From NCBI GenBank assembly GCA_030605565.1, contig JAUWIB010000105.1:10650-74649 (forward strand): a DNA stretch of 64,000 bases, read 5' to 3'. Position 1 is the first letter of the stretch. Every line of letters begins with the position of its first letter. Source of the stretch: a bacterium. GTDB taxonomy: Bacteria > Zixibacteria > MSB-5A5 > GN15 > FEB-12. Both the position numbers and the translations under genes were made by a program. Shown here piece by piece: positions 1 through 64,000 of this stretch. A model generated the notes under the pieces. The model did no database searches. It had not been told where the DNA came from and saw only the letters and a list, made by a program, of their open reading frames with translations.

Positions 1-1033
1 GTATCTTTCATCGTACACCATACAGCCGGAGTTCCTGAGTTCACCGGGCGACCAGACGATCGGAGTCATCGCACATGAACTCGGACATGTCTTCGGGCTC
101 CCGGATTTATACGACACGGATTATTCGTCCAACGGTGTCGGCAAGTGGGGTTTGATGTCTTTCGGGAGTTGGCTGGGTCCACAGAATCGCGGCGGATCGC
201 CGGCTCATCTCTGCGCCTGGTGCAAAATGGAACTCGGTTGGCTGACACCTGTCGAGGTCACTGAAGATGCCGTTTCGCAGACGATTGAAAACGTCGAGCA
301 GAACAACACGGCGTTCAAGATGTGGACCTCCGGCAGTCCCGGCAATGAATACTTCCTGGTCGTGAACAGACAACGGATCGGGTTTGATTCATACCTGCCG
401 AATACAGGTTTGTTGATTTGGCATATCGATGAAAGCAAGAACAGCAATTCCAGTGAGTGGTATCCCGGTTTGGCGACGTCGTCCCACTACCTGGTAGCCC
501 TGGAGCAAGCCGACGGCTTGTACGAATTGGAACGCAAGAACGATCATGGCGATGCCGGCGATCCATTCCCCGGGACCTTTAGTAAGACCTCGTTCAACAG
601 CACAACCATCCCGAGCACGGACGCCTACTCCGGAACCGAGTCGCCGATCAGTGTGGAGAACATCAGTGTCATCGATGGTGTCGCATATGCTGATCTCATT
701 GCAGGGTACTCGAATGACGATTCCCCTGATGACGGCGATAATGAGCCACTGCCAGTGCGGGCAACCCTGGCCCAAAACTATCCCAATCCGTTCAATCCAA
801 CCACCACCATAAGTTTCTCGACCGCTGTCGCGGCCCATGCGGTAGTAGAAGTTTACAACAGCCTGGGCCAAAGAGTGGCTAAGGTTCTTGATAGCAAAGT
901 GCCGTCCGGTGTGACGTCGGTGGTATTCGACGGTACGACCGACAGCGGTCGACAATTGGCCTCAGGCGTTTATTACTATCGAATCAAGGTTGGTGATTTC
1001 GAGGAATCGAAGAAAATGGTTCTGGTACGCTGA
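1..1033 (+). CDS. M6-family (immune inhibitor A-like) zinc metalloprotease, 5'-truncated by the window edge, with a T9SS-type C-terminal sorting domain
   Basis: Frame 2 is open from nt 2. Nt 2-151 translate to ...[37 protein letters not shown] (HExxH plus the GLPDLYD signature of M6 peptidases) and run into the listed 152..1033 ORF. The last ~85 aa ([17 protein letters not shown]...[22 protein letters not shown]) fit the Por_Secre_tail / FlgD-Ig-like pattern. Confidence 0.85.
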
Positions 1034-1083
1034 AAATTAGACAAAACCATACACAGACTTCTCCTCCGCGCATAGCCCAAAAG

Positions 1084-1113
1084 AAAAACCTCGGTCATCT
1101 GACCGAGGTTTTT
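1084..1113. terminator. Bidirectional rho-independent terminator between convergent genes
   Basis: AAAAA-CCTCGGTC-atct-GACCGAGG-TTTTT: a perfect 8-bp stem flanked by an A-run and a T-run. It sits between the stop at 1033 (+) and the stop at 1120 (-). Confidence 0.65.
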
Positions 1114-1119
1114 CGCAGA

Positions 1120-1335
1120 CTAATCAGACAAGCCAAGTTCCGGACGCTTCACTTCAAAGCGATGTCGATCTTCGCGTTGTGCCTTTTTGTACTGAGTGTG
1201 GCAGGTCTTACATCGCTTTGGGTCCTCAGTGTACCCGCGTTCGGCGAAGTATTCCTGCGCAGCAGAAGTAAATACGAATTCCTCGTGGCACTCACAACAG
1301 ATCAGGATTTTGTCATCGAATCCAGTCACAATCAT
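1120..1335 (-). CDS. Small zinc-ribbon domain protein (CxxC...CxxC)
   Basis: MIVTGFDDKILICCECHEEFVFTSAAQEYFAERGYTEDPKRCKTCH resembles the widespread bacterial zinc-ribbon family (C-x2-C ... F.F...EQ.FY...G...P.RC..C). The start is moved to the internal ATG at 1335, which has an AGAGGGGGA Shine-Dalgarno directly upstream. Confidence 0.7.
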   Translation of the reverse strand: MIVTGFDDKILICCECHEEFVFTSAAQEYFAERGYTEDPKRCKTCHTQYKKAQREDRHRFEVKRPELGLSD

Positions 1336-1481
1336 TCCCCCTCTCTTGTCGCGCCGACCAACTTCCATGTTGCTCGTACCACACGACAGTCGAAGTATGT
1401 CATTAGATATTGTACATCTCAACAACGGTCAAGTAAAAAAACAGAAGTTTCTCGGATGAAATCGACTATTGCTGATGCTGA

Positions 1482-3533
1482 TCAGTACGGATTGCAGGGC
1501 GGTGGGTTGCCGCCTTCAAACATGTATTCGACCAATGCGACCAAATCGGAGATGTCGATCCCCCCATCACAGAGGAAATCACCGGCCGCCAACACAGGGA
1601 CCGGCGGGGGACCATCGATGAAAGCGTAGTCTACAAAGTACACAAGATCAGAGATGTCGATGCCGCCACTGAAGTCGAGGTCACCGGTTTGCAGGACAGT
1701 CGTCGAGATGATCGATTGCGTATCCACAACTGATGGATCACCCCATGATTCAACGGAGAAAAACAGGGTGGCGGTATCCCCGAGAGGCGTACCCTGCGGT
1801 GGGTGCACGTCAATAATGAAGACGGTATCCAACCCCGGTCCCATAGCTTTGTCAATCGTGTCAAGGGGGAGCCAGCCTTGTTCATCCCAGACAATAATGC
1901 TGACCACGTCACTCAGCGGCGCCAGGTTCTGCACCCGGTAGTTGTGCCCTCGAACGCCACCCGAATAGATGACACTGTCGGTGGATAACAGTTGCGAGGA
2001 CAATTCGTACGGCGGCTGGACCTCGGCCTGATAGGTGTAGGCCACACTGCTTGAATACTCCAGGATGTTGGAGCCCGCTACAGCTACACGATAGTAACTC
2101 TCAAACTGCGGAATCTCGATGCTACCCTGAAAATTGCCGGAACTGAGCACGATCTGCTCAAACTCATGTTCATTGTCAGCCGTCGATTTGATTATCCAGG
2201 CGGACCACTCACGCGCGTCGGAACCGTTGAAGTTGATAACCAGCGTGCCGGTATCAACCCCCGGAAAGAACTGAATGTAAGTGCATCCGTAACCGGCCGG
2301 ACTACCGGGGGAATCCTGAAACGGCACCGGATAACTTGAATGACTTCTGCCAACTGCCGCCAGCGGGTAGTTGGCGCCTTCCTCATGGTGCGATCCATCA
2401 TCGCGGATTGAGGTGCAGAAGTTCCATACCGTGAATTCGGCAAAGGCTGAGTCCGTTGTCCAACCGTAGCGACCGTACAAGCTATCCGTAAGCGCCTCAA
2501 AGGCTGTCGGTACGTATCTCGCCCCCTCCCAAGCGGCACGCATCAGCGAGGTGTCGAATTTCTGGGCCAGGTACAACTCCCAAATGAAACAGGAATAGTA
2601 ATGGTAGGAGTGTTCCATTAGTGATTTTTGGGGGAAGGGAAAGAACCCGTCGAGGTAATTGTGACAATCATTGGAGGTATCGAATACCATCTCCTCCATA
2701 AAGACGGCGTCGAGTTCCATATACCAGTTGTCTTCTCCTGCGTCATAGGCGTATTGGACGATATGGTGATACTCGTGGGCGATGGTTGCTTTGGCGGCGC
2801 CCCATTGCGAGCCCTCGGGGTCCTGGTTTGGTTCGAAACCGAGAAAATCGTTATTCAGGACAATATAGCCGTAGTAATCGTTCCACGGGGCCGGCCCCAT
2901 CCCCTCAGGCATCGCGTAGCCATAGGCAGACATTTCCTGGAAGTATACATCGAACTTCTCATCGCCGCCCAGAATCCCATCGGAGACCGGCAGCAGATAA
3001 CCCAGTTCGAGGTGCCGTGCACGGGTCGTGTCGCAGTAGGCAGCGCACTTCTCAATGAAATCAGGCAGTCCGTTGGAGTCGGCATCGTCCGGTGGCACAC
3101 CATTGGAGTCCGGTGAAATGTTGTAGTGCAGCTTGATGAAACCACTCGGCGTATCGTAGGTAGAGTCGGTGTCGAATCGTCCCAGCGCTGCCTGAAAGGC
3201 CTGCTGAGTTGAGGCTGACAGGAGTTGCCACTCGGCCATAATGTCTCTCAACACGGGAGTAACGCACCGAGTGGCGCCACCGACCGGCGCCAGGCTGAAC
3301 TGGCGGTAGGATGCGGGCAACTCTCCCGGCGCCTTGATAGCCAGGATGACAAGAAGAACGCGGTCGTCCGGGGTAAGATCACCGCTCCGGTAGTCTTCCT
3401 CGATGGCGGCGATTGGATCAAAGCGCAGCACCGCGTGGTGCTCATCGGCAGCAGCGGTCGACATCATCAGGATGCCGGAGAACAATATGATCCACGCCCA
3501 ACGTTTCATTGCGCTGTAGTTAGCAGTCTCCAT
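1482..3533 (-). CDS. Secreted HExxH metalloprotease-like protein with a C-terminal dockerin-type double repeat
   Basis: 683-aa ORF with an N-terminal signal-like MKRWAWIILFSGILMMSTAAA (alternative start 3509) and the zinc motif ATIAHEYHHIVQYAYD. The C-terminus carries two calcium-loop/helix repeats, GDLDFSGGIDISDLVYFVDYAF and GDFLCDGGIDISDLVALVEYMF, typical of dockerin type I. Confidence 0.75.
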   Translation of the reverse strand: METANYSAMKRWAWIILFSGILMMSTAAADEHHAVLRFDPIAAIEEDYRSGDLTPDDRVLLVILAIKAPGELPASYRQFSLAPVGGATRCVTPVLRDIMAEWQLLSASTQQAFQAALGRFDTDSTYDTPSGFIKLHYNISPDSNGVPPDDADSNGLPDFIEKCAAYCDTTRARHLELGYLLPVSDGILGGDEKFDVYFQEMSAYGYAMPEGMGPAPWNDYYGYIVLNNDFLGFEPNQDPEGSQWGAAKATIAHEYHHIVQYAYDAGEDNWYMELDAVFMEEMVFDTSNDCHNYLDGFFPFPQKSLMEHSYHYYSCFIWELYLAQKFDTSLMRAAWEGARYVPTAFEALTDSLYGRYGWTTDSAFAEFTVWNFCTSIRDDGSHHEEGANYPLAAVGRSHSSYPVPFQDSPGSPAGYGCTYIQFFPGVDTGTLVINFNGSDAREWSAWIIKSTADNEHEFEQIVLSSGNFQGSIEIPQFESYYRVAVAGSNILEYSSSVAYTYQAEVQPPYELSSQLLSTDSVIYSGGVRGHNYRVQNLAPLSDVVSIIVWDEQGWLPLDTIDKAMGPGLDTVFIIDVHPPQGTPLGDTATLFFSVESWGDPSVVDTQSIISTTVLQTGDLDFSGGIDISDLVYFVDYAFIDGPPPVPVLAAGDFLCDGGIDISDLVALVEYMFEGGNPPPCNPY

Positions 3534-3753
3534 CTCCTTCTGTTCCTATCGGCCTGCTGCTGCGCATCTGAATCTCCCCGCGCACAGCTATCAATTCAGT
3601 TGCGTCATGAATGCAGACATCAACCTCGAAGTACACACCGATTTCGAGACTCTCCAATGTCAACTGGTCGACACGTCAGTCTCATAACAGCGATGCCGAG
3701 CGGAGTCCTGACCTTCGGTCCTTACGGCACCTCCAACCTCAATGTATTGAAAT

Positions 3754-5448
3754 TCAACGACTTGTCAAGGTCAAAACGTCGCGGGCGGCGCTGAAGTACT
3801 GTCCTGATGAGACCGAGAGTTGCCATCCGTTGTGTTCCGAGTAGGCGATGTCACAGCGAAAAAGCGAGTTGCGCGAAGATCGTTCAAAAGACACTCTCAG
3901 ACCGACACCGACACTGGCGTAAAAATCCCGCCAAGTAAGACTCTCCCCCGACTCATAGGTGCGTCCCAGGTCCACGAAAGCGACGCCGCCAAACAGCACA
4001 CTGAGTAGTTCGATATCCGGGAAGAATCGGCCTTCTGCGTTGACAACAGCCCGGCGATCACCGGTACGAAAATAGCGGCTGAAACCTCTCAGACCACCGT
4101 CACCGCCCAGGATAAGATGATCGGTGGGAGCGGCCCGCCAGTCGGCAAGGTAGTCTATTCTCAGGGCCAATGTCAGGTAATCAAGGGTCGGGTTATAGTA
4201 GTGAGCGGTCAAGCGAAACAGTCGACGCTGAGTTGCACCTCGATGAAACCAGATTCGTCCCGAACCAGTCACCGTGAGAAGGCCTCTCTTGAAAGACGAA
4301 CTCTGGGCCAAAAAGAGGCCAAGGGCATGATGGACCACGGAGTCCCGATTCATAGCGTGGGCCAGGTTGACGGATGCTGCCGATCCAAGTGTGAAGTCCT
4401 CGGTATAACCGAATCCATCAATACGCCGAAGTTCTATGAAGTCCAGGCTGGCGACGCCGACGGACAGACGCACCTCGTGATAGAGTGAATCAACGGGGAA
4501 ACTACGGTTAGCCAGTTCGATGTGGTCCGGATCGTCGGAAAGATAAGTGGTGTCATCAGTCGTCTCGCGACGGTACTTGTATTGGAGTTTGATCAGCGTT
4601 TTCTGTCGATAGGCGCCCTGGCGAAAAGCGCCACCCAGGCTGATGTGTTTGCCTGTGTAATCGGATTGAGCCACCAGAAATCCATCCTGATAAACATCGC
4701 GTCGGCCGCCAATGTCTCTGAACGATACTTCAAAACCAACTTTCTGCGAAAGATCATAGAAGGGGCGAGAGACGGCAACCATCGTGAAACGGAGGCGCGG
4801 GTCGTCCGAATAATCAGCTATGAATCTGACCGGCCAGCCGAACAGTCGGTTGTCCGCGAAAGTGATGCGGGCGTGGTCGGCTTCGGATGCTTCCACGAAG
4901 TAAGTGGCGCTGAGCATTTGGTTCAAGCCCAGGAAATTCCGTTCGGTGGCTCCTACCCAGTAGTTGATTTCGTTGGACTCGCGCCGGAAACTGGCGCCCC
5001 CAGAGAGACTCCACTGGTCGATAGTGACCACCCTGACAAGCAAATGACCGTTCGGCAGAGTGTCGGTTTGGATCCAGGCGTCGTAAATCGGCAGACGTCG
5101 CCGCAGGTTGCGCGCTGTCTCATCGGCCAGGTCCTGTGAAAAGGGAGCATCGACTTTCAGAAGCACCTCTCGTGCTACGATCTGTCGACGCGTTTTACGG
5201 TGGAATCGGTTGGCCAGTCGGAAGATGAAGTTATCATACCGGGGATCGGTGGTGTCATAGATGTTGCGATTATCGATCAGGATACTGTCTACGACCGGTC
5301 CGACACTACCAGACGGCGCCTTAGGTTCAGCTATTTGAGCGGTGGCAGGTCGTACCGATACCACGGCCACCGCTGCTGACAAGCCGACCAACAGGGCTGA
5401 CAGCAGGGTTGTCGATCTAATCCGTTGCAACATCCCGTCAATAAACAC
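3754..5448 (-). CDS. Omp85-family outer-membrane beta-barrel protein (BamA/TamA-like, single POTRA-like region)
   Basis: Long ORF with a signal peptide (MLQRIRSTTLLSALLVGLSAAVAVVSVRPATAQ) and a POTRA-like segment (VDSILIDNRNIYDT...VVTIDQWSLSGG). The alternating aromatic/Gly-rich C-terminal barrel ends ...FRCDIAYSEHNGWQLSVSSGQYF. Start chosen at GTG 5448 (GGAGG 8 nt upstream); the ORF track's first codon at 5463 is TTG. Confidence 0.65.
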   Translation of the reverse strand: MFIDGMLQRIRSTTLLSALLVGLSAAVAVVSVRPATAQIAEPKAPSGSVGPVVDSILIDNRNIYDTTDPRYDNFIFRLANRFHRKTRRQIVAREVLLKVDAPFSQDLADETARNLRRRLPIYDAWIQTDTLPNGHLLVRVVTIDQWSLSGGASFRRESNEINYWVGATERNFLGLNQMLSATYFVEASEADHARITFADNRLFGWPVRFIADYSDDPRLRFTMVAVSRPFYDLSQKVGFEVSFRDIGGRRDVYQDGFLVAQSDYTGKHISLGGAFRQGAYRQKTLIKLQYKYRRETTDDTTYLSDDPDHIELANRSFPVDSLYHEVRLSVGVASLDFIELRRIDGFGYTEDFTLGSAASVNLAHAMNRDSVVHHALGLFLAQSSSFKRGLLTVTGSGRIWFHRGATQRRLFRLTAHYYNPTLDYLTLALRIDYLADWRAAPTDHLILGGDGGLRGFSRYFRTGDRRAVVNAEGRFFPDIELLSVLFGGVAFVDLGRTYESGESLTWRDFYASVGVGLRVSFERSSRNSLFRCDIAYSEHNGWQLSVSSGQYFSAARDVLTLTSR

Positions 5449-5575
5449 CGTTGCCGCCTCCAATCAACAAGAGAGTCGACTTGGGTGAAAACAGGCTGGT
5501 CCTGCACCTTTAGAGAAAACTGTCCTCGTCCGATAATTTAATGAATATAACTTTTTGATAATTTGACAGGTACCG

Positions 5576-7306
5576 GTGAAGAAGAAAATCGGCGATCTCC
5601 TCGTTGAAAGAGGTTTCATTACCCAGCAACAACTGGAAGAAGGTCTCAAAGAGCAGGCCATCTCGGGACGTCGTCTGGGCGAGGTGCTGGTAGAAAAAGA
5701 GTACATCTCCGAAGACCAACTGTTGGAGACGATCTCGGATCGACTCGGCGTACCACGGATTTCGCTTGACCAGATGGTGCTTGATCCCCAGGTCGTGCAA
5801 AAGGTCTCAGTGGAACTGGCGCGACGTTACACTCTGATTCCGATTTTTGAGATCGGCAACACTCTCACTCTCGCCATGGCCGATCCACTTAACATCATCG
5901 CCATCGATGAGATCAAGTACCTCACCGGCGCCAACATTAAACGAGCCGTAGCGTTGTCGTCGGAGATACGAACGGCCATCGACGAACACTATTCAGTCGC
6001 CGATTCGCTGATGCACATTATCGGCGCTTCCACTGAGACCGAGGTCGGCGCTACCGAAGCGACCGATGCCGAGTCCGACGAATCGGAAACACCGGTGGTG
6101 AAATTGGTCAACCTGATTTTGACCAAAGCGGTCAAAGATAGGGCCACCGACATTCACATAGAGCCGGAAGAATCCCGGCTGCGCGTGCGCTACCGTATCG
6201 ACGGAGTGATGCGTGAGGAGGCCATGCCGCCCAAGTCGATGCAATCCGAGTTGATCTCGCGTATAAAAATAGCTTCCAATCTCGATGTCTCCGAGAAGAG
6301 ACTACCGCAGGACGGTCGCTTCATGACCAGCGTCGACGGAAACACCATTGACTTGCGTGTCTCCACGCTGCCGACGATCCACGGTGAGAAGATCGTTATC
6401 AGGCTACTCGATCGACGCAATCTGCTCCACAGTTTTGAACAACTCGGTTTCACGCCCGATGTTGAGCGACAGTGGAAAGATGTGGTGGCTTTACCGGAGG
6501 GTCTGGTCCTGATTACCGGTCCGACCTCCAGCGGGAAAACCTCGACACTCTATGCCACTCTCCAGGAAGTGAACACGGTCGAGAAGAATATCATCACGGT
6601 TGAAGACCCGGTGGAGTATTCGTTGCCGATGATCATTCAAATCCAAATCAACGAAAAAGCCGGTCTCACCTTTCCGTCCACGTTACGCGCCATGTTGCGG
6701 CAGAATCCGGATATCATAATGATCGGTGAGGTTCGCGACGGTGAAACGGCGCGCATGGCGGTGCGCTCCGCCCTCACGGGGCATCTTGTTTTTTCGACTG
6801 TCCATACCAACGATGCACCATCGGCGATCTCCCGACTCGCCGACATGGGCATAGAAAAATACCTGCTGGCGTCAGCGCTCAAAGGTGTGCTGGCTCAGCG
6901 TCTGGTGCGGCTTAACTGCACCGAGTGCGCCGTGGATTATCAGCCGTCAGATACCGTACTGGCTCGCGCTGGTCTGACGGAACTGGCTGAGGCTATCACT
7001 TTCAAACGCGGTGAGGGCTGTCCCCAGTGCAAGAACACCGGCCAGAAAGGTCTTACCGGAATTTATGAGTATGTAGAAATCACGCCGCGTATCTCCGAGA
7101 TGATCATGAACGACGCTTCTCTTAATCAAATCAAAGACGAAGCACGTCGAAACGGTTATGCGCCCCTTTTTGAAACGGGTCTGGAAAAGGTCACGGCCGG
7201 TAAGATCTGTTTGGAAGAATTGATCAAACAAACATCCAACATTGAAGACTGGCACGAGGTGACTGAACCGGGCCGGGTGACAACAGTTCATGCCGATACA
7301 GTATAA
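5576..7306 (+). CDS. pilB: Type IV pilus / T2SS assembly ATPase (GspE/PilB family) with an N-terminal MshEN/T2SSE_N domain
   Basis: Walker A GPTSSGKTSTLYA, Asp/His boxes and a tetracysteine motif (CTEC...CPQC), all typical of PilB/GspE. GTG start. The N-terminus KIGDLLVERGFITQQQLEEGLKEQ fits the MshEN motif. Confidence 0.9.
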   Translation: MKKKIGDLLVERGFITQQQLEEGLKEQAISGRRLGEVLVEKEYISEDQLLETISDRLGVPRISLDQMVLDPQVVQKVSVELARRYTLIPIFEIGNTLTLAMADPLNIIAIDEIKYLTGANIKRAVALSSEIRTAIDEHYSVADSLMHIIGASTETEVGATEATDAESDESETPVVKLVNLILTKAVKDRATDIHIEPEESRLRVRYRIDGVMREEAMPPKSMQSELISRIKIASNLDVSEKRLPQDGRFMTSVDGNTIDLRVSTLPTIHGEKIVIRLLDRRNLLHSFEQLGFTPDVERQWKDVVALPEGLVLITGPTSSGKTSTLYATLQEVNTVEKNIITVEDPVEYSLPMIIQIQINEKAGLTFPSTLRAMLRQNPDIIMIGEVRDGETARMAVRSALTGHLVFSTVHTNDAPSAISRLADMGIEKYLLASALKGVLAQRLVRLNCTECAVDYQPSDTVLARAGLTELAEAITFKRGEGCPQCKNTGQKGLTGIYEYVEITPRISEMIMNDASLNQIKDEARRNGYAPLFETGLEKVTAGKICLEELIKQTSNIEDWHEVTEPGRVTTVHADTV

Positions 7307-8504
7307 GTTTCAGGCCATCTCCGATGACGGCCGCACCGAAGACGGTGTCCTCACCGCCGAAAGCACCCAGCAGGTCCTGAACCACCTGGCCGAACAGCAT
7401 TTGATTCCGATTTCAGTTAAGGCGGTCAAGGCTACGGCGCCGTTTTCATTCTGGGGCTTCTTTGGTGGCGTTCAGTATGCAGACCTCATAATGTTCACCA
7501 ACAACCTCTGCACGTTATACAAAGCCGGTATCCCACTACTGAGAGCGTTGTCCATTATCAAGGTCGGGGGCTCCGGAAGTCGGTTCAACTACGCCATCTC
7601 ACAAATCCGGCTCAGCCTGCAATCGGGCCGGCAGCTATCCGTCGCCATGTCCGAGTTCGATGACCTTTTCCCCCGGTTCTACATCGCCAGTGTTGCCGCC
7701 GGCGAGGAATCCGGTAAGCTTGATGAAATCCTCGAAGAGTTAGCCGACATGCTTGAGCGTGAATTAGAATTGACCCGCCAGATTAAATCCGGAATTCGCT
7801 ACCCGACGATGGTGGTGCTGGCCCTGATCGCGGCCTTTATCATCATGATGACTTATGTGGTGCCGAAGTTCGTCGAATTCTTCAGCGCTTTCAACGCCGA
7901 ACTGCCGATCGCCACCCGGATGCTGATCGGCACGAGTAATTTCCTCGCGGAGTACTGGCCGGTCCTGGTGGGCTTGGTTATCGTTGGGGTTTTCACCTTC
8001 CGTATGCTATCCAAGCATGAGAAATCCCGCTTTGCCATCGACGGCGCCTTTTTGAAGCTGCCGATAATCGGTGGTTTGATTATCAAGGGTAACGTAGCTC
8101 GATTCAGTCTGATGTTTCGCATTCTGATTCAGTCCGGCCTGCCAATTGTCAAGTCCCTGGACATTCTGACCGGTTCCGTGAAGAACAGCGTTATCGCTCA
8201 TGAGATCGTTCGACTCAAGGTTCTGTTTACCGAGGGCAAGGACAATCGCCTCACCGGCGAGGAGTTCGTCTGCTTCCCCGATCTGGCTTTGCAGATGATC
8301 TCAATCGGACTGGAGTCAGGCTCGTTGGAACGAATGCTTAACGAGGTCAGCCGCCATTACTCACAGGAGGTCCACTACACGTCGAGCCACTTGACCTCGA
8401 TCCTGGAGCCTATTCTGACGGTCGGCATGGGCGGGTTTGTGCTTATCTTGGCGCTATCAATCTTTCTGCCAATGTGGAATCTTATCAAGGTGTTCAACGG
8501 CTGA
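7290..8504 (+). CDS. pilC: Type IV pilus / T2SS platform protein (GspF/PilC family)
   Basis: 404 aa with two T2SSF-type repeats and three predicted TM segments. It overlaps the pilB stop by 17 nt, the canonical position after the ATPase. Confidence 0.9.
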   Translation: MPIQYKFQAISDDGRTEDGVLTAESTQQVLNHLAEQHLIPISVKAVKATAPFSFWGFFGGVQYADLIMFTNNLCTLYKAGIPLLRALSIIKVGGSGSRFNYAISQIRLSLQSGRQLSVAMSEFDDLFPRFYIASVAAGEESGKLDEILEELADMLERELELTRQIKSGIRYPTMVVLALIAAFIIMMTYVVPKFVEFFSAFNAELPIATRMLIGTSNFLAEYWPVLVGLVIVGVFTFRMLSKHEKSRFAIDGAFLKLPIIGGLIIKGNVARFSLMFRILIQSGLPIVKSLDILTGSVKNSVIAHEIVRLKVLFTEGKDNRLTGEEFVCFPDLALQMISIGLESGSLERMLNEVSRHYSQEVHYTSSHLTSILEPILTVGMGGFVLILALSIFLPMWNLIKVFNG

Positions 8505-8587
8505 GCAAGACTAAAGCAATCATTCTGAGAGGTCGATAAACCAATTGTAAGTCTCTGTTGCCCTGAAATCTCCCGTAAGGAGGAACT

Positions 8588-9013
8588 ATGCGCACTCGTC
8601 TTAACCAAAGCGGTTTTACGCTGATCGAGTTAGTTATTATCATCATCATTTTGGGAATCCTTGCCGCCGTGGCGATTCCGAAATATCAGGATCTCTCGTC
8701 AGAGGCCAAAGAAGCGGCCAGCCGCAGTGCCCTTGGCGCCATGCGCTCCGGAGTGATTATCTACTACGCCAACCAAGCCGTGCAAACCGGCACTGCCACC
8801 TGGCCAGCACTGGACAGTCTGAGAACGGTGGGCGTTGTGATGGAACAGGCTATCCCCAAGAACCCCTACCAGCTTAATGCCAACGCTTCGGATTCAATCG
8901 TAACCGGCGTCACCAAGGGCACTATTGTAGGCGCCCGTGGTGGTTGGGCCTATAAGGCGAGCTCTGGAGAGATCTGGCTCAACACCAGCGGGTCCGGGGA
9001 AAACGACTGGTAA
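8588..9013 (+). CDS. Type IV pilin / pseudopilin (prepilin-type N-terminal cleavage/methylation domain)
   Basis: MRTRLNQSG|FTLIELVIIIIILGILAAVAIPKYQD is the class III signal. A strong SD (TAAGGAGGAACT) precedes the ATG. Confidence 0.85.
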   Translation: MRTRLNQSGFTLIELVIIIIILGILAAVAIPKYQDLSSEAKEAASRSALGAMRSGVIIYYANQAVQTGTATWPALDSLRTVGVVMEQAIPKNPYQLNANASDSIVTGVTKGTIVGARGGWAYKASSGEIWLNTSGSGENDW

Positions 9014-9018
9014 GAGAT

Positions 9019-9501
9019 TTGCCCATCAGTACTGTGCAGCACAATTCAACAAAGTCTTGCCACAGGCTCGATCAGCGAGGTTTTACCCTGATCGAGCTTG
9101 TTATTATCATCGTAGTACTGGGCATTCTGGCCGCGGTGGCTATACCGAAATTCGCCGACATGATGGACAGTTCCAAGACCGCCGCTAGCAGAAAAGAGCT
9201 ACAGTCGCTACGTGAAGCGATTGTCGGTAACCCGCAGGTGGTATCCTCCGGGGTCGTCATAGATCGCGGTTTTCTGGGGGATGTTGGGTTTGTGCCGTCA
9301 CAGTTGTCCGACCTTGTTGTCAAGCCTGGTTCCGTGTCGGTTTATGACAAACTGACCCGTCTCGGGTGGAACGGCCCCTATATCGATGGTGACGGCAACG
9401 ACTACCAGCTTGATGCCTGGGGCGTGGCGTACTCCTATGACCCCGCCGGGCAGCGTATTGTCTCGGTGGGAGGGCCCGACAGCATTCAAATCACTTTCTA
9501 A
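9019..9501 (+). CDS. Second prepilin-type pilin/pseudopilin paralog
   Basis: It contains ...QRG|FTLIELVIIIVVLGILAAVAIPKFADM. The listed start is TTG at 9019. GTG 9034 would give a shorter leader, so the true start is uncertain. Confidence 0.75.
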   Translation: MPISTVQHNSTKSCHRLDQRGFTLIELVIIIVVLGILAAVAIPKFADMMDSSKTAASRKELQSLREAIVGNPQVVSSGVVIDRGFLGDVGFVPSQLSDLVVKPGSVSVYDKLTRLGWNGPYIDGDGNDYQLDAWGVAYSYDPAGQRIVSVGGPDSIQITF

Positions 9502-9507
9502 CCGGGT

Positions 9508-11133
9508 GTGTCCATGCTGAAGTTGGCAACACTCTTTGGCCGCACGGCTGATCCGGCAAACCCGGAGACGAATAGTGCCGGGTCGGTCGAGCGAGATTTC
9601 CAGGAAACCCGCCTTTTGCCCAAACGGCGCTGGACGGTCGGTCGACGACTGGCCTTTTCCGTAGGAAACGGATATGTCCAGATGGCCGCAGCCCGCCATC
9701 TGGCCGGATGTTGTGAGGTCATTGATGTCTCACGGGTGGCGATGCTAAGCGAAATGGAACCGGCGGAAAGGCGCGCCGACCACGTCTCAATGACAGTGGC
9801 CGAGTACGTCAGCCGGTTCGGTGGTTCATCACCTGAGATTGATCTGGTGGTTACCGGGCGCGAAGCTGCCTTTCGCTGTTTTCTCATGCCGATGCTTAAG
9901 AGAGGCGCCTTGGAATCCGCTATTCAGTTCGAGGCCTGCAAACAGATACCCTTTCCCCTCGACGACTGCATCTTCGATTACCAACGCACTTTTAGGATTC
10001 TGGGTAACCAGCGATCACGCTACCGGATAGCTCTCCATGCCGCCACGGCCAGGATGATAAAAGAGCAGCTTGAACCGTTCAGGCAGAAGGGGCTTGTTGT
10101 CAACCGCGTGGTTAATGCCGACGAGGCGGTGGGTTACTTGCTTGAGCGGATGCCGAACTTCGATGAGAGTGCCGTCTATTCCCTGGTGGAAGTGTCACAG
10201 GACCGATGCAAGATTGCTTACTACCGGGGCACTGCTCTGGAGTTTCTCCATACCGGCGCGGTGGGCACGGCCCAATTGGGTGACCAGCCGGACATCACGC
10301 GCGTTGAGTATTTTGCCGAAAATCTGGCCAACGAACTGACCGTATCGCAGGACTATTACGCCGGTCAATATGCCAAGGCGCTTCCGGACAAAGTGTATAT
10401 ATGCGGCGAGTTGGCTGCTCGGTGCGAATTAGTAGAACTGCTCAATGGCAAAACACCATTCGAGTATGCACCATTTCCAGCCGACAGTCTGCATGTCTTT
10501 AGGGGACACAAGATTGGTTTCGGCGCCCTTCTGCCTCAATGCCTCCCGGTACTGGCGGCAGCAACTGCACGCACACATCTCTGCAATCTGTTACCGCAGA
10601 AAATCAGGCAACAGCAACTAAGGCGACACGTCGATCGCCTAAGTCGCTTATCACTATTGCTCCTGGGGTTGATCCTCATGACCGGTTGGGTCTACCTGCG
10701 AATGTCGGTCGACAACACCACTATTATAGCTGAGTCATTGGAACAACAAGCCACCGAGGCTCTGCAGTCGGAAGCGTACAACAGTCATCGCGCTCTCCTG
10801 CAGCAGATAGCATTTGATCGGGCCTACCTCAGGAAAGCCGAGACGGCCACCGGTTACCTCAACTATAACCTGAAAGAACTATCATTGTTGACCTCTCCCC
10901 CGGTCAGCCTCTATCGCCTTGAATATGATCCCCGGCGAGATGCCCCTGGTATGGCTCTGTATGGTCGCGTGACATCTTCCGATGTTCCGCCGGAGGTAAT
11001 ACTGGCCCAGTACATAGAGAAGCTGAGAGCCTCCCCTTTCTACCGTGATATTACGCTGGTACGCCACTCCAAGCGGAAAGTCAGGAATGAGTTCCTCATC
11101 GAATTTCAGATCGAGATGGAGGGAGTAGCGTGA
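9508..11133 (+). CDS. PilM-like (actin-fold) / PilN-like fusion, pilus inner-membrane alignment protein
   Basis: 541 aa. The N-terminal ~370 aa are cytoplasmic with PilM-like length and position. A single TM (LSLLLLGLILMTGWVYL) is followed by a ~150-aa periplasmic region, as in PilN. The call rests on gene order after the pilins and before a PilO-like gene. GTG 9508 or ATG 9514 start. Confidence 0.55.
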   Translation: MSMLKLATLFGRTADPANPETNSAGSVERDFQETRLLPKRRWTVGRRLAFSVGNGYVQMAAARHLAGCCEVIDVSRVAMLSEMEPAERRADHVSMTVAEYVSRFGGSSPEIDLVVTGREAAFRCFLMPMLKRGALESAIQFEACKQIPFPLDDCIFDYQRTFRILGNQRSRYRIALHAATARMIKEQLEPFRQKGLVVNRVVNADEAVGYLLERMPNFDESAVYSLVEVSQDRCKIAYYRGTALEFLHTGAVGTAQLGDQPDITRVEYFAENLANELTVSQDYYAGQYAKALPDKVYICGELAARCELVELLNGKTPFEYAPFPADSLHVFRGHKIGFGALLPQCLPVLAAATARTHLCNLLPQKIRQQQLRRHVDRLSRLSLLLLGLILMTGWVYLRMSVDNTTIIAESLEQQATEALQSEAYNSHRALLQQIAFDRAYLRKAETATGYLNYNLKELSLLTSPPVSLYRLEYDPRRDAPGMALYGRVTSSDVPPEVILAQYIEKLRASPFYRDITLVRHSKRKVRNEFLIEFQIEMEGVA

Positions 11134-11693
11134 AGCGGCGGCTGGTTCTATATTCGGGGATCGCCTTGACCTTGCTGGTGGCCTGGTCCCTCCTGCTTTA
11201 CTCACCGCTTGGCAAAGAACTGGCCAGTGCTCAAGTGCGTGCCGAACAAGCTAAACAGCAGATAGCTGAGTTCAGGCGAATCATGGCTCAACTGCCGATC
11301 TATCTCGAAACTCATCGCAGTCTCGAACGGAACAGAACGGATCTCAATGAGGCCCTCTACGCCAAGGATGACATCCTCGAACTGTTCGATTTGATCAGTA
11401 ACCGGGCTCAGGCGCTCAATTTGAAAGTGATAGAGATCACGCCTCCGGTGGAGGAATTGCTGCTTCTGAACAACTTAATGCCCGACCATGACAAACCGCC
11501 GTTTCTTAATCTGACGGTCAGACTTCGCGGTGGATATATCAACTTCGGTAGCTACGTAGCCTTCATCGAATCGGCTGAATTCTTCCGAGGGGTGAACACG
11601 TGCCAAATCACCACTTCGCCGGACCAAGCCGGTCCGACCGATTACCTGTTGGGTTTTCAGGCCCTGCTGGGACAAATTGAGGAAACGTCATGA
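11130..11693 (+). CDS. PilO-like bitopic pilus assembly protein
   Basis: N-terminal TM (LVLYSGIALTLLVAWSLLLY), then a coiled-coil (ASAQVRAEQAKQQIAEFRRI) and a C-terminal alpha/beta region. GTGA overlap with the upstream stop. Position-based call. Confidence 0.5.
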   Translation: MKRRLVLYSGIALTLLVAWSLLLYSPLGKELASAQVRAEQAKQQIAEFRRIMAQLPIYLETHRSLERNRTDLNEALYAKDDILELFDLISNRAQALNLKVIEITPPVEELLLLNNLMPDHDKPPFLNLTVRLRGGYINFGSYVAFIESAEFFRGVNTCQITTSPDQAGPTDYLLGFQALLGQIEETS

Positions 11694-12136
11694 AGACGGC
11701 GACCCGGCAGCGGATAGTCTACGTCGCCCTGGTGGTAGCCGTTGTCTGGGGTGCGTATAATCTGCTCTGGACTGAACCCAGGACACCACTGCCGCCGGTT
11801 GAGGTGGATGTTCCGGTCCAAATGCCCACGACATCAGCGGCTGTGCAAATCGACAAGCTGGATATTGAGCGGATCGCAGCGGCCGAATGGGGGCATGATC
11901 CCTTCAAGTCATCGATCAAGCCCCGGAGCCATACGACCGACAAACCCAAAAAGGACTTGAAATGGATCCTGTCGGGAATCGTCTATAACGAACGCGCGCC
12001 GATGGCCGTCATTAACAGGAAAACAGTGCGCCCCGGGGATGTCATCGACAACGCTCGAGTGGTTACGATAAATCAAAAGACGGTGTTGATGGAACGAAAC
12101 GGCAAACGATTCACGCTCAGAGTCACCAAAGGCTGA
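11690..12136 (+). CDS. PilP/GspC-HR-like small periplasmic protein (secretin-interacting)
   Basis: TM anchor plus a C-terminal beta domain, LSGIVYNERAPMAVINRKTVRPGDVIDNARVVTINQKTVLMERNGKRFTLRV, which resembles PilP / GspC HR domains. ATGA overlap with the upstream gene, and it lies directly before the secretin. Confidence 0.45.
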   Translation: MKTATRQRIVYVALVVAVVWGAYNLLWTEPRTPLPPVEVDVPVQMPTTSAAVQIDKLDIERIAAAEWGHDPFKSSIKPRSHTTDKPKKDLKWILSGIVYNERAPMAVINRKTVRPGDVIDNARVVTINQKTVLMERNGKRFTLRVTKG

Positions 12137-12140
12137 TCGA

Positions 12141-13436
12141 ATGAAATCACTCGCAGCGATGTACGCATTGGTTCAATATAATGTTCTCGCCCTGATCGTA
12201 ACGACGGCCGTTATGGCGGCGCCTATCGACGAGGACGGCAAGCTGTCACTTCAGTTGGACGAAGTCGAAATCGGTGTGGCTCTACAGATGATTGCCGAGC
12301 AGAACAATTTGAATATCGTGGTCGGCGACGCCGTTGAAGGTGAGGTATCTCTACGTTTGGTAGATGTAGACCTGGAGTCGGCGCTGCAGGCAATCCTGGC
12401 GCCGGGCGGTTACAACTATTACATCCGCAACGACGTTGTAGTGGTGAAGTCAATGGCTACCTACGCAGTGGGGGAACTGGTTTCGCACTCCATCGTCCTG
12501 AAGTACCTCGATCCGGCGGCGATCAAGGGAGTCATAGAATCGCGTTTGTCCGACCGGGGCACGATGGTGACAATAAGCGCCGGCAATGATGAGGGACGAC
12601 AAGAGAGCAGTCTCTCCCCCAACCAGATCGTGGTAACGGATTTTGCAGCGGTGATTGATGAGATCGTACTTCTGATGGAACAACTTGATCAGCCACCGCG
12701 ACAGATATCGATAGAGGTCAAAATCATCGAAAGCAAGGTGGACTCCAAATCAAAATTAGGATTCGCCTGGCCCACCAGTGTGACCACCTCGCTGGGGGCA
12801 GGTACGCAAACCATCGGCGAGGAATCCTATCAGGCCGAACTGGAGAACGTCGCCGGCAGTATCAATCCCCAAACCGGCCGGTGGATATGGGGAACGCTCA
12901 CCGTCGATCAGTTAACGACGGTACTCAATCTGTTGAATCAGGCGGGAAACAGCAAACTGATTTCCGATCCTCACATTACCACCCTTGAGAATCACGAAGC
13001 TTACATCAAGGTGCAGACGGTGATTCCGATCGCCACTATCAGCCGGTTTACTGAGGGCGCCGCAACCCAGGATATCCAGACATTCTATGACGAAGAAGTG
13101 GGCATCTCGCTCTACGTAACGCCGCGTATCAATGAGAACAACCGGATCACGCTGGACGTGCGTGCCCAGATCGAGGACATCATCGGTTTCGCCGGACCTT
13201 CCGATAATCAAAAACCGATCACGTCATCGCGCTCGCTCAAAACCACCGTAATTGTCAACGACAGCGAAACGGTGGCGCTGGGCGGTCTGCTCAAAGAAAC
13301 CGAAATAGAACTGACTCAGAAATTCCCCTTGCTGGGTCATATCCCGATCATCGGGAGCCTGTTATTCACCAACAAGTCGACCGAAAAGACCATGACCGAT
13401 CTGATAATACTTATCACGCCCCGGATTATGCCGTGA
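12141..13436 (+). CDS. pilQ: Secretin (PilQ/GspD family), short form
   Basis: N-terminal STN/N0-like segment (LQLDEVEIGVALQMIAEQNNLNIVVGD...EVSLRLVDVDLESALQAIL). C-terminal secretin signature VALGGLLKETEIELTQKFPLLGHIPIIGSLLFTNKSTEKTMTDLIILITPRIM. Confidence 0.85.
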   Translation: MKSLAAMYALVQYNVLALIVTTAVMAAPIDEDGKLSLQLDEVEIGVALQMIAEQNNLNIVVGDAVEGEVSLRLVDVDLESALQAILAPGGYNYYIRNDVVVVKSMATYAVGELVSHSIVLKYLDPAAIKGVIESRLSDRGTMVTISAGNDEGRQESSLSPNQIVVTDFAAVIDEIVLLMEQLDQPPRQISIEVKIIESKVDSKSKLGFAWPTSVTTSLGAGTQTIGEESYQAELENVAGSINPQTGRWIWGTLTVDQLTTVLNLLNQAGNSKLISDPHITTLENHEAYIKVQTVIPIATISRFTEGAATQDIQTFYDEEVGISLYVTPRINENNRITLDVRAQIEDIIGFAGPSDNQKPITSSRSLKTTVIVNDSETVALGGLLKETEIELTQKFPLLGHIPIIGSLLFTNKSTEKTMTDLIILITPRIMP

Positions 13437-13883
13437 TCATTTGCGACCGCACATCCAGCGTCGCGAGCGACTGAACCAAAGCTGCATGATCAGCAGCAAC
13501 AACGCCCCGTCAAGAATCAGTGGTTGCAAGGCTGAACCGTCGATATCATCAGCCGCCTTGAAACAACCGCAGTCTATATCGAGACCGCGAGCCACCGCCA
13601 AGGTTAGGGCTCCTATGAATGCAACAGTCATAACATTGACCCACACAATTGCGCCGCGATATAGAAACCCGAAGATCAACCCCAGTCCAGCCAGCGCCTC
13701 CACCCAGGGCAACACCAGAGCTATCAAGTTAATCAATGAACCAGGCATCAGATGGTAATACCAGATCGACCGGGCAAAAGAACCGGGGTCAATGATTTTG
13801 TAGACCGAGGCGGACACGAAAACTACTCCAACCACCACCCGTGCGGCCATCGTGAGATGATCATTGTCAATTATTCGTCGCAT
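13437..13883 (-). CDS. MauE/DoxX-family redox-associated membrane protein
   Basis: Four TM segments and the family-typical ...GLDIDCGCF motif. The start is moved to ATG 13883, which overlaps the last codons of the upstream rhodanese gene by 13 nt. Confidence 0.7.
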   Translation of the reverse strand: MRRIIDNDHLTMAARVVVGVVFVSASVYKIIDPGSFARSIWYYHLMPGSLINLIALVLPWVEALAGLGLIFGFLYRGAIVWVNVMTVAFIGALTLAVARGLDIDCGCFKAADDIDGSALQPLILDGALLLLIMQLWFSRSRRWMCGRK

Positions 13884-14491
13884 GGCCGCCTCTGTTCGAT
13901 GGGGAGATGGAAGCGTTCCCATTCACGAGAACCGCCGAAAAATATCGCCAGGTCGGTGTAGCCCAGGGCCTGCAGATTACGCGCCAGGTGAAGTGACACG
14001 TCGCACTCCTCACCCGAACAGAATATGATAATCCGTTCATCTTTGGACAGGTGCGACAAGACGGAATCGAAATATGGTCCCAAGTCCCCCTCCGGCAGGT
14101 ATTCAAAGGGGATGTTGATGGCTCCCCGAATCGTACCGCACTCGAACTCGTCCGGATCACGGGCGTCAACAAAGAGAGCGGCCCTGGCGCTGAAGTCGAG
14201 TTGGGCAACGTCCACAGCGATAAACGGCGCGTCGCCGGGCTCTATATCAGGCGGCAAGATCGGCCCATCACCGTCGTGCAGGTCACGCCAGTTACCAATA
14301 AAATCAAGGCGGTTGGGCGAGACCAGATTGAGTCCCAGTCCCAACGCGGATGCAATTAACAGAATGTAGATCGTCTGCCTTAGCGCCACCGAGGTCTCCT
14401 TATACGTTACACCATTATACCGTCGCGCGGCAAATCCGTTTGGCCCAATCGGCTCTACAGTACCAGATGCCGGGATCGGATCAGGCGTCAC
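13871..14491 (-). CDS. Membrane-anchored rhodanese-like domain protein
   Basis: FVDARDPDEFECGTIRGAINIP...IIIFCSGEECDVSLHLARNLQALGYTDLAIFFGGSREW is a rhodanese fold with an active-site Cys loop. One N-terminal TM. GTG start. Confidence 0.8.
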   Translation of the reverse strand: MTPDPIPASGTVEPIGPNGFAARRYNGVTYKETSVALRQTIYILLIASALGLGLNLVSPNRLDFIGNWRDLHDGDGPILPPDIEPGDAPFIAVDVAQLDFSARAALFVDARDPDEFECGTIRGAINIPFEYLPEGDLGPYFDSVLSHLSKDERIIIFCSGEECDVSLHLARNLQALGYTDLAIFFGGSREWERFHLPIEQRRPCDE

Positions 14492-14555
14492 CCAAGAAAC
14501 GTACTTTCCCTTTATAGGTCAAGGATTCTGTCACCCCCCGGCAGGTTTGGACCAA

Positions 14556-14590
14556 TAAAAAGCGGGACTCATGATATGGACGAGTCCCGC
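14556..14590 (-). terminator. Rho-independent terminator
   Basis: On the minus strand: GCGGGACTC-gtccatatcat-GAGTCCCGC followed by TTTTTATT. The 9-bp stem is perfect. It lies 53 nt downstream of the small ORF stop at 14643. Confidence 0.65.
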
Positions 14591-14642
14591 GAGGCTCAAT
14601 GTTCGCTGTCCCGCATGGGACCGAGCGAAAACCTATGAAAAG

Positions 14643-14828
14643 TCAATTCGGATTAAGGTGCTCCACTTGCTTGTCAAGTCGGGATGAAATCAAACTGTAA
14701 CGACCGCAGAGTATCTTGCTGACCACGTGCGAAAACTTGGCTGGCGTCAACATCTGCAGGCCATAAGAATGCCAACAGTCTTTTTCCCCCAAACTTGCAA
14801 ACTTTTGGTTCTCCTTTCTCTTCGGCAT
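14643..14828 (-). CDS. Hypothetical small protein (61 aa)
   Basis: ATG preceded by GAGGAG at 7 nt (GAGGAGATGCGCTATG), and its own terminator follows downstream. No family recognised (MPKRKENQKFASLGEKDCWHSYGLQMLTPAKFSHVV...). An overlapping alternative frame (14674..14865) exists. Confidence 0.35.
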   Translation of the reverse strand: MPKRKENQKFASLGEKDCWHSYGLQMLTPAKFSHVVSKILCGRYSLISSRLDKQVEHLNPN

Positions 14829-15012
14829 AGCGCATCTCCTCTACTTGTTCCCCCTCTCTTACCACGTAGCAATACTCTCGATCTCAGTTAGCGGTGAGGA
14901 AACAGAGATGCTCTCAAAAAACCTATCACCTCCTTCGTTCGTCTCATCCTCCCCGAAAAGATGAGTTCACGACTTCAACGGACTCTCTATATAATAGTTT
15001 CTTGACATACAC

Positions 15013-15345
15013 CTACGATGCCATAACCTTCTGTAACTTTTTGATAGCACGCTGCTTATAAATATTCACGACCTGTTGAGCCACTCCCAGTATCTGCGCT
15101 ATCTGTCGCTCTTTTTTACCTTTAAGGTAATACCCGATCACTTGTTTCTGACGTGGTGACAAGGAGTGACTGACATGCCAGCGTAGTCTGGAGCGAAACT
15201 TGTTCAAGGCGGCGCCCGGTAAGGTGGGAGTGCCGGCGGCGTAGTAAGCAGATTGTTCGTTGGCGAACGACTCCAGGAACAACTTGTCGACGAGCACTTC
15301 GGCGAAATCGCTTTCCTTCTTAGGGGGCACTGTAACACGCTCCAA
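15013..15345 (-). CDS. Sigma-70 region-4-only / YlxM-like helix-turn-helix protein
   Basis: C-terminal LSPRQKQVIGYYLKGKKERQIAQILGVAQQVVNIYKQRAIKKLQKV is a sigma r4_2/LuxR-type HTH. No region 2 is present. TTG 15345 or GTG 15330 start, 1 nt after the upstream stop. Confidence 0.6.
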   Translation of the reverse strand: MERVTVPPKKESDFAEVLVDKLFLESFANEQSAYYAAGTPTLPGAALNKFRSRLRWHVSHSLSPRQKQVIGYYLKGKKERQIAQILGVAQQVVNIYKQRAIKKLQKVMAS

Positions 15346-15346
15346 C

Positions 15347-16003
15347 TTAGTAGCTTAGGTAGTAATGCTCACAAATCGCTTTAAGTTGCGGCATAGTAAT
15401 TGAGAATTCCGCCGCCGTTTTCAGACTGATTTCATAAAGAGCAACCTTGCGCTCCTGGCTAGTCAAATCCTTTGGCAGACTCTCGTACAACTTGCCATAA
15501 TGGGTCAGCACCTGCTCTTTCAATTCCGCATCAACAGCAACAGTTATGGGTTCATCATCGGCAGCCGGTTCGGATGGTGAAACGGTGGCTGGAGGATCTG
15601 TCTCGGCTTGTCTGACTTGGGATGGTTTCTCCTCTGCCACTTCCTTATCGCGCGGCTGGTCGGAGTTCTTAGCTCTCGTTGTCGGGGGCGGCGCCGCGGT
15701 TTCCGGTTTATCAAGTAACTTCGGCCGAGCTATGGCTGAATCCAGAAACCCGACCAGTCTGCTGATATCCTGTCGGTATGCGCCGTCGCGGGAAGCCAGC
15801 GAATCGGCGTATACTTCGGACTGTAATTCGAGCAGCCGTTTCAGGGAATCCACATTTTGCTGAAGCGTGGCCAGTTGGTCTCTGCTTTCAGCTTGCCCCA
15901 ACTCGAACGCCTGCTGCTGCCGCGCTGTTCCCCGGGCACTCTTGATGTAAGCGATAGCCACTACCACCAATAACAGCGCTACAGCAATATACAGTCTCTT
16001 CAT
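15347..16003 (-). CDS. Hypothetical membrane-anchored protein (TM, coiled-coil, Pro/Glu-rich linker, small C-terminal helical domain)
   Basis: MKRLYIAVALLLVVVAIAYIK is a signal-anchor. The SD AAAGGA lies 5 nt upstream. A candidate promoter, TTGACT-17-TATTCT, is at 16028..16056. No family recognised. Confidence 0.55.
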   Translation of the reverse strand: MKRLYIAVALLLVVVAIAYIKSARGTARQQQAFELGQAESRDQLATLQQNVDSLKRLLELQSEVYADSLASRDGAYRQDISRLVGFLDSAIARPKLLDKPETAAPPPTTRAKNSDQPRDKEVAEEKPSQVRQAETDPPATVSPSEPAADDEPITVAVDAELKEQVLTHYGKLYESLPKDLTSQERKVALYEISLKTAAEFSITMPQLKAICEHYYLSY

Positions 16004-16027
16004 ACTCGTCCTTTACCAATTTTGAAC

Positions 16028-16056
16028 AGAATATCCGGCCGATATTAGCAAGTCAA
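16028..16056 (-). promoter_or_regulatory. Candidate sigma-70 promoter (TTGACT-N17-TATTCT)
   Basis: Read on the minus strand, about 25 nt upstream of the SD of the 15347..16003 gene. Confidence 0.4.
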
Positions 16057-16129
16057 GTTTGAAACTTTTCAGGGGATTTGACGGTTTGTCGCGAAACGTC
16101 AGAAAGGCGCAATGCCCCAGATCGAGGGG

Positions 16130-16843
16130 TTACTTCTTGAGTCGCAGAATCAGGAAAACCCAGGGCCGGATCATCGACCACCAGCCCACAAAAGGCTTGA
16201 TTTTGGAGTAGTCTTGGCCGCTGGGCGGGTAGGCCATGGTGACCGGTGCTTCTATCACCCGAAAACCAAGTTTGAGAACCTTATAGTGGATGTAATACTC
16301 CATCTCATATCGCCCCAGCCAGGCTTGATCGATGTCGATCTCAGGATGGTCAAACAGGTCCAGCCGATAGGCTCGGAAGCCGCACGTAATGTCGGTCCCA
16401 TTAAAGCCCACGGCAAGATTGACGATGGCGGTGAAGAGCCGTATGGCCAGTTTTCGAAACAGAGGCAGGTTCGGCGAGCGCCCGCCCTCAAGATAACGGG
16501 AACCCTGGACGTAATCAGCTTCGTTGTCACGAATTGGGTTCACCAACCGGGGAATCTCCTCCGGCAGCATCTTACCGTTGCCGGCCACAATCACAATGAT
16601 GTCAAAATCATGCTGCCGACCGTACTTGACGGCGTTCCTGATTCCGGCGCCCACACCCAGGTTGGTCTCATGGCGGATCACCTCATGATTCGAGGCTTGC
16701 AGGAACGCCCCGGAGCCGTCAGTGGAACCGTCATCGACAAACAGCAACTTGTAGTCTTCCCCTTTCGGGAAGCGTTCCACGAGTGCCTTGAGTTTCTCCC
16801 CCTCATTGAAGGTCAGAACCGTGACGAGGACTTTAGGTCCCAA
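16130..16843 (-). CDS. Family-2 glycosyltransferase, polyprenol-phosphate sugar synthase-like (DPM1/GtrB type)
   Basis: VLVTVLTFNEGEKL...LLFVDDGSTDGS (GT-A DxD region). The short 237-aa size and amphipathic C-terminus are typical of polyprenyl-P-hexose synthases. Confidence 0.8.
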   Translation of the reverse strand: MGPKVLVTVLTFNEGEKLKALVERFPKGEDYKLLFVDDGSTDGSGAFLQASNHEVIRHETNLGVGAGIRNAVKYGRQHDFDIIVIVAGNGKMLPEEIPRLVNPIRDNEADYVQGSRYLEGGRSPNLPLFRKLAIRLFTAIVNLAVGFNGTDITCGFRAYRLDLFDHPEIDIDQAWLGRYEMEYYIHYKVLKLGFRVIEAPVTMAYPPSGQDYSKIKPFVGWWSMIRPWVFLILRLKK

Positions 16844-17438
16844 CCTCTCCCCCGTCAGTTTGCAGGATCAAGCTGCCGTCGACAACTCGATAGCTCAGGC
16901 CGCAGGTGCACGCGATCTCGCTGTTGTCCTCGGGTGATGCTGAGAGATCCAATCGTTCGGCGCATTTGCAGACGAAACCTACCTGACGCGCCGGGTTGCC
17001 CAGCCAGAGGGTAAAGTCCGGCACGTCTGTAGTAACTACGGCCCCGGCGCCGATGAAAGCGTATTGTCCGATGGTATGTCCGGCGATGATCACCGCGTTG
17101 GCGCCGATTGTCGCGCCCCGCCGTAACACAGTACGCGCCGGAGTTTCATGGTGCACTTTGCTGCGTGGGTAGACGTCGTTGGTAAAGACGGCGTTGGGTC
17201 CGATGAAGACATCGTCCTCCACGACCACCCCATCCCACAGCGAGACGCCATTCTTGATTGTTACCCGGTCGCCCACGACGACATTGTTCTCGACAAAGCA
17301 GTGGTCACCTATATTGCAGTCCCGGCCGATTACAGCCCGGGCCTGGATATTGCAGAACGCCCAGATACGTGTACCCGCGCCGATTTGTGTGCAATCGACG
17401 ATTGCGGTGGGATGGATGTACGGGTCGCTGTCGCTCAT
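16833..17438 (-). CDS. Hexapeptide-repeat (left-handed beta-helix) sugar N-acetyltransferase, WbpD/WlbB-like
   Basis: IHPTAIVD...IGAGTRIWAFCNIQARAVIGRDCNIGDHCFVENNVVVGDRVTIKNGVSLWDGVVVEDDVFIGPNAVF...GANAVIIAGHTIGQYAFIGAGAVV shows the characteristic hexapeptide periodicity. Confidence 0.85.
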   Translation of the reverse strand: MSDSDPYIHPTAIVDCTQIGAGTRIWAFCNIQARAVIGRDCNIGDHCFVENNVVVGDRVTIKNGVSLWDGVVVEDDVFIGPNAVFTNDVYPRSKVHHETPARTVLRRGATIGANAVIIAGHTIGQYAFIGAGAVVTTDVPDFTLWLGNPARQVGFVCKCAERLDLSASPEDNSEIACTCGLSYRVVDGSLILQTDGGEVGT

Positions 17439-17439
17439 T

Positions 17440-18450
17440 CTAACTTAGTTCTATGACGCGGCCGTTTTCCCGGATCGAGCGGTTGGCCGCCTCCAAAATC
17501 TGTACTACCCGCAAGCCGGCCTGACCGTCGGTGCGCGGCGAACGATTCTCATTCACCGCATCGCAAAACTCACGGGTCACTTTCTTGAGAGCCTCGGTCA
17601 AATCGATCTGCGGCGCCAGCATGTCGCCGGTTCGATACTGGATCAGCAGATCGTAGACTTGATCACGGTTCTGGACCATCTCGACGCCACGGTCGTAGAC
17701 CTTGACTTTCTCCGAAGGCTCGGTGTCATCGTAGATCACCATCTTCCGGGAACCGGAGACGAGCGTCTTGCGCACTTTCACCGGAGCCAGCCAGTTGACG
17801 TGGATATGGCCAAGGAGCGTGCCGTCGTAGAAGGTTGAAATGTAAGCGATGTTTTCGATATCGCTGTCGAAATGCGCCATCCCGGTAGCGGAGATAGCTC
17901 GCGGTTTGCGGTCTATGAGGTAGTCCATGATCGACACGTCGTGTGGCGCCAGATCCCAGATAACGTTGACATCGTGCTGAAACAGGCCAAGATTGACGCG
18001 CACGGAATCGAAGTAGTACAATTCCCCCAGATCGCCGTCGTCGATGAGCCGTTTTATGGTCTGAACAGCACCGGTGTAAATGAAGGTATGGTCCACCATG
18101 ATTTGCAGTCGCTTCTGTTCGGCCAGGTTGATGAGGCTCTCGGCCTGTTCTACGGTGGCTGTGAACGGTTTCTCCATGAACAAGTGCTTACCGTTGGCCA
18201 GAACCTCCATGCCAAGGGGATAATGAGTCGAAACCGGGGTGGCGATGATAATGGCATCAATGTCGGGCGCTTTCAGGATGTCGTCGGCATCACCGGTCAG
18301 CCGGCCTATGGCCGGGAATTGCCGACGGATGAAATCCAGACGCTCCGCTCTTGGATCGCAGACAGCCACCACCTCGACATCGTCAAGGGCGTTGAAGTTC
18401 CGGACCAAATTCGGTCCCCAATAGCCACAGCCGATTATGCCAACTTTCAT
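17440..18450 (-). CDS. Gfo/Idh/MocA-family NAD-dependent sugar oxidoreductase (WbpB/WlbA-like)
   Basis: MKVGIIGCGYWGPNLVRNF Rossmann N-terminus. The start is moved to ATG 18450, because the listed start at 18477 is a TTG inside the upstream stop region. Confidence 0.85.
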   Translation of the reverse strand: MKVGIIGCGYWGPNLVRNFNALDDVEVVAVCDPRAERLDFIRRQFPAIGRLTGDADDILKAPDIDAIIIATPVSTHYPLGMEVLANGKHLFMEKPFTATVEQAESLINLAEQKRLQIMVDHTFIYTGAVQTIKRLIDDGDLGELYYFDSVRVNLGLFQHDVNVIWDLAPHDVSIMDYLIDRKPRAISATGMAHFDSDIENIAYISTFYDGTLLGHIHVNWLAPVKVRKTLVSGSRKMVIYDDTEPSEKVKVYDRGVEMVQNRDQVYDLLIQYRTGDMLAPQIDLTEALKKVTREFCDAVNENRSPRTDGQAGLRVVQILEAANRSIRENGRVIELS

Positions 18451-18473
18451 CGATGACCTTTCATGATTATGGC

Positions 18474-20738
18474 TCAATAAACCAGTATTTCGCCGGACTG
18501 TTTGAAATGGATCAGGAAGATGTTGTATCTCCCGGTATGCATCCCCGCCAGTGAAGAGAGATCTTGCTCTGAGGTGACATTGGTTTCATTGCGCCCAATA
18601 TAATATGAAATCGTCGAATCAGACATATATTTCACTGCCTCGCGAATTCTTGGATCGCCACGGTGTACATATCGTTCGATGGTAGAATAGCTCGGGGTGG
18701 GAATGAACACGGAATCACCGGGCGTTGTGAACTTGCCATAGAGGGTAACGTAGTTGTTGGGTTCCGGGATACTATCGTTAATGGCTACTGAAATGTCAAG
18801 ATAGCCATACCTGTCCAGGAAGAGTTGGATATCCTCTGGAGAGACCCAGATAATGGCGTATTGTTTGAAGGTCTCAATGCCTGTCGATTCCAGCAAGGCA
18901 TACAGAAGGTATGTCGGCTTCAGGTAGAAGCCGCCGCTCAACGGCTTCTTACCTCCAACGTAGTTGTCGTGCATGTCACTGACTGATACCGTAAAGGTAT
19001 TCCTGCGCCCGGATGGTGAATTCAGGTCGATGAACACACCGAGCGCTTCACCCGGCGCCACATCCTCCAGGTTCGAAATGTAGAGCCTGGTACCGGCCTT
19101 GACGCCGGGATCATCGAGGCGACATTCAAACTCCGACCAGGCATCTCGGGAGAGAGCAGGTCCCCAACTCATTAGCGTAAGAACCAGTCCGGCCGTTATC
19201 GGGAAGAACGCCTGTTTCCAACTTCTTTCGGTACACAGAAATATCCTCGATAGCAGAATCAGAGCCACCATCCACAATCCGATCTTGACACTTAGCACCG
19301 CCAAGACCATTCCCTCCGAGAGGCCGGCGCCGAACAAGGCATTGATCGTGTCTGGTTGAAGCTGCCAACCAACTAATAAGAGTAGCAGTGACAGGGCTAT
19401 TCGACCCAGCCGGCGATCCTTTGATGCAACCAGTCTATCGGCAACCAGGACCACGAAAAAGGCTGCGCCGATAATCATGAACGGCATAGCGTTGAAGGCA
19501 TACCTGTTGATGGAATGAAACACCAGGTGTATCGTGGTGTAGTACCCACAAATCACGACCGGCCAGGCAGCCGCCGACAAACTACGCATCATCAAGATCA
19601 GCAGGCCGAGCAAACCAAGCGCAACGATTGATAGATGCAGCCATTCGACCAACTTCAGCGGCATGATGAAGACGCGCCTGAAATCATTGTACGGCCGACT
19701 CCATAAACGCTCGAACTTCTTGGCAAACAGACCCAGGTATCCCTTCCACTGGTGCACCAGTTCACCATAAATCGCACGCTGGTTGAACTCTTCTTCTACC
19801 GCGTCCAAATCGTATCCTTCGAATATGATCGATGACGACTGTCTCAGATTGGCGGCGGCATAGGTCGGATCCCTGAGCGTGATCTGACCGTACTTCGCGG
19901 ACGCTACCGCAAGCCATGACGCAAAGAGCACGCAGGCCGGTAGTGCGATCAGAATCAGCGTCTTCATAAACCGCGAAGCCGACCAGGTTTGGCGTGTATA
20001 GAAGTACAGCCCAACCACGAATGGTATCCCCATGAGCATGGCGGTTGGCTTGTGCAACACCAGAAGACCACTGATGATACCGACCAGAACGAAGTGCCGA
20101 CGACGTTCGGTCTCGACTCCGCGCATCATAAGATAGATACTCAGTATTATCAGAAGACTCGTGGAAGTCTCCAGCAACAACATTGTGGAGGTCAGCACGA
20201 ATGGAAAGTAGGCGGCATAGAGCAGGCCGGCAATCACCGCAGCACGTCGCCCGATCAGCCGGACAGCGACCAACATGATCATCAAAACCGAAAGAACGTC
20301 GAAACAGATTCCTGCCAACCTCGCGAAGGTGAAATCTGCAATCGGAGCCAGATAGAATACCGTTGCCAAAAGAGCCGGATAGAGCGGCCCGGAAAAAAAC
20401 AGGTCGTCCCGTGCCTGGGTTAAGGTGGGCGGTGTGTAGTACTGCCAGTCAATCGGCTCCCCCTGAATGTACTCTTCGTAATAGTGCTTGAACCGATATC
20501 GATCGGCTCGCTCAGTTTCGGCGGGGGGCGGTACGCCGTCAGTCACGAGAGCAATCAACCCCAGCGCCGCGCAGGCGTAACGCCGCGCGTCCCACATCAC
20601 CGGCAGGACCTCCCCGGATGTCAAGAATCCCAGTCGCAGCAAAGCGGCCAGAATCAGTGCGAGATATATCCATCGTCGAAATACCGAATCACGCATGGTC
20701 GTACTCACAACGACAATTGAGCCGCCGTTGTTGATCAT
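18474..20738 (-). CDS. Polytopic GT-C-fold glycosyltransferase (family 39/83, PMT/ArnT-like) with a large C-terminal periplasmic domain
   Basis: About 12-14 hydrophobic segments over the first ~520 aa, with an acidic first loop (GEVLPVMWDARRY), then a ~230-aa soluble C-terminal domain. Alternative start at 20696 (MRDSVFRRWIYL). Confidence 0.6.
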   Translation of the reverse strand: MINNGGSIVVVSTTMRDSVFRRWIYLALILAALLRLGFLTSGEVLPVMWDARRYACAALGLIALVTDGVPPPAETERADRYRFKHYYEEYIQGEPIDWQYYTPPTLTQARDDLFFSGPLYPALLATVFYLAPIADFTFARLAGICFDVLSVLMIMLVAVRLIGRRAAVIAGLLYAAYFPFVLTSTMLLLETSTSLLIILSIYLMMRGVETERRRHFVLVGIISGLLVLHKPTAMLMGIPFVVGLYFYTRQTWSASRFMKTLILIALPACVLFASWLAVASAKYGQITLRDPTYAAANLRQSSSIIFEGYDLDAVEEEFNQRAIYGELVHQWKGYLGLFAKKFERLWSRPYNDFRRVFIMPLKLVEWLHLSIVALGLLGLLILMMRSLSAAAWPVVICGYYTTIHLVFHSINRYAFNAMPFMIIGAAFFVVLVADRLVASKDRRLGRIALSLLLLLVGWQLQPDTINALFGAGLSEGMVLAVLSVKIGLWMVALILLSRIFLCTERSWKQAFFPITAGLVLTLMSWGPALSRDAWSEFECRLDDPGVKAGTRLYISNLEDVAPGEALGVFIDLNSPSGRRNTFTVSVSDMHDNYVGGKKPLSGGFYLKPTYLLYALLESTGIETFKQYAIIWVSPEDIQLFLDRYGYLDISVAINDSIPEPNNYVTLYGKFTTPGDSVFIPTPSYSTIERYVHRGDPRIREAVKYMSDSTISYYIGRNETNVTSEQDLSSLAGMHTGRYNIFLIHFKQSGEILVY

Positions 20739-20765
20739 GAATCCAATGAAGCACTATCGCCTCGT

Positions 20766-21794
20766 TCACGTATCAAGAGCATCTTCATCGTCGGAGGATG
20801 CTTCCTCCCCGAGTCGCTTAAGCGAAAGGTGCTCTTTCTTCAGGTGGTAGAAACCCATCAAAGTAACGACGATATACTGCGCGGCGTGCAGAACCAACGC
20901 GCACGAAAGCGCCTCTGCCTTGGGCACACCATAGGCAACTAACGACCAAACAGCTCCAGCATGATAGACCCCGATGAAACCAGGTGAGGACGGCACCAGG
21001 ATCGAAACCGACACGACAACCAGAACCACGAAAGATGCATCCAGCGGCAGTCCAAGATCAAACGCCTTGAATACAAAAACATTGGAGATGCCCATCAGTA
21101 TCCAGATCATCATCGTCTGCGTCCCTACCCAGGCCGTGGCCTTGGCGTCACTGAGAAATTCCAGGCCACGGGCGAATTTCACCACGACCGAGCGTATGAG
21201 GCTCTTTCCGGATTCGGGGACGAAGAAGAGGTAGCGCGTGATAAGTTGTCCGGTCTGTTGAGGCTTCCGGGCCAACATAAAAATCAGCGCGAGTCCCAGG
21301 AGAGCGATGCCGATTGCGACATTCAACCCCAATTTCATAGACTCGTCCAGTTCTATCCTGGAGATGTAGAGCACACCGCCGAAGATCAGCAGCAGAGCCA
21401 CCAGATCGAACACCATACGTTCGACAAAGATAGTCGCCAGCGATGCGGATTTGGTAATCTGCTTATGTCGCGATGCGAGCGAGTAAGCGCGCACGAATTC
21501 ACCAAGCCGCAGCGGCAGGACGTTGTTGGCCATGAACCCAATCCAGGTTGCCGACAGCAGTTTGGAAAACGGGACGTGGCCGATGGGGGCGATCATGAAT
21601 TTCCAGCGATAGGCTCGCTGGTACATGGTAAAGAAGATAAGGGCAACGTTAGGGATCAGCCACAGATAGTTGGCGCCCTTCAGTGCATCCCATAATTCGG
21701 CAAAGTGGATATTGCGAAACAATGCCCAGACCAGAACCGCTGAGATCAGTAACCCGAGAAGGAAGTACAGGAATCTCTGACCGCGTAGTGTCAT
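20766..21794 (-). CDS. UPF0104 / lysyl-PG-synthase-TM-region family membrane protein (flippase-like)
   Basis: The N-terminus LLGLLISAVLVWALFRNIHFAELWDALKGANYLWLIPNVALIFFTMYQRAYRWKFM is the characteristic start of this family. About 8 TM segments. Confidence 0.75.
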   Translation of the reverse strand: MTLRGQRFLYFLLGLLISAVLVWALFRNIHFAELWDALKGANYLWLIPNVALIFFTMYQRAYRWKFMIAPIGHVPFSKLLSATWIGFMANNVLPLRLGEFVRAYSLASRHKQITKSASLATIFVERMVFDLVALLLIFGGVLYISRIELDESMKLGLNVAIGIALLGLALIFMLARKPQQTGQLITRYLFFVPESGKSLIRSVVVKFARGLEFLSDAKATAWVGTQTMMIWILMGISNVFVFKAFDLGLPLDASFVVLVVVSVSILVPSSPGFIGVYHAGAVWSLVAYGVPKAEALSCALVLHAAQYIVVTLMGFYHLKKEHLSLKRLGEEASSDDEDALDT

Positions 21795-22906
21795 GATTGT
21801 TCATCCATTATCTTATGCAACAAGGCCTCAAACTTGCCGGCTGCCACATCCCAGTCGAACTGATCGGCCCATTCGAGCCCTCCTTTTTCGAGACGCACAC
21901 GTAGCTGGTCGTCGGTGAGAATCATAAGTATCTTCTCGGCAAGTTGGTTGATGTTCCCGTATGGGTACAGAAACCCGGTGCTACCGTCCTTTACCGAATC
22001 GCGTAGTCCCGGAACATCGGCCGCCACCACTGTCGTTCCGACCGCGTTCGCCTCGATATTGGTGAGTCCCCAGCCTTCCTTGAGGCTCGGTAGCACCGCG
22101 ACATGAGCGCGACGCATCCGTTCGACTTTCTCCTCTTGCGAAACGTAACCGGTAAACTCCACGTGTTCATTGCAATTGAGAGATCCTACCAATGACTGCA
22201 AGGTCGACAAGTAATCGCCGGTTCCGACAACCATCAAACGCGACTCGGGAAGTTGTTCCCGGATGAGTACAAACGCACGAATGAGATGTTGGATCGACTT
22301 GTACTTCTTGAGACGTCCGAGGTATAGTATCGTGGGTCGATCATACTTGGCAACCCCCGGATCCACTTTGTAGGTGTCACGGTCGATGCCGCAGTGAATG
22401 ACGGAGATATTGTTCCTGGGCACGCCGCGCTTAGCGATATCATCGGCCGTCGATTGCGAAATCACGTTAAACGGCAATCCTCGATAAACTGTGACCATTG
22501 GTCTTTCGGCCAGAAAGATGTAGGACCCCAATACGAAGTTGATTTCCTGAAACACGGTGGTGGCAAAAAGATGCGGCACCACCACGAGTGTCTTGAGGTC
22601 CAGATACAGGGGTGTGTAGAACGGGATTTTGTTGATATCTTCAACCAACAGGTCGAACCGGTTTTCTTTGGCCAGCCGCCTCAGGTGGAACGGCGCAACC
22701 AGGTTGAAGTTGAACCGATTACCGCGTCGGATGATGTGGATACCTTTGATGGTTTCCTCTGGTCGGCAGTCCTTGTAGCCGGAGCAAAACAGCGTGACAT
22801 CATGACCACGGCGGACCAGACGCCTGAGAAGTTCTTCGAGATGCACTTCGGCGCCACCGGCGTAAGGGTTCTTCAGGTCGTTCCAGTTTAGCGCAAGAAT
22901 CTTCAT
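21791..22906 (-). CDS. Family-4 (GT-B) glycosyltransferase
   Basis: MKILALNWNDLKNPYAGGAEVHLEELLRRLVRRGHDVTLF plus the C-terminal E-x7-E region (...PSLKEGWGLTNIEANAVGTTVVA). 4-nt overlaps with both neighbours. Confidence 0.85.
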   Translation of the reverse strand: MKILALNWNDLKNPYAGGAEVHLEELLRRLVRRGHDVTLFCSGYKDCRPEETIKGIHIIRRGNRFNFNLVAPFHLRRLAKENRFDLLVEDINKIPFYTPLYLDLKTLVVVPHLFATTVFQEINFVLGSYIFLAERPMVTVYRGLPFNVISQSTADDIAKRGVPRNNISVIHCGIDRDTYKVDPGVAKYDRPTILYLGRLKKYKSIQHLIRAFVLIREQLPESRLMVVGTGDYLSTLQSLVGSLNCNEHVEFTGYVSQEEKVERMRRAHVAVLPSLKEGWGLTNIEANAVGTTVVAADVPGLRDSVKDGSTGFLYPYGNINQLAEKILMILTDDQLRVRLEKGGLEWADQFDWDVAAGKFEALLHKIMDEQS

Positions 22907-25900
22907 TGGCTGTCTCGTGGAGAGAATTCCCGTCGACCCAACCCTCTCTGAAGTTCGGCCAGCATCGCGCGGACCCGTTGATCGTTTGGATTAGTCTGGA
23001 GCCATCGCTGTAACAGCATCTTCATGTCCGACACGCGATTGGTCTCAAAGTAGAACCGTATCAACTCCTCAAAGGCCGGTCGGTAATCCGGATTGGCCGC
23101 AAGTACCGCCGATAGAATGTCCTCGGCCTCCGCATCGAGATTGAGTGAGCGTTGGGCGCGTGCCAACAGCGTCTGCAACCATCGTTTGTCACCGGACTGC
23201 GCGTCGGCCAGCAGAGCACTCAGCGGTGCTATCATTCCCCTTTCCGCATAGACTGCGGCCAGGAACTCGACGGCATCGGTCGAGTGAGGGATCAACTCCA
23301 CTGCCCTCGCCATCAGGTGCTGGGCCTGCTCCAGATCGCCTTGCGCCCGCAAGGCATCGCCGACCATAAGAAAACCATTGGCATAGTTCTTTGTGAGCCG
23401 ACGAGTAGCTTCGTTCTTGGAAACCGTCGGATCATTCACCCCGCGCGCCCGAAAGCCGTTATCGCCGGTGAAGAACTCAATCGAACTCTCAATATCAGTG
23501 CGCTGACCACCACCCACCTGCTCAAGTCGCCACATCATACCGCTTAGCGACAGCATGGTGTCAACGGAACGACCCAGGTACCGGCGTGGACCTCCGCCCA
23601 CCGACACGGCGTAGTTAATCGGTCTCTTGCCCAGATAGGAATAAATGATCTTGTCCATGACTTGACTGTTCAAGCGAAAGGTTGCGTTGTACGGTACCCC
23701 AAGACGGTAGAGACTATCCATCTCGCGATCAGACACACCAAGATAAGCATACACTGCCTTATCCACGTACTGCTGCCGCTGATCCAGGGTCGCGCTGTCC
23801 GGAACGTGGAAGGGGCGAAGCCCGTCGATATGGCTCTCACTCCAGCCGAGGTCAAGACCCAAACTGCTCTGCACCTGCTTGATGTACCATTTGGTGTTCG
23901 CCAGCGCCAGATTGACAATGGTTACGTCGGTACGGATACCATAAACCCCCTGCAAACACCAGAGTGGAAAGGTGTCGTTGTCGCCGTTGGTGAACAGGAT
24001 GGCGTTCTCGTCGGCGCATGACAATAGGTTCCAGGCATAGTCGTAGGGCATGTAGTTGCGCGAACGATCGCACAGATAGTAGTTCTGAGCCAGCGCGAAT
24101 GAGGGCAGCAGCAGCAACACGAGGCTCGAAGCCATGACTATCTTTCGCGGTATCAGTGAAAACCTGGCCACCGCCTCGCGCAAGTATTGCAGGGCAATCG
24201 CGCTGCCCAAGCCGATAGACATGCCGAAAAGAATGAACCCTGGCGTGAAAAAGTAGTCGCGTTCACGGACCTCGAGGTAGTCCGACCCATTAGGTAATTG
24301 ACGAGTACCGTCGGCGAAATTCATATACAGCACCAGCCCCGCGGTACTTATCAGGAGCAGCACCACAAACGGCAAGCCGACTTTCGGTCGGCGACGTATG
24401 ATCTCCCACAAACCGAACAAACCCAGCAGGAACAAGAACACAAACCTCGGTCCGACCATACCATACTGTTGGTGGAAAAAGTTCCAGAAGCCCATACGCC
24501 GATAGACACCAAACTGATGACTCCACTCCGCTCGGCGGCTAAACATCCGTTCAATCATCCCCATCGACCCATACTGTTTACGTTCGAGAAAGTTGATGGT
24601 GGCCGTGTAGCTTTCCGATGGATTGTTCTCGTTCAGATATGGTTGCTGGGCCGAACGGATGGGTACGAACAAATTGACCGACATACCGAGCGTTGCCACG
24701 ACTATGACTATCAAGGCAGTCTTCCACCGGGGCAGCTTGAACAAGAGCCCCAGCACCAGAATAAGCAGCGTCCCGACGGCCATGCTGTAGAAAAACAGTT
24801 CCAGGCCGATGATGACTGTCGATACGCTGACCACAGCGACAAGGATTGGCCAGTTGATGCCGCGCCATACCCACGCCGTCAGGGCTGTCGCCACCAGCAC
24901 CGAGACAATCAGGAACGATGTATATCCCTTCGGTATATAGAGCAGGCCCACCATAATCACGGAGGCAAGAGTGAAGAGAATCAGAGGCAATAGCTGTGCT
25001 CTGTGTTGTTTGTCAGCGCTTCGTGCGAAGTACTTGCTGAGACAATAGAGACCGAACAAGATTAACACGGCAAAGCCAACCAAGCCGGCAATTCCGCTCA
25101 GATCAAGCCACCGGTTGGACTCAATAAGGTCAAGACCGCGCACCGAGGCGAAGGCTCTTGCCAACATCGGCGCCATCACTAACATGAAGCCGTACCCGGC
25201 CCACATGAACATCCGGGGTATCTTGTCGAAGGAAAACACGTAGAACAGATACAGAAGAAACAGGATGGCTATCGGAACGTAGTACGGTATCTCGTTTGGT
25301 CTGGACGATAACGCGAAAATCAAATACAACTCGACAGCGAAGAAAACGGCGACAGCAAACCAAGTCGATGACGGGGCGGTTTTCTTGATGATGAAGAACA
25401 GGGCTGCGACAGGAAAGATCAGGAAGGTGGTCATGTGGACACCGATACTGAGAAAGGCCGCAAAGACTACTACCAGCATGATTCGTTCCGAGGTCATGCT
25501 GCTCCACTCTTCGAAATAGACAAGAGTCAGCCATAGTATGCCCATCAAGATCATCATTGACATGCCGTACACTTCCGCCTCAACTGAATTGGTCCAGTTC
25601 GTCAGACCGAAAGCAACGAACAACGCCCCGGAGGCAGCACCGCCGTACATCAGTACTCTGGTGAACCGATCGGAAGTAGTTCCAAACCAATATCGCAGGA
25701 TTCGTACTGCCGAAAGGTAGCTGAACAAGGCTGTGAAGGCCGAGCAGAATCCGGACAGGAAATTTAGTCGGACACCGATGTCAGCCGATATTGGAATTAG
25801 TGCAAAGAGGCGTCCAATCATTACCCACAACGGCGAGCCGGGTGGATGCGGAATCGCCAGGTGATGCGCGGCTGTAATGAACTCACCACAATCCCAAAAT

Positions 25901-26013
25901 GACAAGGTCGCGGCTCTGGTGAGCCAATAGACAACAGAAGTGCTCAGCCAGACGCCAATGGCCACCTGAGCATTGATCCTGTCGAACTGTGTGCCGAAGT
26001 AGAGTTTCATCAA
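22903..26013 (-). CDS. DUF2723 (TMEM260-like GT-C fold) membrane protein with a C-terminal TPR domain
   Basis: The N-terminal SFWDCGEFITAAHHLAIPHPPGSPLW is the DUF2723 signature. More than 15 hydrophobic segments. The C-terminal ~200 aa are TPR-like (GDLEQAQHLMARAVELIP..., AVLAANPDYRPAFEELIRFY...). Confidence 0.8.
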   Translation of the reverse strand: MMKLYFGTQFDRINAQVAIGVWLSTSVVYWLTRAATLSFWDCGEFITAAHHLAIPHPPGSPLWVMIGRLFALIPISADIGVRLNFLSGFCSAFTALFSYLSAVRILRYWFGTTSDRFTRVLMYGGAASGALFVAFGLTNWTNSVEAEVYGMSMMILMGILWLTLVYFEEWSSMTSERIMLVVVFAAFLSIGVHMTTFLIFPVAALFFIIKKTAPSSTWFAVAVFFAVELYLIFALSSRPNEIPYYVPIAILFLLYLFYVFSFDKIPRMFMWAGYGFMLVMAPMLARAFASVRGLDLIESNRWLDLSGIAGLVGFAVLILFGLYCLSKYFARSADKQHRAQLLPLILFTLASVIMVGLLYIPKGYTSFLIVSVLVATALTAWVWRGINWPILVAVVSVSTVIIGLELFFYSMAVGTLLILVLGLLFKLPRWKTALIVIVVATLGMSVNLFVPIRSAQQPYLNENNPSESYTATINFLERKQYGSMGMIERMFSRRAEWSHQFGVYRRMGFWNFFHQQYGMVGPRFVFLFLLGLFGLWEIIRRRPKVGLPFVVLLLISTAGLVLYMNFADGTRQLPNGSDYLEVRERDYFFTPGFILFGMSIGLGSAIALQYLREAVARFSLIPRKIVMASSLVLLLLPSFALAQNYYLCDRSRNYMPYDYAWNLLSCADENAILFTNGDNDTFPLWCLQGVYGIRTDVTIVNLALANTKWYIKQVQSSLGLDLGWSESHIDGLRPFHVPDSATLDQRQQYVDKAVYAYLGVSDREMDSLYRLGVPYNATFRLNSQVMDKIIYSYLGKRPINYAVSVGGGPRRYLGRSVDTMLSLSGMMWRLEQVGGGQRTDIESSIEFFTGDNGFRARGVNDPTVSKNEATRRLTKNYANGFLMVGDALRAQGDLEQAQHLMARAVELIPHSTDAVEFLAAVYAERGMIAPLSALLADAQSGDKRWLQTLLARAQRSLNLDAEAEDILSAVLAANPDYRPAFEELIRFYFETNRVSDMKMLLQRWLQTNPNDQRVRAMLAELQRGLGRREFSPRDSQ

Positions 26014-26230
26014 CGGAGTCCAGGTCTATTCTCGTTATACCCTGCTGCCTACATGAGGACCGAACGGGATCTGTCACGGCTGTCCAATATAGCAGGTTTT
26101 GTATTGCTGTCCAGTTTGTTTTGGAATGCCGTGATCCTGGGAGCTGCCCCTGTAGATATGGTGGGTTTGCGGGCAGAGTTCTCCTCCACCCCATGGTGAT
26201 TCGTGAGTTGGCGCCGGGTAGGCCCTCACC

Positions 26231-26656
26231 CTACGCCTGGCGCGCATCCTCCATTTCCCTGGCGTATCGGTCCAGTATGCCGTTCACGAATGCGGATGAC
26301 TCAACAGTGGAGAACTTCTTGGCCAGTTCGATCGCTTCGTTGAGGATCACTTTTACAGGTACATCTACCATGTGATCCAACTCAACGATGGCCAGACGCA
26401 GAATATTGAGGTCGATGGCTGCGATTCGCTTGATATCCCAGTTGGTGGCGAGGCGCTCAATACGTTTGTCGGCTTCTTCGGTGTTACTGCGGACAAGATC
26501 GATTAGTTGTCGAGCGTAGGTCATGGCCCTCGGAGGCGGCAGGTCATCCGGGTCGATGTTGAACAGGTCATCGCCCGGCGCCTCTTCACCGCACTCAAGC
26601 GCGTACAACGCCTGAAGAACCAACTCACGACCCCGGCTGCGCGGAGACTCAGACAT
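26231..26656 (-). CDS. nusB: Transcription antitermination factor NusB
   Basis: SRGRELVLQALYALE... and ...NEAIELAKKFSTVESSAFVNGILD. It occupies the conserved position after ribH. Confidence 0.9.
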   Translation of the reverse strand: MSESPRSRGRELVLQALYALECGEEAPGDDLFNIDPDDLPPPRAMTYARQLIDLVRSNTEEADKRIERLATNWDIKRIAAIDLNILRLAIVELDHMVDVPVKVILNEAIELAKKFSTVESSAFVNGILDRYAREMEDARQA

Positions 26657-26658
26657 GG

Positions 26659-27138
26659 TTAGTTCAAGGCTCGATACAGGTTGACCATCTCAATAGCACT
26701 TTCAGCAGCGTCCCAACCCTTATTGCCTGCTTTGGTTCCGGCCCGTTCTATCGCCTGCTCCAGCGTGTCGGCCGTGACCAGACCATACACAACGGGCAGT
26801 CCGTGTTCCAGAGCAATACGTGCGATTCCCTTGGCCGATTCACTGGCGATGTAATCGAAGTGCGGGGTGTCACCGCGCACTACGGCGCCGAGACAGATGA
26901 CGGCGTCATAGTCACCTGATCCGGCCATCTTGGCGGCAACGTACGGTATCTCAAATGCGCCCGGGACGTATGCGACGGATATGTCCGCCTCCGAACCGCC
27001 GTGACGTTTCAGACAGTCAAGCGCCCCGTCGAGGAGTTTGTCGGTGAAGAAATGGTTGAACCTGCTGACGATTATGGCGACATGCATCCCACTCGCGTCC
27101 AGCTTGCCTTCGTATACTTGATAGCTCATTCTTTGCAC
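26659..27138 (-). CDS. ribH: 6,7-dimethyl-8-ribityllumazine synthase
   Basis: [20 protein letters not shown]...VPGAFEIP...[20 protein letters not shown]...[16 protein letters not shown] is a full-length match to the RibH pattern. Confidence 0.95.
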
Positions 27139-27144
27139 TCCTGC

Positions 27145-28365
27145 CTATTTGAAATTGAGCAGATGTCCTAATTTATCTCGTTTTGTTTCCAGATATGCCT
27201 GGTTGTATCTTGACGGCGACGCTTCCAACGGTACCCGCTCGGTTAACTCAAGACCATAACCCTTCAATCCAACCACCTTGCGCGGGTTGTTGGTCAGGAT
27301 GCGAATCGAGGTCAGTCCGAGATCGACCAGTATCTGAGCGCCGATACCATAATCCCGCAGGTCGGCTTCGAATCCCAACTCCTCATTCGCCTCCACCGTA
27401 TCGCGTCCCGCTTCCTGTAGTTTGTAGGCAAGAATCTTGTTCACCAGGCCGATTCCGCGACCCTCCTGCCTCATGTAGAGAATGACGCCACACCCTTCAT
27501 CATCGACAGCCCGCATGGCAGCATGTAACTGAGTGCCGCAATCACAGCGTCGACTACCGAAAACGTCGCCGGTCAGACAACTTGAGTGCACCCGGACAAG
27601 AACGTTCTTCTGTCCGGCCACATCACCTTTGGTCAACGCCAGGTGATGGTGGTCATCGGTTTCCGATCTATACAAATGCAGTTTGAAATGACCGTAATCA
27701 GTCGGCAGGTCCACGGTTTCCACTTTCTCCACCAGCTTTTCGGTGTGCCGACGGTATGCAATCAGATCGTGGATCGAGATTAGTTTCATATCGTATTTGA
27801 GGCACAGTTTGCGGAGTCGGGGGACTCGCGCCATACTGCCGTCATCGTCCATGATCTCACAGAGCACGGCGACCGGACTGAACCCGGCCAGACGCGCCAG
27901 ATCGGTAGACGCTTCGGTGTGCCCGGCGCGGGTCAACACACCGCCCTTGAGAGCCCGGATGGGAAAGACATGACCGGGTCGCGCCAAATCATTCGGGCGG
28001 GTATTTTCGTCAGCCAGCACCTTGATGGTGTGCGACCGGTCATGCGCGGAGATGCCGGTTGTCGTTCCTTTTACGGCATCGACCGAGACGGTGAACCGGG
28101 TACCCAGGAGGGCGGTATTCTGCTCTACCATCTGATGCAGACTGAGTTGCTCAATCCGCTCCGTGGTCATGCAGGCACAGATAAGCCCACGTCCATACTT
28201 GGCCATGAAATTCACATGCTCCGGCGTAATTTTGTCGGCCACCATGATGAGATCACCTTCGTTTTCGCGGTCCTCATCATCGACTACCACGACAAACTTA
28301 CCGGCTCGGATATCTTCTATTGCTTCCGGGATCGTATTGAATTCTATCGATTCATTGTTACTCAT
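27145..28365 (-). CDS. ribBA: Bifunctional 3,4-dihydroxy-2-butanone-4-phosphate synthase / GTP cyclohydrolase II
   Basis: DDEDRENEGDLI...GHTEAS (DHBP synthase) followed by VRVHSSCLTGDVFGSRRCDCG...ILYMRQEGRGIGL (GCH II zinc site). Confidence 0.95.
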   Translation of the reverse strand: MSNNESIEFNTIPEAIEDIRAGKFVVVVDDEDRENEGDLIMVADKITPEHVNFMAKYGRGLICACMTTERIEQLSLHQMVEQNTALLGTRFTVSVDAVKGTTTGISAHDRSHTIKVLADENTRPNDLARPGHVFPIRALKGGVLTRAGHTEASTDLARLAGFSPVAVLCEIMDDDGSMARVPRLRKLCLKYDMKLISIHDLIAYRRHTEKLVEKVETVDLPTDYGHFKLHLYRSETDDHHHLALTKGDVAGQKNVLVRVHSSCLTGDVFGSRRCDCGTQLHAAMRAVDDEGCGVILYMRQEGRGIGLVNKILAYKLQEAGRDTVEANEELGFEADLRDYGIGAQILVDLGLTSIRILTNNPRKVVGLKGYGLELTERVPLEASPSRYNQAYLETKRDKLGHLLNFK

Positions 28366-28366
28366 G

Positions 28367-29002
28367 TCACCATCCGCTTTCTATCAACTTGTCCTTGGTA
28401 AGGCCTGACGATAGATTCGCCCGACCGGATTTCAAAATGTATTTGCCAATCATATCAAACTCGAGATTTACCTTGTTTCCGGGACGCAGGCGGTCGACGG
28501 TGGTCGCACCTACGGTGTGTGGAATCAGATTGACACACAGCCGGCCGTCGCCGACGGCATTGACAGTGAGCGAGACACCGTTGATGGCTATCGACCCTTT
28601 TTCAATTACCAAACTGTCATAGCGACGATCAAATGTCACCGCCAGTTCAATCGACTCCCCCACGCGACGGGCGTAATCAACTGTTCCAATGTCATCCACA
28701 TGACCGCTGACCAGATGCCCGCCCAGACGGTCCCCCATCTGCAAAGCGCGTTCGAGATTCACCAGCGTGCCTCGCTTGTACTCGCCGAGGATAGTGCGCG
28801 TGACCGTCTCCGGCGAAGCTTCTACCACAAAGAGATCACCGGTCACTTTTGTAACCGTGAGGCAGGCGCCGTCGCAGGCAATCGACTCGCCCAGACTTAT
28901 TGAGGCCGCGTCGATACTCGAGGCTATCGCCAGCACGCGGTAGTCGTAGCGTCGCGAGATGTTCCGAATCTCTCCGGTTGCTTCAATCAAACCTGTAAAC
29001 AT
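28367..29002 (-). CDS. ribE: Riboflavin synthase (alpha chain)
   Basis: MFTGLIEATGEI...GESIACDGACLTV...GGHLVSGHVD...GSIAINGVSLTV shows the duplicated lumazine-binding repeats. Confidence 0.95.
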   Translation of the reverse strand: MFTGLIEATGEIRNISRRYDYRVLAIASSIDAASISLGESIACDGACLTVTKVTGDLFVVEASPETVTRTILGEYKRGTLVNLERALQMGDRLGGHLVSGHVDDIGTVDYARRVGESIELAVTFDRRYDSLVIEKGSIAINGVSLTVNAVGDGRLCVNLIPHTVGATTVDRLRPGNKVNLEFDMIGKYILKSGRANLSSGLTKDKLIESGW

Positions 29003-29004
29003 GC

Positions 29005-30105
29005 TTAGCCTCTCCCCTTCGGATATCCGATGAAGACGCAGTCGTGATCGGAACCGTCGAAAGAGTGCCGTTCAAATTGTACGGCATCGGCCAGACGTTT
29101 GGTGGCAAGATCACCTATGGCACTCACGCCCTTGCCGATGATAATCGGCGCCGTGATTATGACGAATTTGTCCACGAGTCCGGCTTCAACGAATGATGTC
29201 GCTAACTTCGCCCCCCCCTCCACCAACATCGAACGCAGTCCGAAATTATCGGCCTGATGTACCAGGTCAGCGACATCGACCAAACCGTTCTTAGTCCGTC
29301 GCAGTCGCCAGAAAATGATCGGAGTCTCGCGCTTGCTGAGGGGTTGTCTATTGGCATCGCAGGCGGCGGCAACGACGGTGCGACCGTCCTCGTTGTTCCG
29401 CAGGAGTTGACACTTGCGCGGCAGTTTCATGTCCGAACTCACAATGATTCGGTACGGATTGCGTCCTTTGACCAGCCTGACCGTCAGGGCGGGGTCATCG
29501 TGGCGAACGGTGCCGCTGCCGACCACTACCGCATCGACCTCGCTACGCAGCCGGTGCGTCAGTCGGCGTGACTTCGTTGACGTGATCCATTTGGAATCGC
29601 CTGAGGCGGTGGCGATGCGACCGTCCAAACTCTGAGCGCATTTGAGGACAATGAAGGGACGACCGTTCTCGTGGTAGCCGAAGAACTGTTCGTTCAAAGC
29701 CCGCGCTTGTTTTCTCAAGACGCCGCCTACGACTTCAATCCCGGACTTCCGCAGGGCGCGGATGCCTTTGCCATGGACGCGCGGGTCAGGATCCTTGACA
29801 GCGCAAACGACTCGCTTGATGCCGGCGGCAGCAATGGCATCGGTACAAGGGCCGGTGCATCCGGTGTGGCAACATGGCTCCAGAGTAACATATAAGGTTG
29901 CACCCCTGCATCCGCCCCTGGCGTTTTTGATGGCGACTACTTCCGCGTGGTCGCGACCTGCGGCATGGTGGTAGCCCTGACCGATGATGCGCCGACCTTT
30001 GACAATCACCGCCCCGACCAGCGGGTTTGGACTGGTACGGCCGCGTCCTTTCACCGCCAGGTTCAGTGCTCGCTCCATGTACGCAACGTCAGTCGCGTCG
30101 GCCAT
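29005..30105 (-). CDS. ribD: Bifunctional diaminohydroxyphosphoribosylaminopyrimidine deaminase / 5-amino-6-(5-phosphoribosylamino)uracil reductase
   Basis: YMERALNLA...PNPLVGAVIV...HAEVVA...TLEPCCHTG (CMP/dCMP deaminase zinc site) plus the C-terminal RibD reductase domain. The start is moved to ATG 30105 (MADATDVAY), immediately after the riboswitch expression platform. Confidence 0.9.
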   Translation of the reverse strand: MADATDVAYMERALNLAVKGRGRTSPNPLVGAVIVKGRRIIGQGYHHAAGRDHAEVVAIKNARGGCRGATLYVTLEPCCHTGCTGPCTDAIAAAGIKRVVCAVKDPDPRVHGKGIRALRKSGIEVVGGVLRKQARALNEQFFGYHENGRPFIVLKCAQSLDGRIATASGDSKWITSTKSRRLTHRLRSEVDAVVVGSGTVRHDDPALTVRLVKGRNPYRIIVSSDMKLPRKCQLLRNNEDGRTVVAAACDANRQPLSKRETPIIFWRLRRTKNGLVDVADLVHQADNFGLRSMLVEGGAKLATSFVEAGLVDKFVIITAPIIIGKGVSAIGDLATKRLADAVQFERHSFDGSDHDCVFIGYPKGRG

Positions 30106-30131
30106 AAAAAATCCCCAAAGTGAATTCGGGG
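30106..30131 (-). terminator. Riboswitch expression-platform hairpin (intrinsic terminator / SD sequestor)
   Basis: Minus strand: CCCCGAA-ttcac-TTTGGGG followed by ATTTTTT and then the ribD ATG. The GGGGA that would serve as the SD lies in the 3' arm of the stem. Confidence 0.6.
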
Positions 30132-30178
30132 TATAGATAAGCACAAACCATCCAGTTTCGTCTGGACAGCATAAAGCC

Positions 30179-30300
30179 AATCTTCTCTCATCCGGACTAT
30201 CACCGTCGGCGCCTGAATTTCACAGGCTCTGCCGGAGTTGTTGCCTCCAGCTCGCGGGCTTTAACCGCCGGTCGAGGGTTTTCACCTCACCCCGAAGATT
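30179..30300 (-). promoter_or_regulatory. FMN riboswitch (RFN element)
   Basis: Minus strand: AATCTTCGGGGTGAGGTGAAAACCCTCGACCGGCGGTTAAAGCCCGCGAGC...GGCGCCGACGGTGATAGTCCGGATGAGAGAAGATT. It contains the conserved RFN blocks (GGGG.AGG.GAAA..CC..ACCGGCGGT.AAGCCCGCGAGC and GACGGT.A.AGTCCGGATG..AGAAGA) and a 7-bp P1 helix, upstream of ribD. Confidence 0.9.
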
Positions 30301-30311
30301 TCTCAAGGGCC

Positions 30312-30339
30312 AATATAGTGGGCTTCGTGGAAATGGCAA
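30312..30339 (-). promoter_or_regulatory. Candidate sigma-70 promoter for the rib operon (TTGCCA-N16-TATATT)
   Basis: Read on the minus strand, about 10 nt upstream of riboswitch P1. Confidence 0.45.
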
Positions 30340-30466
30340 GAGATTTCGGTAGCCAACAGACGGGGCGCCGATTTGTTGAAACCTAAGGGGTTTCGACAAT
30401 ACTGCCGACAGTGGCGGGTTCGAAGACGGACCCGCCCTACCCAGCTTCTTCAACAACCGGCCGGAC

Positions 30467-32605
30467 TTAGGGGGCGGTCAGCTCTCTGACCAGGGCTTTG
30501 ACGTCTTTCAGGTGGAATGGTTTGGGCAGGACGGTCTTGATCCCCTTCAACGACACGTCCTCTTCATCGAGTTGGGTGCCCCAGCCGGTGATCATGGCTA
30601 TAGGAAGCTCCGGGAACTTTTCGTGAACAACTGCGGCCAGGTCCAGTCCGGACATGCCGGGCATCCCGAGATCGGTGATAATGAGATCGAACGATTGTTC
30701 GTCAACAGCCTCCAGAGCCTGATAGCCATCGGCACAGGCGGTAGCACTGTGACCGTCAATCGTCAGCATGTCGCTCAGCACCTCGCGGATCTGTTCATCG
30801 TCATCAACCACCAGGATGCGCAACCGATCCGATTGGCCTATGCGGCTGCTGACGTCGGATTCTTCATCAGCCCGGTCTACGGCCATGAACGACACTTTGA
30901 AGATGGCGCCACCCTCGGCGCCGTTATCAACCTCAATCTTGCCGCCGTGGCTTATCACCACGCCATGGGCGATGGCCAGACCAAGTCCGGCGCCGCGTTT
31001 AGCCTTGGTGGTGAAAAACGGATAAAAGACTTTCTTCCTGATATCGTCCGGAATGCCGTCTCCCCGGTCGGCGACCGTGAGCACCACTCGTTGACCATCG
31101 CTTTCGAGGTTTATCGCAACGCAGGAACCCTCGGGGGAATGTTCGACCGCATTCTCGATCAGTTTGTTCAGAAGGGTCAAAAGATCGTCGGCATTTCCTT
31201 CGACATAGGCCTCGTCGAGAGCGTGGCTATACGTGATTGTGACCTTCGCTGCCTCGGCGATCTTCTTCCAGGAAGAAGGTCTACTGTCAACGCAGTTACG
31301 CACGATATCGACCAAATTGACGGGATCGAGTTTCTTGTTTCGAGTGCGTCGGGTGAACTCCTGGATGCGGCGCACTGTCTCGGCGCCCTCCATCGCCAGG
31401 GACTCAACAGTGTTCAATCCCGAGAGGATCGGGCCTTCTTCCAGCTTCAGCTTCATCAACTGTACCCGGCCAACAATTCCACCCATGATATTGTTGAAGT
31501 CATGGGCGATGCCGGTGGTCATATCGGTAAGGGCAGCCAGGGCTTCCGTATCGGCCATACGGGCGCTGGATTTTTCAAGGATGCGCTTGGATTTGCGCAG
31601 GTGTCTCAGTTGTAGCGCATACTGCAGTACGGATCGTGTCGCCAGAGCAAGTACCGACAGGAGTTCAAGATCATTGGGTGTAAAGCCGGTGGGGCGGTGC
31701 GTCCACACAACCAGCAGGCACCGATGGTCTTCGTCCGGCGTTATGTCAACACTAACCGAGGCAGTACCCAGACCGGGCAATAAGTCCGAAATATCCGCAA
31801 CCTCTGCCTCGGCGTCAAGCCGTCCTTCGTCCGGCAAGGAATGGTCAAGTGCCTGTACGGCTTTACCGATTCGTTCCGCGAGATCCGGGGTTGGCGCGCT
31901 GGGGTCCGCTGATTCGACTATGCTGAATCGTTCATCCCCGATACTTTTCGAGAGGAAGCAGACGCCGCACCTGGGTATCAGAGTTTGCATCAGGTGTACT
32001 ATATTCGAGGCTATCTTGCCGATCGATAGTTCGTTGATGTCCATTTCGCGCACTGAAAGAACCTGAACCATACGAACGGAGAAGTCATTTACAACGTGAA
32101 GCCGGTCTGCCATGGACATAGCGCTGCTCACCAACTCCAACAGCAGCTTAAGGTGATCCGTGGTCTCCGGAGAAATCTCGGTTGGTTTGCTACACCAATA
32201 GGCAGCAACCAAAACTGTTGATTGCCCACCATCATTCAGCACTATTACCTGGCGATGGGTCAGGTTATTGGTTGCAGCAAAAGGGTCGTAGAGCGCTGGA
32301 TCACCCTGGGGATCATCAGTTAGCCTTATGACCTTTGATGCACCTGAGTTGTTATCCCGGACGAACCGACCCCATTGATTATCCAGAAGGTTGAGAGAGG
32401 TAATGTTCACATTGTGGCGGTGGTTGCAGGCTACGGGGATGAGCACATCATCACCGTGGCGTCGATAGAACAGCACCGTGAAGTCAGCGGTTAGTTGTTC
32501 TGAAGCCAGGTGAGCAGCCTTATCCAACTGACCGATGATCCCACCCAATTGGTGACTGCGTTCAATGTGATAGTACTTTGAGATTAGAGCGGACAACCCC
32601 GTCAT
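30467..32605 (-). CDS. Hybrid sensor histidine kinase / response regulator with an N-terminal GAF-like sensory region
   Basis: H-box GIAHDFNNIMGGIVGRVQLM, N-box LNKLIENAVEHS, G1 DRGDGIPDD, G2 GAGLGLAIAHGVV. The receiver domain follows: RILVVDDDEQIREVL...DLIITDLGMPGMSGLDL...KPF. Start at ATG 32605 (MTGLSALISKYY), in an ATGA overlap with the upstream stop. Confidence 0.9.
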   Translation of the reverse strand: MTGLSALISKYYHIERSHQLGGIIGQLDKAAHLASEQLTADFTVLFYRRHGDDVLIPVACNHRHNVNITSLNLLDNQWGRFVRDNNSGASKVIRLTDDPQGDPALYDPFAATNNLTHRQVIVLNDGGQSTVLVAAYWCSKPTEISPETTDHLKLLLELVSSAMSMADRLHVVNDFSVRMVQVLSVREMDINELSIGKIASNIVHLMQTLIPRCGVCFLSKSIGDERFSIVESADPSAPTPDLAERIGKAVQALDHSLPDEGRLDAEAEVADISDLLPGLGTASVSVDITPDEDHRCLLVVWTHRPTGFTPNDLELLSVLALATRSVLQYALQLRHLRKSKRILEKSSARMADTEALAALTDMTTGIAHDFNNIMGGIVGRVQLMKLKLEEGPILSGLNTVESLAMEGAETVRRIQEFTRRTRNKKLDPVNLVDIVRNCVDSRPSSWKKIAEAAKVTITYSHALDEAYVEGNADDLLTLLNKLIENAVEHSPEGSCVAINLESDGQRVVLTVADRGDGIPDDIRKKVFYPFFTTKAKRGAGLGLAIAHGVVISHGGKIEVDNGAEGGAIFKVSFMAVDRADEESDVSSRIGQSDRLRILVVDDDEQIREVLSDMLTIDGHSATACADGYQALEAVDEQSFDLIITDLGMPGMSGLDLAAVVHEKFPELPIAMITGWGTQLDEEDVSLKGIKTVLPKPFHLKDVKALVRELTAP

Positions 32606-34764
32606 GTTTCTAACCCTTCCCCGTTCGGTGATAGACGATTGATTGTGGATTGTTCGATGTCGCGTCCGCTGGTATGAACAAACCGAATCACCGCATGGCA
32701 AGTGCGGCTGGACGTCATGCCGAAGCTGAGCGTGACATCCTCGAAGTGTACTATGCCCTCGTCGTCATTGCGACGCTCCAGCCGTTGGTGACTGTAGATT
32801 CGACCGATCATTTCTCCTAACCCCGAATGACCGATAATGTCGGCTGCGAACTCAAACACCAACTCCGCTCGGCCCGGCCCACCATCGGCTGAGATTACTA
32901 AGTGGCCGGAACAGATGGCCTCGTCCATCAGCCCCAGTACGAGCGGAAGGACATAGTCGTAAACTTCGCGGTAGGTGAGTTCAAAGTCGTTGTCCTTCGA
33001 TCTACATGCTTCAATCGTGAGAGTCACATTCTTGCTGTCCTTCACCTGCGTCGCGTGTCCGCGAACGATGGTCGGTAGATCCTCGAGCAACTGACGGCTC
33101 GACAATTGTCGTGCCATTTGATCGGTGGTAAGCAGACAGAGATCGCGGAGGTTACCCAGATAGGCTGCCAGTTGATCGGCTGCCTTGCGTACCTTGGCGG
33201 ACCCGTTTGAAATAGTATTCGAGGAAAGGGCATGATCCTCGTCCTTGATAGCACTTTCAATAATCTCGTTCTGGCCCACGACTACCGACAAATGCTCCAT
33301 CAGGTCGTGGAAGTACCCCTCGGCCAGTTTGGCGACAGTATTCAGTCGGTCATTGGCCAGGTCAACCGAAGCGCCAGATGAGGATCCTACTACCATCGCC
33401 TCAAGATGCGCTTGCTGGGTCTTCAGGTACTGGTATAATCCAAGGAATGTCGCAACAGCCTCAAGGACCGTTCGGTGTGAGTCCAGGCACCGACCGGCAT
33501 GAGGGCACCCAAAGGCAACGTACCCGGACGCATCACCTGGGTGACCGACAGGAAGCAATATCTCGGACGCTACATTATCCCGCAAGTATGACTCCTGTTC
33601 TTCAGCGCGACATGGAGACTTACGAACGTCGGGAACCATCACCGGGTTATCCGCGTCCAGTCTGGTCAGTTGCGGGGAAGGGATCGGCGCCTGTTGTTCT
33701 GTGCGAACAGTCGGTTCCCCATCGCTACCGGCGACAACTATCTCGGCTGGGGAACCATCCCCTGCCAGAACCATACGCGACAGAGGCACTTGATGATTTA
33801 CAACGCGAAAGGCTTCAAGGAGTGCTTTTTTGAATTCACCGCCGGTTGTTCCGTACTCAGCGAGGCGAGCGTACAACGACGACACCTCCGCTACCGTGCT
33901 GAATTGCGACTCGTGCAGATGACCGACTATTCGCGCGATCTGTTGCAGCGCGGTTATCTCAACCCGCCCGATATTGCCGGGGATCAAGACCACGATCATG
34001 TACTCTGTTCGGTCGGAAATGATACCGGGATGGAGGAACATGTAATTGGGTGGGTGGTCAATGGCCACCGGGTAGTCCGGCATCATGTCGGCCGGCAGGA
34101 AGAACTGTTCACGGCGTATGGCATCGGTCCAGTCTCGTGCGGTCACGCTCTTCAAAGTTCCTTCCAATCGATCCGACAGATGGATATCGCCGACCGCCAG
34201 GCGTAGCTTATGGATACCTTCGGACTGGTGATAGATCGTCCCAAGAGAGCCCGGCCACTGTTCCGTCATGAGTTCGAGCACAGCCTTTTGGAATTCATCG
34301 TAACTGTGATCGCGAACAAAGAGTCGGTCAAGGAAGTCTCCCAGTAAACCGTAGTGGTCATGTTGTTCCGTGTCGGCGTAACGTGTGGATAAGATATCCA
34401 GTATCGCATCAATCGTCGGCGGATCAGGTTCAAAGGAGGTCGCAGTACCGACCGTGATCACAGCTTCCACTTTCCCTGCTACCAGTACGGGATGGAGTTT
34501 CAAATCGTCGGTCTCGATGCCGGTTCGAGCGATATGATTAAGCTGCACCTCACTTCCCTGCACTGTCAGGCTCTGTTTCATGGATGCCAACCAAGTGCCG
34601 GGAATGTGGAGCCATGCTCCGACGGCATGATCGGACTCGGCGTTCGCCAGCCTAAACACTGTCGGTAAACCGTGGGCCAGGTATACGCGCGCATCTGAGG
34701 GCAGGTTCAGTCCGGTCGCGTGTCCCTGGAGAAGGCTCTTTTGTGACTCAGTGAGCAGTTTCAT
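32602..34764 (-). CDS. Cytoplasmic GAF-like multidomain protein with an H-box and a degenerate HATPase domain (pseudo-kinase-like)
   Basis: An H-box-like LAEGYFHDLMEHLSVVVGQNEII is retained. The region aligned to the N-box reads VLPLVLGLMDEAI, with both Asn replaced. G1/G2 survive only as ADGGPG and HSGLGEM. No TM segments. Confidence 0.7.
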   Translation of the reverse strand: MKLLTESQKSLLQGHATGLNLPSDARVYLAHGLPTVFRLANAESDHAVGAWLHIPGTWLASMKQSLTVQGSEVQLNHIARTGIETDDLKLHPVLVAGKVEAVITVGTATSFEPDPPTIDAILDILSTRYADTEQHDHYGLLGDFLDRLFVRDHSYDEFQKAVLELMTEQWPGSLGTIYHQSEGIHKLRLAVGDIHLSDRLEGTLKSVTARDWTDAIRREQFFLPADMMPDYPVAIDHPPNYMFLHPGIISDRTEYMIVVLIPGNIGRVEITALQQIARIVGHLHESQFSTVAEVSSLYARLAEYGTTGGEFKKALLEAFRVVNHQVPLSRMVLAGDGSPAEIVVAGSDGEPTVRTEQQAPIPSPQLTRLDADNPVMVPDVRKSPCRAEEQESYLRDNVASEILLPVGHPGDASGYVAFGCPHAGRCLDSHRTVLEAVATFLGLYQYLKTQQAHLEAMVVGSSSGASVDLANDRLNTVAKLAEGYFHDLMEHLSVVVGQNEIIESAIKDEDHALSSNTISNGSAKVRKAADQLAAYLGNLRDLCLLTTDQMARQLSSRQLLEDLPTIVRGHATQVKDSKNVTLTIEACRSKDNDFELTYREVYDYVLPLVLGLMDEAICSGHLVISADGGPGRAELVFEFAADIIGHSGLGEMIGRIYSHQRLERRNDDEGIVHFEDVTLSFGMTSSRTCHAVIRFVHTSGRDIEQSTINRLSPNGEGLET

Positions 34765-34786
34765 AGTGGTGAGCGGGTCAGACGAA

Positions 34787-36838
34787 TTATGAGGTCTGCT
34801 CGGTGAAACAATCGTTGATACGTTGCGCCGATTTATCGATGATCGACAAGTATTTCTCCAACGCGGGATCGGACGACTTGTGCTTCGACTTGATCATCTC
34901 CACCGAACCCAGTATTCCGCTCAATGATGATCTGATCTGACCTCGGAGTTGAGATGCTCTCATTGTCGGGGAGGCTAATCCTCTGTTCTCGACTGTTGAA
35001 CCGGTTACCTTGCGTCCCAAACCCGCCTGAATGGCAAGAGCTAGTATCGCCGATATCGATCTGGCCAGAAGGACGTCGAGACGACGATAGCTTCTCCGAT
35101 CTCCAAGGCACGAGTCAGCGATTCCAATCACCGCCAACACCTGCTGCCCCAGCATCACCGGAACGAGCATCGCCGACTGCACCTCGGAAGAGAAGGCCTG
35201 ACCGGCTTCCGCAGGGGTCATCTGGTACTCCGCATCTGATTGATCAACCATCAGGATGCGTCCACTGTCGCGCACCAGTTGATGCAGCGGCATTAATGAC
35301 ATGACCATGTGTCCGTCGCCCGGCGTTGACGGTGCGGTCGATGGATCGTGAGCGATTGCCCGTGAACTCATAAAAGCGTCGTCATGGTCAAAAGTGGCTA
35401 TTCGTACCATGGTACACTGAAGTTCTGTCAGTAGCGTGTCAGCCGCTCTCTGGAATATCACCCGCAAGTCGGACGTCTCCCCCGCTTCGGCCAGGAAGTC
35501 GTTTATCACCGATAGCCTTTGCTCGATTGCGACGGAGGCGCTGCGATGAGTATCATCCAGTACCAAGTCGCGGATTATCGGCACCACCGATTCGAGAAGC
35601 AGTCGATCCCGGCTTTCATAGGCACTATCTTCACGAGAGGCTACTGTAAGCACGGCGCCAGGCCCGCGATGGCATGTAACAGGCAACGCCATGACTGATT
35701 GTATTCCGCCGACCGCCACAAGATCATCAACGGGAAGATCCGTTTCGTCAGCCAAATGGTCCACGAACATCGGTTTGCCGGTTCGCGAAACATGGTCGAC
35801 ATGGCTGTTGCCGGCACTGAGGTCAAGACCTATTTCATCCAACAGAGTCTGGCCGACTCCCACTGTCAAACGCCTTATCGTACCGTCATCCCGGGCAATG
35901 GCCAGAGAGACGAACTCAGACCTCAACTGGTTTCGCATCAACTTAGCCAAACCTGTGAAGTTCTCTCTGAGGTCTTTGGAGTGATCTACGATTTCGGCCA
36001 GTCTGTTTCGCCACAGTTGTCGGTGGCGGTCAAAGGCCGCATCGGTACGCCGCTGATCAAGATCGATTTTGCGCGAGATAATGTCGACAGCAATCTTCAG
36101 GTTGACCCGCACCTCGTCATTATCGGATACACCTCCATCAGTGTTCCACAGCAAGAAGGCGCCGTGGACGTGGTTGTTGACGAGTAGCGGCAGAATCAGG
36201 CTCGGCGCGACCATCGACGGCGGTAATTTCTGCACCACTTTCGTTACACGCGGCATGTTGTTTTCGCCGCTCTCGTGAAAGTCAGATTCACCGAATTCAG
36301 CCTGTTGCAAAACCGCCACAGCCGTGTCGACACCTCCGGAGGTGGTCAATAGCGTAGCGCGCTCCGAACCAGGTGAACAACTGAATACAGCCCCCCAGGC
36401 GAAGTTCGGCAGTTCAACCATGTAGTCAAGGGTGGTACTCATTATCTCTGTCAGTCTGGTTTCAACCATAGCCAACTGTTGCACCCTCTTGATCAATTCC
36501 AACCGCTGTATTCGCTCCTGGCTAAATTGCCGATGACTGCGGGCAAGCGGCAGCCAGGTCGAGACACCACTGACGACGAAAGTTGCGCCGGTGGTGATGC
36601 CGATCCAACTGAGGACCTTGAAAAACAACGGGTCTGACAAGAATGGGACAACGGCAAACAGGCCGACGCCTCCGTAAATCCGCATCAGGGCTACAACCGC
36701 CAGAACCGCCAAGCCACCCGACAGGTAGTTATAACTCTCGCGATCGTGAGCGCGTATTTCATTTCTGAGACGAGCCACCACAACCAGGCTCATCAGAAAA
36801 AACAAGGCTACCATGAAATCAAGCAGCGGTAATCCCAT
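34787..36838 (-). CDS. Membrane sensor with about 5 N-terminal TM helices, GAF-like domains and a His-less DHp-like C-terminus (no ATPase domain)
   Basis: Hydrophobic N-terminus (MGLPLLDFMVALFFLMSLVVV...). The C-terminal LRGQIRSSLSGILGSVEMIKSKHKSSDPALEKYLSIIDKSAQRINDCF aligns to the HisKA pattern SHELRTPLtsILG...yl..I...a.rl with the phospho-His position occupied by Gly. The ORF ends about 45 aa later. Confidence 0.7.
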   Translation of the reverse strand: MGLPLLDFMVALFFLMSLVVVARLRNEIRAHDRESYNYLSGGLAVLAVVALMRIYGGVGLFAVVPFLSDPLFFKVLSWIGITTGATFVVSGVSTWLPLARSHRQFSQERIQRLELIKRVQQLAMVETRLTEIMSTTLDYMVELPNFAWGAVFSCSPGSERATLLTTSGGVDTAVAVLQQAEFGESDFHESGENNMPRVTKVVQKLPPSMVAPSLILPLLVNNHVHGAFLLWNTDGGVSDNDEVRVNLKIAVDIISRKIDLDQRRTDAAFDRHRQLWRNRLAEIVDHSKDLRENFTGLAKLMRNQLRSEFVSLAIARDDGTIRRLTVGVGQTLLDEIGLDLSAGNSHVDHVSRTGKPMFVDHLADETDLPVDDLVAVGGIQSVMALPVTCHRGPGAVLTVASREDSAYESRDRLLLESVVPIIRDLVLDDTHRSASVAIEQRLSVINDFLAEAGETSDLRVIFQRAADTLLTELQCTMVRIATFDHDDAFMSSRAIAHDPSTAPSTPGDGHMVMSLMPLHQLVRDSGRILMVDQSDAEYQMTPAEAGQAFSSEVQSAMLVPVMLGQQVLAVIGIADSCLGDRRSYRRLDVLLARSISAILALAIQAGLGRKVTGSTVENRGLASPTMRASQLRGQIRSSLSGILGSVEMIKSKHKSSDPALEKYLSIIDKSAQRINDCFTEQTS

Positions 36839-37174
36839 CGAAATCGTCCTCCTTCCAAAACTCCACTCTATTACATTAGGTATCGGTCGTTGGGAGATTT
36901 CCGATTAGCCGTTCACGGCCTTTCGCTACCGGCTGATGGGTTCGTCCCATTCCCTGAGTGAACAGAGGCTAAACGAGAACTGTAACGTGGCGCCGTAAGT
37001 GCCCGTCCCCCGACTGGTTACCAGCGCTCTTCCGTGTCTGTATGGGCGTTGCGACAGATCAGGCAGGAGACTAAGAAACGTCTTAACGGCACTCTCTAAG
37101 GAGGGAGATATTATGCTTTCTCGAACAGCTCTCTTGACCGGCACTGCCGTCCGCGACCGTGCCGCCCGGCTTTC

Positions 37175-37837
37175 TCATGACCGTTCAGTGAACAACCGTG
37201 GATTGACTACTCGTTGATAGTTCTTGAAGTGTGTTTTGGCCAGCTTCGTAAGAATTCCCGGTCCGTGTTTTCGAACGATTTGCCGGCCGGCTGCGTCCAC
37301 GTGTGCAGCCGCTCCCTTGGGGATTTCAACGCCGCAACGGCTGGAGAGCTTCTCCATTTCCCGGATGAATCTCGCCCGCGCCAGGATCGAGGCAGCCGCT
37401 ACCTGGATGATGCGCTCACCGCGAACCAGTTGATTCAACTTAACAGAAACACCGCGTCTCGCCAGGGCATCCTCGACCAACTCTGCCTTGCCGAACTTAT
37501 CGGACACCGCCAGGTCGGCAGGATGGTCGGCCAGCAAACGATGTATCACTTCGGCGTGTCCCTCAGCCAGGAGCTTGTTGAGGTTCCTGATCTCAGCGTA
37601 CTTCCGGTTGTACTCTTCGGGGGCGACCACTATCACAGTGTGGGCGTAATCGGCACGCAGACGTTCATCGATCTGAAGTATTTTTTTGTCGGCGATCAAC
37701 TTGCCGTCGCGAACGCCGAGCGCTTTCAGAGCATCTGTCTGCGACTCGTCGGCCAGAAAGGCTGCCACGACCAAGGGGCCGAAGAAATCTCCCTTGCCTG
37801 ATTCATCGACGCCGACGATGCGGCGGGCGCCGGCCAT
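37175..37837 (-). CDS. Type-2 ribonuclease H, RNase HIII-like catalytic domain without the N-terminal substrate-binding domain
   Basis: GVDESGKGDFFGPLVVAA (the RNase HIII-type DESGKGD motif, not the HII DEAGRGP motif) and C-terminal ...LAKTHFKNYQRV. Only 220 aa. Confidence 0.75.
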   Translation of the reverse strand: MAGARRIVGVDESGKGDFFGPLVVAAFLADESQTDALKALGVRDGKLIADKKILQIDERLRADYAHTVIVVAPEEYNRKYAEIRNLNKLLAEGHAEVIHRLLADHPADLAVSDKFGKAELVEDALARRGVSVKLNQLVRGERIIQVAAASILARARFIREMEKLSSRCGVEIPKGAAAHVDAAGRQIVRKHGPGILTKLAKTHFKNYQRVVNPRLFTERS

Positions 37838-37840
37838 TGA

Positions 37841-38401
37841 TCAGTTGGCCCGTTCCAGGTACGCCCCGGAGCGAGTGTCGACTTTGACTTTGTCACCCTC
37901 TTTGACGAATGGCGGCACTTTGACAGTCAGGCCGGTCTGAAGTTTGGCCGGCTTCGTTACGTTGGACACGGTATCGCCTCTGGCCGATGGTTCAGTCTCC
38001 ACGACCTTCAAAACCACCGAAGCTGGCAGGTCGACAGAGATTGCTTCACCGTCAAGAAACAGAACTTTGTACTCTTCGTTCTCCAGCAGATACCATTTCG
38101 CGTCACCCAGGTTCTCAATTGCGATCTCGATCTGCTCGAAGGTCTGTGAGTCCATGAAGGACATCTCGCCGCCATTTTCGTACAGGTACTGCATCTTCTT
38201 TTCCTCCATGTCGGGAGGTTTGAAGCTGTCGTTGGACGAGAACACTTTTTCCACCACCCCACCGGTCCTGATATGCTTCAGTTTGGTGCGGATGTTGGCC
38301 TTGCCCCGACCCATCTTGAAGTGTTGGTACTCGACCACGTAGTAAGGTTGGTCGTCGACTATGATGCGCAAACCTCTTCGAAAATCAGACGGCGTATACA
38401 T
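37841..38401 (-). CDS. efp: Translation elongation factor P
   Basis: MYTPSDFRRGLRIIVDDQPYYVVEYQHFKMGRGKANIRTKLKHIRTGGVVEKVF..., full length at 186 aa. SD GCAGGAGGTAAG upstream. Confidence 0.95.
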   Translation of the reverse strand: MYTPSDFRRGLRIIVDDQPYYVVEYQHFKMGRGKANIRTKLKHIRTGGVVEKVFSSNDSFKPPDMEEKKMQYLYENGGEMSFMDSQTFEQIEIAIENLGDAKWYLLENEEYKVLFLDGEAISVDLPASVVLKVVETEPSARGDTVSNVTKPAKLQTGLTVKVPPFVKEGDKVKVDTRSGAYLERAN

Positions 38402-38426
38402 CTTACCTCCTGCTAAAGTAGGCAGG

Positions 38427-38454
38427 AATATAACAAAAATACGAATTGTCCCAA
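38427..38454 (-). promoter_or_regulatory. Candidate efp promoter (TTGGGA-N16-TATATT)
   Basis: Read on the minus strand, 25-50 nt upstream of the efp ATG. Confidence 0.35.
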
Positions 38455-38484
38455 GCGAATTCTTGGGTCCTGCGGCCGTACGAG

Positions 38485-38566
38485 TTGCCTCACAATAAAT
38501 GTTACCGAAGATCGATCAACGGGAGGTGTCAAATGATACATTGCCTCATAATTGATGTTACCGAAA
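38485..38566 (+). repeat. Two copies of a 26-nt direct repeat (38485-38510 and 38541-38566; 22/26 identical, 56-nt period)
   Basis: TTGCCTCACAATAAATGTTACCGAAG versus TTGCCTCATAATTGATGTTACCGAAA. Each copy is followed by an SD-like GGGAGG/AAGGAGA and an ATG. Confidence 0.7.
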
Positions 38567-38696
38567 GGAGACGCGATTATGGGTGGAGATTCCAAACAAG
38601 AGTACCGGGCCGCGATACGGCAACGCTATTCTCAGGCCTCCAAAGAAGAAAAAAGGCGTAGAATTCCGAACACCCTCCATTCTGACAATGCACAGA

Positions 38697-38909
38697 CTAC
38701 AAATCGTCTATGAATTTCCTCATTTGATCAACAAAATCGTCGATTATTTTTCCGCCAGCCGCACTGATTCTTCCGGTTTTGGTTTTCTGCTTTAACACGT
38801 TGCCTGCATTCTCTGCCCTTTTGCAGAGATCTTTCAACTGCTCAACAAGCTCTTGCGGATACTCTGCATCGTCGTATCGGGTCAACTCTTTGCCATTGCG
38901 CTTAATCAT
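38697..38909 (-). CDS. Hypothetical small protein (70 aa)
   Basis: ATG 38909 (MIKRNGKEL...) is preceded by GAGGAG at 7 nt. The sequence is charged and helical, and no family is recognised. It sits in an AT-richer patch. Confidence 0.45.
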   Translation of the reverse strand: MIKRNGKELTRYDDAEYPQELVEQLKDLCKRAENAGNVLKQKTKTGRISAAGGKIIDDFVDQMRKFIDDL

Positions 38910-38990
38910 AGGTTTGCTCCTCAAGTCTCGATATTCCTTTAGGTTATGAACACTATCGTAATCACGAAGTCGCGCGGGGATAGGCCATAC

Positions 38991-40847
38991 TCACCGAAGG
39001 ATAGTCTCGGCAGGCGGCCTGGGAGTCTGACCGGCATCGAGGCTGTCCAGATGACGGCGCGGCAGGCATACCAGGAAAGTCGTCCCCTGCCCTGAAGCTG
39101 ATTGATAAGTCAGTCGTCCGCCGTGCAGGTCGACGATTTTTTTTGCCAACGGCAAACCCAGTCCGCTGCCGGAGGGACGCGTGGAATAGAACGGCGTGAA
39201 GATCTTGTCGGCGTCTCGCTGGTCGATTCCGCAGCCGGTATCCGACACTTCGATAGTCATCTGCTCATCCGTCGCCGTCACCCGGACAGTCACCTTGCCG
39301 TGATCGCCGGCATGGGCGTTAACGCCGTTTTCCAGCAGGTTGGTGAGGGCTTGCTTCAACAGCAAACCATCAGCCTCGATCAGTGGAATCCGGTCGGTGT
39401 GGTATGCGAATTCGATTAGGGCACAGTCCGACCGAACGCGGAAAGAATCGATCAACTCCCTGATCATCGTGTCGACGTCGAGCATGGCCGGACTAAAGTT
39501 GAGTGGGCGTGCAAAGTACAGGAAGCGCTCGATTAGCGATTCAGCCTCTTTCGTCTCCTGGACCAAAGCCACGGCATGGTCGGCGTTGAGATCGTGACCG
39601 ATGAGTTTTTTCCTGAGCAGGCTACCGTACCCGGCGACCGCACCAAGCGAGTTTCGGATTTGGTGAGCCAGGCCGGCGGCCATCTCACCAAGGGCAGCCA
39701 GTCGTTCTTTGGTTTCCAGTTGACGGCGTAAAGTCGACAACTCGGTAAGATCGTTGATCAATAACGACGCTCCCAGAACCGCGCCGGTATGATCGTGGAT
39801 CATCGATATGGTAACTCCAAGGGTAAGTTGCCGGCCGGAAGTTGTCGTGAATTCCGTTTCGCGATACGCCTGATTCCGACCGCAATCGAGCACACGGCTG
39901 ACGGCATCTACCAGGTGGACATTCGATCCAAGCAGGTCCCAGTAGTGTCCGCCTTCGTAGCAGGTACGCTCCACATCGAGAATCTCCTCGGCGACGGTAT
40001 TGAGCGACATCACTCGACCGCGCTGGTTTACAGTGATGAGCCCAGAGTTCATAGAGCGAAGCAGATGTTCGTTGAACTGCTCAAGTGAATCGGCTCGATG
40101 GGTTATCTCGCGATTCAGCCTGAGCAATTCGGATTCTTTCTCTCGAAGTTCGTCGATGATCCGACGGTAGTCGGTGACCATCGCTTCAACCTCGTCGTGG
40201 TCATCATCGACCATACGCCCAGCCTGAAGGGCCTCCTGCCTAATGCGGCGAAACGGCGACAATACGAATCGTGACAACAGGACATACACTCCCAATGTCA
40301 GGAATGCAGCCACCAGACTCACGATTATCATGGTGCGCCAGGCGGTGTCGAGGTAGGACAGAAGCGGCGCCTTTTCGCCGAGGATGATCAGTCCGCGGGC
40401 GTTGCGACCCGGCATGGGATAGAGATAGAAGTACTCACCCTGATCACCGCGTGTGATCCGATGCATTTCGATGGTCTCGAATTGCGCCACAATCTCGCCC
40501 CACTTCTTGGAACCGGTGGCGATCACGAGAGAGGACAACTCATCCTTGGTGAGCCTCTTCCCTTCTGAAGGCAGCGAGCCGGGGAAATACCCCAGTTTGC
40601 TCAGCCCCAGTTGCTGTCGCAGGGTGCTTTCCCGGTCTTCGCTCAACTGGGTCACGCCCCAGTTATCGATATTCCGACTCACGATTAGGCTGGTATCGTT
40701 CAGATGGTTTTCTATCCTCTCTCGCTCCGCCATCCGGGCATGGTAGGCGATGTAGTTCGAGGCTGCATTCAAAACCAGCAGAACGAGGATTATGGCCAGA
40801 AATCCCAGATGAACTTCGGACTCAAATCTGTGTGACAACTTATTCAT
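38991..40847 (-). CDS. Sensor histidine kinase (two TM, HAMP-like linker, PAS, HisKA, HATPase; NtrB/AtoS-like)
   Basis: H-box AAGLAHQIRNSLGAVAGY, N-box LTNLLENGVNA, G1 DTGCGID, G2 GSGLGLPLAKKIV. A PAS-like segment (NSGLITVNQRGRVMSLNTVAEEIL) is present. Confidence 0.9.
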   Translation of the reverse strand: MNKLSHRFESEVHLGFLAIILVLLVLNAASNYIAYHARMAERERIENHLNDTSLIVSRNIDNWGVTQLSEDRESTLRQQLGLSKLGYFPGSLPSEGKRLTKDELSSLVIATGSKKWGEIVAQFETIEMHRITRGDQGEYFYLYPMPGRNARGLIILGEKAPLLSYLDTAWRTMIIVSLVAAFLTLGVYVLLSRFVLSPFRRIRQEALQAGRMVDDDHDEVEAMVTDYRRIIDELREKESELLRLNREITHRADSLEQFNEHLLRSMNSGLITVNQRGRVMSLNTVAEEILDVERTCYEGGHYWDLLGSNVHLVDAVSRVLDCGRNQAYRETEFTTTSGRQLTLGVTISMIHDHTGAVLGASLLINDLTELSTLRRQLETKERLAALGEMAAGLAHQIRNSLGAVAGYGSLLRKKLIGHDLNADHAVALVQETKEAESLIERFLYFARPLNFSPAMLDVDTMIRELIDSFRVRSDCALIEFAYHTDRIPLIEADGLLLKQALTNLLENGVNAHAGDHGKVTVRVTATDEQMTIEVSDTGCGIDQRDADKIFTPFYSTRPSGSGLGLPLAKKIVDLHGGRLTYQSASGQGTTFLVCLPRRHLDSLDAGQTPRPPAETILR

Positions 40848-40900
40848 GGTCCTAAGCCGAGTATCGGCTATACCGAGGTCGAGTTGAACCGGAAGTTGTC

Positions 40901-41683
40901 TTAGGGCAGGGTCAGGAAGTTGGTAACGTAGAAATCGATAATCCGATCACCGGCGACCATCGCCAGCATCGCGGCAATGGAAAGAAAGGGGCCGAACGGC
41001 ACTGTCCGTTCACGGCGCAATCGGGCTGAAAAGGCCATCAGAACCAGCGAGACTACCAGGCCGATCACGGCGGCACTGACAAAAATCAGAAAGACCTTCT
41101 GCCACCCGAGAAAGGCGCCCAGCATGGCGGCCATTTTGATATCACCGCCTCCCATTGACTCTTTTTTGAACAGCCAGTCCCCCAAGAGCGCGATCAGATA
41201 CAGCGCCCCGCCTCCGACCAGCAAACCGATAGTGGCGTTCACAATACCGATACCATCGGGAATCAGCGACACTCCCAGCGCAATGATCATACCGGGCAGA
41301 GTTATTCCGTCGGGAATGATGCGGAACTCGAGGTCAATGAAAAAGATGACCAGCAGCGCCGACGATAGCAGGGCAAAGGCTGCCGTCTGGAAGCCCAGTC
41401 CATACTGCCAGTAGAGGTAGAAGTAAAAAAGTCCATTGAGAACCTCAACCAGGGGGTATCTGATCGAGATGCCGGTTGAGCAGAAAGCACACTTCCCACG
41501 GAGGACAAGATAACTGAGTACGGGAATATTATGGAACCATCTCAGTGATCGTCCGCAGTGAGGACAGAGGGACCTACCGGCGACAAAGTTGATCTTGCGG
41601 GGTACACGATAGATGACGACGTTCAGAAACGAGCCGATGACCAGACCGGCCGTAAGCACCAGAATAAGCGCCAGAACATGCAT
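40901..41683 (-). CDS. pilD: Prepilin peptidase / N-methyltransferase (A24 family)
   Basis: GSFLNVVIYRVPRK...CPHCGRSLRWFHNIPVLSYLVLRGKCAFC zinc-finger region, plus the catalytic Asp contexts (FFIDLEFRIIPD and GGGDIKMAAMLGAFLGW). Confidence 0.9.
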   Translation of the reverse strand: MHVLALILVLTAGLVIGSFLNVVIYRVPRKINFVAGRSLCPHCGRSLRWFHNIPVLSYLVLRGKCAFCSTGISIRYPLVEVLNGLFYFYLYWQYGLGFQTAAFALLSSALLVIFFIDLEFRIIPDGITLPGMIIALGVSLIPDGIGIVNATIGLLVGGGALYLIALLGDWLFKKESMGGGDIKMAAMLGAFLGWQKVFLIFVSAAVIGLVVSLVLMAFSARLRRERTVPFGPFLSIAAMLAMVAGDRIIDFYVTNFLTLP

Positions 41684-41708
41684 GTTATAGTATCGGTTGG
41701 CAGGCCGC

Positions 41709-42458
41709 CTATCTCAACTCCCCCAGCAGCGCCATAACCAGAGCACAGGCTACGGGCGCCGCAGTCTCGCTACGGAGCACCCGTCGGCCCAGAGAAACTA
41801 CTTTGAACCCAGTCTCCCCGGCTGCGGCCACTTCCTCCGGTGTGAAGCCCGCCTCCGGTCCGACCAGCAATGTCACCCTGGGCGCCTGAGTATCCGCTAA
41901 ACACTCCTCGAGAGGGCGGCCCTCATTTGTCGGATGAAAAACCAGATTGACATCAGAGCGATCTGTCTCCTTCAAGAACTGTTCAAGGGACACCGGATTG
42001 CTCACGTCGGGTCGATATGATCGGCGAGACTGTTTCACAGCCGCCAACGCAACTTTTTCGAGACGCCTCAGACGCGATGCCGCCCGCTTGGGATCGTCCA
42101 GTTTCACTCGCGACTTCTCAGACAGAATCGGCACGAACCGCTTAATACCCAACTCGGTGGCTTTCTGGACAATGGTGTCGAGTTTCGACCCGGTCGATAG
42201 TCCGGCGGCCAAAGTCAGTCGCACTGTCGCTTCACCATAATTGCGCAGGCGGGTATGTACGCGCACTTGAAAACTCTTGCTCCTCCCCGCTCGCTCGATC
42301 TCACCACGGCAGGCATTGCCCAGACCGTCCACGACCAGTACGATGTCGCCCTGTCTCAGCCGAAGAACCGTTCCGGCATGGTGACTCTCGACCTTAGATA
42401 GCTCAATGATGTCATCGTGAATCGAATCGGGTGGTGCAAAAAAAACAGGTGGTTCCAT
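41709..42458 (-). CDS. rsmE: 16S rRNA (uracil1498-N3)-methyltransferase
   Basis: ...FFAPPD...HHAGTVLRLRQGD...(PUA-like), then the SPOUT C-terminus LLVGPEAGFTPEEV...GFKVVSLGRRVLRSETA. Start at ATG 42458, because the listed start at 42482 is a TTG overlapping prmA. Confidence 0.85.
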   Translation of the reverse strand: MEPPVFFAPPDSIHDDIIELSKVESHHAGTVLRLRQGDIVLVVDGLGNACRGEIERAGRSKSFQVRVHTRLRNYGEATVRLTLAAGLSTGSKLDTIVQKATELGIKRFVPILSEKSRVKLDDPKRAASRLRRLEKVALAAVKQSRRSYRPDVSNPVSLEQFLKETDRSDVNLVFHPTNEGRPLEECLADTQAPRVTLLVGPEAGFTPEEVAAAGETGFKVVSLGRRVLRSETAAPVACALVMALLGELR

Positions 42459-42462
42459 CGGT

Positions 42463-43350
42463 TCATGCTTTCTCAACGACAAACGTCAGCCACTCGTTAT
42501 CAAGTGTCGTCGAGAACCTATTGAGCCCAAGTTCGGCCAGTCGCGCGCATAGCTCGGACTCGTCGCGCTGCAACAAGCCAGCTAACAGCAGCACTCCACC
42601 ATCAGCCGTCAGACTCTCAAGCCGCGGTAGCATATCGAGTATTGTCTTCTTGATAATGTTCGCGCAGACAAATTCATACGGTGGATCCTGAAGGCACTTC
42701 TCGATCGATCCGAACAGGACGTCAAAAGGTGCGCCAATATCGTTGAGGCGAAAATTACCACGGCAGTTATCCACGGCGACGACATCGTAGTCGATCGCTT
42801 TAATGAAAGCAGCACCTTTCTTGTCAGCCAGGATCGACAGGATGCCGGAACCGCAACCAAGATCAAGAAACCTCCAACCCTTCCGGAATCGTTGGGCAAT
42901 TACTTTTAGACAAGTTCGTGTCGTTTCGTGCCGCCCGGTGCCGAAGGCCATTCTCGGCTCAAGGAGAATTTCATATTGCGCTTCTGGAGAACTCTCATGC
43001 CACGGCGCCCGGATTACTATGTCCGGTTCTATCCTGATCGGCTCCACGGAAACACGGTATTGTTCTTCCCACTCAACATTGGTGACCTTCTTGCTGTTAA
43101 TCATTGGAGGTTCTGATACAGCCTTCGGCGATATCTGTTTGACATAAGCTGCGAGCGGTTCAAGGTCCGGGGTAGCGTCGTCAGCCAGGTAGAACTTAAT
43201 GGTCGTGCGCTTTGAATCTTGTTCATCTTCGAGAACGAGACCGGAAGCGTGGTTTTCGATAATGAAATCACAGACCGGATCGACCAATATCAGATCGACA
43301 GTCACACTTACCTCGATAAAGGCCGTAAGTTCTTTCTCAAGTTTCTTCAT
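42463..43350 (-). CDS. prmA: Ribosomal protein L11 methyltransferase
   Basis: ...[15 protein letters not shown]...[13 protein letters not shown]... matches the PrmA signature. ATGA overlap with the dnaJ stop. Confidence 0.9.
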
Positions 43351-44507
43351 ACGCCGAGCGTTTCCCGGAACTTGTCGAAGAATGACTTATTGCCGGTCGG
43401 CGGCGTCATCGCCTCCGACTGGGCAAGTTTCTCGATTTGTCGTTTGTCCTCCGCGCTCAGTTTGGTCGGGACCCAGACCGTGATCCGCACCAGTTGTTCG
43501 CCGCGGCCGTTACGGTGCAGGCGCGGAATCCCCTTGCCCCGCATTCTCAGAACTTTGCCCGACTGAGTTCCGGATGGGACACGAAGTTGAGCCTCACCAT
43601 CGAGGGTGGGCACAGTCACACTGCCACCGAGCGCCGCCGTAACGAACGAAATCGTTTTGTCACACACAATGTTGTCGCCGTGGCGAGTGAAGTGCTCATG
43701 CGGCGCTTCCTCGAATACCGCTATCAAATCACCGGACTCGCCGTTGTTCGGAGCGGCATTGCCCATTCCATCGACCGCCATATAGTTGCCGCTGGAAACA
43801 CCCGGAGGGACTTTGAGGTTGACGGTCGACGATCCCCGTATCCGTCCCTCCCCGCGACAAGTGGGGCATGGCTCCGAGATTACTTCACCCGCGCCGCGAC
43901 ATTGGTTGCAGGTGACCACCTGCTGAATAGTACCAAGAAAGGTCCGACTCACCGTGCGTACACGACCGGCCCCTTTGCACTGAGGACAGGTTCGCCGTGA
44001 CGAGCCGGCCGCCACCCCGGAACCACCGCAAGTGTCGCAGGCTTTCAGTCTTTTGACGCGAATCGACCTCTCCGCCCCGGACGCGATTTCTTCCAGAGTG
44101 AGTTCGATCCTTACTCTCAGATCCTCACCACGGTTACTTCGCCGTGCTCCCCCCCCGCCGCCCATACCGAAAAGATCGTCGAAGATCGACCCGCCACCGC
44201 CGCCGAAGTCGCGCATGAAGGCTCTGAGAGCATCGCTGATATCGAACCCCCCCCCAAAGCCTCCGAATCCGGCGGCGCCCTGACCAAGGCCGGCATGACC
44301 GTACTGATCGTAGGTCTGTCGTTTCTGCGAATCCTTGAGGATTTCGTAGGCTTCGGTAGCTTCTTTGAACTTGTCTTCGGCTGTTCGGTCGTTCGGGTTA
44401 CGATCCGGATGGAACTTCAGAGCCAACTTGCGATAAGCCGACTTTATCTCATCCTCGCCGGCGCCGTGATCGATTCCGAGTATCTCGTAGTAGTCCCGCT
44501 GGGTCAT
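43347..44507 (-). CDS. dnaJ: Molecular chaperone DnaJ
   Basis: J-domain DYYEILGI...[15 protein letters not shown], a G/F-rich region, and four CxxCxGxG zinc-finger repeats. Confidence 0.95.
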
Positions 44508-44514
44508 TGGTTAC

Positions 44515-46452
44515 TTACTTTTTGTCGTCGTCGACCACTTCGAAATCCGCATCCACGGCGCCGGAATCAGCATCGCCACTGTCAGCCGTATCGGCTTTGC
44601 CAGCTTCACCGGTCGAACTCTCAGTCTCGCTGCCGGCCTGCTCAGCCTGAGCCTGTTTGTACATTTCCTCAGCCAGTTTGTGCGAGGCGGTCGTCAGCTC
44701 TTCTTTGGCTTTGTTAATCACTTCAACCGAGTCGCCGGTAGCGGCATCCTTGAGAGTCTTGATCTTCTCTTCGATACTCTTTCTCTCCTCGTCAGAGATT
44801 TTGTCACCATGTTCTTTGAGCGTCTTCTCGGTGGAGTACGCGAAATGGTCGGCTTCATTGCGAGCCTTGATCAATTCCTCACGTTGCTTGTCTTCATCTG
44901 CGTGAGCCTCGGCATCATGTACCATCTTGTCGACTTCCTCGTCGGAGAGGCCGGATGACACTTCGATCCTGATCGACTGCTCCTTACCGGTAGCCTTGTC
45001 CTTGGCGGACACATGCACGATACCGTTCTGGTCGATGTCGAAGGTCACCTCGATTTGCGGTATACCGCGCGCCGCCGCCGGGATGCCGACCAAATCGAAA
45101 CGACCCAGCGTGCGGTTGTCGATCGCCATCGGACGTTCACCCTGGAGGACATGGATCGACACGGCCGGTTGATTGTCATCGGCGGTTGAGAAAATCTGTG
45201 ACTTCCGGGTAGGTATGGTAGTGTTACGTTCGATCAATTTGGTTAAGACACCGCCCAGTGTTTCGATACCAAGCGACAACGGTGTCACATCCAATAGAAC
45301 GATCTCCCGATCACCCATGTCGCCGGACAAAATTCCGCCCTGAATGGCCGCGCCGACAGCGACAACTTCGTCCGGATTAACGCCCTTGTGGGGATCACGT
45401 CCGAAAACCTCCCTGACCCGTTCGATCACTTTGGGCATGCGGGTCATGCCGCCGACCAGAACAACTTCATCAATGTCAGACGGCGACAGTTTGGCGTCAG
45501 CCAGCGCTGATTTGCACGGCCCCACGGAACGTTCGATCAACTCTTCGGTCAACTGCTCATACTTCGACCGCGTAAGAGTGAGATCCAAATGTTTCGGCCC
45601 CGCCTGATCGGCGGTAACGAACGGCAAGTTGATATTGGTCTGCATAGTCGTGGACAATTCTATCTTAGCCTTCTCGGCGGCTTCTTTCAGTCGCTGGAGA
45701 GCCATACGATCCTTGCGCAGGTCGATACCGTTGGACTTCAAAAACTCATCGGCCATCCAGTCGATAACCGTCTGATCGAAGTCGTCGCCGCCGAGATGCG
45801 TGTCTCCATTGGTGGCCAATACCTGGAATACACCTTCGCCGATATCCAGGATAGAAATGTCGAAAGTACCGCCGCCAAGATCATAAACGGCGATCTTCTG
45901 GTTGCCTTCTTTCTGCAGACCGTAGGCGAGCGAGGCGGCCGTGGGTTCATTGATTATGCGCTCAACTTCGAGACCGGCAATCTTGCCGGCATCCTTGGTA
46001 GCCTGACGCTGAGCATCGTTGAAGTAGGCGGGCACGGTGATGACAGCGTGAGTGACATCCTCACCGAGGTAACTCTCCGCCGCCTGCTTCATCGACCGCA
46101 GGATCATGGCCGAAATTTCCGGCGGCGTGTGAGTCCCTCCCCCGGCCTCTACAAGAACAGCCCCTTTTTCGTTGGAAACCACCTTGTACGGAACGATCTT
46201 CTCTTCCGAGCCGACCTCGTCATGATTCCGCCCCATGAACCGCTTGATGGAAAAAACAGTGTTTTCAGGATTGGTAACCGCCTGCCGCTTAGCCGCGGCG
46301 CCAACCAACCGTTCGCCATCTTTTGCAAAGGCGACAATCGACGGGGTTGTGCGAGCGCCCTCAAGAGACGGAATCACCACCGGTTCCTGACCTTCCATGA
46401 CGGCCACACATGAATTAGTGGTACCCAGATCTATGCCTATTATTTTTCCCAT
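44515..46452 (-). CDS. dnaK: Molecular chaperone DnaK (Hsp70)
   Basis: [18 protein letters not shown]...DLGGGTFD...[10 protein letters not shown]..., full length at 645 aa. Confidence 0.97.
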
Positions 46453-46522
46453 TTCCAGGACTCCTTGCTATTTCAAAACCACAATATTCTTGCTCTATCT
46501 GAGCCGACGGTTTGTCGCCGAC

Positions 46523-47182
46523 TCACTCGTTATTCTCAGCTTCTTCATCACCGCCCGAATCATCGGATTCGCTTGCACCAGCACTCACGCCCACCTTGCT
46601 GTGCCTGAGGATGCGCGTACCCTGGCGGTAACCCTTGCTCATCTCAACAGCTACCGTCCCTTCCGGGTAATTATCGCTTTCGGTCTGCATCACCGCCTCG
46701 TGCAGATTGGGATCGAACGGCTTGCCGACTGCTTCAATCGGTGACACCTCATGTTTGTCCAGAAGTGTTGTCAGTTGTTCATAGATCAACTTCATCCCCT
46801 CGCGGTAACCCTCAAGGTCGGCCTGCTCGTCGCCATGGTCGAAAGCGCGTTCAAAGTTGTCGACCACATCCAACAGTTGAAGCAATATCCGATCGTTAGC
46901 GCTGCGAACGATCTCTTCAAACCGACGCGCTGTTCGCTTCTTGAAGTTGTCGAACTCCGCAGCGCTGCGCAGCAAACGATCCTCAAGGTCGGTCACTTGC
47001 GCCGCGAGTTTCTCTTCCTCGGTAAGTTCCGGCGCGGTCTCCGGTTCAATAGCTGCATCCGAACCATTCTCACTCTCGGTGGCGGCGTCTTCGGGTGCTT
47101 CTACCGTTTCATCATTGTTGTCTGAGTCAGGTTGTTCGTTGTCGTCGTCAAACTGAATCTTGATTTCCTTGTCGTCGCTCAT
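46523..47182 (-). CDS. grpE: Nucleotide exchange factor GrpE
   Basis: Acidic N-terminus, then ...RSAAEFDNFKKRTARRFEE...GKPFDPNLHEAVM... Confidence 0.9.
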   Translation of the reverse strand: MSDDKEIKIQFDDDNEQPDSDNNDETVEAPEDAATESENGSDAAIEPETAPELTEEEKLAAQVTDLEDRLLRSAAEFDNFKKRTARRFEEIVRSANDRILLQLLDVVDNFERAFDHGDEQADLEGYREGMKLIYEQLTTLLDKHEVSPIEAVGKPFDPNLHEAVMQTESDNYPEGTVAVEMSKGYRQGTRILRHSKVGVSAGASESDDSGGDEEAENNE

Positions 47183-47188
47183 GCTCTA

Positions 47189-48232
47189 TCAATCCCTTTC
47201 GTGGTCAATGCCGGAGAGAACCTGGGTGATGGTCTTGGCCGTGTGCTCGACCACCGACACCAATTTCGAGTACGGCATCCGGGTAGGACCGATAATGCCG
47301 ATAGCGCCGCTGATCTTGCCGACGCGGTAAGAGGACGCCACTAACGAACAGGTCATGATGTCGGCATATTTGTTTTCACTGCCGATCACGATGACCAGGC
47401 CGGCGTCATGGGCGTCACTGAGAAAGTCACTGAGAAGCTTGCCGTTCTCAAGGATTCTAACTAACTCCGAGATTTTCTCCATATCGGAGAATTCCGGTTG
47501 CCGGAGAAGGTGATCAGCACCGGCTACGCGAATTCCGTCGGGGGCTATATCGGTCCAGATTTTGTCTTTGGAATCCAACAGGAGTTTAACCAGCCGACCG
47601 CCGGATGAGACGTCAGCCAGGCGGGCGGTAATCGTCCGACGGATTTCGCCCAACGACAGACCGGTGAGACGTTCATTTAGTACTGCCTCGACCTCGCGCA
47701 GAGAACTCTCCGAAATGGCCGTTTCGATTTCAATGATCACCGTTTTGGCCAGACCGGACCGAACCACGACTATCACCATGATACGTTCATCGGAGATCGG
47801 AATCAACTCGAACCGTTTCAGAATCCCTTCCTCAAATCGAGGAGCAATCGTAACCCCCAACTCCTGTGTGATCTCACCGAGAACTTTGCAGGTCTGACCA
47901 AGAATCGCATCGATACCCCGGCCTTCGGAGAGCACAGCATCGCGGATGGTCTCTTTCTCCATCTGAGTTAATTGGTCCGGCTTGAGCAAATAGTCGACAT
48001 AAACGCGGTAGCCGAGGTCGGTCGGAATGCGCCCCGCTGAAGTATGCGGCTGCTCCACCAGACCCAGTTCCTCAAGGTCCTGAAGAGTATTGCGGATGGT
48101 GGCCGATGACAGCCCCATCCGGAACCGATTAGCGATAATGCGCGAACCAACCGGATCGGCCGAACTGATATAATGAGTTATCAGGTTGTAAAGAACCTGC
48201 TTTTCACGGTCACTTAAGTTCTCAAATGCCAT
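47189..48232 (-). CDS. hrcA: Heat-inducible transcription repressor HrcA
   Basis: LSDREKQVLYNLITHYISSADPVGSRIIANRF... winged-helix N-terminus. It is the first gene of the hrcA-grpE-dnaK-dnaJ block. Start at ATG 48232, because the listed 48268 is TTG. Confidence 0.9.
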   Translation of the reverse strand: MAFENLSDREKQVLYNLITHYISSADPVGSRIIANRFRMGLSSATIRNTLQDLEELGLVEQPHTSAGRIPTDLGYRVYVDYLLKPDQLTQMEKETIRDAVLSEGRGIDAILGQTCKVLGEITQELGVTIAPRFEEGILKRFELIPISDERIMVIVVVRSGLAKTVIIEIETAISESSLREVEAVLNERLTGLSLGEIRRTITARLADVSSGGRLVKLLLDSKDKIWTDIAPDGIRVAGADHLLRQPEFSDMEKISELVRILENGKLLSDFLSDAHDAGLVIVIGSENKYADIMTCSLVASSYRVGKISGAIGIIGPTRMPYSKLVSVVEHTAKTITQVLSGIDHERD

Positions 48233-48420
48233 ATACTTATCGATCCCAACAGAGTCCGACTGCCACAATGGCAGCCACCATGTCAGACTGCTAACAAGGT
48301 ACTCCCAAAGGTGTGCTAAGTCAAGGATAAATGGTGTTTTGATTTGGCAACGCGGGCAAAAAGACTGTGTAGATGGTCGGGTGGCTCATCCGCTTGGAGG
48401 CCGTCTCAAAAGTGCGTGTT

Positions 48421-48516
48421 CCGGCAGGTCTTGCGGTTGCCTAAAGCAAATGTGTGACCTGCCGGTTGTCGGCTGCCATGCCGGACAACGTCTTAGTAAA
48501 GAGCGACAGGTCACAC
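48421..48516. other. Structured intergenic element with mutually exclusive 10-bp helices
   Basis: CCGGCAGGTC (48421-30) is perfectly complementary to GACCTGCCGG (48456-65). The overlapping GTGTGACCTG (48452-61) is perfectly complementary to CAGGTCACAC (48507-16), with an inner GTTGTC/GACAAC pairing. Confidence 0.6.
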
Positions 48517-48593
48517 GCTCGGCTCCGCCGTGCGCAAGACCCGTCGCAACTACCTTTTGGGACAACCTCGTTGGGTGGGGTACAGAAGAATGA

Positions 48594-48625
48594 GATTGCC
48601 GCGCTCCCTGCGGTCGCTCGCAATG
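48594..48625. repeat. GC-rich palindromic module (GATTGCCGCGCTCCCTGCGGTCGCTCGCAATG)
   Basis: ATTGC...GCAAT outer arms and CCGC/GCGG inner arms. It belongs to the class of intergenic hairpins that produce spurious ORF fragments such as EIAALPAVARNDN. Confidence 0.5.
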
Positions 48626-48827
48626 ACAACCAATGGGACGACTTTATCAACACTCCGTTTGGAGTGGATTTCCAGAGTGTTCTAAAGTTTCCTCCGTTAC
48701 TCAAAAAGATGGCTAAGAACATAATGACGAAATAGAAACCCGGGGCAAGCCCGCGGGCCACCCAGCGTCCACCGCGCACTTCCGACTTGGCGTAAGAGAT
48801 TGCGGCGTTTTTCAACGGCCTGCTATT

Positions 48828-49127
48828 CTATTTCTTTTTCTTTTTGGTCTTCTTGGTCTTGTCCTGTGTAGTCGCTTTGGGAACCAGCTTTTCTTTGCGA
48901 TCGTCGATGCCGTTGTTGTTTTTGTCGATGAAGTTATCGTACTTCTTCTCGTTGGTGACCTTCTTGGCGGTTTTCGACACAGCCAGCTTCTTTACTTTGG
49001 GCTTCTCTTGCTTGATGACCTTGGTTTTAGTGGTGTCCTTCTTGGTTTTCTTGCTAACGGCTATGACGTCGCCGGAGAAGGCCACCAGTACGGCCATGCT
49101 TACCAGTAAGACTATGAATCGTTTCAT
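48828..49127 (-). CDS. Small secreted lysine-rich protein (100 aa)
   Basis: Signal peptide MKRFIVLLVSMAVLVAFSGDVIA. SD GGAGGATGTGCA precedes the ATG. The body is about 35% Lys, contains a DKNNNGIDDRKE calcium-loop-like motif and ends in a KKTKKKKK tail. Confidence 0.6.
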   Translation of the reverse strand: MKRFIVLLVSMAVLVAFSGDVIAVSKKTKKDTTKTKVIKQEKPKVKKLAVSKTAKKVTNEKKYDNFIDKNNNGIDDRKEKLVPKATTQDKTKKTKKKKK

Positions 49128-49258
49128 TGCACATCCTCCGATGACCGAACGGCAACTCGAAGTCAATGAGAATCTCTGTCCCCGGCTGACGGTCGGCCGG
49201 ATCCTGACCTCGACCAGACCAAGGCCACGACCCGACCTCACAGTTTCACCAGCCGTTC

Positions 49259-50845
49259 TCATTTCCTTCGGCCTCCGCTCTTGGTCTTGCCACCGCTGCT
49301 CTTGGTTTTGCCACTGCTGGTCTTAGTCGTCGTCGACTTGGATCCGACCGAACTTGACTTCGGCTTGCTGGTGGCGGGCTTCACACTGCCGGTTTTTCTC
49401 GCATCGCCACTCTTGCCGGACGGCCTGGATTTGATCGCCGGTTTGGAACCCTTGCTGCCGCTGTCTTGCTTGCGCTGCACCTTCGGTTGAACGGTACTGC
49501 TCTTGCGAGTTTTGGAACCGGACTTCTTTTGATAGTATCCCTTTGACTGCTTGTCAGCCGGGCGGCTGTCCATTTTGGTGGTACCCGAGGTGCGCTTACC
49601 GCTGGAACCACCGGAGCCCACGCGGCCATAATCGGACTTGCGGGCCCCTGTGTCGTAACTGCCATCCGATGACCGGCGCGACTTGACGCCGCTGCTGCCA
49701 CCGCTCTTGCCGGGCGTACCGAGTGTCTTCGTGCTCGGGCGAGCGCCGCGTTTACCCTTGCCTATGAACGCGCCGGCTGTTTCATACCCACGCTCCGTGG
49801 CCACTAATTTGGCATTGCCGCGAAGGTACTTCTTGTTAACGGTCGGCGTGTAATCCATCCTGGCCCCCGAGGTGACAGTGGTCTTCGACTTGACACCCGG
49901 CATTTTTGCCACGACCGACTGCTTCTCTTTGAACTTCGGGTAACCGTGCTTCACCGGATCCCGATATCCAACCCGTCGCACTTCCTTGTACTTGGAGAGA
50001 ACGGCGGGACGGGGAATAATGATATCCCGATTCAGCACTACCGTGTGATAGCGTGAAAAGTGAATATCGCGCTCCCAGCAGTAACCCCAGTGGTCATAGA
50101 TGGTAATCGTGTGCCAGCCCACGTAGATGCGCGGGATGTACAGCGGGGTGCAACCCCAGTAGATGCCGTTGATGTACACCGTGGCGCCCCAGGGATAGTC
50201 GAAGTAGACATTACCGCACACCGTCCAGGACGGATAGTAAGGATAATAGACCGGTCGGTAGTAGGTCGGTTCCCACTCGTTGACGTACAGCGCGGTGCGA
50301 TCGAATGCAAAACTCTGTCCTCCATATCGAACGAAGTAGCGACCATTGAGATGGTCCAGGAACTCATGACGGTCATCCCAATCACAGATCAGGCCCGACA
50401 CCGGATACCACTCCGGGATAGGAAACCGTTCCCGCGAGGCAATGATCTGGATATTCTCAACCCCTTCCGGACCGGAAACGACCAGGTCATAATCGTCGTT
50501 GGAGCCCGGCAGATAATTGGTCACACCACCGCGAACGAAGCCGTCCTGACCCGGTTCCGTCGGGAACAACAGATTGACCCGTCCCCTGGTGTCGATCGAG
50601 TAGATGGCCACGAAGGCGTCTCGGTTGGTGCGATAGTTAATGACCACATTGTCACCGACGAAGAAATCACCGTTGAGATGGTTGGTCCACACTTCCACAT
50701 CAAGGTAACGGTCGATGCGGATATTATCGATGTAGTTCCCGTCGTTGTCGTAGTCGCGCTGGAGGTCCTGAGCGACCACCATGCCGGCAACCGCGAAACA
50801 GATCAGTGTCGCCGTCGCCATCGTCTTGAAACATCTGTGCAACAT
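49259..50845 (-). CDS. Secreted DUF4384-like + PEGA-like domain protein with a ~200-aa basic disordered C-terminal tail
   Basis: Signal-like N-terminus. FFVGDNVVINYRTNRDAFVAIYSIDTRGRVNLLFP resembles DUF4384. ATVYINGIYWGCTPLYIPRIYVGWHTITIYDHWGY resembles PEGA. The tail is rich in S/G/K/T/R. Start at ATG 50845 (GGAAGG SD); the listed 50854 is a GTG adjacent to the SD. Confidence 0.65.
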   Translation of the reverse strand: MLHRCFKTMATATLICFAVAGMVVAQDLQRDYDNDGNYIDNIRIDRYLDVEVWTNHLNGDFFVGDNVVINYRTNRDAFVAIYSIDTRGRVNLLFPTEPGQDGFVRGGVTNYLPGSNDDYDLVVSGPEGVENIQIIASRERFPIPEWYPVSGLICDWDDRHEFLDHLNGRYFVRYGGQSFAFDRTALYVNEWEPTYYRPVYYPYYPSWTVCGNVYFDYPWGATVYINGIYWGCTPLYIPRIYVGWHTITIYDHWGYCWERDIHFSRYHTVVLNRDIIIPRPAVLSKYKEVRRVGYRDPVKHGYPKFKEKQSVVAKMPGVKSKTTVTSGARMDYTPTVNKKYLRGNAKLVATERGYETAGAFIGKGKRGARPSTKTLGTPGKSGGSSGVKSRRSSDGSYDTGARKSDYGRVGSGGSSGKRTSGTTKMDSRPADKQSKGYYQKKSGSKTRKSSTVQPKVQRKQDSGSKGSKPAIKSRPSGKSGDARKTGSVKPATSKPKSSSVGSKSTTTKTSSGKTKSSGGKTKSGGRRK

Positions 50846-50893
50846 TTTAGTCACCTTCCTTTCAATGATCCTCAGATCACTATCCTATAGTCC

Positions 50894-51757
50894 CTAACGG
50901 GCGGCTTGCGCCTCGTGGCGAACTGGGTCGCCAACAACCGGCGGCGCCAGTTCGGGGTTGTTCTTGTCTTCCTGGTAGGCCCATTGGAACATCACCGCGC
51001 CGTTGTCACGATCTTCCTGAAGCACCCTCAACTTGGCATAGTTCCAATCGCCATGAGCGTCTCTGATAACCAGCACATAAATGTGTCCGGGCACGATCTC
51101 CGCCCAGCCGTTGTCTGACCAACCCTCCTGGGGCGCCCAGCCGACACTGTCGAAAACGGCGTGGAATCCCATAGGTTGCAGAAAGACATCAACGTCACTG
51201 GTCACGTTGATGTAGAACACAACACCAGCGCGGTCAATGTACACGTCCGCGGATGCATTGGCGGAACCGACAACAGCAGCCGTGGAGAAATCGAAGGCTG
51301 CCGAATCCGGCTTGACAGCTTCATCGTACAAAGTGACTCGGCCGTCCGGGCGGGGGGTGTCAAAGACCGACTCCGCCGACAGTTCGGACTCCTGGCCGGC
51401 GTCGTCGATCGACGTGATAGCATAGTAATAGGTAGTCCCGTTGGCAACGCTGTCATCAATATAACCCGGTTCGTAGTAGATCAGGTCCAGATCTGAGTTC
51501 GGCACTGCTTCCACCAAGCCAATCTCGCGGTAGCCGGTGAATTCATCGTATGAGCGGTAGACGGCGAAGTAGCTGATATCACCTTCATAAGGAGCGGTCC
51601 AGTATACGAAAACGGAATCATTACCGGTGATGCTAAACACGCCCTGCGGCGGCTGTGGGGGCGGATCGTAGACGGCGATTACTTCGTCATCGCAACAGCT
51701 GGCAACCATCAGACTCATCAGCACCAGCGCCAGTATCGATCTCTTCATCAGTTCCAT
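50894..51757 (-). CDS. Lipoprotein with a fibronectin type III-like domain
   Basis: MELMKRSILALVLMSLMVASC lipobox (LMVASC). PPQPPQGVFSITGNDSVFVYWTAPYEGDISYFAVYRS is FN3-like. SD AAGGAG lies 7 nt upstream of ATG 51757. Confidence 0.7.
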   Translation of the reverse strand: MELMKRSILALVLMSLMVASCCDDEVIAVYDPPPQPPQGVFSITGNDSVFVYWTAPYEGDISYFAVYRSYDEFTGYREIGLVEAVPNSDLDLIYYEPGYIDDSVANGTTYYYAITSIDDAGQESELSAESVFDTPRPDGRVTLYDEAVKPDSAAFDFSTAAVVGSANASADVYIDRAGVVFYINVTSDVDVFLQPMGFHAVFDSVGWAPQEGWSDNGWAEIVPGHIYVLVIRDAHGDWNYAKLRVLQEDRDNGAVMFQWAYQEDKNNPELAPPVVGDPVRHEAQAAR

Positions 51758-51801
51758 GTCAATACTCCTTCCCGAATCTTTCAAGTTCCGCCTTCAACTA
51801 A

Positions 51802-51817
51802 TACAAACGGCGTGCCA
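51802..51817 (-). promoter_or_regulatory. Candidate sigma-54 (-24/-12) promoter
   Basis: Minus strand: TGGCACGCCGTTTGTA, against the consensus TGGCACG-N4-TTGCW. Spacing is correct, and the only mismatch is C to T in the -12 GC. It lies 45 nt upstream of the lipoprotein ATG and directly downstream of a sigma-54 activator gene. Confidence 0.5.
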
Positions 51818-51882
51818 ACAGCCATAACGGCCTGTATGGACATGAGTTAACTATATCCACAGAGGCTGCCGGAGCGTCCCTA

Positions 51883-51921
51883 CGCACAGAATTTGTGCGC
51901 GCTCCCCTAACCCCGCACAAA
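51883..51921. promoter_or_regulatory. Candidate enhancer (UAS): three CGCACA/TGTGCG half-sites forming two overlapping palindromes
   Basis: CGCACA-gaatt-TGTGCG-N14-CGCACA(AA). The extended arms TTTGTGCG and CGCACAAA are perfect 8-mers. It sits 65-105 nt upstream of the -24 element. Confidence 0.4.
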
Positions 51922-51927
51922 AAGTAG

Positions 51928-53277
51928 TCAGCTTTTCCGGAGGTTATATTCTTTGATCTTGGCCCGCAGAGTATTGCGGTGGATGCCCAGTTTTTCGGCG
52001 CAGAGTCCCAGATTCCAGTCCAGTTGGTCGAGACAATGTTTGATGTGACGCCTTTCCATGTCGGACAATGGAACCACCGTCTCGGCGGCGCCTGAATTGC
52101 CCTTGAGGGTGAGACCGGTCAAGTCTTCCCTGGTGATACGGTCCGAACGTGTCAGCACAACGGCTCGTTCGATAATGTTCTCCAGTTCGCGAACATTCCC
52201 CGGCCAGTTGTACCGGACCAGCAGTTCAGCCGCTTCACTGTCAACGCCTGTTATTTCCTTGCCGATCTTGCGGCTGAACCGTTCGACAAACTTCTCGGTC
52301 AACAGCAGGACATCGCCGGCTCGTTCGACCAGAGGAGGCATGTCGATCGTTATCACATTCAACCGGTAGTACAAATCGTCACGGAAGCTGCCCTGAGCCA
52401 TCGCCTTCAACAGATCGCGGTTGGTAGCGGTGATGATTCTGATATCGAGCGGAATCTCCTTGACCGATCCGAGACGTTGAATCTTGTGCTCCTCCAGCAC
52501 ACGCAAGAGCTTGACCTGCATGGAAGGCGGCATTTCACCGATCTCGTCAAGGAACAAAGTGCCACCGTCGGCCAGTTCGAAGCGACCTTGCTTGGCGCGA
52601 TCGGCGCCGGTGAAGGCTCCCTTCTCGAAGCCGAACAGTTCCGATTCGAGTAAGGTTTCCGGGAAAGCGGCGCAGTTGATAGCGACCAGTTCTTTTTCGG
52701 CTCGTGGTGAAAGAGCGTGAATAGCCCGCGCTACCAACTCCTTGCCCGTCCCCGATGGTCCCGTAATCAGGACGGTTGCATCTTTGGGCGCTACCAGCGA
52801 GATCATCTCTTTCACTTTGAGCATGGCCGGCGATTCACCGATCATCTCGGAGGTGGGAAAAACTTCGGCCAGTCGTTCGCTCATCACTTTGTGCTCAACG
52901 ACAAGACGGTTCTGCTGCACCGCTTTCTCAAGTTTGAGCAGAAGTTCGTCAAGATTCTCGACCGGTTTGGTCAGATAGTCGAATGCACCTGCCTTGATAG
53001 CCGCCACCGCTGTCTCGACCGAGCCGAAAGCTGTCAATACCAGAACCTGGATGAACGGATTGATCTCACGGAGTTTTCCCAACAACTCCAGTCCGGTCAT
53101 GCCCGGCATTTTCATATCGACGATAGCCAGAGGAGAGAAAACATGATGATATTCCTCCAACGCCCTGGCGCCGGAGGCAAAGGTGTGAACCTCAAATCCT
53201 TTCTTGGAGAGAAACCCGGCCAGCATTTCACGCTGCCCGGCTTCGTCGTCCACCACCAGAAGTTTTGTCTCAGCCAT
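51928..53277 (-). CDS. Sigma-54-dependent response regulator (NtrC/AtoC family: REC + AAA+ + Fis-type HTH)
   Basis: REC: [14 protein letters not shown]...[15 protein letters not shown]...KP. AAA+: [14 protein letters not shown] loop ([33 protein letters not shown]), ...[11 protein letters not shown]-terminal HTH: [14 protein letters not shown]. Confidence 0.92.
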
Positions 53278-53313
53278 CTTGTTAATCTACGCAGTTTGCC
53301 TCAGGCGGCAACA

Positions 53314-53343
53314 CAAAAAAAGCCCGCCGATATTTCGGCGGGC
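53314..53343 (-). terminator. Rho-independent terminator
   Basis: Minus strand: GCCCGCCGA-aata-TCGGCGGGC followed by TTTTTTT, 20 nt downstream of the 53363 stop. Confidence 0.75.
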
Positions 53344-53362
53344 TGAAGCATGCAGAATAATT

Positions 53363-54004
53363 TTATTCGCCTGAGCCGATCATTAATCGTACCCCGGCGT
53401 GAACGTCCAGGACGCCCAGCGTTTCATCAAAAGTCAGGGTCTCATCTTTGTATTCACGCTTGGTGTCGCTGGTGGCGGCATAATGGTAGTTGACTTCCAG
53501 AAAAACACCACTGTAGTCGGCGCTGTAATAGAACAACCCTGCCCCAATGCCGGCGGCAAAGACCGGGTCGTATGATATGGCCTGGTATCTGGTATCTTGC
53601 ATCAGAGTAGTGAACTTGGCGTTTTCGATCCCGACATGCGCTTTTACATACGGTTCAAAGTTCGACTCACCGACAAAGTAGTATTTCGCAAACAGGTTCG
53701 GGTTGTACAGACGATGGTGTGCACCCTCCACCAAATCAGGACCGTCGATGCCGAACTGAGTGTACACGAAGTTGAAGCCGATGACCAGATTGGACTTGAA
53801 GAAGTACCCGAAGTCGGCGCCCAGTGACCAGCCCATCGTAGCGCCAAGGCTGTCATGCCAGTTGCTCAAACCTCCCCCCGGCGAGCCCAATCCGCCGTAG
53901 ACGCAGATCTCCAGCAGGTCGCGTTCTTCGTCCTCTTGTGCCATTGCTACCATGTTGATACCAAAAAGCAGAATTACCGTTAGCAGAAGTGACCACCGTT
54001 TCAT
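53363..54004 (-). CDS. Small outer-membrane beta-barrel protein (OmpA-barrel/OmpW-like porin family)
   Basis: Signal peptide MKRWSLLLTVILLFGINMVAMAQ, alternating aromatic/Gly beta-strand pattern, and a C-terminal ...DVHAGVRLMIGSGE. SD GAGGA upstream. Confidence 0.7.
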   Translation of the reverse strand: MKRWSLLLTVILLFGINMVAMAQEDEERDLLEICVYGGLGSPGGGLSNWHDSLGATMGWSLGADFGYFFKSNLVIGFNFVYTQFGIDGPDLVEGAHHRLYNPNLFAKYYFVGESNFEPYVKAHVGIENAKFTTLMQDTRYQAISYDPVFAAGIGAGLFYYSADYSGVFLEVNYHYAATSDTKREYKDETLTFDETLGVLDVHAGVRLMIGSGE

Positions 54005-54275
54005 CTACCTATCCTCAATTTATTGCGCTTCGTCTACCGTTTAATATCGGCCCTTACCCGCCTTCCAAGGCGGTGCCGATGTCGATTCAGGCGGTTAATA
54101 AACATGCCAATAGACGCTTTGTCAACAGATTATGTCCAATGAAATATGAACAGAATGCCTGGTGACCCGAAGGCTCATTGCGGCCATGTCATAGTCGGGG
54201 GTGGGGTGGGGCTGTCCCAGAAGGTCGCACACCAAGGTGATAGAAAACATTGTTCACAAGGGCGTCACGTAATCC

Positions 54276-54350
54276 CGCGTAGGGGGCGGCCTTGTGTCGC
54301 CCCAATGAACGCCACTTGTGGCCGGCCGAGACAAGCCCCGCCGCTACGCG
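54276..54350. repeat. Long imperfect GC-rich inverted repeat (23-nt arms, 18/23 complementary, 29-nt loop)
   Basis: CGCGTAGGGGGCGGCCTTGTGTC ... GAGACAAGCCCCGCCGCTACGCG. It generates the spurious ORF text GRPRQAPPLR. Confidence 0.6.
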
Positions 54351-54359
54351 ATAGAAAAA

Positions 54360-54379
54360 GCAACTTGTGGGACGACCTC
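54360..54379 (+). repeat. Short motif shared with 48546-48569 (GCAACT[ACCT]T(T/G)TGGGAC(A/G)ACCTC)
   Basis: 18/20 identical after a 4-nt indel. Both copies sit next to GC-rich palindromic modules in long non-coding gaps. Confidence 0.5.
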
Positions 54380-54555
54380 AGGTCACCCAACGCCACAGTC
54401 CCTTAACGGTCTTGTCAGTTTGCCCGGAGAGTAGCTGAAAACATACATTCGCATTTTGCAGTTGCGTGACGACCGCTGTTGAGTTATTTAGTGCCTGTTA
54501 CAGGTCCGAACTGAGCGTGATCAGACATGGTTACAGAAAGATCGGGCTTGGCCAT

Positions 54556-54627
54556 GCCCCCGTGGTGTAACGGATAACGCGTCGGCCTCCGGAGCCGTAA
54601 ATCCAGGTTCGATTCCTGGCGGGGGTA
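54556..54627 (+). tRNA. tRNA-Arg (anticodon CCG)
   Basis: Manual cloverleaf. Acceptor GCCCCCG/CGGGGGT (G1-U72 wobble). D-stem GTGT/ACGC. Anticodon stem (T)CGGC/GCCG(T) with loop CTCCGGA. 4-nt variable loop. T-arm CCAGG-TTCGATT-CCTGG. Discriminator A. CCA is not encoded. Confidence 0.85.
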
Positions 54628-54629
54628 TT
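54604..54629 (+). repeat. Direct repeat copy 1 (tRNA-Arg 3' end; att-like core)
   Basis: CAGGTTCGATTCCTGGCGGGGGTATT. It recurs at 56175-56200 with one mismatch. Confidence 0.8.
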
Positions 54630-54709
54630 TTGAAACGCTGATGTCACCCACAGCAAGCTGTGTACCACCCGGCAAGAAGGTCTGTGGAGCGAGCCACCTG
54701 TCTCGTATA

Positions 54710-55423
54710 CTATCTCGTTCCCGGTTTCCTTGTTCTCGATACCAGTTCATCAAGGAGTGCGAACAGCTTCTGTTTCAGTTCTATATCAGCCTCTACACGC
54801 TTCCGTTTCAGAAACCTATATACACGAAACCGAGTGATCCGGCCAATCCGCCTAGCGACGGCCCTGATATCATCTTCAAGGGTGTCACGTAAATGGCTAT
54901 CATAGAAATCTCTCGCGGCAGCAGTGATTCCTGCGATATCTCCGCTGTCTTCAGGGGCTGGCGTGCCTGTTCCAAAGAGCGTCTCTACTGAACTCAAATA
55001 CCTGCGAATATCTGACTGAGTACGCGACCGGCCCGAAAGCGAGAAGGCCAGCAGTGGGTCAATGGTAGCAATGTCTACTATGGTCTGCTCATAGGAACCA
55101 CACAATGATTGAAGGGCCTCTTGTCGGAGCGGCACAACCAAAGGTTCTATGAACTGCTGAAGGAACTCTCGAAGCTGTTCTGTTGTATATGAGTTGGCGG
55201 TGTCCGGATCATTGCTCTGTATCCATTCGTGAAGCGTTGAACTTGCCTGCGTCAAATTGGGAGGAGCCGTCAGATGGTGAAGGTTCATCAAGTTGAATAG
55301 CGCTCGCCGCAGCCGCCGCTTGTCCTCCCCCCGCTGGCGTAGATGGGCCGTTATCTCGTTGAGGAGAAAGCCAAGTAGAACGCCGCCTAGGACGCCAAAT
55401 ACACTCACAATGCCAGCATCCAT
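54710..55423 (-). CDS. Hypothetical protein, N-terminal TM anchor plus an all-helical domain (237 aa), ORFan
   Basis: MDAGIVSVFGVLGGVLLGFLLNEI TM, with the remainder charged and helical. No motif recognised. It lies inside the repeat-bounded islet. Confidence 0.55.
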   Translation of the reverse strand: MDAGIVSVFGVLGGVLLGFLLNEITAHLRQRGEDKRRLRRALFNLMNLHHLTAPPNLTQASSTLHEWIQSNDPDTANSYTTEQLREFLQQFIEPLVVPLRQEALQSLCGSYEQTIVDIATIDPLLAFSLSGRSRTQSDIRRYLSSVETLFGTGTPAPEDSGDIAGITAAARDFYDSHLRDTLEDDIRAVARRIGRITRFRVYRFLKRKRVEADIELKQKLFALLDELVSRTRKPGTR

Positions 55424-55623
55424 GGGCTTACAACCTCCGGTTACAGGTTCACAATTAAAGATTCTAGCTTACCCAGCACAACTTGATTTTTCCAAGAGTC
55501 GGAGATTCTCACAAGACGGCTGCAGGAATACCCCTTAGACAAATCAGACACCCGTTTTTCAAACATATGCCCATAACCTGTACTTATCACAGGTTTGGGA
55601 ATATCCGATTCTCTGTCGAAGAA

Positions 55624-55863
55624 TCAGTGCTCTCGGTCGAGAAGGGATTGGATTTTCTCCATGTCAGCTCCTTCCCCCAAGTCAAAGACTATATCAGCGT
55701 CGTTCGAACCGGTGATACTTCTTGCATTCTCGTTTAGGGGTATATTATTCGCTTTGAATAGATCGCGTACTTTGCCCCCTTGTGCTTCAGGTACAATGAC
55801 GTAGGGTCCTGCAGTACCATCACACTTGACTTCAATGCGATTTCCAGTTAGGTCGTCAATCAT
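55624..55863 (-). CDS. Hypothetical small acidic protein (79 aa), ORFan
   Basis: SD GGAAGGA lies 6 nt upstream of the ATG (MIDDLTGNRIEVKCDG...). No family recognised. Confidence 0.5.
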   Translation of the reverse strand: MIDDLTGNRIEVKCDGTAGPYVIVPEAQGGKVRDLFKANNIPLNENARSITGSNDADIVFDLGEGADMEKIQSLLDREH

Positions 55864-56136
55864 TCTAGTTCCTTCCGCTATATTGGCTACGGGGTACTCC
55901 CCTTATTCAGAATATTCGGCAACCGATGGACAAGACTTAGCGGTTTTTAGTTGAAAAGCAGAGGCAATGCACGTACACTTGCACGCAATATGAGACGTGT
56001 TATTTCACAAAGAGCCCAGGGAATCACACGATCAGTGATGAACATCTCTAGAAGTAGGGCCTCTGATTTTTCACGGCTCATAGGTGACGCCTACGCTGTA
56101 CGTTGTTGTTGCACCACGGACTCACGTCTGGGCTAC

Positions 56137-56200
56137 CCGGGAAATTGAGCATCTGCCTTTTATGCAGAGGGTAGCAGGTTCGATTCCCGGCGGGGGTATT
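56137..56200 (+). pseudogene. Chimeric tRNA-like relic: tRNA-Lys(UUU)-type anticodon arm and T-loop fused to the tRNA-Arg 3' end
   Basis: GAGCA-TCTGC-CTTTTAT-GCAGA-GGGTA-GCAGG-TTCGATT-CC then CGGCGGGGGTATT. The 5-bp anticodon stem with its CUUUUAU loop is perfect. The T-stem has 2 mismatches, and there is no 5' acceptor or D-arm strand. Confidence 0.5.
56175..56200 (+). repeat. Direct repeat copy 2 (25/26 identical to 54604-54629)
   Basis: CAGGTTCGATTCCCGGCGGGGGTATT, in the same orientation as the tRNA. Confidence 0.8.
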
Positions 56201-56257
56201 GCTAATGGAATGATGGGATGGTATCAGGGAGACCGTCTACTCCACAGGGGGACCAAC

Positions 56258-56755
56258 CTACGAAACTTCTGCCGCCTCGCCCCCACTCTTGCCCCACTTG
56301 ATAAAACCGAACAACTCCGACAACACCTTCGGAAAAAAGCCCAGCCATAAGATCAGCGGCAGGGCATCGTTCACGAGGTAGATCGGGACGATGATCCGGT
56401 AAGCGCTTTTTGACATCGAGTATGCCTCGACGATATAATAGATGGCGATGGACATGGCGATGTGCACGAGCACGATGACGGCCAGACCGCCGAAGAGCGC
56501 GAGCAACGATTGTCTCCAATGCTTGATGATGCCGGGCGTTGCCAGCAGCAGCGCCAGGTATGGCACGAGGTTCGTGAAATGCTCAGCGGTCAACGCCAGA
56601 TGCCAGGTGCGTACCCCGAACAGCTTGAAGAAAAACGTCGCAATCGGATCGATCCAGTAAGGATAGGCATGTTGGCACTGTGTGAACCAGAGCCAGCCGA
56701 GCAGCAGAGTGGCGGGTAGCAGTTTAAGAAGAAACAGCCACAGGTTTCTTTTCAC
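56258..56755 (-). CDS. Polytopic membrane protein, likely exosortase-associated partner
   Basis: 165 aa with 4-5 TM segments. It overlaps the stop of the exosortase-like gene by 32 nt. The association is inferred from coupling only. Confidence 0.55.
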   Translation of the reverse strand: MKRNLWLFLLKLLPATLLLGWLWFTQCQHAYPYWIDPIATFFFKLFGVRTWHLALTAEHFTNLVPYLALLLATPGIIKHWRQSLLALFGGLAVIVLVHIAMSIAIYYIVEAYSMSKSAYRIIVPIYLVNDALPLILWLGFFPKVLSELFGFIKWGKSGGEAAEVS

Positions 56756-57323
56756 GGTACACCACCAGATACAACCACCCGACCCAGACCGACCCGATCA
56801 TGATTATCAGCGTCCCCTGCCAAAAGTAGAGATGCATGAAGTCGAACGCTGCCGGCCAAAAAGCGCCGACTACAATCAGCAGCGTAATGCGCACAACATT
56901 GAACAAGTAAATGGCCGGCAAACCGATCAGCAAGCCAAGGAGTTTCTTGCGAATTGTCGTCGAGAAGGACAGCACCGCAGCGAGGTAAATGACCATCTCC
57001 AGTAAACCCGTACATTCATCGATGATCTCAACCATAAAGCCGTGGAAGGCACAATGCTTGCCCTGGTAGAACACCTCGTCTGAAAAGATCGAAAGGACGA
57101 AACCGGAGATATGAGCCGTCGCCTTCATCAAGGGAATGAGGCTGTCATGATAGCTGGCCGTCACGTGCGCGTAGATCCCACCGAAAACGGCCAGACCGAC
57201 CAAAAACAGAATTATGAACTTGAGAATGGGTGAGAGTTTGCGCCTCTGTTTCGTGGACGCCGGGACTGGTTGCGAATCGTTCGGGGTTAGGTTCGGAGTG
57301 TCGGAGTCGTTTTGTGCTGTCAT
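56724..57323 (-). CDS. Exosortase/archaeosortase-family transpeptidase (short form)
   Basis: The ordered Cys-Arg-His catalytic contexts of the family sit in TM helices: FMVEIIDECTGLLEMVIY, then IYLFNVVRITLL, then FDFMHLYFWQG. 199 aa. Confidence 0.7.
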   Translation of the reverse strand: MTAQNDSDTPNLTPNDSQPVPASTKQRRKLSPILKFIILFLVGLAVFGGIYAHVTASYHDSLIPLMKATAHISGFVLSIFSDEVFYQGKHCAFHGFMVEIIDECTGLLEMVIYLAAVLSFSTTIRKKLLGLLIGLPAIYLFNVVRITLLIVVGAFWPAAFDFMHLYFWQGTLIIMIGSVWVGWLYLVVYREKKPVAVSS

Positions 57324-57432
57324 GGCGCTAATTTAATCCAAAGATGATCAAGTCGCAACAGGTAATCTGTTAGCCGAGACGCCTGCCGCCGCCTGGCAGG
57401 CGACAAAGGAATCTGCTGAACATTGGGCGCTG

Positions 57433-57684
57433 TCACAAGACGTAGGTCAGAACCACCGCCAGCCAGACGATCACCACTGCCAGTTGTCCGGGCCAGCGAC
57501 CGCTGCCCACAAACATAGCGATGGCTGAATAGATCAGGGCAATCCCCAGCCGGGCAGTCCATTTGGCCAAATGCGCGACGTGATAGGCATCGGCGAGCAA
57601 CAGCAATCCGGCCAGCGCCAAAGCCACGTAGACCAACCAGTACGGCTCGTTTCTGGTTGATGATGATGACTTGTTATTTCCCAT
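57433..57684 (-). CDS. Small three-TM membrane protein (83 aa)
   Basis: The hydrophobic profile gives three TM helices. It overlaps the amidase stop by 11 nt. No family recognised. Confidence 0.5.
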   Translation of the reverse strand: MGNNKSSSSTRNEPYWLVYVALALAGLLLLADAYHVAHLAKWTARLGIALIYSAIAMFVGSGRWPGQLAVVIVWLAVVLTYVL

Positions 57685-59689
57685 GGTTGTACTCCTTCAG
57701 GAAATGCTCGATACCCTTGGCTATCCCTTTGGCCACTTTCTTGCGAAACTTCCCCGTTTGCAGCAAAGCTTCCTGTTCCGGAAGTATCATAAAGGCGCAC
57801 TCAACCAGCACGGCCGGATACTGCGTGGGGCGATTAACGGCGAAGTTGCCGTGGAACAAACCATAGTCGTTCAGACCGGTCGCCTTTAGCAGTTCTCCCT
57901 GAATCGACCGCGCCAGGTCCATCGAATGCAGATGATAATAATATGTGGAACTGCCATTGTTCGCAAAGGGGTTTACGCCATCGGGGAGGGCGTTATTGTG
58001 GATGGAGACGAACAGGTCGGCCTCGTTGACCTTGGCAATGGCCGGGCGGTCGTAGAGGTCCACGTGGCGATCATCGTGACGGGTCATGATAACCTTGGCG
58101 CCTCGTCGCCTTAATTCCTTCTTCAGAGCCAGAGCCAATTCCAAATTGGCCTGCGCCTCAGTGTATCCGGTAGGACCGATGGCGCCCGGATCGCGGGAAT
58201 GACCGGGATCAATCACGATTGTCTTACCCCGAATGCGAGTGACATCGGCTGGAGTTCGATTCAGTTGAAAAACAAGAGTGTTGCCGGCGTAGTAGCTGTC
58301 GTACCCCCAGATATCACTGGTGAGTTGGATCTTAAGTTCATAGAGGCCCGGCTCCGGTTGTGACCAGGTAGCTATATCGATCAGGCTGTCGGGAAAATCG
58401 TAGCGAATCCAATCGGTGTCGGTAGTCACACCGAATAGTTGCACCCGAATAGTGCGGCGGTTGTCCTCGATAACACGAAAGGGATGCTTCCCGGCGAGTG
58501 GGAATTCCACCCGTACGTGATCGGCGGCGGCGTGCGTGCGGATGGACGTCAGGTATGAATGCGGTGGAAGGATACCCCTGGCCAGTGCTTTCACCGACCG
58601 CCGAGCTACCCATCCAAACTGCGTCTGCGAAAGTTGAAGGCGATACCAATCACCCTCGGCCGACACCGCCAAAGCCTCTACCCCCTCCGGTTGAAATATC
58701 GACAGATACCCTTTTCTGGGACCATGCCTGACGATCTGCACCGAATCGGCAAACCTGACCGTGAACGGGTAACTCGGGTTGTTGAAACTCACCCGACAGG
58801 AACTCGGTTTTTCAACCGCGCCGGCCTGCATCCACAACAGGTACCGGTGAAGTTTCAAGGCTGAGACATGCATCAACCATTCGGCTAAGACCGTTTCTCT
58901 CGACGGCGGCGCCAAGTGGTAAAGAATCTGCGCAGTATCGATGCGAGCGGTATCCGACACATCGTAGAAGCCGGTATAGATGCCACGAATCTTCAGCGAA
59001 TCCGGCACGGCGCCAGCGCCAAAGACCGCCTCACCCCAATACGGCTGCAGGCGTGGTGGGGTCTCGGACATCGGCACCGAATCCGCCACGCCCTCGATAG
59101 AAAACCAGGCGCGGCAGTTCGGCGTGCCGCGAAAGGCAACCGCCAACCTGTCCCCCGCGCGCAGTTCCAGACTACCACGCGGTGGTTTGTAGTCACCTGC
59201 GATCACCAGTGTATCAGCATCCACAGTCAACAAGGGTTCAGGAACAAAGACAGTCAACTCTCTCGACAACCGCACCGAGTACGGCGGCAATCGCGGGCTG
59301 AATGGGGATTTAATGCGTGATTGATAATCCCGGTCCTTCTCTTCCAGAAAAGCATCGAGTTGAAACTTGAAGGCGCCGGGCTGAATCGGCAGGAAGGCAA
59401 TGAACCCACCGTCGGGGTGGACGTCCACGGCCTGTTCGTTAATTTGGAGTCGGTAGGACCAGTCGCCACGCTTGGGCGGCACATGACCAAGTATGAAAGT
59501 CGAATCGACAGCCGAGATTCGCTGATCAGGTTTGGGATAGATGACGACGATTTCGTCTTTGACCTCAGCCGCAGAGACATCGAAGGCCAACCATCCCGAC
59601 GCCGACATGCCTGCCAGCATGACAAAGACGGTGAGGCATTTAGTCGCTAATGTACTTCTCGACCACATCGCGCTTAAGTTTCGGGCCAC
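57674..59689 (-). CDS. N-acetylmuramoyl-L-alanine amidase (Amidase_3 catalytic domain) with a large N-terminal beta-rich region
   Basis: The C-terminal KTIVIDPGHSRDPGAIGPTGYTEAQANLELALALKKELRRRGAKVIMTR...SIHNNALPDG...STYYY...FAVNRPTQYPAVLVECAFM matches AmiA/B/C-type zinc amidases. The start is uncertain (59689, 59668 or 59620). Confidence 0.85.
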   Translation of the reverse strand: MARNLSAMWSRSTLATKCLTVFVMLAGMSASGWLAFDVSAAEVKDEIVVIYPKPDQRISAVDSTFILGHVPPKRGDWSYRLQINEQAVDVHPDGGFIAFLPIQPGAFKFQLDAFLEEKDRDYQSRIKSPFSPRLPPYSVRLSRELTVFVPEPLLTVDADTLVIAGDYKPPRGSLELRAGDRLAVAFRGTPNCRAWFSIEGVADSVPMSETPPRLQPYWGEAVFGAGAVPDSLKIRGIYTGFYDVSDTARIDTAQILYHLAPPSRETVLAEWLMHVSALKLHRYLLWMQAGAVEKPSSCRVSFNNPSYPFTVRFADSVQIVRHGPRKGYLSIFQPEGVEALAVSAEGDWYRLQLSQTQFGWVARRSVKALARGILPPHSYLTSIRTHAAADHVRVEFPLAGKHPFRVIEDNRRTIRVQLFGVTTDTDWIRYDFPDSLIDIATWSQPEPGLYELKIQLTSDIWGYDSYYAGNTLVFQLNRTPADVTRIRGKTIVIDPGHSRDPGAIGPTGYTEAQANLELALALKKELRRRGAKVIMTRHDDRHVDLYDRPAIAKVNEADLFVSIHNNALPDGVNPFANNGSSTYYYHLHSMDLARSIQGELLKATGLNDYGLFHGNFAVNRPTQYPAVLVECAFMILPEQEALLQTGKFRKKVAKGIAKGIEHFLKEYNHGK

Positions 59690-60671
59690 CGATGATTTCT
59701 CGGTCGACCTGAATCAACTCCTTGTCATAATTAATTCCGCGTGCGATGTCATCCTCCAAAAGGAGGGGGCCGTCGAGGTCGAAGTAATCCGCCAGCGACG
59801 ACATGTATACAGACTGGGCGATGCCCACCGATGACTCGACCATACATCCGAGCATGACTTTCTTGCCGTCGTTACGTGCTCGCTCGGCCATTTGTATCGA
59901 CGGCAGGACACCTCCGGATTTCTCCATTTTTATATTGATGCCGTCGACATGGCCTGAATACTGATCGTAGTCTTCGCGTGAACCCAGACCCTCATCCATG
60001 ATGAGTTCGACCTGTTCAGCCTTCCCTTTCAGATGCGGCCATTCCTTGACAAAGTCCTCACTGGTCGGCTGTTCAATGATTGTCACACCGGCGTTCGCCA
60101 GTTGGTGGATCATCTCTTCGGCTTTGGCACACGACCAGCCGCCATTGGCGTCGACGCGAATTTCCTTGTCTTTGATCCGTCTGAGGGCGTCCAGAAGCAT
60201 GACGTCCTGTTCGTGGCCCATCTTCACCTTGACGATTGGATAGGGCGAGTTCTTGATGTCCTCGATCATTGCCGCCGTATCTGATATCGCGACCGTGAAG
60301 GAGCTTCTTATGCCGACCGGCGTGCTCAGTTTCAGAATTTCCCACGGGTAGCGTCGCGTCTCGCCGGACACATAGTTGAGAACCATACCCATCAGGGCTG
60401 CCCGAGCTGCTGGTTGGATATCGAATCCGTCGATCAGTTGAAGCGTGTCTCCATCGATCTGATCAAGGTTCCGAAGATACTCCAGCCCTTTCTCGATGTC
60501 GGTTTGGATCTCTTCCACCGTCGGTCCATACTTCACCGACGGCGCCGCCTCGCCATGGTACCGATTGTTGAGCACGGTCAATAGATTAGTCTTGACGGTA
60601 ACATCTCCCCCGGTAACAGCGAACTTTTTCTTCAGCGGTATGCTAACCTTGAATGTATCCAGTTCAATCAC
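59640..60671 (-). CDS. Dipeptide epimerase (L-Ala-D/L-Glu epimerase; enolase superfamily, MLE subgroup)
   Basis: ...YPIVKVKMG...IRVDANGGW...IIEQP...IMDEGL...INIKMEKSGG... are the catalytic Lys/Asp/Glu contexts of the MR/MLE barrel. GTGA overlap with the upstream gene. Confidence 0.85.
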   Translation of the reverse strand: MIELDTFKVSIPLKKKFAVTGGDVTVKTNLLTVLNNRYHGEAAPSVKYGPTVEEIQTDIEKGLEYLRNLDQIDGDTLQLIDGFDIQPAARAALMGMVLNYVSGETRRYPWEILKLSTPVGIRSSFTVAISDTAAMIEDIKNSPYPIVKVKMGHEQDVMLLDALRRIKDKEIRVDANGGWSCAKAEEMIHQLANAGVTIIEQPTSEDFVKEWPHLKGKAEQVELIMDEGLGSREDYDQYSGHVDGINIKMEKSGGVLPSIQMAERARNDGKKVMLGCMVESSVGIAQSVYMSSLADYFDLDGPLLLEDDIARGINYDKELIQVDREIIGGPKLKRDVVEKYISD

Positions 60672-61465
60672 AGAATTCTCCTTGCCTGATTGAAATCGCG
60701 ATCCAGATCAGCACGGTAGGCAGGGTCGTCCTGACTCAGAGCGTTGATCCTCACACCGCCGCCGCCGCGTGAGGCGTGAAGTATTCGTGTCCGCCCGATC
60801 GCCAGTCCGACATGTCTGTCGAAAAACAACAGGTCTCCGGTTCTTGTACTATCCCGGTCCACGTTCCGTCCCATTTTGATCTGTTCCCGGGTGTCTCGCG
60901 GCAGCGTGATCCCGAAGGCGCCGAACAGGGCCTTTATTAACCCGGAGCAATCGAACCCCAGAGGGCTGACACCGCCCCACAAGTACGGCACACCCAGAAA
61001 CCGTCGCGCCTCGGCCAGCAAACGTCCACCCGTCAGCATCTTGCCGGTTGTCTTGTAGATCGGCCTGATATGCGCGCTCTTTACGTATACCTTGGCGCCG
61101 CCGGGCAATTGCAGCGCTGAGAAGCCGTTCTTGTCATTAACAACTCTGACCTGCGTGCCGTACAAAATGAAGTAAGGAGACGTTGGTCGGGCGCTCCGGT
61201 TAGCATACAAAGTGGCCCTTTGTGACTTGATCACGGCGTTCACCTGCGAATTCCATTGGGCAAACTCGACCTTACCGGCCTTGCGTAGAAATCGACAGTC
61301 CACCCAACCATGGTAGCCATCCACCTGGCGAACGTGAGCAAACCCTTTCCTCACCGAAAGGACACGGACCGGCTCGCCGAAAAGCAACTGGCTGGCCAGG
61401 TCGGCGGCATAGTCCGGCCGGCTTCTGAGGTCCAGTAGATTGGTCGATACGACAGCATACGGCAT
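60668..61465 (-). CDS. NlpC/P60 (C40) peptidase with N-terminal SH3b-like domains (gamma-D-Glu-diamino acid endopeptidase-like)
   Basis: GVPYLWGGVSPLGFDCSGLIKALF (catalytic Cys), ...GDLLFFDRHVGLAIG...ILHAS (His). Confidence 0.85.
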   Translation of the reverse strand: MPYAVVSTNLLDLRSRPDYAADLASQLLFGEPVRVLSVRKGFAHVRQVDGYHGWVDCRFLRKAGKVEFAQWNSQVNAVIKSQRATLYANRSARPTSPYFILYGTQVRVVNDKNGFSALQLPGGAKVYVKSAHIRPIYKTTGKMLTGGRLLAEARRFLGVPYLWGGVSPLGFDCSGLIKALFGAFGITLPRDTREQIKMGRNVDRDSTRTGDLLFFDRHVGLAIGRTRILHASRGGGGVRINALSQDDPAYRADLDRDFNQARRIL

Positions 61466-61514
61466 GTGCTTATGTTAGGAACCCCACTGCTTTCGATCAA
61501 TTAAAAACGGCTAC

Positions 61515-61544
61515 AAAAAAGCGGCCGAGTGTCAACCCGACCGC
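61515..61544 (-). terminator. Rho-independent terminator
   Basis: Minus strand: GCGGTCGGG-ttgaca-CTCGGCCGC (9 bp including 2 G-U pairs) followed by TTTTTT, 27 nt downstream of the 61571 stop. Confidence 0.6.
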
Positions 61545-61570
61545 GTTGCGTACACAATTCAGAACCTGAG

Positions 61571-62740
61571 TCAGGCTGCCGCCCCCGCCAGAAACTTCTC
61601 AAATCGGGCCAGCGCCTCCTTGATGTTCTCGACGGAATTGGCATACGAGAAACGCAGGTAACCCTCGCCGAAAGACCCAAAGGCAGTCCCGGACAGACCG
61701 GCAACCCCGACTTCATCGAGTAGCCTGGTGGCCAGATCCTTTGATTTGAATCCGGTCCTGGTGATATTCGGGAAAACATAGAAAGCGCCAAGCGGGTTGG
61801 TGCAACTGACACCTTCAATGTTGTTCAGCCCTTCGACGAAGACATCACGCCGCCGCTGGAATTCGGCCACCATTTTCTCGACATCGTCCTGCGGCCCGGT
61901 GAGCGCTTCGATCAGGGCGTACTGTGCAAAGGTATTGGTGCATGAGAAATTGTTGATGGCCAGTTTGGTTTGAATCTCGGCCATTTCCTTCGGCATGATG
62001 CCGTACCCCAAACGCCAACCGGTCATAGAGTAGGCCTTCGACATGCCGTCAATAGCCACCGTGCGTTTCAGCGCGCCCGGAATCGAGCAGATAGACTCGA
62101 ACGGTTTTTCGTATGTGATCCGCGAGTAGATCTCGTCGGTCACAACCCACAGATCGTGCTCTTCGGCCAGTCCATAAATGGCCTCCAAGTCCTCACGAGT
62201 CAGCACCCCACCGGTGGGATTCTGGGGCGAGTTGACCATTATCATCTTCGTCTTTGGTGTGATCAAAGCCTTGAGATCTTCGATTGAGAAGCGGAAGTTG
62301 ACCTCTTCCCTGAGATGCATCGGTACGACCTTAGCGCCACAGTAATTCACCACCGATTCATAAATCGGGTAGCCCGGATTGGGACAAATGACCTCATCTC
62401 CCTCATTAGCCAAGGCGAATATCGCGTTGAAAATCAGAGGCTTGACCCCCGGCATAATCACTACGTTCTCGACGGCGACATTCACACCGCGAGTCCGGGA
62501 AAAATTCTCAGCCACTACTTTGCGAGCCTCCGGCACACCGGCCGACGGACAGTAATGAGTCTTACCGTCATCGATAGCCTTCTTGGCGACTTCGCAGATG
62601 TTCTTGGGCGTATCGAAATCCGGCTCCCCTATTTCGAGATGGATAACCGATTTCCCTTGTGCCTCCAGTTGCCTGGCGTGAGCCAGCACTTCAAAGGCGC
62701 CTTCTGTTCCCAGACGGGAGAGTCTGTCGGCGAATTGCAT
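61571..62740 (-). CDS. Class I/II pyridoxal-phosphate aminotransferase (aspartate aminotransferase-like)
   Basis: ...VIHLEIGEPDFDTP...NPGYPIYES...VNSPQNPTGGV...SKAYSMTGWRLGY (PLP-Lys context). Start at ATG 62740 (MQFADRL), with GAAGG SD. Confidence 0.9.
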   Translation of the reverse strand: MQFADRLSRLGTEGAFEVLAHARQLEAQGKSVIHLEIGEPDFDTPKNICEVAKKAIDDGKTHYCPSAGVPEARKVVAENFSRTRGVNVAVENVVIMPGVKPLIFNAIFALANEGDEVICPNPGYPIYESVVNYCGAKVVPMHLREEVNFRFSIEDLKALITPKTKMIMVNSPQNPTGGVLTREDLEAIYGLAEEHDLWVVTDEIYSRITYEKPFESICSIPGALKRTVAIDGMSKAYSMTGWRLGYGIMPKEMAEIQTKLAINNFSCTNTFAQYALIEALTGPQDDVEKMVAEFQRRRDVFVEGLNNIEGVSCTNPLGAFYVFPNITRTGFKSKDLATRLLDEVGVAGLSGTAFGSFGEGYLRFSYANSVENIKEALARFEKFLAGAAA

Positions 62741-62756
62741 GACGCTACCTTCTTTC

Positions 62757-64000
62757 TTAGAGTCCAAGGAGTTTCTTTGCTTCGGCTGCGATATACTCGG
62801 CGGCCAGACCGAATTCCTTTATGAGCTGCCACGACTGGCCGGACTCACCGAAACGATCCTGAACACCGATCATGCCAAACGGCTTGCCTTTGGAATCGTT
62901 GGCGCCGTCACGACAAATAACGGCAGCCACGAGATTGCCCAGACCGCCTACCTGATGCTCTTCAGCCGTCAGGATGGCTTTGGTCTCGGCCACAGCGCGG
63001 ACGATCGCTTGTTTATCGATCGGCTTGACCGTGTGCATATTGATAACACGTGTTTCGATGCCGAAATCGCTTTTCAGGATCCAGGCCGCTCGCAGCGCCT
63101 CCGGTGTTTCCGGGCCGCAGGAAATTATCGCCAGAGTCTCATTTTCGTTCTTGTATTCGGACGCCAGCGTTACATCGAACGCATCCACCATGTTCTCGGC
63201 TTCACGTCGCAGTCTGAAAACATTGGCTTCGCCGAATTTGAACGGAGTGCTTTCTTTTGTGATGATCGGCGTGGCCTCGCGGGCGAACCGGATATATTTG
63301 GGGCCGACGATATCGAACAACAACGTCTTTGTCATTTTCTCAGTCTCCACCGAGTCACACGGCACGGCCACGCGCATGTTCGGCAGTCCGGTCATTTGAA
63401 ACAAGCTCTCCAACTCCTGGTGAGTGGCGCCGTCCGGACCGACCGAAACACCGCCGTGAGCGCCGACGACAAAGACGTTGAAGTCACCGTAACAGACCGA
63501 CACCCGCAACTGATCGAGATTGCGCGCCGACGAAAACACACCGTAGGTTCCGAAGACCGGCAGCTTGCCCTCCTTGGCCAGGCCAACTGCTACCGTGGTG
63601 CAGTTTTGCTCGGCCACACCGAGCGATATCCAGCGATCCATGCGTTCCGGATGCTTCTCGTAGAACTGAGAAATCGTGATCGATCCCGATATATCGGCCC
63701 CGATACAAACCACCCGTTCGTCGTCACCATACTTATCAAGCGCGCGTCCGAATCCTTTGCGCGTCGGATCCATCTCAACCTTCATCTGATCGGTATTGTT
63801 CCACCAGAAATCCTTTGAGAACTTCGGCAGGTTATCGGCCAGCCGCGCCTCAATCTTTTTTTGAAACGCCACGCCATACCCCAGCCACTCGTCGACATCG
63901 AATGTCTCGGTCAGACCCAACTCGACCAGGCTCTTGTCGAGCTCTTCGCGGTTCGGCGGTTTGCCATGCCACCCGGCGACGTCCTCCATAAACGAGACAC
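62757..64000 (-). CDS. tkt: Transketolase (C-terminal ~415 aa; 5' end lies beyond the window)
   Basis: The frame stays open to the window edge (...VSFMEDVAGWHGKPP...). Pyrimidine-binding and C-terminal domains are present (RKGFGRALDKYG..., ...GVAEQN...FGTYGVFS..., ...GPDGATHQELE..., ...RDGAND...). Confidence 0.85.
   Translation of the reverse strand, partial: VSFMEDVAGWHGKPPNREELDKSLVELGLTETFDVDEWLGYGVAFQKKIEARLADNLPKFSKDFWWNNTDQMKVEMDPTRKGFGRALDKYGDDERVVCIGADISGSITISQFYEKHPERMDRWISLGVAEQNCTTVAVGLAKEGKLPVFGTYGVFSSARNLDQLRVSVCYGDFNVFVVGAHGGVSVGPDGATHQELESLFQMTGLPNMRVAVPCDSVETEKMTKTLLFDIVGPKYIRFAREATPIITKESTPFKFGEANVFRLRREAENMVDAFDVTLASEYKNENETLAIISCGPETPEALRAAWILKSDFGIETRVINMHTVKPIDKQAIVRAVAETKAILTAEEHQVGGLGNLVAAVICRDGANDSKGKPFGMIGVQDRFGESGQSWQLIKEFGLAAEYIAAEAKKLLGL

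What the first reader, a model, noticed from the sequence alone, without database searches (positions are those of the whole stretch)
54556..56200. 1.5-kb ORFan islet bounded by a 26-nt direct repeat of the tRNA-Arg 3' end
The last 24 nt of tRNA-Arg(CCG) plus 2 flanking nt (CAGGTTCGATTCCTGGCGGGGGTATT, 54604-54629) recur in the same orientation at 56175-56200 with one T-to-C change.

This is the classical attL/attR footprint of site-specific integration into a tRNA 3' end. The enclosed segment holds only two minus-strand genes with no recognisable family: a 237-aa TM-anchored helical protein and a 79-aa acidic protein. It looks AT-richer than its flanks by eye and carries no integrase.

It is either a decayed integrative element or a minimal cargo cassette. 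Small tRNA-linked ORFan pairs are a typical hiding place for toxin-antitoxin or anti-phage modules, so this is my best candidate for an undescribed accessory system. I cannot assign any activity from sequence.
Basis: partly seen in the sequence, partly recalled or inferred. Interest (0 to 1): 0.65.

Follow-up and report, generated by a model that had tools for sequence, protein, structure and literature searches.

The report
Integrase-less mini-island in a tRNA-Arg gene
A 1.57-kb piece of foreign DNA has inserted into the end of an arginine tRNA gene in this Zixibacteria-like genome; it is an ordinary kind of mobile-element relic with no integrase, carrying two genes of unknown function, one of which belongs to a large undescribed protein family often found in mobile or defence-gene regions.

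Summary
The 26-nt repeat (54604-54629 and 56175-56200, one T-to-C change) is real and not expected by chance.

Three close relatives (91-93% nt identity in the flanks) and one distant relative have an empty site. There, tRNA-Arg(CCG) abuts the sequence that follows 56200 here. So 54630-56200 is a lineage-specific, AT-richer insertion (GC 0.496 vs 0.543) with no integrase.

- The right end is a 5'-truncated tRNA-Arg(UCU)-like arm plus a conserved ~70-nt block. Related metagenome elements share both. One of these (L004) also carries both cargo genes, beside a purely UCU-type arm.
- The 237-aa protein is not an ORFan. It belongs to an uncurated family of at least 517 clusters. The model is a confident all-helical, N-terminally membrane-anchored protein with no known fold match. 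Family members sit beside integrases, tRNAs, HEPN, SIR2, RT and restriction genes.
- The 79-aa acidic protein is rare (five relatives) and is not a conserved partner of that family.

Verdict: a CIME-like decayed or miniature integrative element, a new member of a known kind. Cargo function is unproven, and a defence or exclusion role is only a guess.

The parts
54555..54628 (+). Intact tRNA-Arg(CCG), the integration target. Its sequence is identical to that of relatives L007-L009.
   Evidence: ARAGORN; Rfam tRNA 58.4 bits; alignment with relatives.
54604..54629 (+). attL copy of the 26-nt direct repeat (T-arm, 3' acceptor strand and TT).
   Evidence: It is identical to the attB of relatives.
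54630..56200 (.). The inserted 1,571-bp islet. It is absent from relatives and has GC 0.496.
   Evidence: Empty sites in L007-L010; flanks collinear in L007/L009; composition.
54630..54709 (-). 80-nt left-end spacer between attL and the stop codon of the 237-aa gene. It contains a CACAGC/GCTGTG inverted repeat. No related sequence was available for comparison.
   Evidence: Read directly from the sequence.
54710..55423 (-). Gene for a 237-aa protein with an N-terminal transmembrane helix and a helical bundle. It belongs to an uncurated family of about 240-aa proteins.
   Evidence: ORF. 517 clusters at E<=1e-3. AF2 pLDDT 92.4, all helices. Hydropathy maximum at residues 3-21 and pI 8.8. dN/dS 0.15-0.17. 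No Pfam, PADLOC, PDB or BFVD match.
55424..55623 (-). Conserved non-coding spacer between the two genes, possibly a 5'UTR, promoter or small RNA. It is 83% identical to L004 with no codon-position bias.
   Evidence: Alignment; differences by codon position 8/9/8; weak hairpin covariation from 4 sequences.
55624..55863 (-). Gene for a 79-aa acidic protein (pI 4.4). Only five relatives are known.
   Evidence: ORF. Four proteins in 5.8 billion, one being the window's own, plus L057 at 51% identity. dN/dS 0.35-0.63. AF2 pLDDT only 67.8 and no significant fold match.
56056..56125 (+). Conserved element-end block (AGGGCCTCTGATTTT...GTACGTTGTTGT). L004, L057 and L064 share it, always next to a tRNA-Arg(UCU) sequence.
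   Evidence: Alignment A9; pattern search in held loci.
56147..56200 (+). 5'-truncated tRNA-like arm. It runs from the 3' half of the D-stem through a UCU-type anticodon arm (loop mutated to CTTTTAT) to a CCG-type T-arm and acceptor end. It is not a functional tRNA.
   Evidence: Sequence; no ARAGORN call; Rfam tRNA 17 bits vs 29; comparison with genuine tRNA-Arg(TCT) genes.
56175..56200 (+). attR copy of the 26-nt direct repeat, with C instead of T at 56188.
   Evidence: attB in three relatives has T at this position.

Best explanation
Positions 54630-56200 are a small integrase-less integrative element, either a decayed relic or a miniature derivative. It entered the 3' end of the tRNA-Arg(CCG) gene by site-specific (tyrosine-recombinase-type) recombination and duplicated 26 nt.

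Shown:
- The site is empty in relatives.
- The intact tRNA sits at one end and a displaced or duplicated 3' segment at the other.
- Composition is foreign and there is no recombinase gene.
- The right end is a conserved 'element end': a ~70-nt block plus a 5'-truncated tRNA-Arg(UCU)-like arm. The same end occurs in related metagenome elements with different cargo.

Inferred:
- The element family originally targeted tRNA-Arg(UCU) genes. These share the acceptor stem and much of the T-arm with tRNA-Arg(CCG).
- This copy, or its ancestor, moved to the CCG isoacceptor gene using the shared 3' 26 nt.
- If the C at 56188 is element-derived, the crossover lay in the last 12 nt (GGCGGGGGTATT).
- Integration needed an integrase supplied in trans or since deleted.

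The cargo is a 79-aa acidic protein, a conserved 200-nt non-coding spacer, and a 237-aa protein anchored in the membrane by one N-terminal helix, with a cytoplasmic helical bundle. Both genes are intact, with dN/dS below 1 (clear purifying selection on the 237-aa gene, weaker on the 79-aa gene).

Most likely, at low confidence (about 0.25), the 237-aa protein is a membrane-associated accessory or conflict factor (phage exclusion or abortive-infection type). Its family recurs at the edges of mobile or defence islands. The 79-aa protein would then be a lineage-specific accessory or regulator rather than an obligate antitoxin.
For: Repeat and tRNA:
- The repeat is real and non-random.
- The tRNA is confirmed.

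Empty site:
- attB is empty in L007, L008, L009 and L010, with exact junctions.
- L007 and L009 are collinear with the window at 91-93% nt on both sides, missing only the islet; L008's short contig shows the same junction.
- Islet GC is 0.496 vs 0.543 +/- 0.016.

No recombinase:
- No integrase ORF lies in the islet, and no tblastn hit occurs in the window.

The tRNA-like arm:
- Genuine tRNA-Arg(TCT) genes (L064, L072, L098, L124, L149) read ...GAGCATCTGCCTTCTAAGCAGAGGGTAGCAGGTTCGA[A/G]TCCTGCCGGGGGTATTT.
- They have the same acceptor stem as the window's tRNA-Arg(CCG).
- The first 37 nt of the window arm are TCT-type. Its last 17 nt match CCG-type at 16/17 and TCT-type at 14/17.

Related elements:
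- L004 has the same 5'-truncated arm (proper TCT loop), the block, a 79-aa homologue and the start of a 237-aa homologue, at 78% nt identity overall.
- L057 has host gene, truncated arm, block, a Gp49/HTH toxin-antitoxin pair and a 79-aa homologue.
- L064 has the block next to an intact tRNA-Arg(TCT) and AT-rich DNA with an XRE gene.
- The 69%-identical homologue in L001 lies 1.3 kb from a Phage_integrase gene, E 4e-27.

The 237-aa family:
- 517 clusters at E<=1e-3 and 131 at <=1e-10, all about 230-250 aa.
- AF2 pLDDT 92.4.
- Contexts: Marivirga island starting after tRNA-Leu, with a HEPN_LA2681 gene and a restriction-modification-type gene (Eco57I/TaqI_C/MmeI_Mtase hits). Crocinitomicaceae region with two integrases, SIR2, RT and SymE. 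Prophage-like region 240 bp from tRNA-Asp. Apparent operon with HEPN_LA2681. Next to a short Mg-chelatase (ComM-like) gene.

Selection:
- dN/dS is 0.15-0.17 for the 237-aa gene and 0.35-0.63 for the 79-aa gene.

Literature:
- An intact tRNA plus a displaced fragment marks island ends (PMC4383910, PMC9897764).
- Elements that keep attL/attR but have lost their integrase are called CIMEs (PMC5704250).
Against: - No integrase was found, so integrase-mediated entry is inferred from the footprint only. The rest of the genome could not be searched.
- attL is fully CCG-type. A simple crossover between a purely UCU-type attP and the CCG gene inside the T-loop would have left UCU-type bases in the functional tRNA. 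The attP must therefore already have been adapted or chimeric, or the history is more complex.
- L064 shows the 'block' upstream of an intact tRNA. The block-plus-arm could thus be a decayed complete tRNA locus carried by the element rather than a classical attP arm.
- Only one genome carries this islet, so no excision product or second insertion has been seen.
- Evidence for a defence role is contextual only: about 10 neighbourhoods, no statistics, no PADLOC match, and no homologue in phage, plasmid or IMG/VR collections.
- Some family members sit among ordinary genes (L031).
Confidence: 0.8

Rival explanations
1. The islet is still a live, minimal cargo cassette. It keeps functional attL and attR and is excised and re-integrated by an integrase encoded elsewhere (trans- or cis-mobilisation, like a CIME or satellite). 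It is not a dead relic.
For: Both att copies are nearly intact at 25/26. Both genes are intact and evolving under constraint, clearly for the 237-aa gene. The element end (block plus arm) is conserved across L004, L057 and L064. The same 79+237 module sits beside a UCU-type arm in L004 and at a CCG tRNA here, which implies past mobility.
Against: No integrase with matching specificity has been seen, and only the 64-kb window could be searched. No excised circle or second copy was found. The left end has no comparator. One att mismatch and a decayed anticodon loop fit either view.
Confidence: 0.3
2. The two genes form a toxin-antitoxin-like pair. The 237-aa protein is a membrane toxin and the 79-aa acidic protein its neutraliser, stabilising the islet.
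For: The genes are adjacent and co-oriented on a mobile islet. A small acidic partner lies upstream of a larger basic membrane protein. The pair recurs in L004. A related element (L057) carries a genuine Gp49/HTH toxin-antitoxin pair at the same position.
Against: Neither protein has a toxin or antitoxin domain. The genes are 200 nt apart, separated by a conserved non-coding spacer, rather than overlapping. The 237-aa family is usually solitary or has unrelated neighbours (L001, L002, L025, L027, L028, L030, L031), so it does not need this antitoxin. The 79-aa structure model is of low confidence.
Confidence: 0.12
3. The segment is ancestral, and the relatives lost it by deletion between the 26-nt repeats. 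Alternatively, the distal copy is the remnant of an old tandem tRNA gene.
For: Recombination between direct repeats would leave exactly the empty site seen in relatives.
Against: All four relatives are empty, including one with only 60% exosortase identity. The islet has foreign composition. Its right end is homologous to ends of elements in unrelated contigs (L004, L057, L064). The distal arm is UCU-type, not a CCG duplicate. Loss by excision would in any case still make it a mobile element.
Confidence: 0.05
4. The structure is an assembly or binning chimera. A foreign contig was joined at a shared tRNA-like repeat.
For: The source is a metagenome-assembled genome, and repeats of 26 nt can mis-join contigs.
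Against: A separate Logan assembly of run SRR14876848 gives the identical 3,408-bp stretch spanning both junctions. 26 nt is shorter than usual assembly k-mers or read lengths. Both junctions are exactly at the att core.
Confidence: 0.03

Closest known systems
tRNA-targeted genomic islands integrated by tyrosine recombinases (Islander-type islands; Williams 2002 sublocation scheme, cited from my own knowledge and via PMC4383910 and PMC9897764)
   Same: An intact tRNA sits at one end and a direct repeat of its 3' part at the other. The site is empty in relatives and the composition is foreign. The element-borne sequence lies next to the displaced fragment.
   Different: The islet has no integrase and is only 1.57 kb; islands in Islander are typically several kb to over 100 kb and are defined with an integrase. 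The att arm is longer than the repeat and derives from a different isoacceptor (UCU) than the occupied gene (CCG).
CIMEs (cis-mobilizable elements) of streptococci: decayed ICE/IME that retain attL and attR (PMC5704250)
   Same: [quoted passage not shown] A related gene copy (L001) lies next to an integrase.
   Different: It comes from a different phylum (Zixibacteria-like MAG). No ICE or IME parent has been identified. Neither accretion with an incoming element nor mobilisation has been shown.
Partial tRNA genes left by element integration, e.g. PYG1 in Pyrococcus yayanosii with 44-bp repeats differing at 1 bp (PMC9897764)
   Same: There is one complete and one partial tRNA copy in direct orientation with a single mismatch. 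The partial copy is detected only weakly as a tRNA.
   Different: Here the partial copy is chimeric, combining a UCU-type anticodon arm with a CCG-type 3' end.
Single-gene membrane-anchored phage-exclusion or abortive-infection proteins found in defence islands (general class; from my own knowledge)
   Same: The 237-aa protein is small, has one transmembrane anchor and no enzymatic motif, and has patchy distribution. Its neighbours include HEPN, SIR2, RT, restriction-modification-type and toxin-antitoxin genes and integrases.
   Different: There is no sequence or fold similarity to any PADLOC model, Pfam family, PDB entry or BFVD model. No phenotype is known.

Membership tests
tRNA-integrated genomic island (Islander definition) | Intact target tRNA gene at one end | tested here: met
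   tRNA-Arg(CCG) at 54555-54628: ARAGORN; Rfam 58.4 bits.
tRNA-integrated genomic island (Islander definition) | Displaced 3' tRNA fragment in direct orientation at the other end | tested here: met
   26-nt repeat matching 25/26, with 0 expected by chance.
tRNA-integrated genomic island (Islander definition) | Uninterrupted (empty) site in related genomes | tested here: met
   L007, L008, L009 and L010 are empty; flanks collinear in L007/L009.
tRNA-integrated genomic island (Islander definition) | Integrase gene inside the island | tested here: not met
   The only sizeable ORFs encode the 237-aa and 79-aa proteins, which match no integrase family. tblastn with three integrases found nothing in the window.
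CIME (cis-mobilizable element) | attL and attR retained | tested here: met
CIME (cis-mobilizable element) | Integration and transfer genes lost | tested here: met
CIME (cis-mobilizable element) | Derived by decay from an ICE or IME | tested here: inconclusive
   The element end is shared with L004, L057 and L064, and the L001 homologue lies beside a Phage_integrase gene. No complete parent element was recovered, and no relaxase or conjugation gene was seen.
CIME (cis-mobilizable element) | Mobilised in cis after accretion with an incoming element | not testable with these tools
   This needs experiments or population read data.
Functional second tRNA gene at 56.2 kb | Complete cloverleaf detected by tRNA finders | tested here: not met
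   ARAGORN finds none. Rfam tRNA scores 17 bits against a gathering score of 29. The 5' acceptor and D-arm are absent. The T-stem GCAGG/CCCGG has two non-pairs and the loop reads CTTTTAT.
Type II toxin-antitoxin module | Recognisable toxin or antitoxin domains | tested here: not met
   No Pfam, NCBIfam, PADLOC or PHROG hit.
Type II toxin-antitoxin module | Tightly coupled gene pair that co-occurs across homologues | tested here: not met
   A 200-nt conserved non-coding spacer separates the genes. The 79-aa gene is absent next to family members in L001, L002, L025, L027, L028, L030 and L031.
Known anti-phage defence systems (PADLOC-DB 2.0) | Match to a defence-protein model | tested here: not met
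   The best hit is HEC-05 at E 0.008 and 12.9 bits for 1 of 60 family members. No model is shared by more than 2 members.

The most novel reading that the evidence does not exclude
The ~240-aa membrane-anchored helical protein family is a new, widespread single-gene phage-exclusion or abortive-infection effector. It would be spread at island edges in the Zixibacteria-like and Bacteroidota genomes and metagenomes sampled here. In this reading the islet is a live integrase-less cassette that hops between tRNA-Arg isoacceptor genes (UCU to CCG). It would do so through the shared T-arm and acceptor sequence, using an integrase supplied in trans.
Probability: 0.15. Interest if true: 0.6.

Novelty: new member of a known kind. 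Interest (0 to 1): 0.35.

Why it matters
The islet is a clean, fully delimited example of a minimal tRNA-site insertion in an uncultured phylum: exact attL, attR and attB, with an empty site in sister genomes.

Two things make it useful beyond bookkeeping:
- The same cargo module is seen beside att arms of two different arginine isoacceptor genes (UCU and CCG). The arm retains a 'fossil' of the former target. This bears on how integrative elements change target.
- It flags an uncurated family of at least 517 clusters. The predicted fold is confident yet unmatched, and members lie repeatedly beside integrases, tRNAs and defence genes. This makes a reasonable candidate list for defence-gene screens, and culturable hosts are available (Marivirga, Flavobacterium).

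Nothing here overturns current understanding.

Tried and rejected
Searches on the two proteins that found nothing:
- Pfam, NCBIfam, PHROGs and PADLOC on both proteins and on 60 family members gave nothing consistent.
- A profile of the family against PDB sequences gave a best E of 0.011 (CP312R), which is not credible.
- Foldseek of the 237-aa model against PDB and BFVD gave a best E of 0.35-0.39, only generic helical bundles.
- The 79-aa model (pLDDT 67.8) gave only a weak resemblance to a GyrA subdomain (E 0.1). I rejected it as non-significant. A profile against PDB gave E 1.2.

Collection scans that found nothing:
- IMG/VR scans for both proteins, the tRNA arm and the block: no hits.
- Phage and plasmid collections: no hits.
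- JGI metagenome scan with the close subfamily: none.

Ideas considered and rejected:
- The small ORF in the spacer (49 aa from GTG or 41 aa from ATG, called as a gene by Logan). Substitutions are spread evenly over codon positions, so it is not coding.
- A conserved partner gene for the family. All-vs-all BLASTP of neighbours found only HEPN_LA2681 shared by two loci.
- Direct repeats of tRNA-Asp or tRNA-Leu ends in L028 and L025. None were found within the 8-kb flanks held.
- Promoter and terminator scans were not above the shuffled expectation.
Full report
**1. Checking the observation**

The 26-mer CAGGTTCGATTCCTGGCGGGGGTATT lies at 54604-54629. It recurs on the same strand at 56175-56200 with one change (T to C at 56188). 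No other copy within three mismatches exists in the window, and 100 dinucleotide-preserving shuffles gave none.

ARAGORN finds one tRNA in the whole window, tRNA-Arg(CCG) at 54555-54628. Rfam's tRNA model scores 58.4 bits there. Between the repeats lie two minus-strand ORFs, 237 aa (54710-55423) and 79 aa (55624-55863). Neither matches Pfam, NCBIfam, PHROGs or PADLOC.

The islet has GC 0.496. Windows of 1571 bp average 0.543 +/- 0.016, and only 0.3% are as low. A separate Logan assembly (L003) is 100% identical across both junctions.

**2. Is it an insertion?**

Yes. I used the neighbouring exosortase gene to fetch relatives from species-representative genomes. Eighteen loci came back, most of them labelled Zixibacteria or Ignavibacteriales.

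In the three closest (L007, L008, L009; 93-97% protein identity) and in a distant one (L010; 60%), tRNA-Arg(CCG) sits directly beside the 165-aa gene that follows the exosortase. The tRNA is identical in L007-L009 and the window. Its end ...GGGGGTATT runs straight into GTTAATRGAATRATGGGA..., which is the sequence found at 56201 onward in the window.

L007 and L009 align with the window from 64000 down to 56175. The alignment resumes at 54629 and continues leftward at 91-93% nt identity, so the 1,571-bp islet is the only large difference.

In addition, the 56.2-kb copy is not a tRNA gene. ARAGORN finds none and Rfam gives 17 bits against a threshold of 29. The 5' acceptor and D-arm are missing, and the T-stem GCAGG/CCCGG has two non-pairs.

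**3. Anatomy of the right end**

The sequence 5' of the distal repeat is itself tRNA-like: GAGCA-TCTGC-CTTTTAT-GCAGA-GGGTAG, from 56147. A metagenome contig (L004) carries a 79-aa homologue (74% identity) followed by the start of a 237-aa homologue. It has the same 5'-truncated arm at the same relative position, but with the loop CTTCTAA, which is the anticodon UCU.

I scanned metagenomes for that anticodon arm. The scan returned many genuine tRNA-Arg(TCT) genes. Several read GCCCCCGTAGCTCA...GGATAGAGCATCTGCCTTCTAAGCAGAGGGTAGCAGGTTCGA[A/G]TCCTGCCGGGGGTATTT (L064, L072, L098, L124, L149). They have the same acceptor stem as the tRNA-Arg(CCG) here.

The window's arm is therefore chimeric:

| Part of the arm | Type | Match |
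|---|---|---|
| First 37 nt | UCU-type | two loop changes |
| Last 17 nt | CCG-type | 16/17 (vs 14/17 for UCU-type) |

**4. Related elements share this end**

The same scan recovered L057. Its layout is a host sensor-like gene, a 5'-truncated UCU arm, a ~70-nt conserved block (AGGGCCTCTGATTTT...GTAAGTTGTTGT), a Gp49/HigB-like plus HTH toxin-antitoxin pair, and then a 79-aa homologue at 51% identity.

The block is also present in the window (56056-56125) and in L004. In L064 it lies directly upstream of an intact tRNA-Arg(TCT), followed by AT-rich DNA with an XRE-type gene.

So the islet's right end is the conserved end of a family of tRNA-Arg-associated elements with variable cargo.

**5. What the att sites say about history**

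attB in three relatives, and attL here, have T where attR has C. If the C came from the element, strand exchange took place in the last 12 nt (GGCGGGGGTATT). If the C is a later mutation in the unselected copy, nothing can be said about the crossover.

attL is entirely CCG-type. A purely UCU-type attP crossing over in the T-loop cannot explain the product. The attP must already have matched the CCG gene over its last 26 nt, which is two or three substitutions away from the UCU type.

I infer a shift of target between isoacceptor genes that share the T-arm and acceptor sequence. This step is not shown. The L064 arrangement leaves open an alternative: that the block plus arm began as a complete tRNA locus carried by the element.

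**6. No integrase**

The islet encodes none, and tblastn with three tyrosine integrases found nothing in the 64-kb window. The 69%-identical homologue of the 237-aa gene in L001 lies 1.3 kb downstream of a Phage_integrase gene (E 4e-27). DNA homology between L001 and the window is confined to the coding sequence.

[quoted passage not shown] It also fits the general rule that an intact tRNA and a displaced fragment mark island ends (PMC4383910, PMC9897764). Whether it is dead or can still be moved by an integrase in trans cannot be decided here.

**7. The 237-aa protein**

It is not an ORFan.

- **Family size.** A word-indexed search found only three proteins including the window's own. A full HMMER profile search of 1.84 billion representatives found 517 clusters at E<=1e-3 and 131 at <=1e-10, nearly all full-length proteins of 230-250 aa.
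- **Conserved motifs.** The family shares G..GW.LNE at the end of an N-terminal hydrophobic helix, a basic RREDKR.LK.VLFNLLE stretch, Y-E...LA.IDP.LAY.LSGK, and LE.DI...A.KIG.
- **Annotation.** Members with names are 'hypothetical protein' from Crocinitomicaceae, Flavobacterium and Marivirga tractuosa.
- **Structure.** AlphaFold2 with 60 sequences gives pLDDT 92.4 and pTM 0.83. The model is all helices, with a 50-residue first helix whose residues 3-21 are the hydrophobic maximum. By the positive-inside rule the bundle should be cytoplasmic; this is an inference.
- **No matches.** Pfam, PADLOC, PDB sequence, PDB fold and BFVD fold searches found nothing significant.
- **Selection.** dN/dS is 0.15-0.17.

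**8. Where family members sit**

| Locus | Neighbourhood |
|---|---|
| Window | 80 bp from the tRNA-Arg 3' end |
| L001 | beside an integrase |
| Marivirga (L025) | island starting after tRNA-Leu, with DUF6932/HTH, ParA-TPR, HEPN_LA2681 and a restriction-modification-type gene (Eco57I/TaqI_C/MmeI_Mtase hits) |
| Crocinitomicaceae (L027) | two integrases, SymE, SIR2 and a reverse transcriptase |
| L028 | prophage-like stretch, convergent with tRNA-Asp 240 bp away |
| L030 | apparent operon with a 295-aa unknown and HEPN_LA2681 |
| L152 | beside a short Mg-chelatase (ComM-like) gene |
| L002, L031 | uninformative |

No neighbour is conserved except HEPN_LA2681, which two loci share. No homologue exists in the phage, plasmid or IMG/VR collections.

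This pattern suggests an accessory or conflict gene carried at island edges. It is a small, uncontrolled sample.

**9. The 79-aa protein and the spacer**

The 79-aa protein is acidic (pI 4.4). It has four hits in 5.8 billion sequences, one of them the window's own protein, plus L057. dN/dS is 0.35-0.63. The structure model is of low confidence, and its only fold hint (a GyrA subdomain, E 0.1) is not significant. It is absent next to most members of the 237-aa family, which argues against an obligate toxin-antitoxin pair.

The 200-nt spacer between the genes is as conserved as the genes themselves (83% to L004). Its substitutions show no codon-position bias (8/9/8), so it is non-coding. RNAalifold gives hairpins with two compensated pairs, but from four sequences only.

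**10. Verdict**

The feature is an integrase-less, CIME-like mini-island at tRNA-Arg(CCG): a new member of a well-known kind.

Its modest points of interest are two. The att arm is chimeric and points to a switch between arginine isoacceptor targets. The cargo includes a member of a large, structurally unmatched, uncurated protein family that recurs in mobile and defence neighbourhoods. Function remains unproven. I give a defence or exclusion role about one chance in four.

Noticed in passing
window 55424-55623 (- strand): The 200-nt spacer between the 79-aa and 237-aa genes is as conserved as the genes (83% to L004). It shows no codon-position bias. Predicted hairpins include two compensated pairs, so it may be a 5'UTR, small RNA or regulatory element. 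Logan's gene caller annotated a 41-aa ORF here.
   Followed up: partly
window 56258-57323 (- strand): A small exosortase/archaeosortase-family gene (199 aa; XrtH / archaeosortase-B-like, below the family cut-offs) overlaps a 165-aa multi-pass membrane protein of no known family. Their position next to tRNA-Arg(CCG) is conserved in the close relatives L007-L009 and in L010.
   Followed up: no
L057 1627-2345: A Gp49/HigB-like toxin plus HTH antitoxin pair is inserted between the conserved element end and the 79-aa homologue. This shows that the element family swaps cargo at this position.
   Followed up: partly
L064 60-640: The conserved element-end block lies directly upstream of an intact tRNA-Arg(TCT). 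AT-rich DNA with an XRE-type HTH gene follows. It is unclear whether this is an element carrying a whole tRNA copy or a different junction type.
   Followed up: partly
L043 50-200: A tRNA-Arg(TCT) region has a second copy of its 3' 37 nt about 93 nt away in the same orientation. This may be another very short att duplication.
   Followed up: no
L027 1123-4854 and 14699-16723: A cassette of SymE toxin, a 71-aa gene, a 507-aa gene and an integrase is repeated 13.6 kb apart. The repeats bracket a 237-aa-family member, a SIR2 gene and a reverse transcriptase. It looks like a composite mobile defence island in a Crocinitomicaceae MAG.
   Followed up: no
L030 8001-11280; L025 8001-13551: HEPN_LA2681 proteins (37% identical to each other) lie within 3 kb of family members in two Bacteroidota genomes. 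In L030 the HEPN gene appears to be in an operon with the family member and a 295-aa unknown.
   Followed up: partly
L152 7080-8720; L153 724-2364: A family member sits 380 bp from a 179-aa Mg-chelatase (ComM/YifB-like) gene that looks truncated. comM is a known island insertion site, so this may be another island edge.
   Followed up: no
window 51928-53277 (- strand): A 449-aa ORF has a receiver-like N-terminus and the GAFTGA-type motif ([11 protein letters not shown]) typical of sigma-54 activators (NtrC-like). It is host context only.
   Followed up: no
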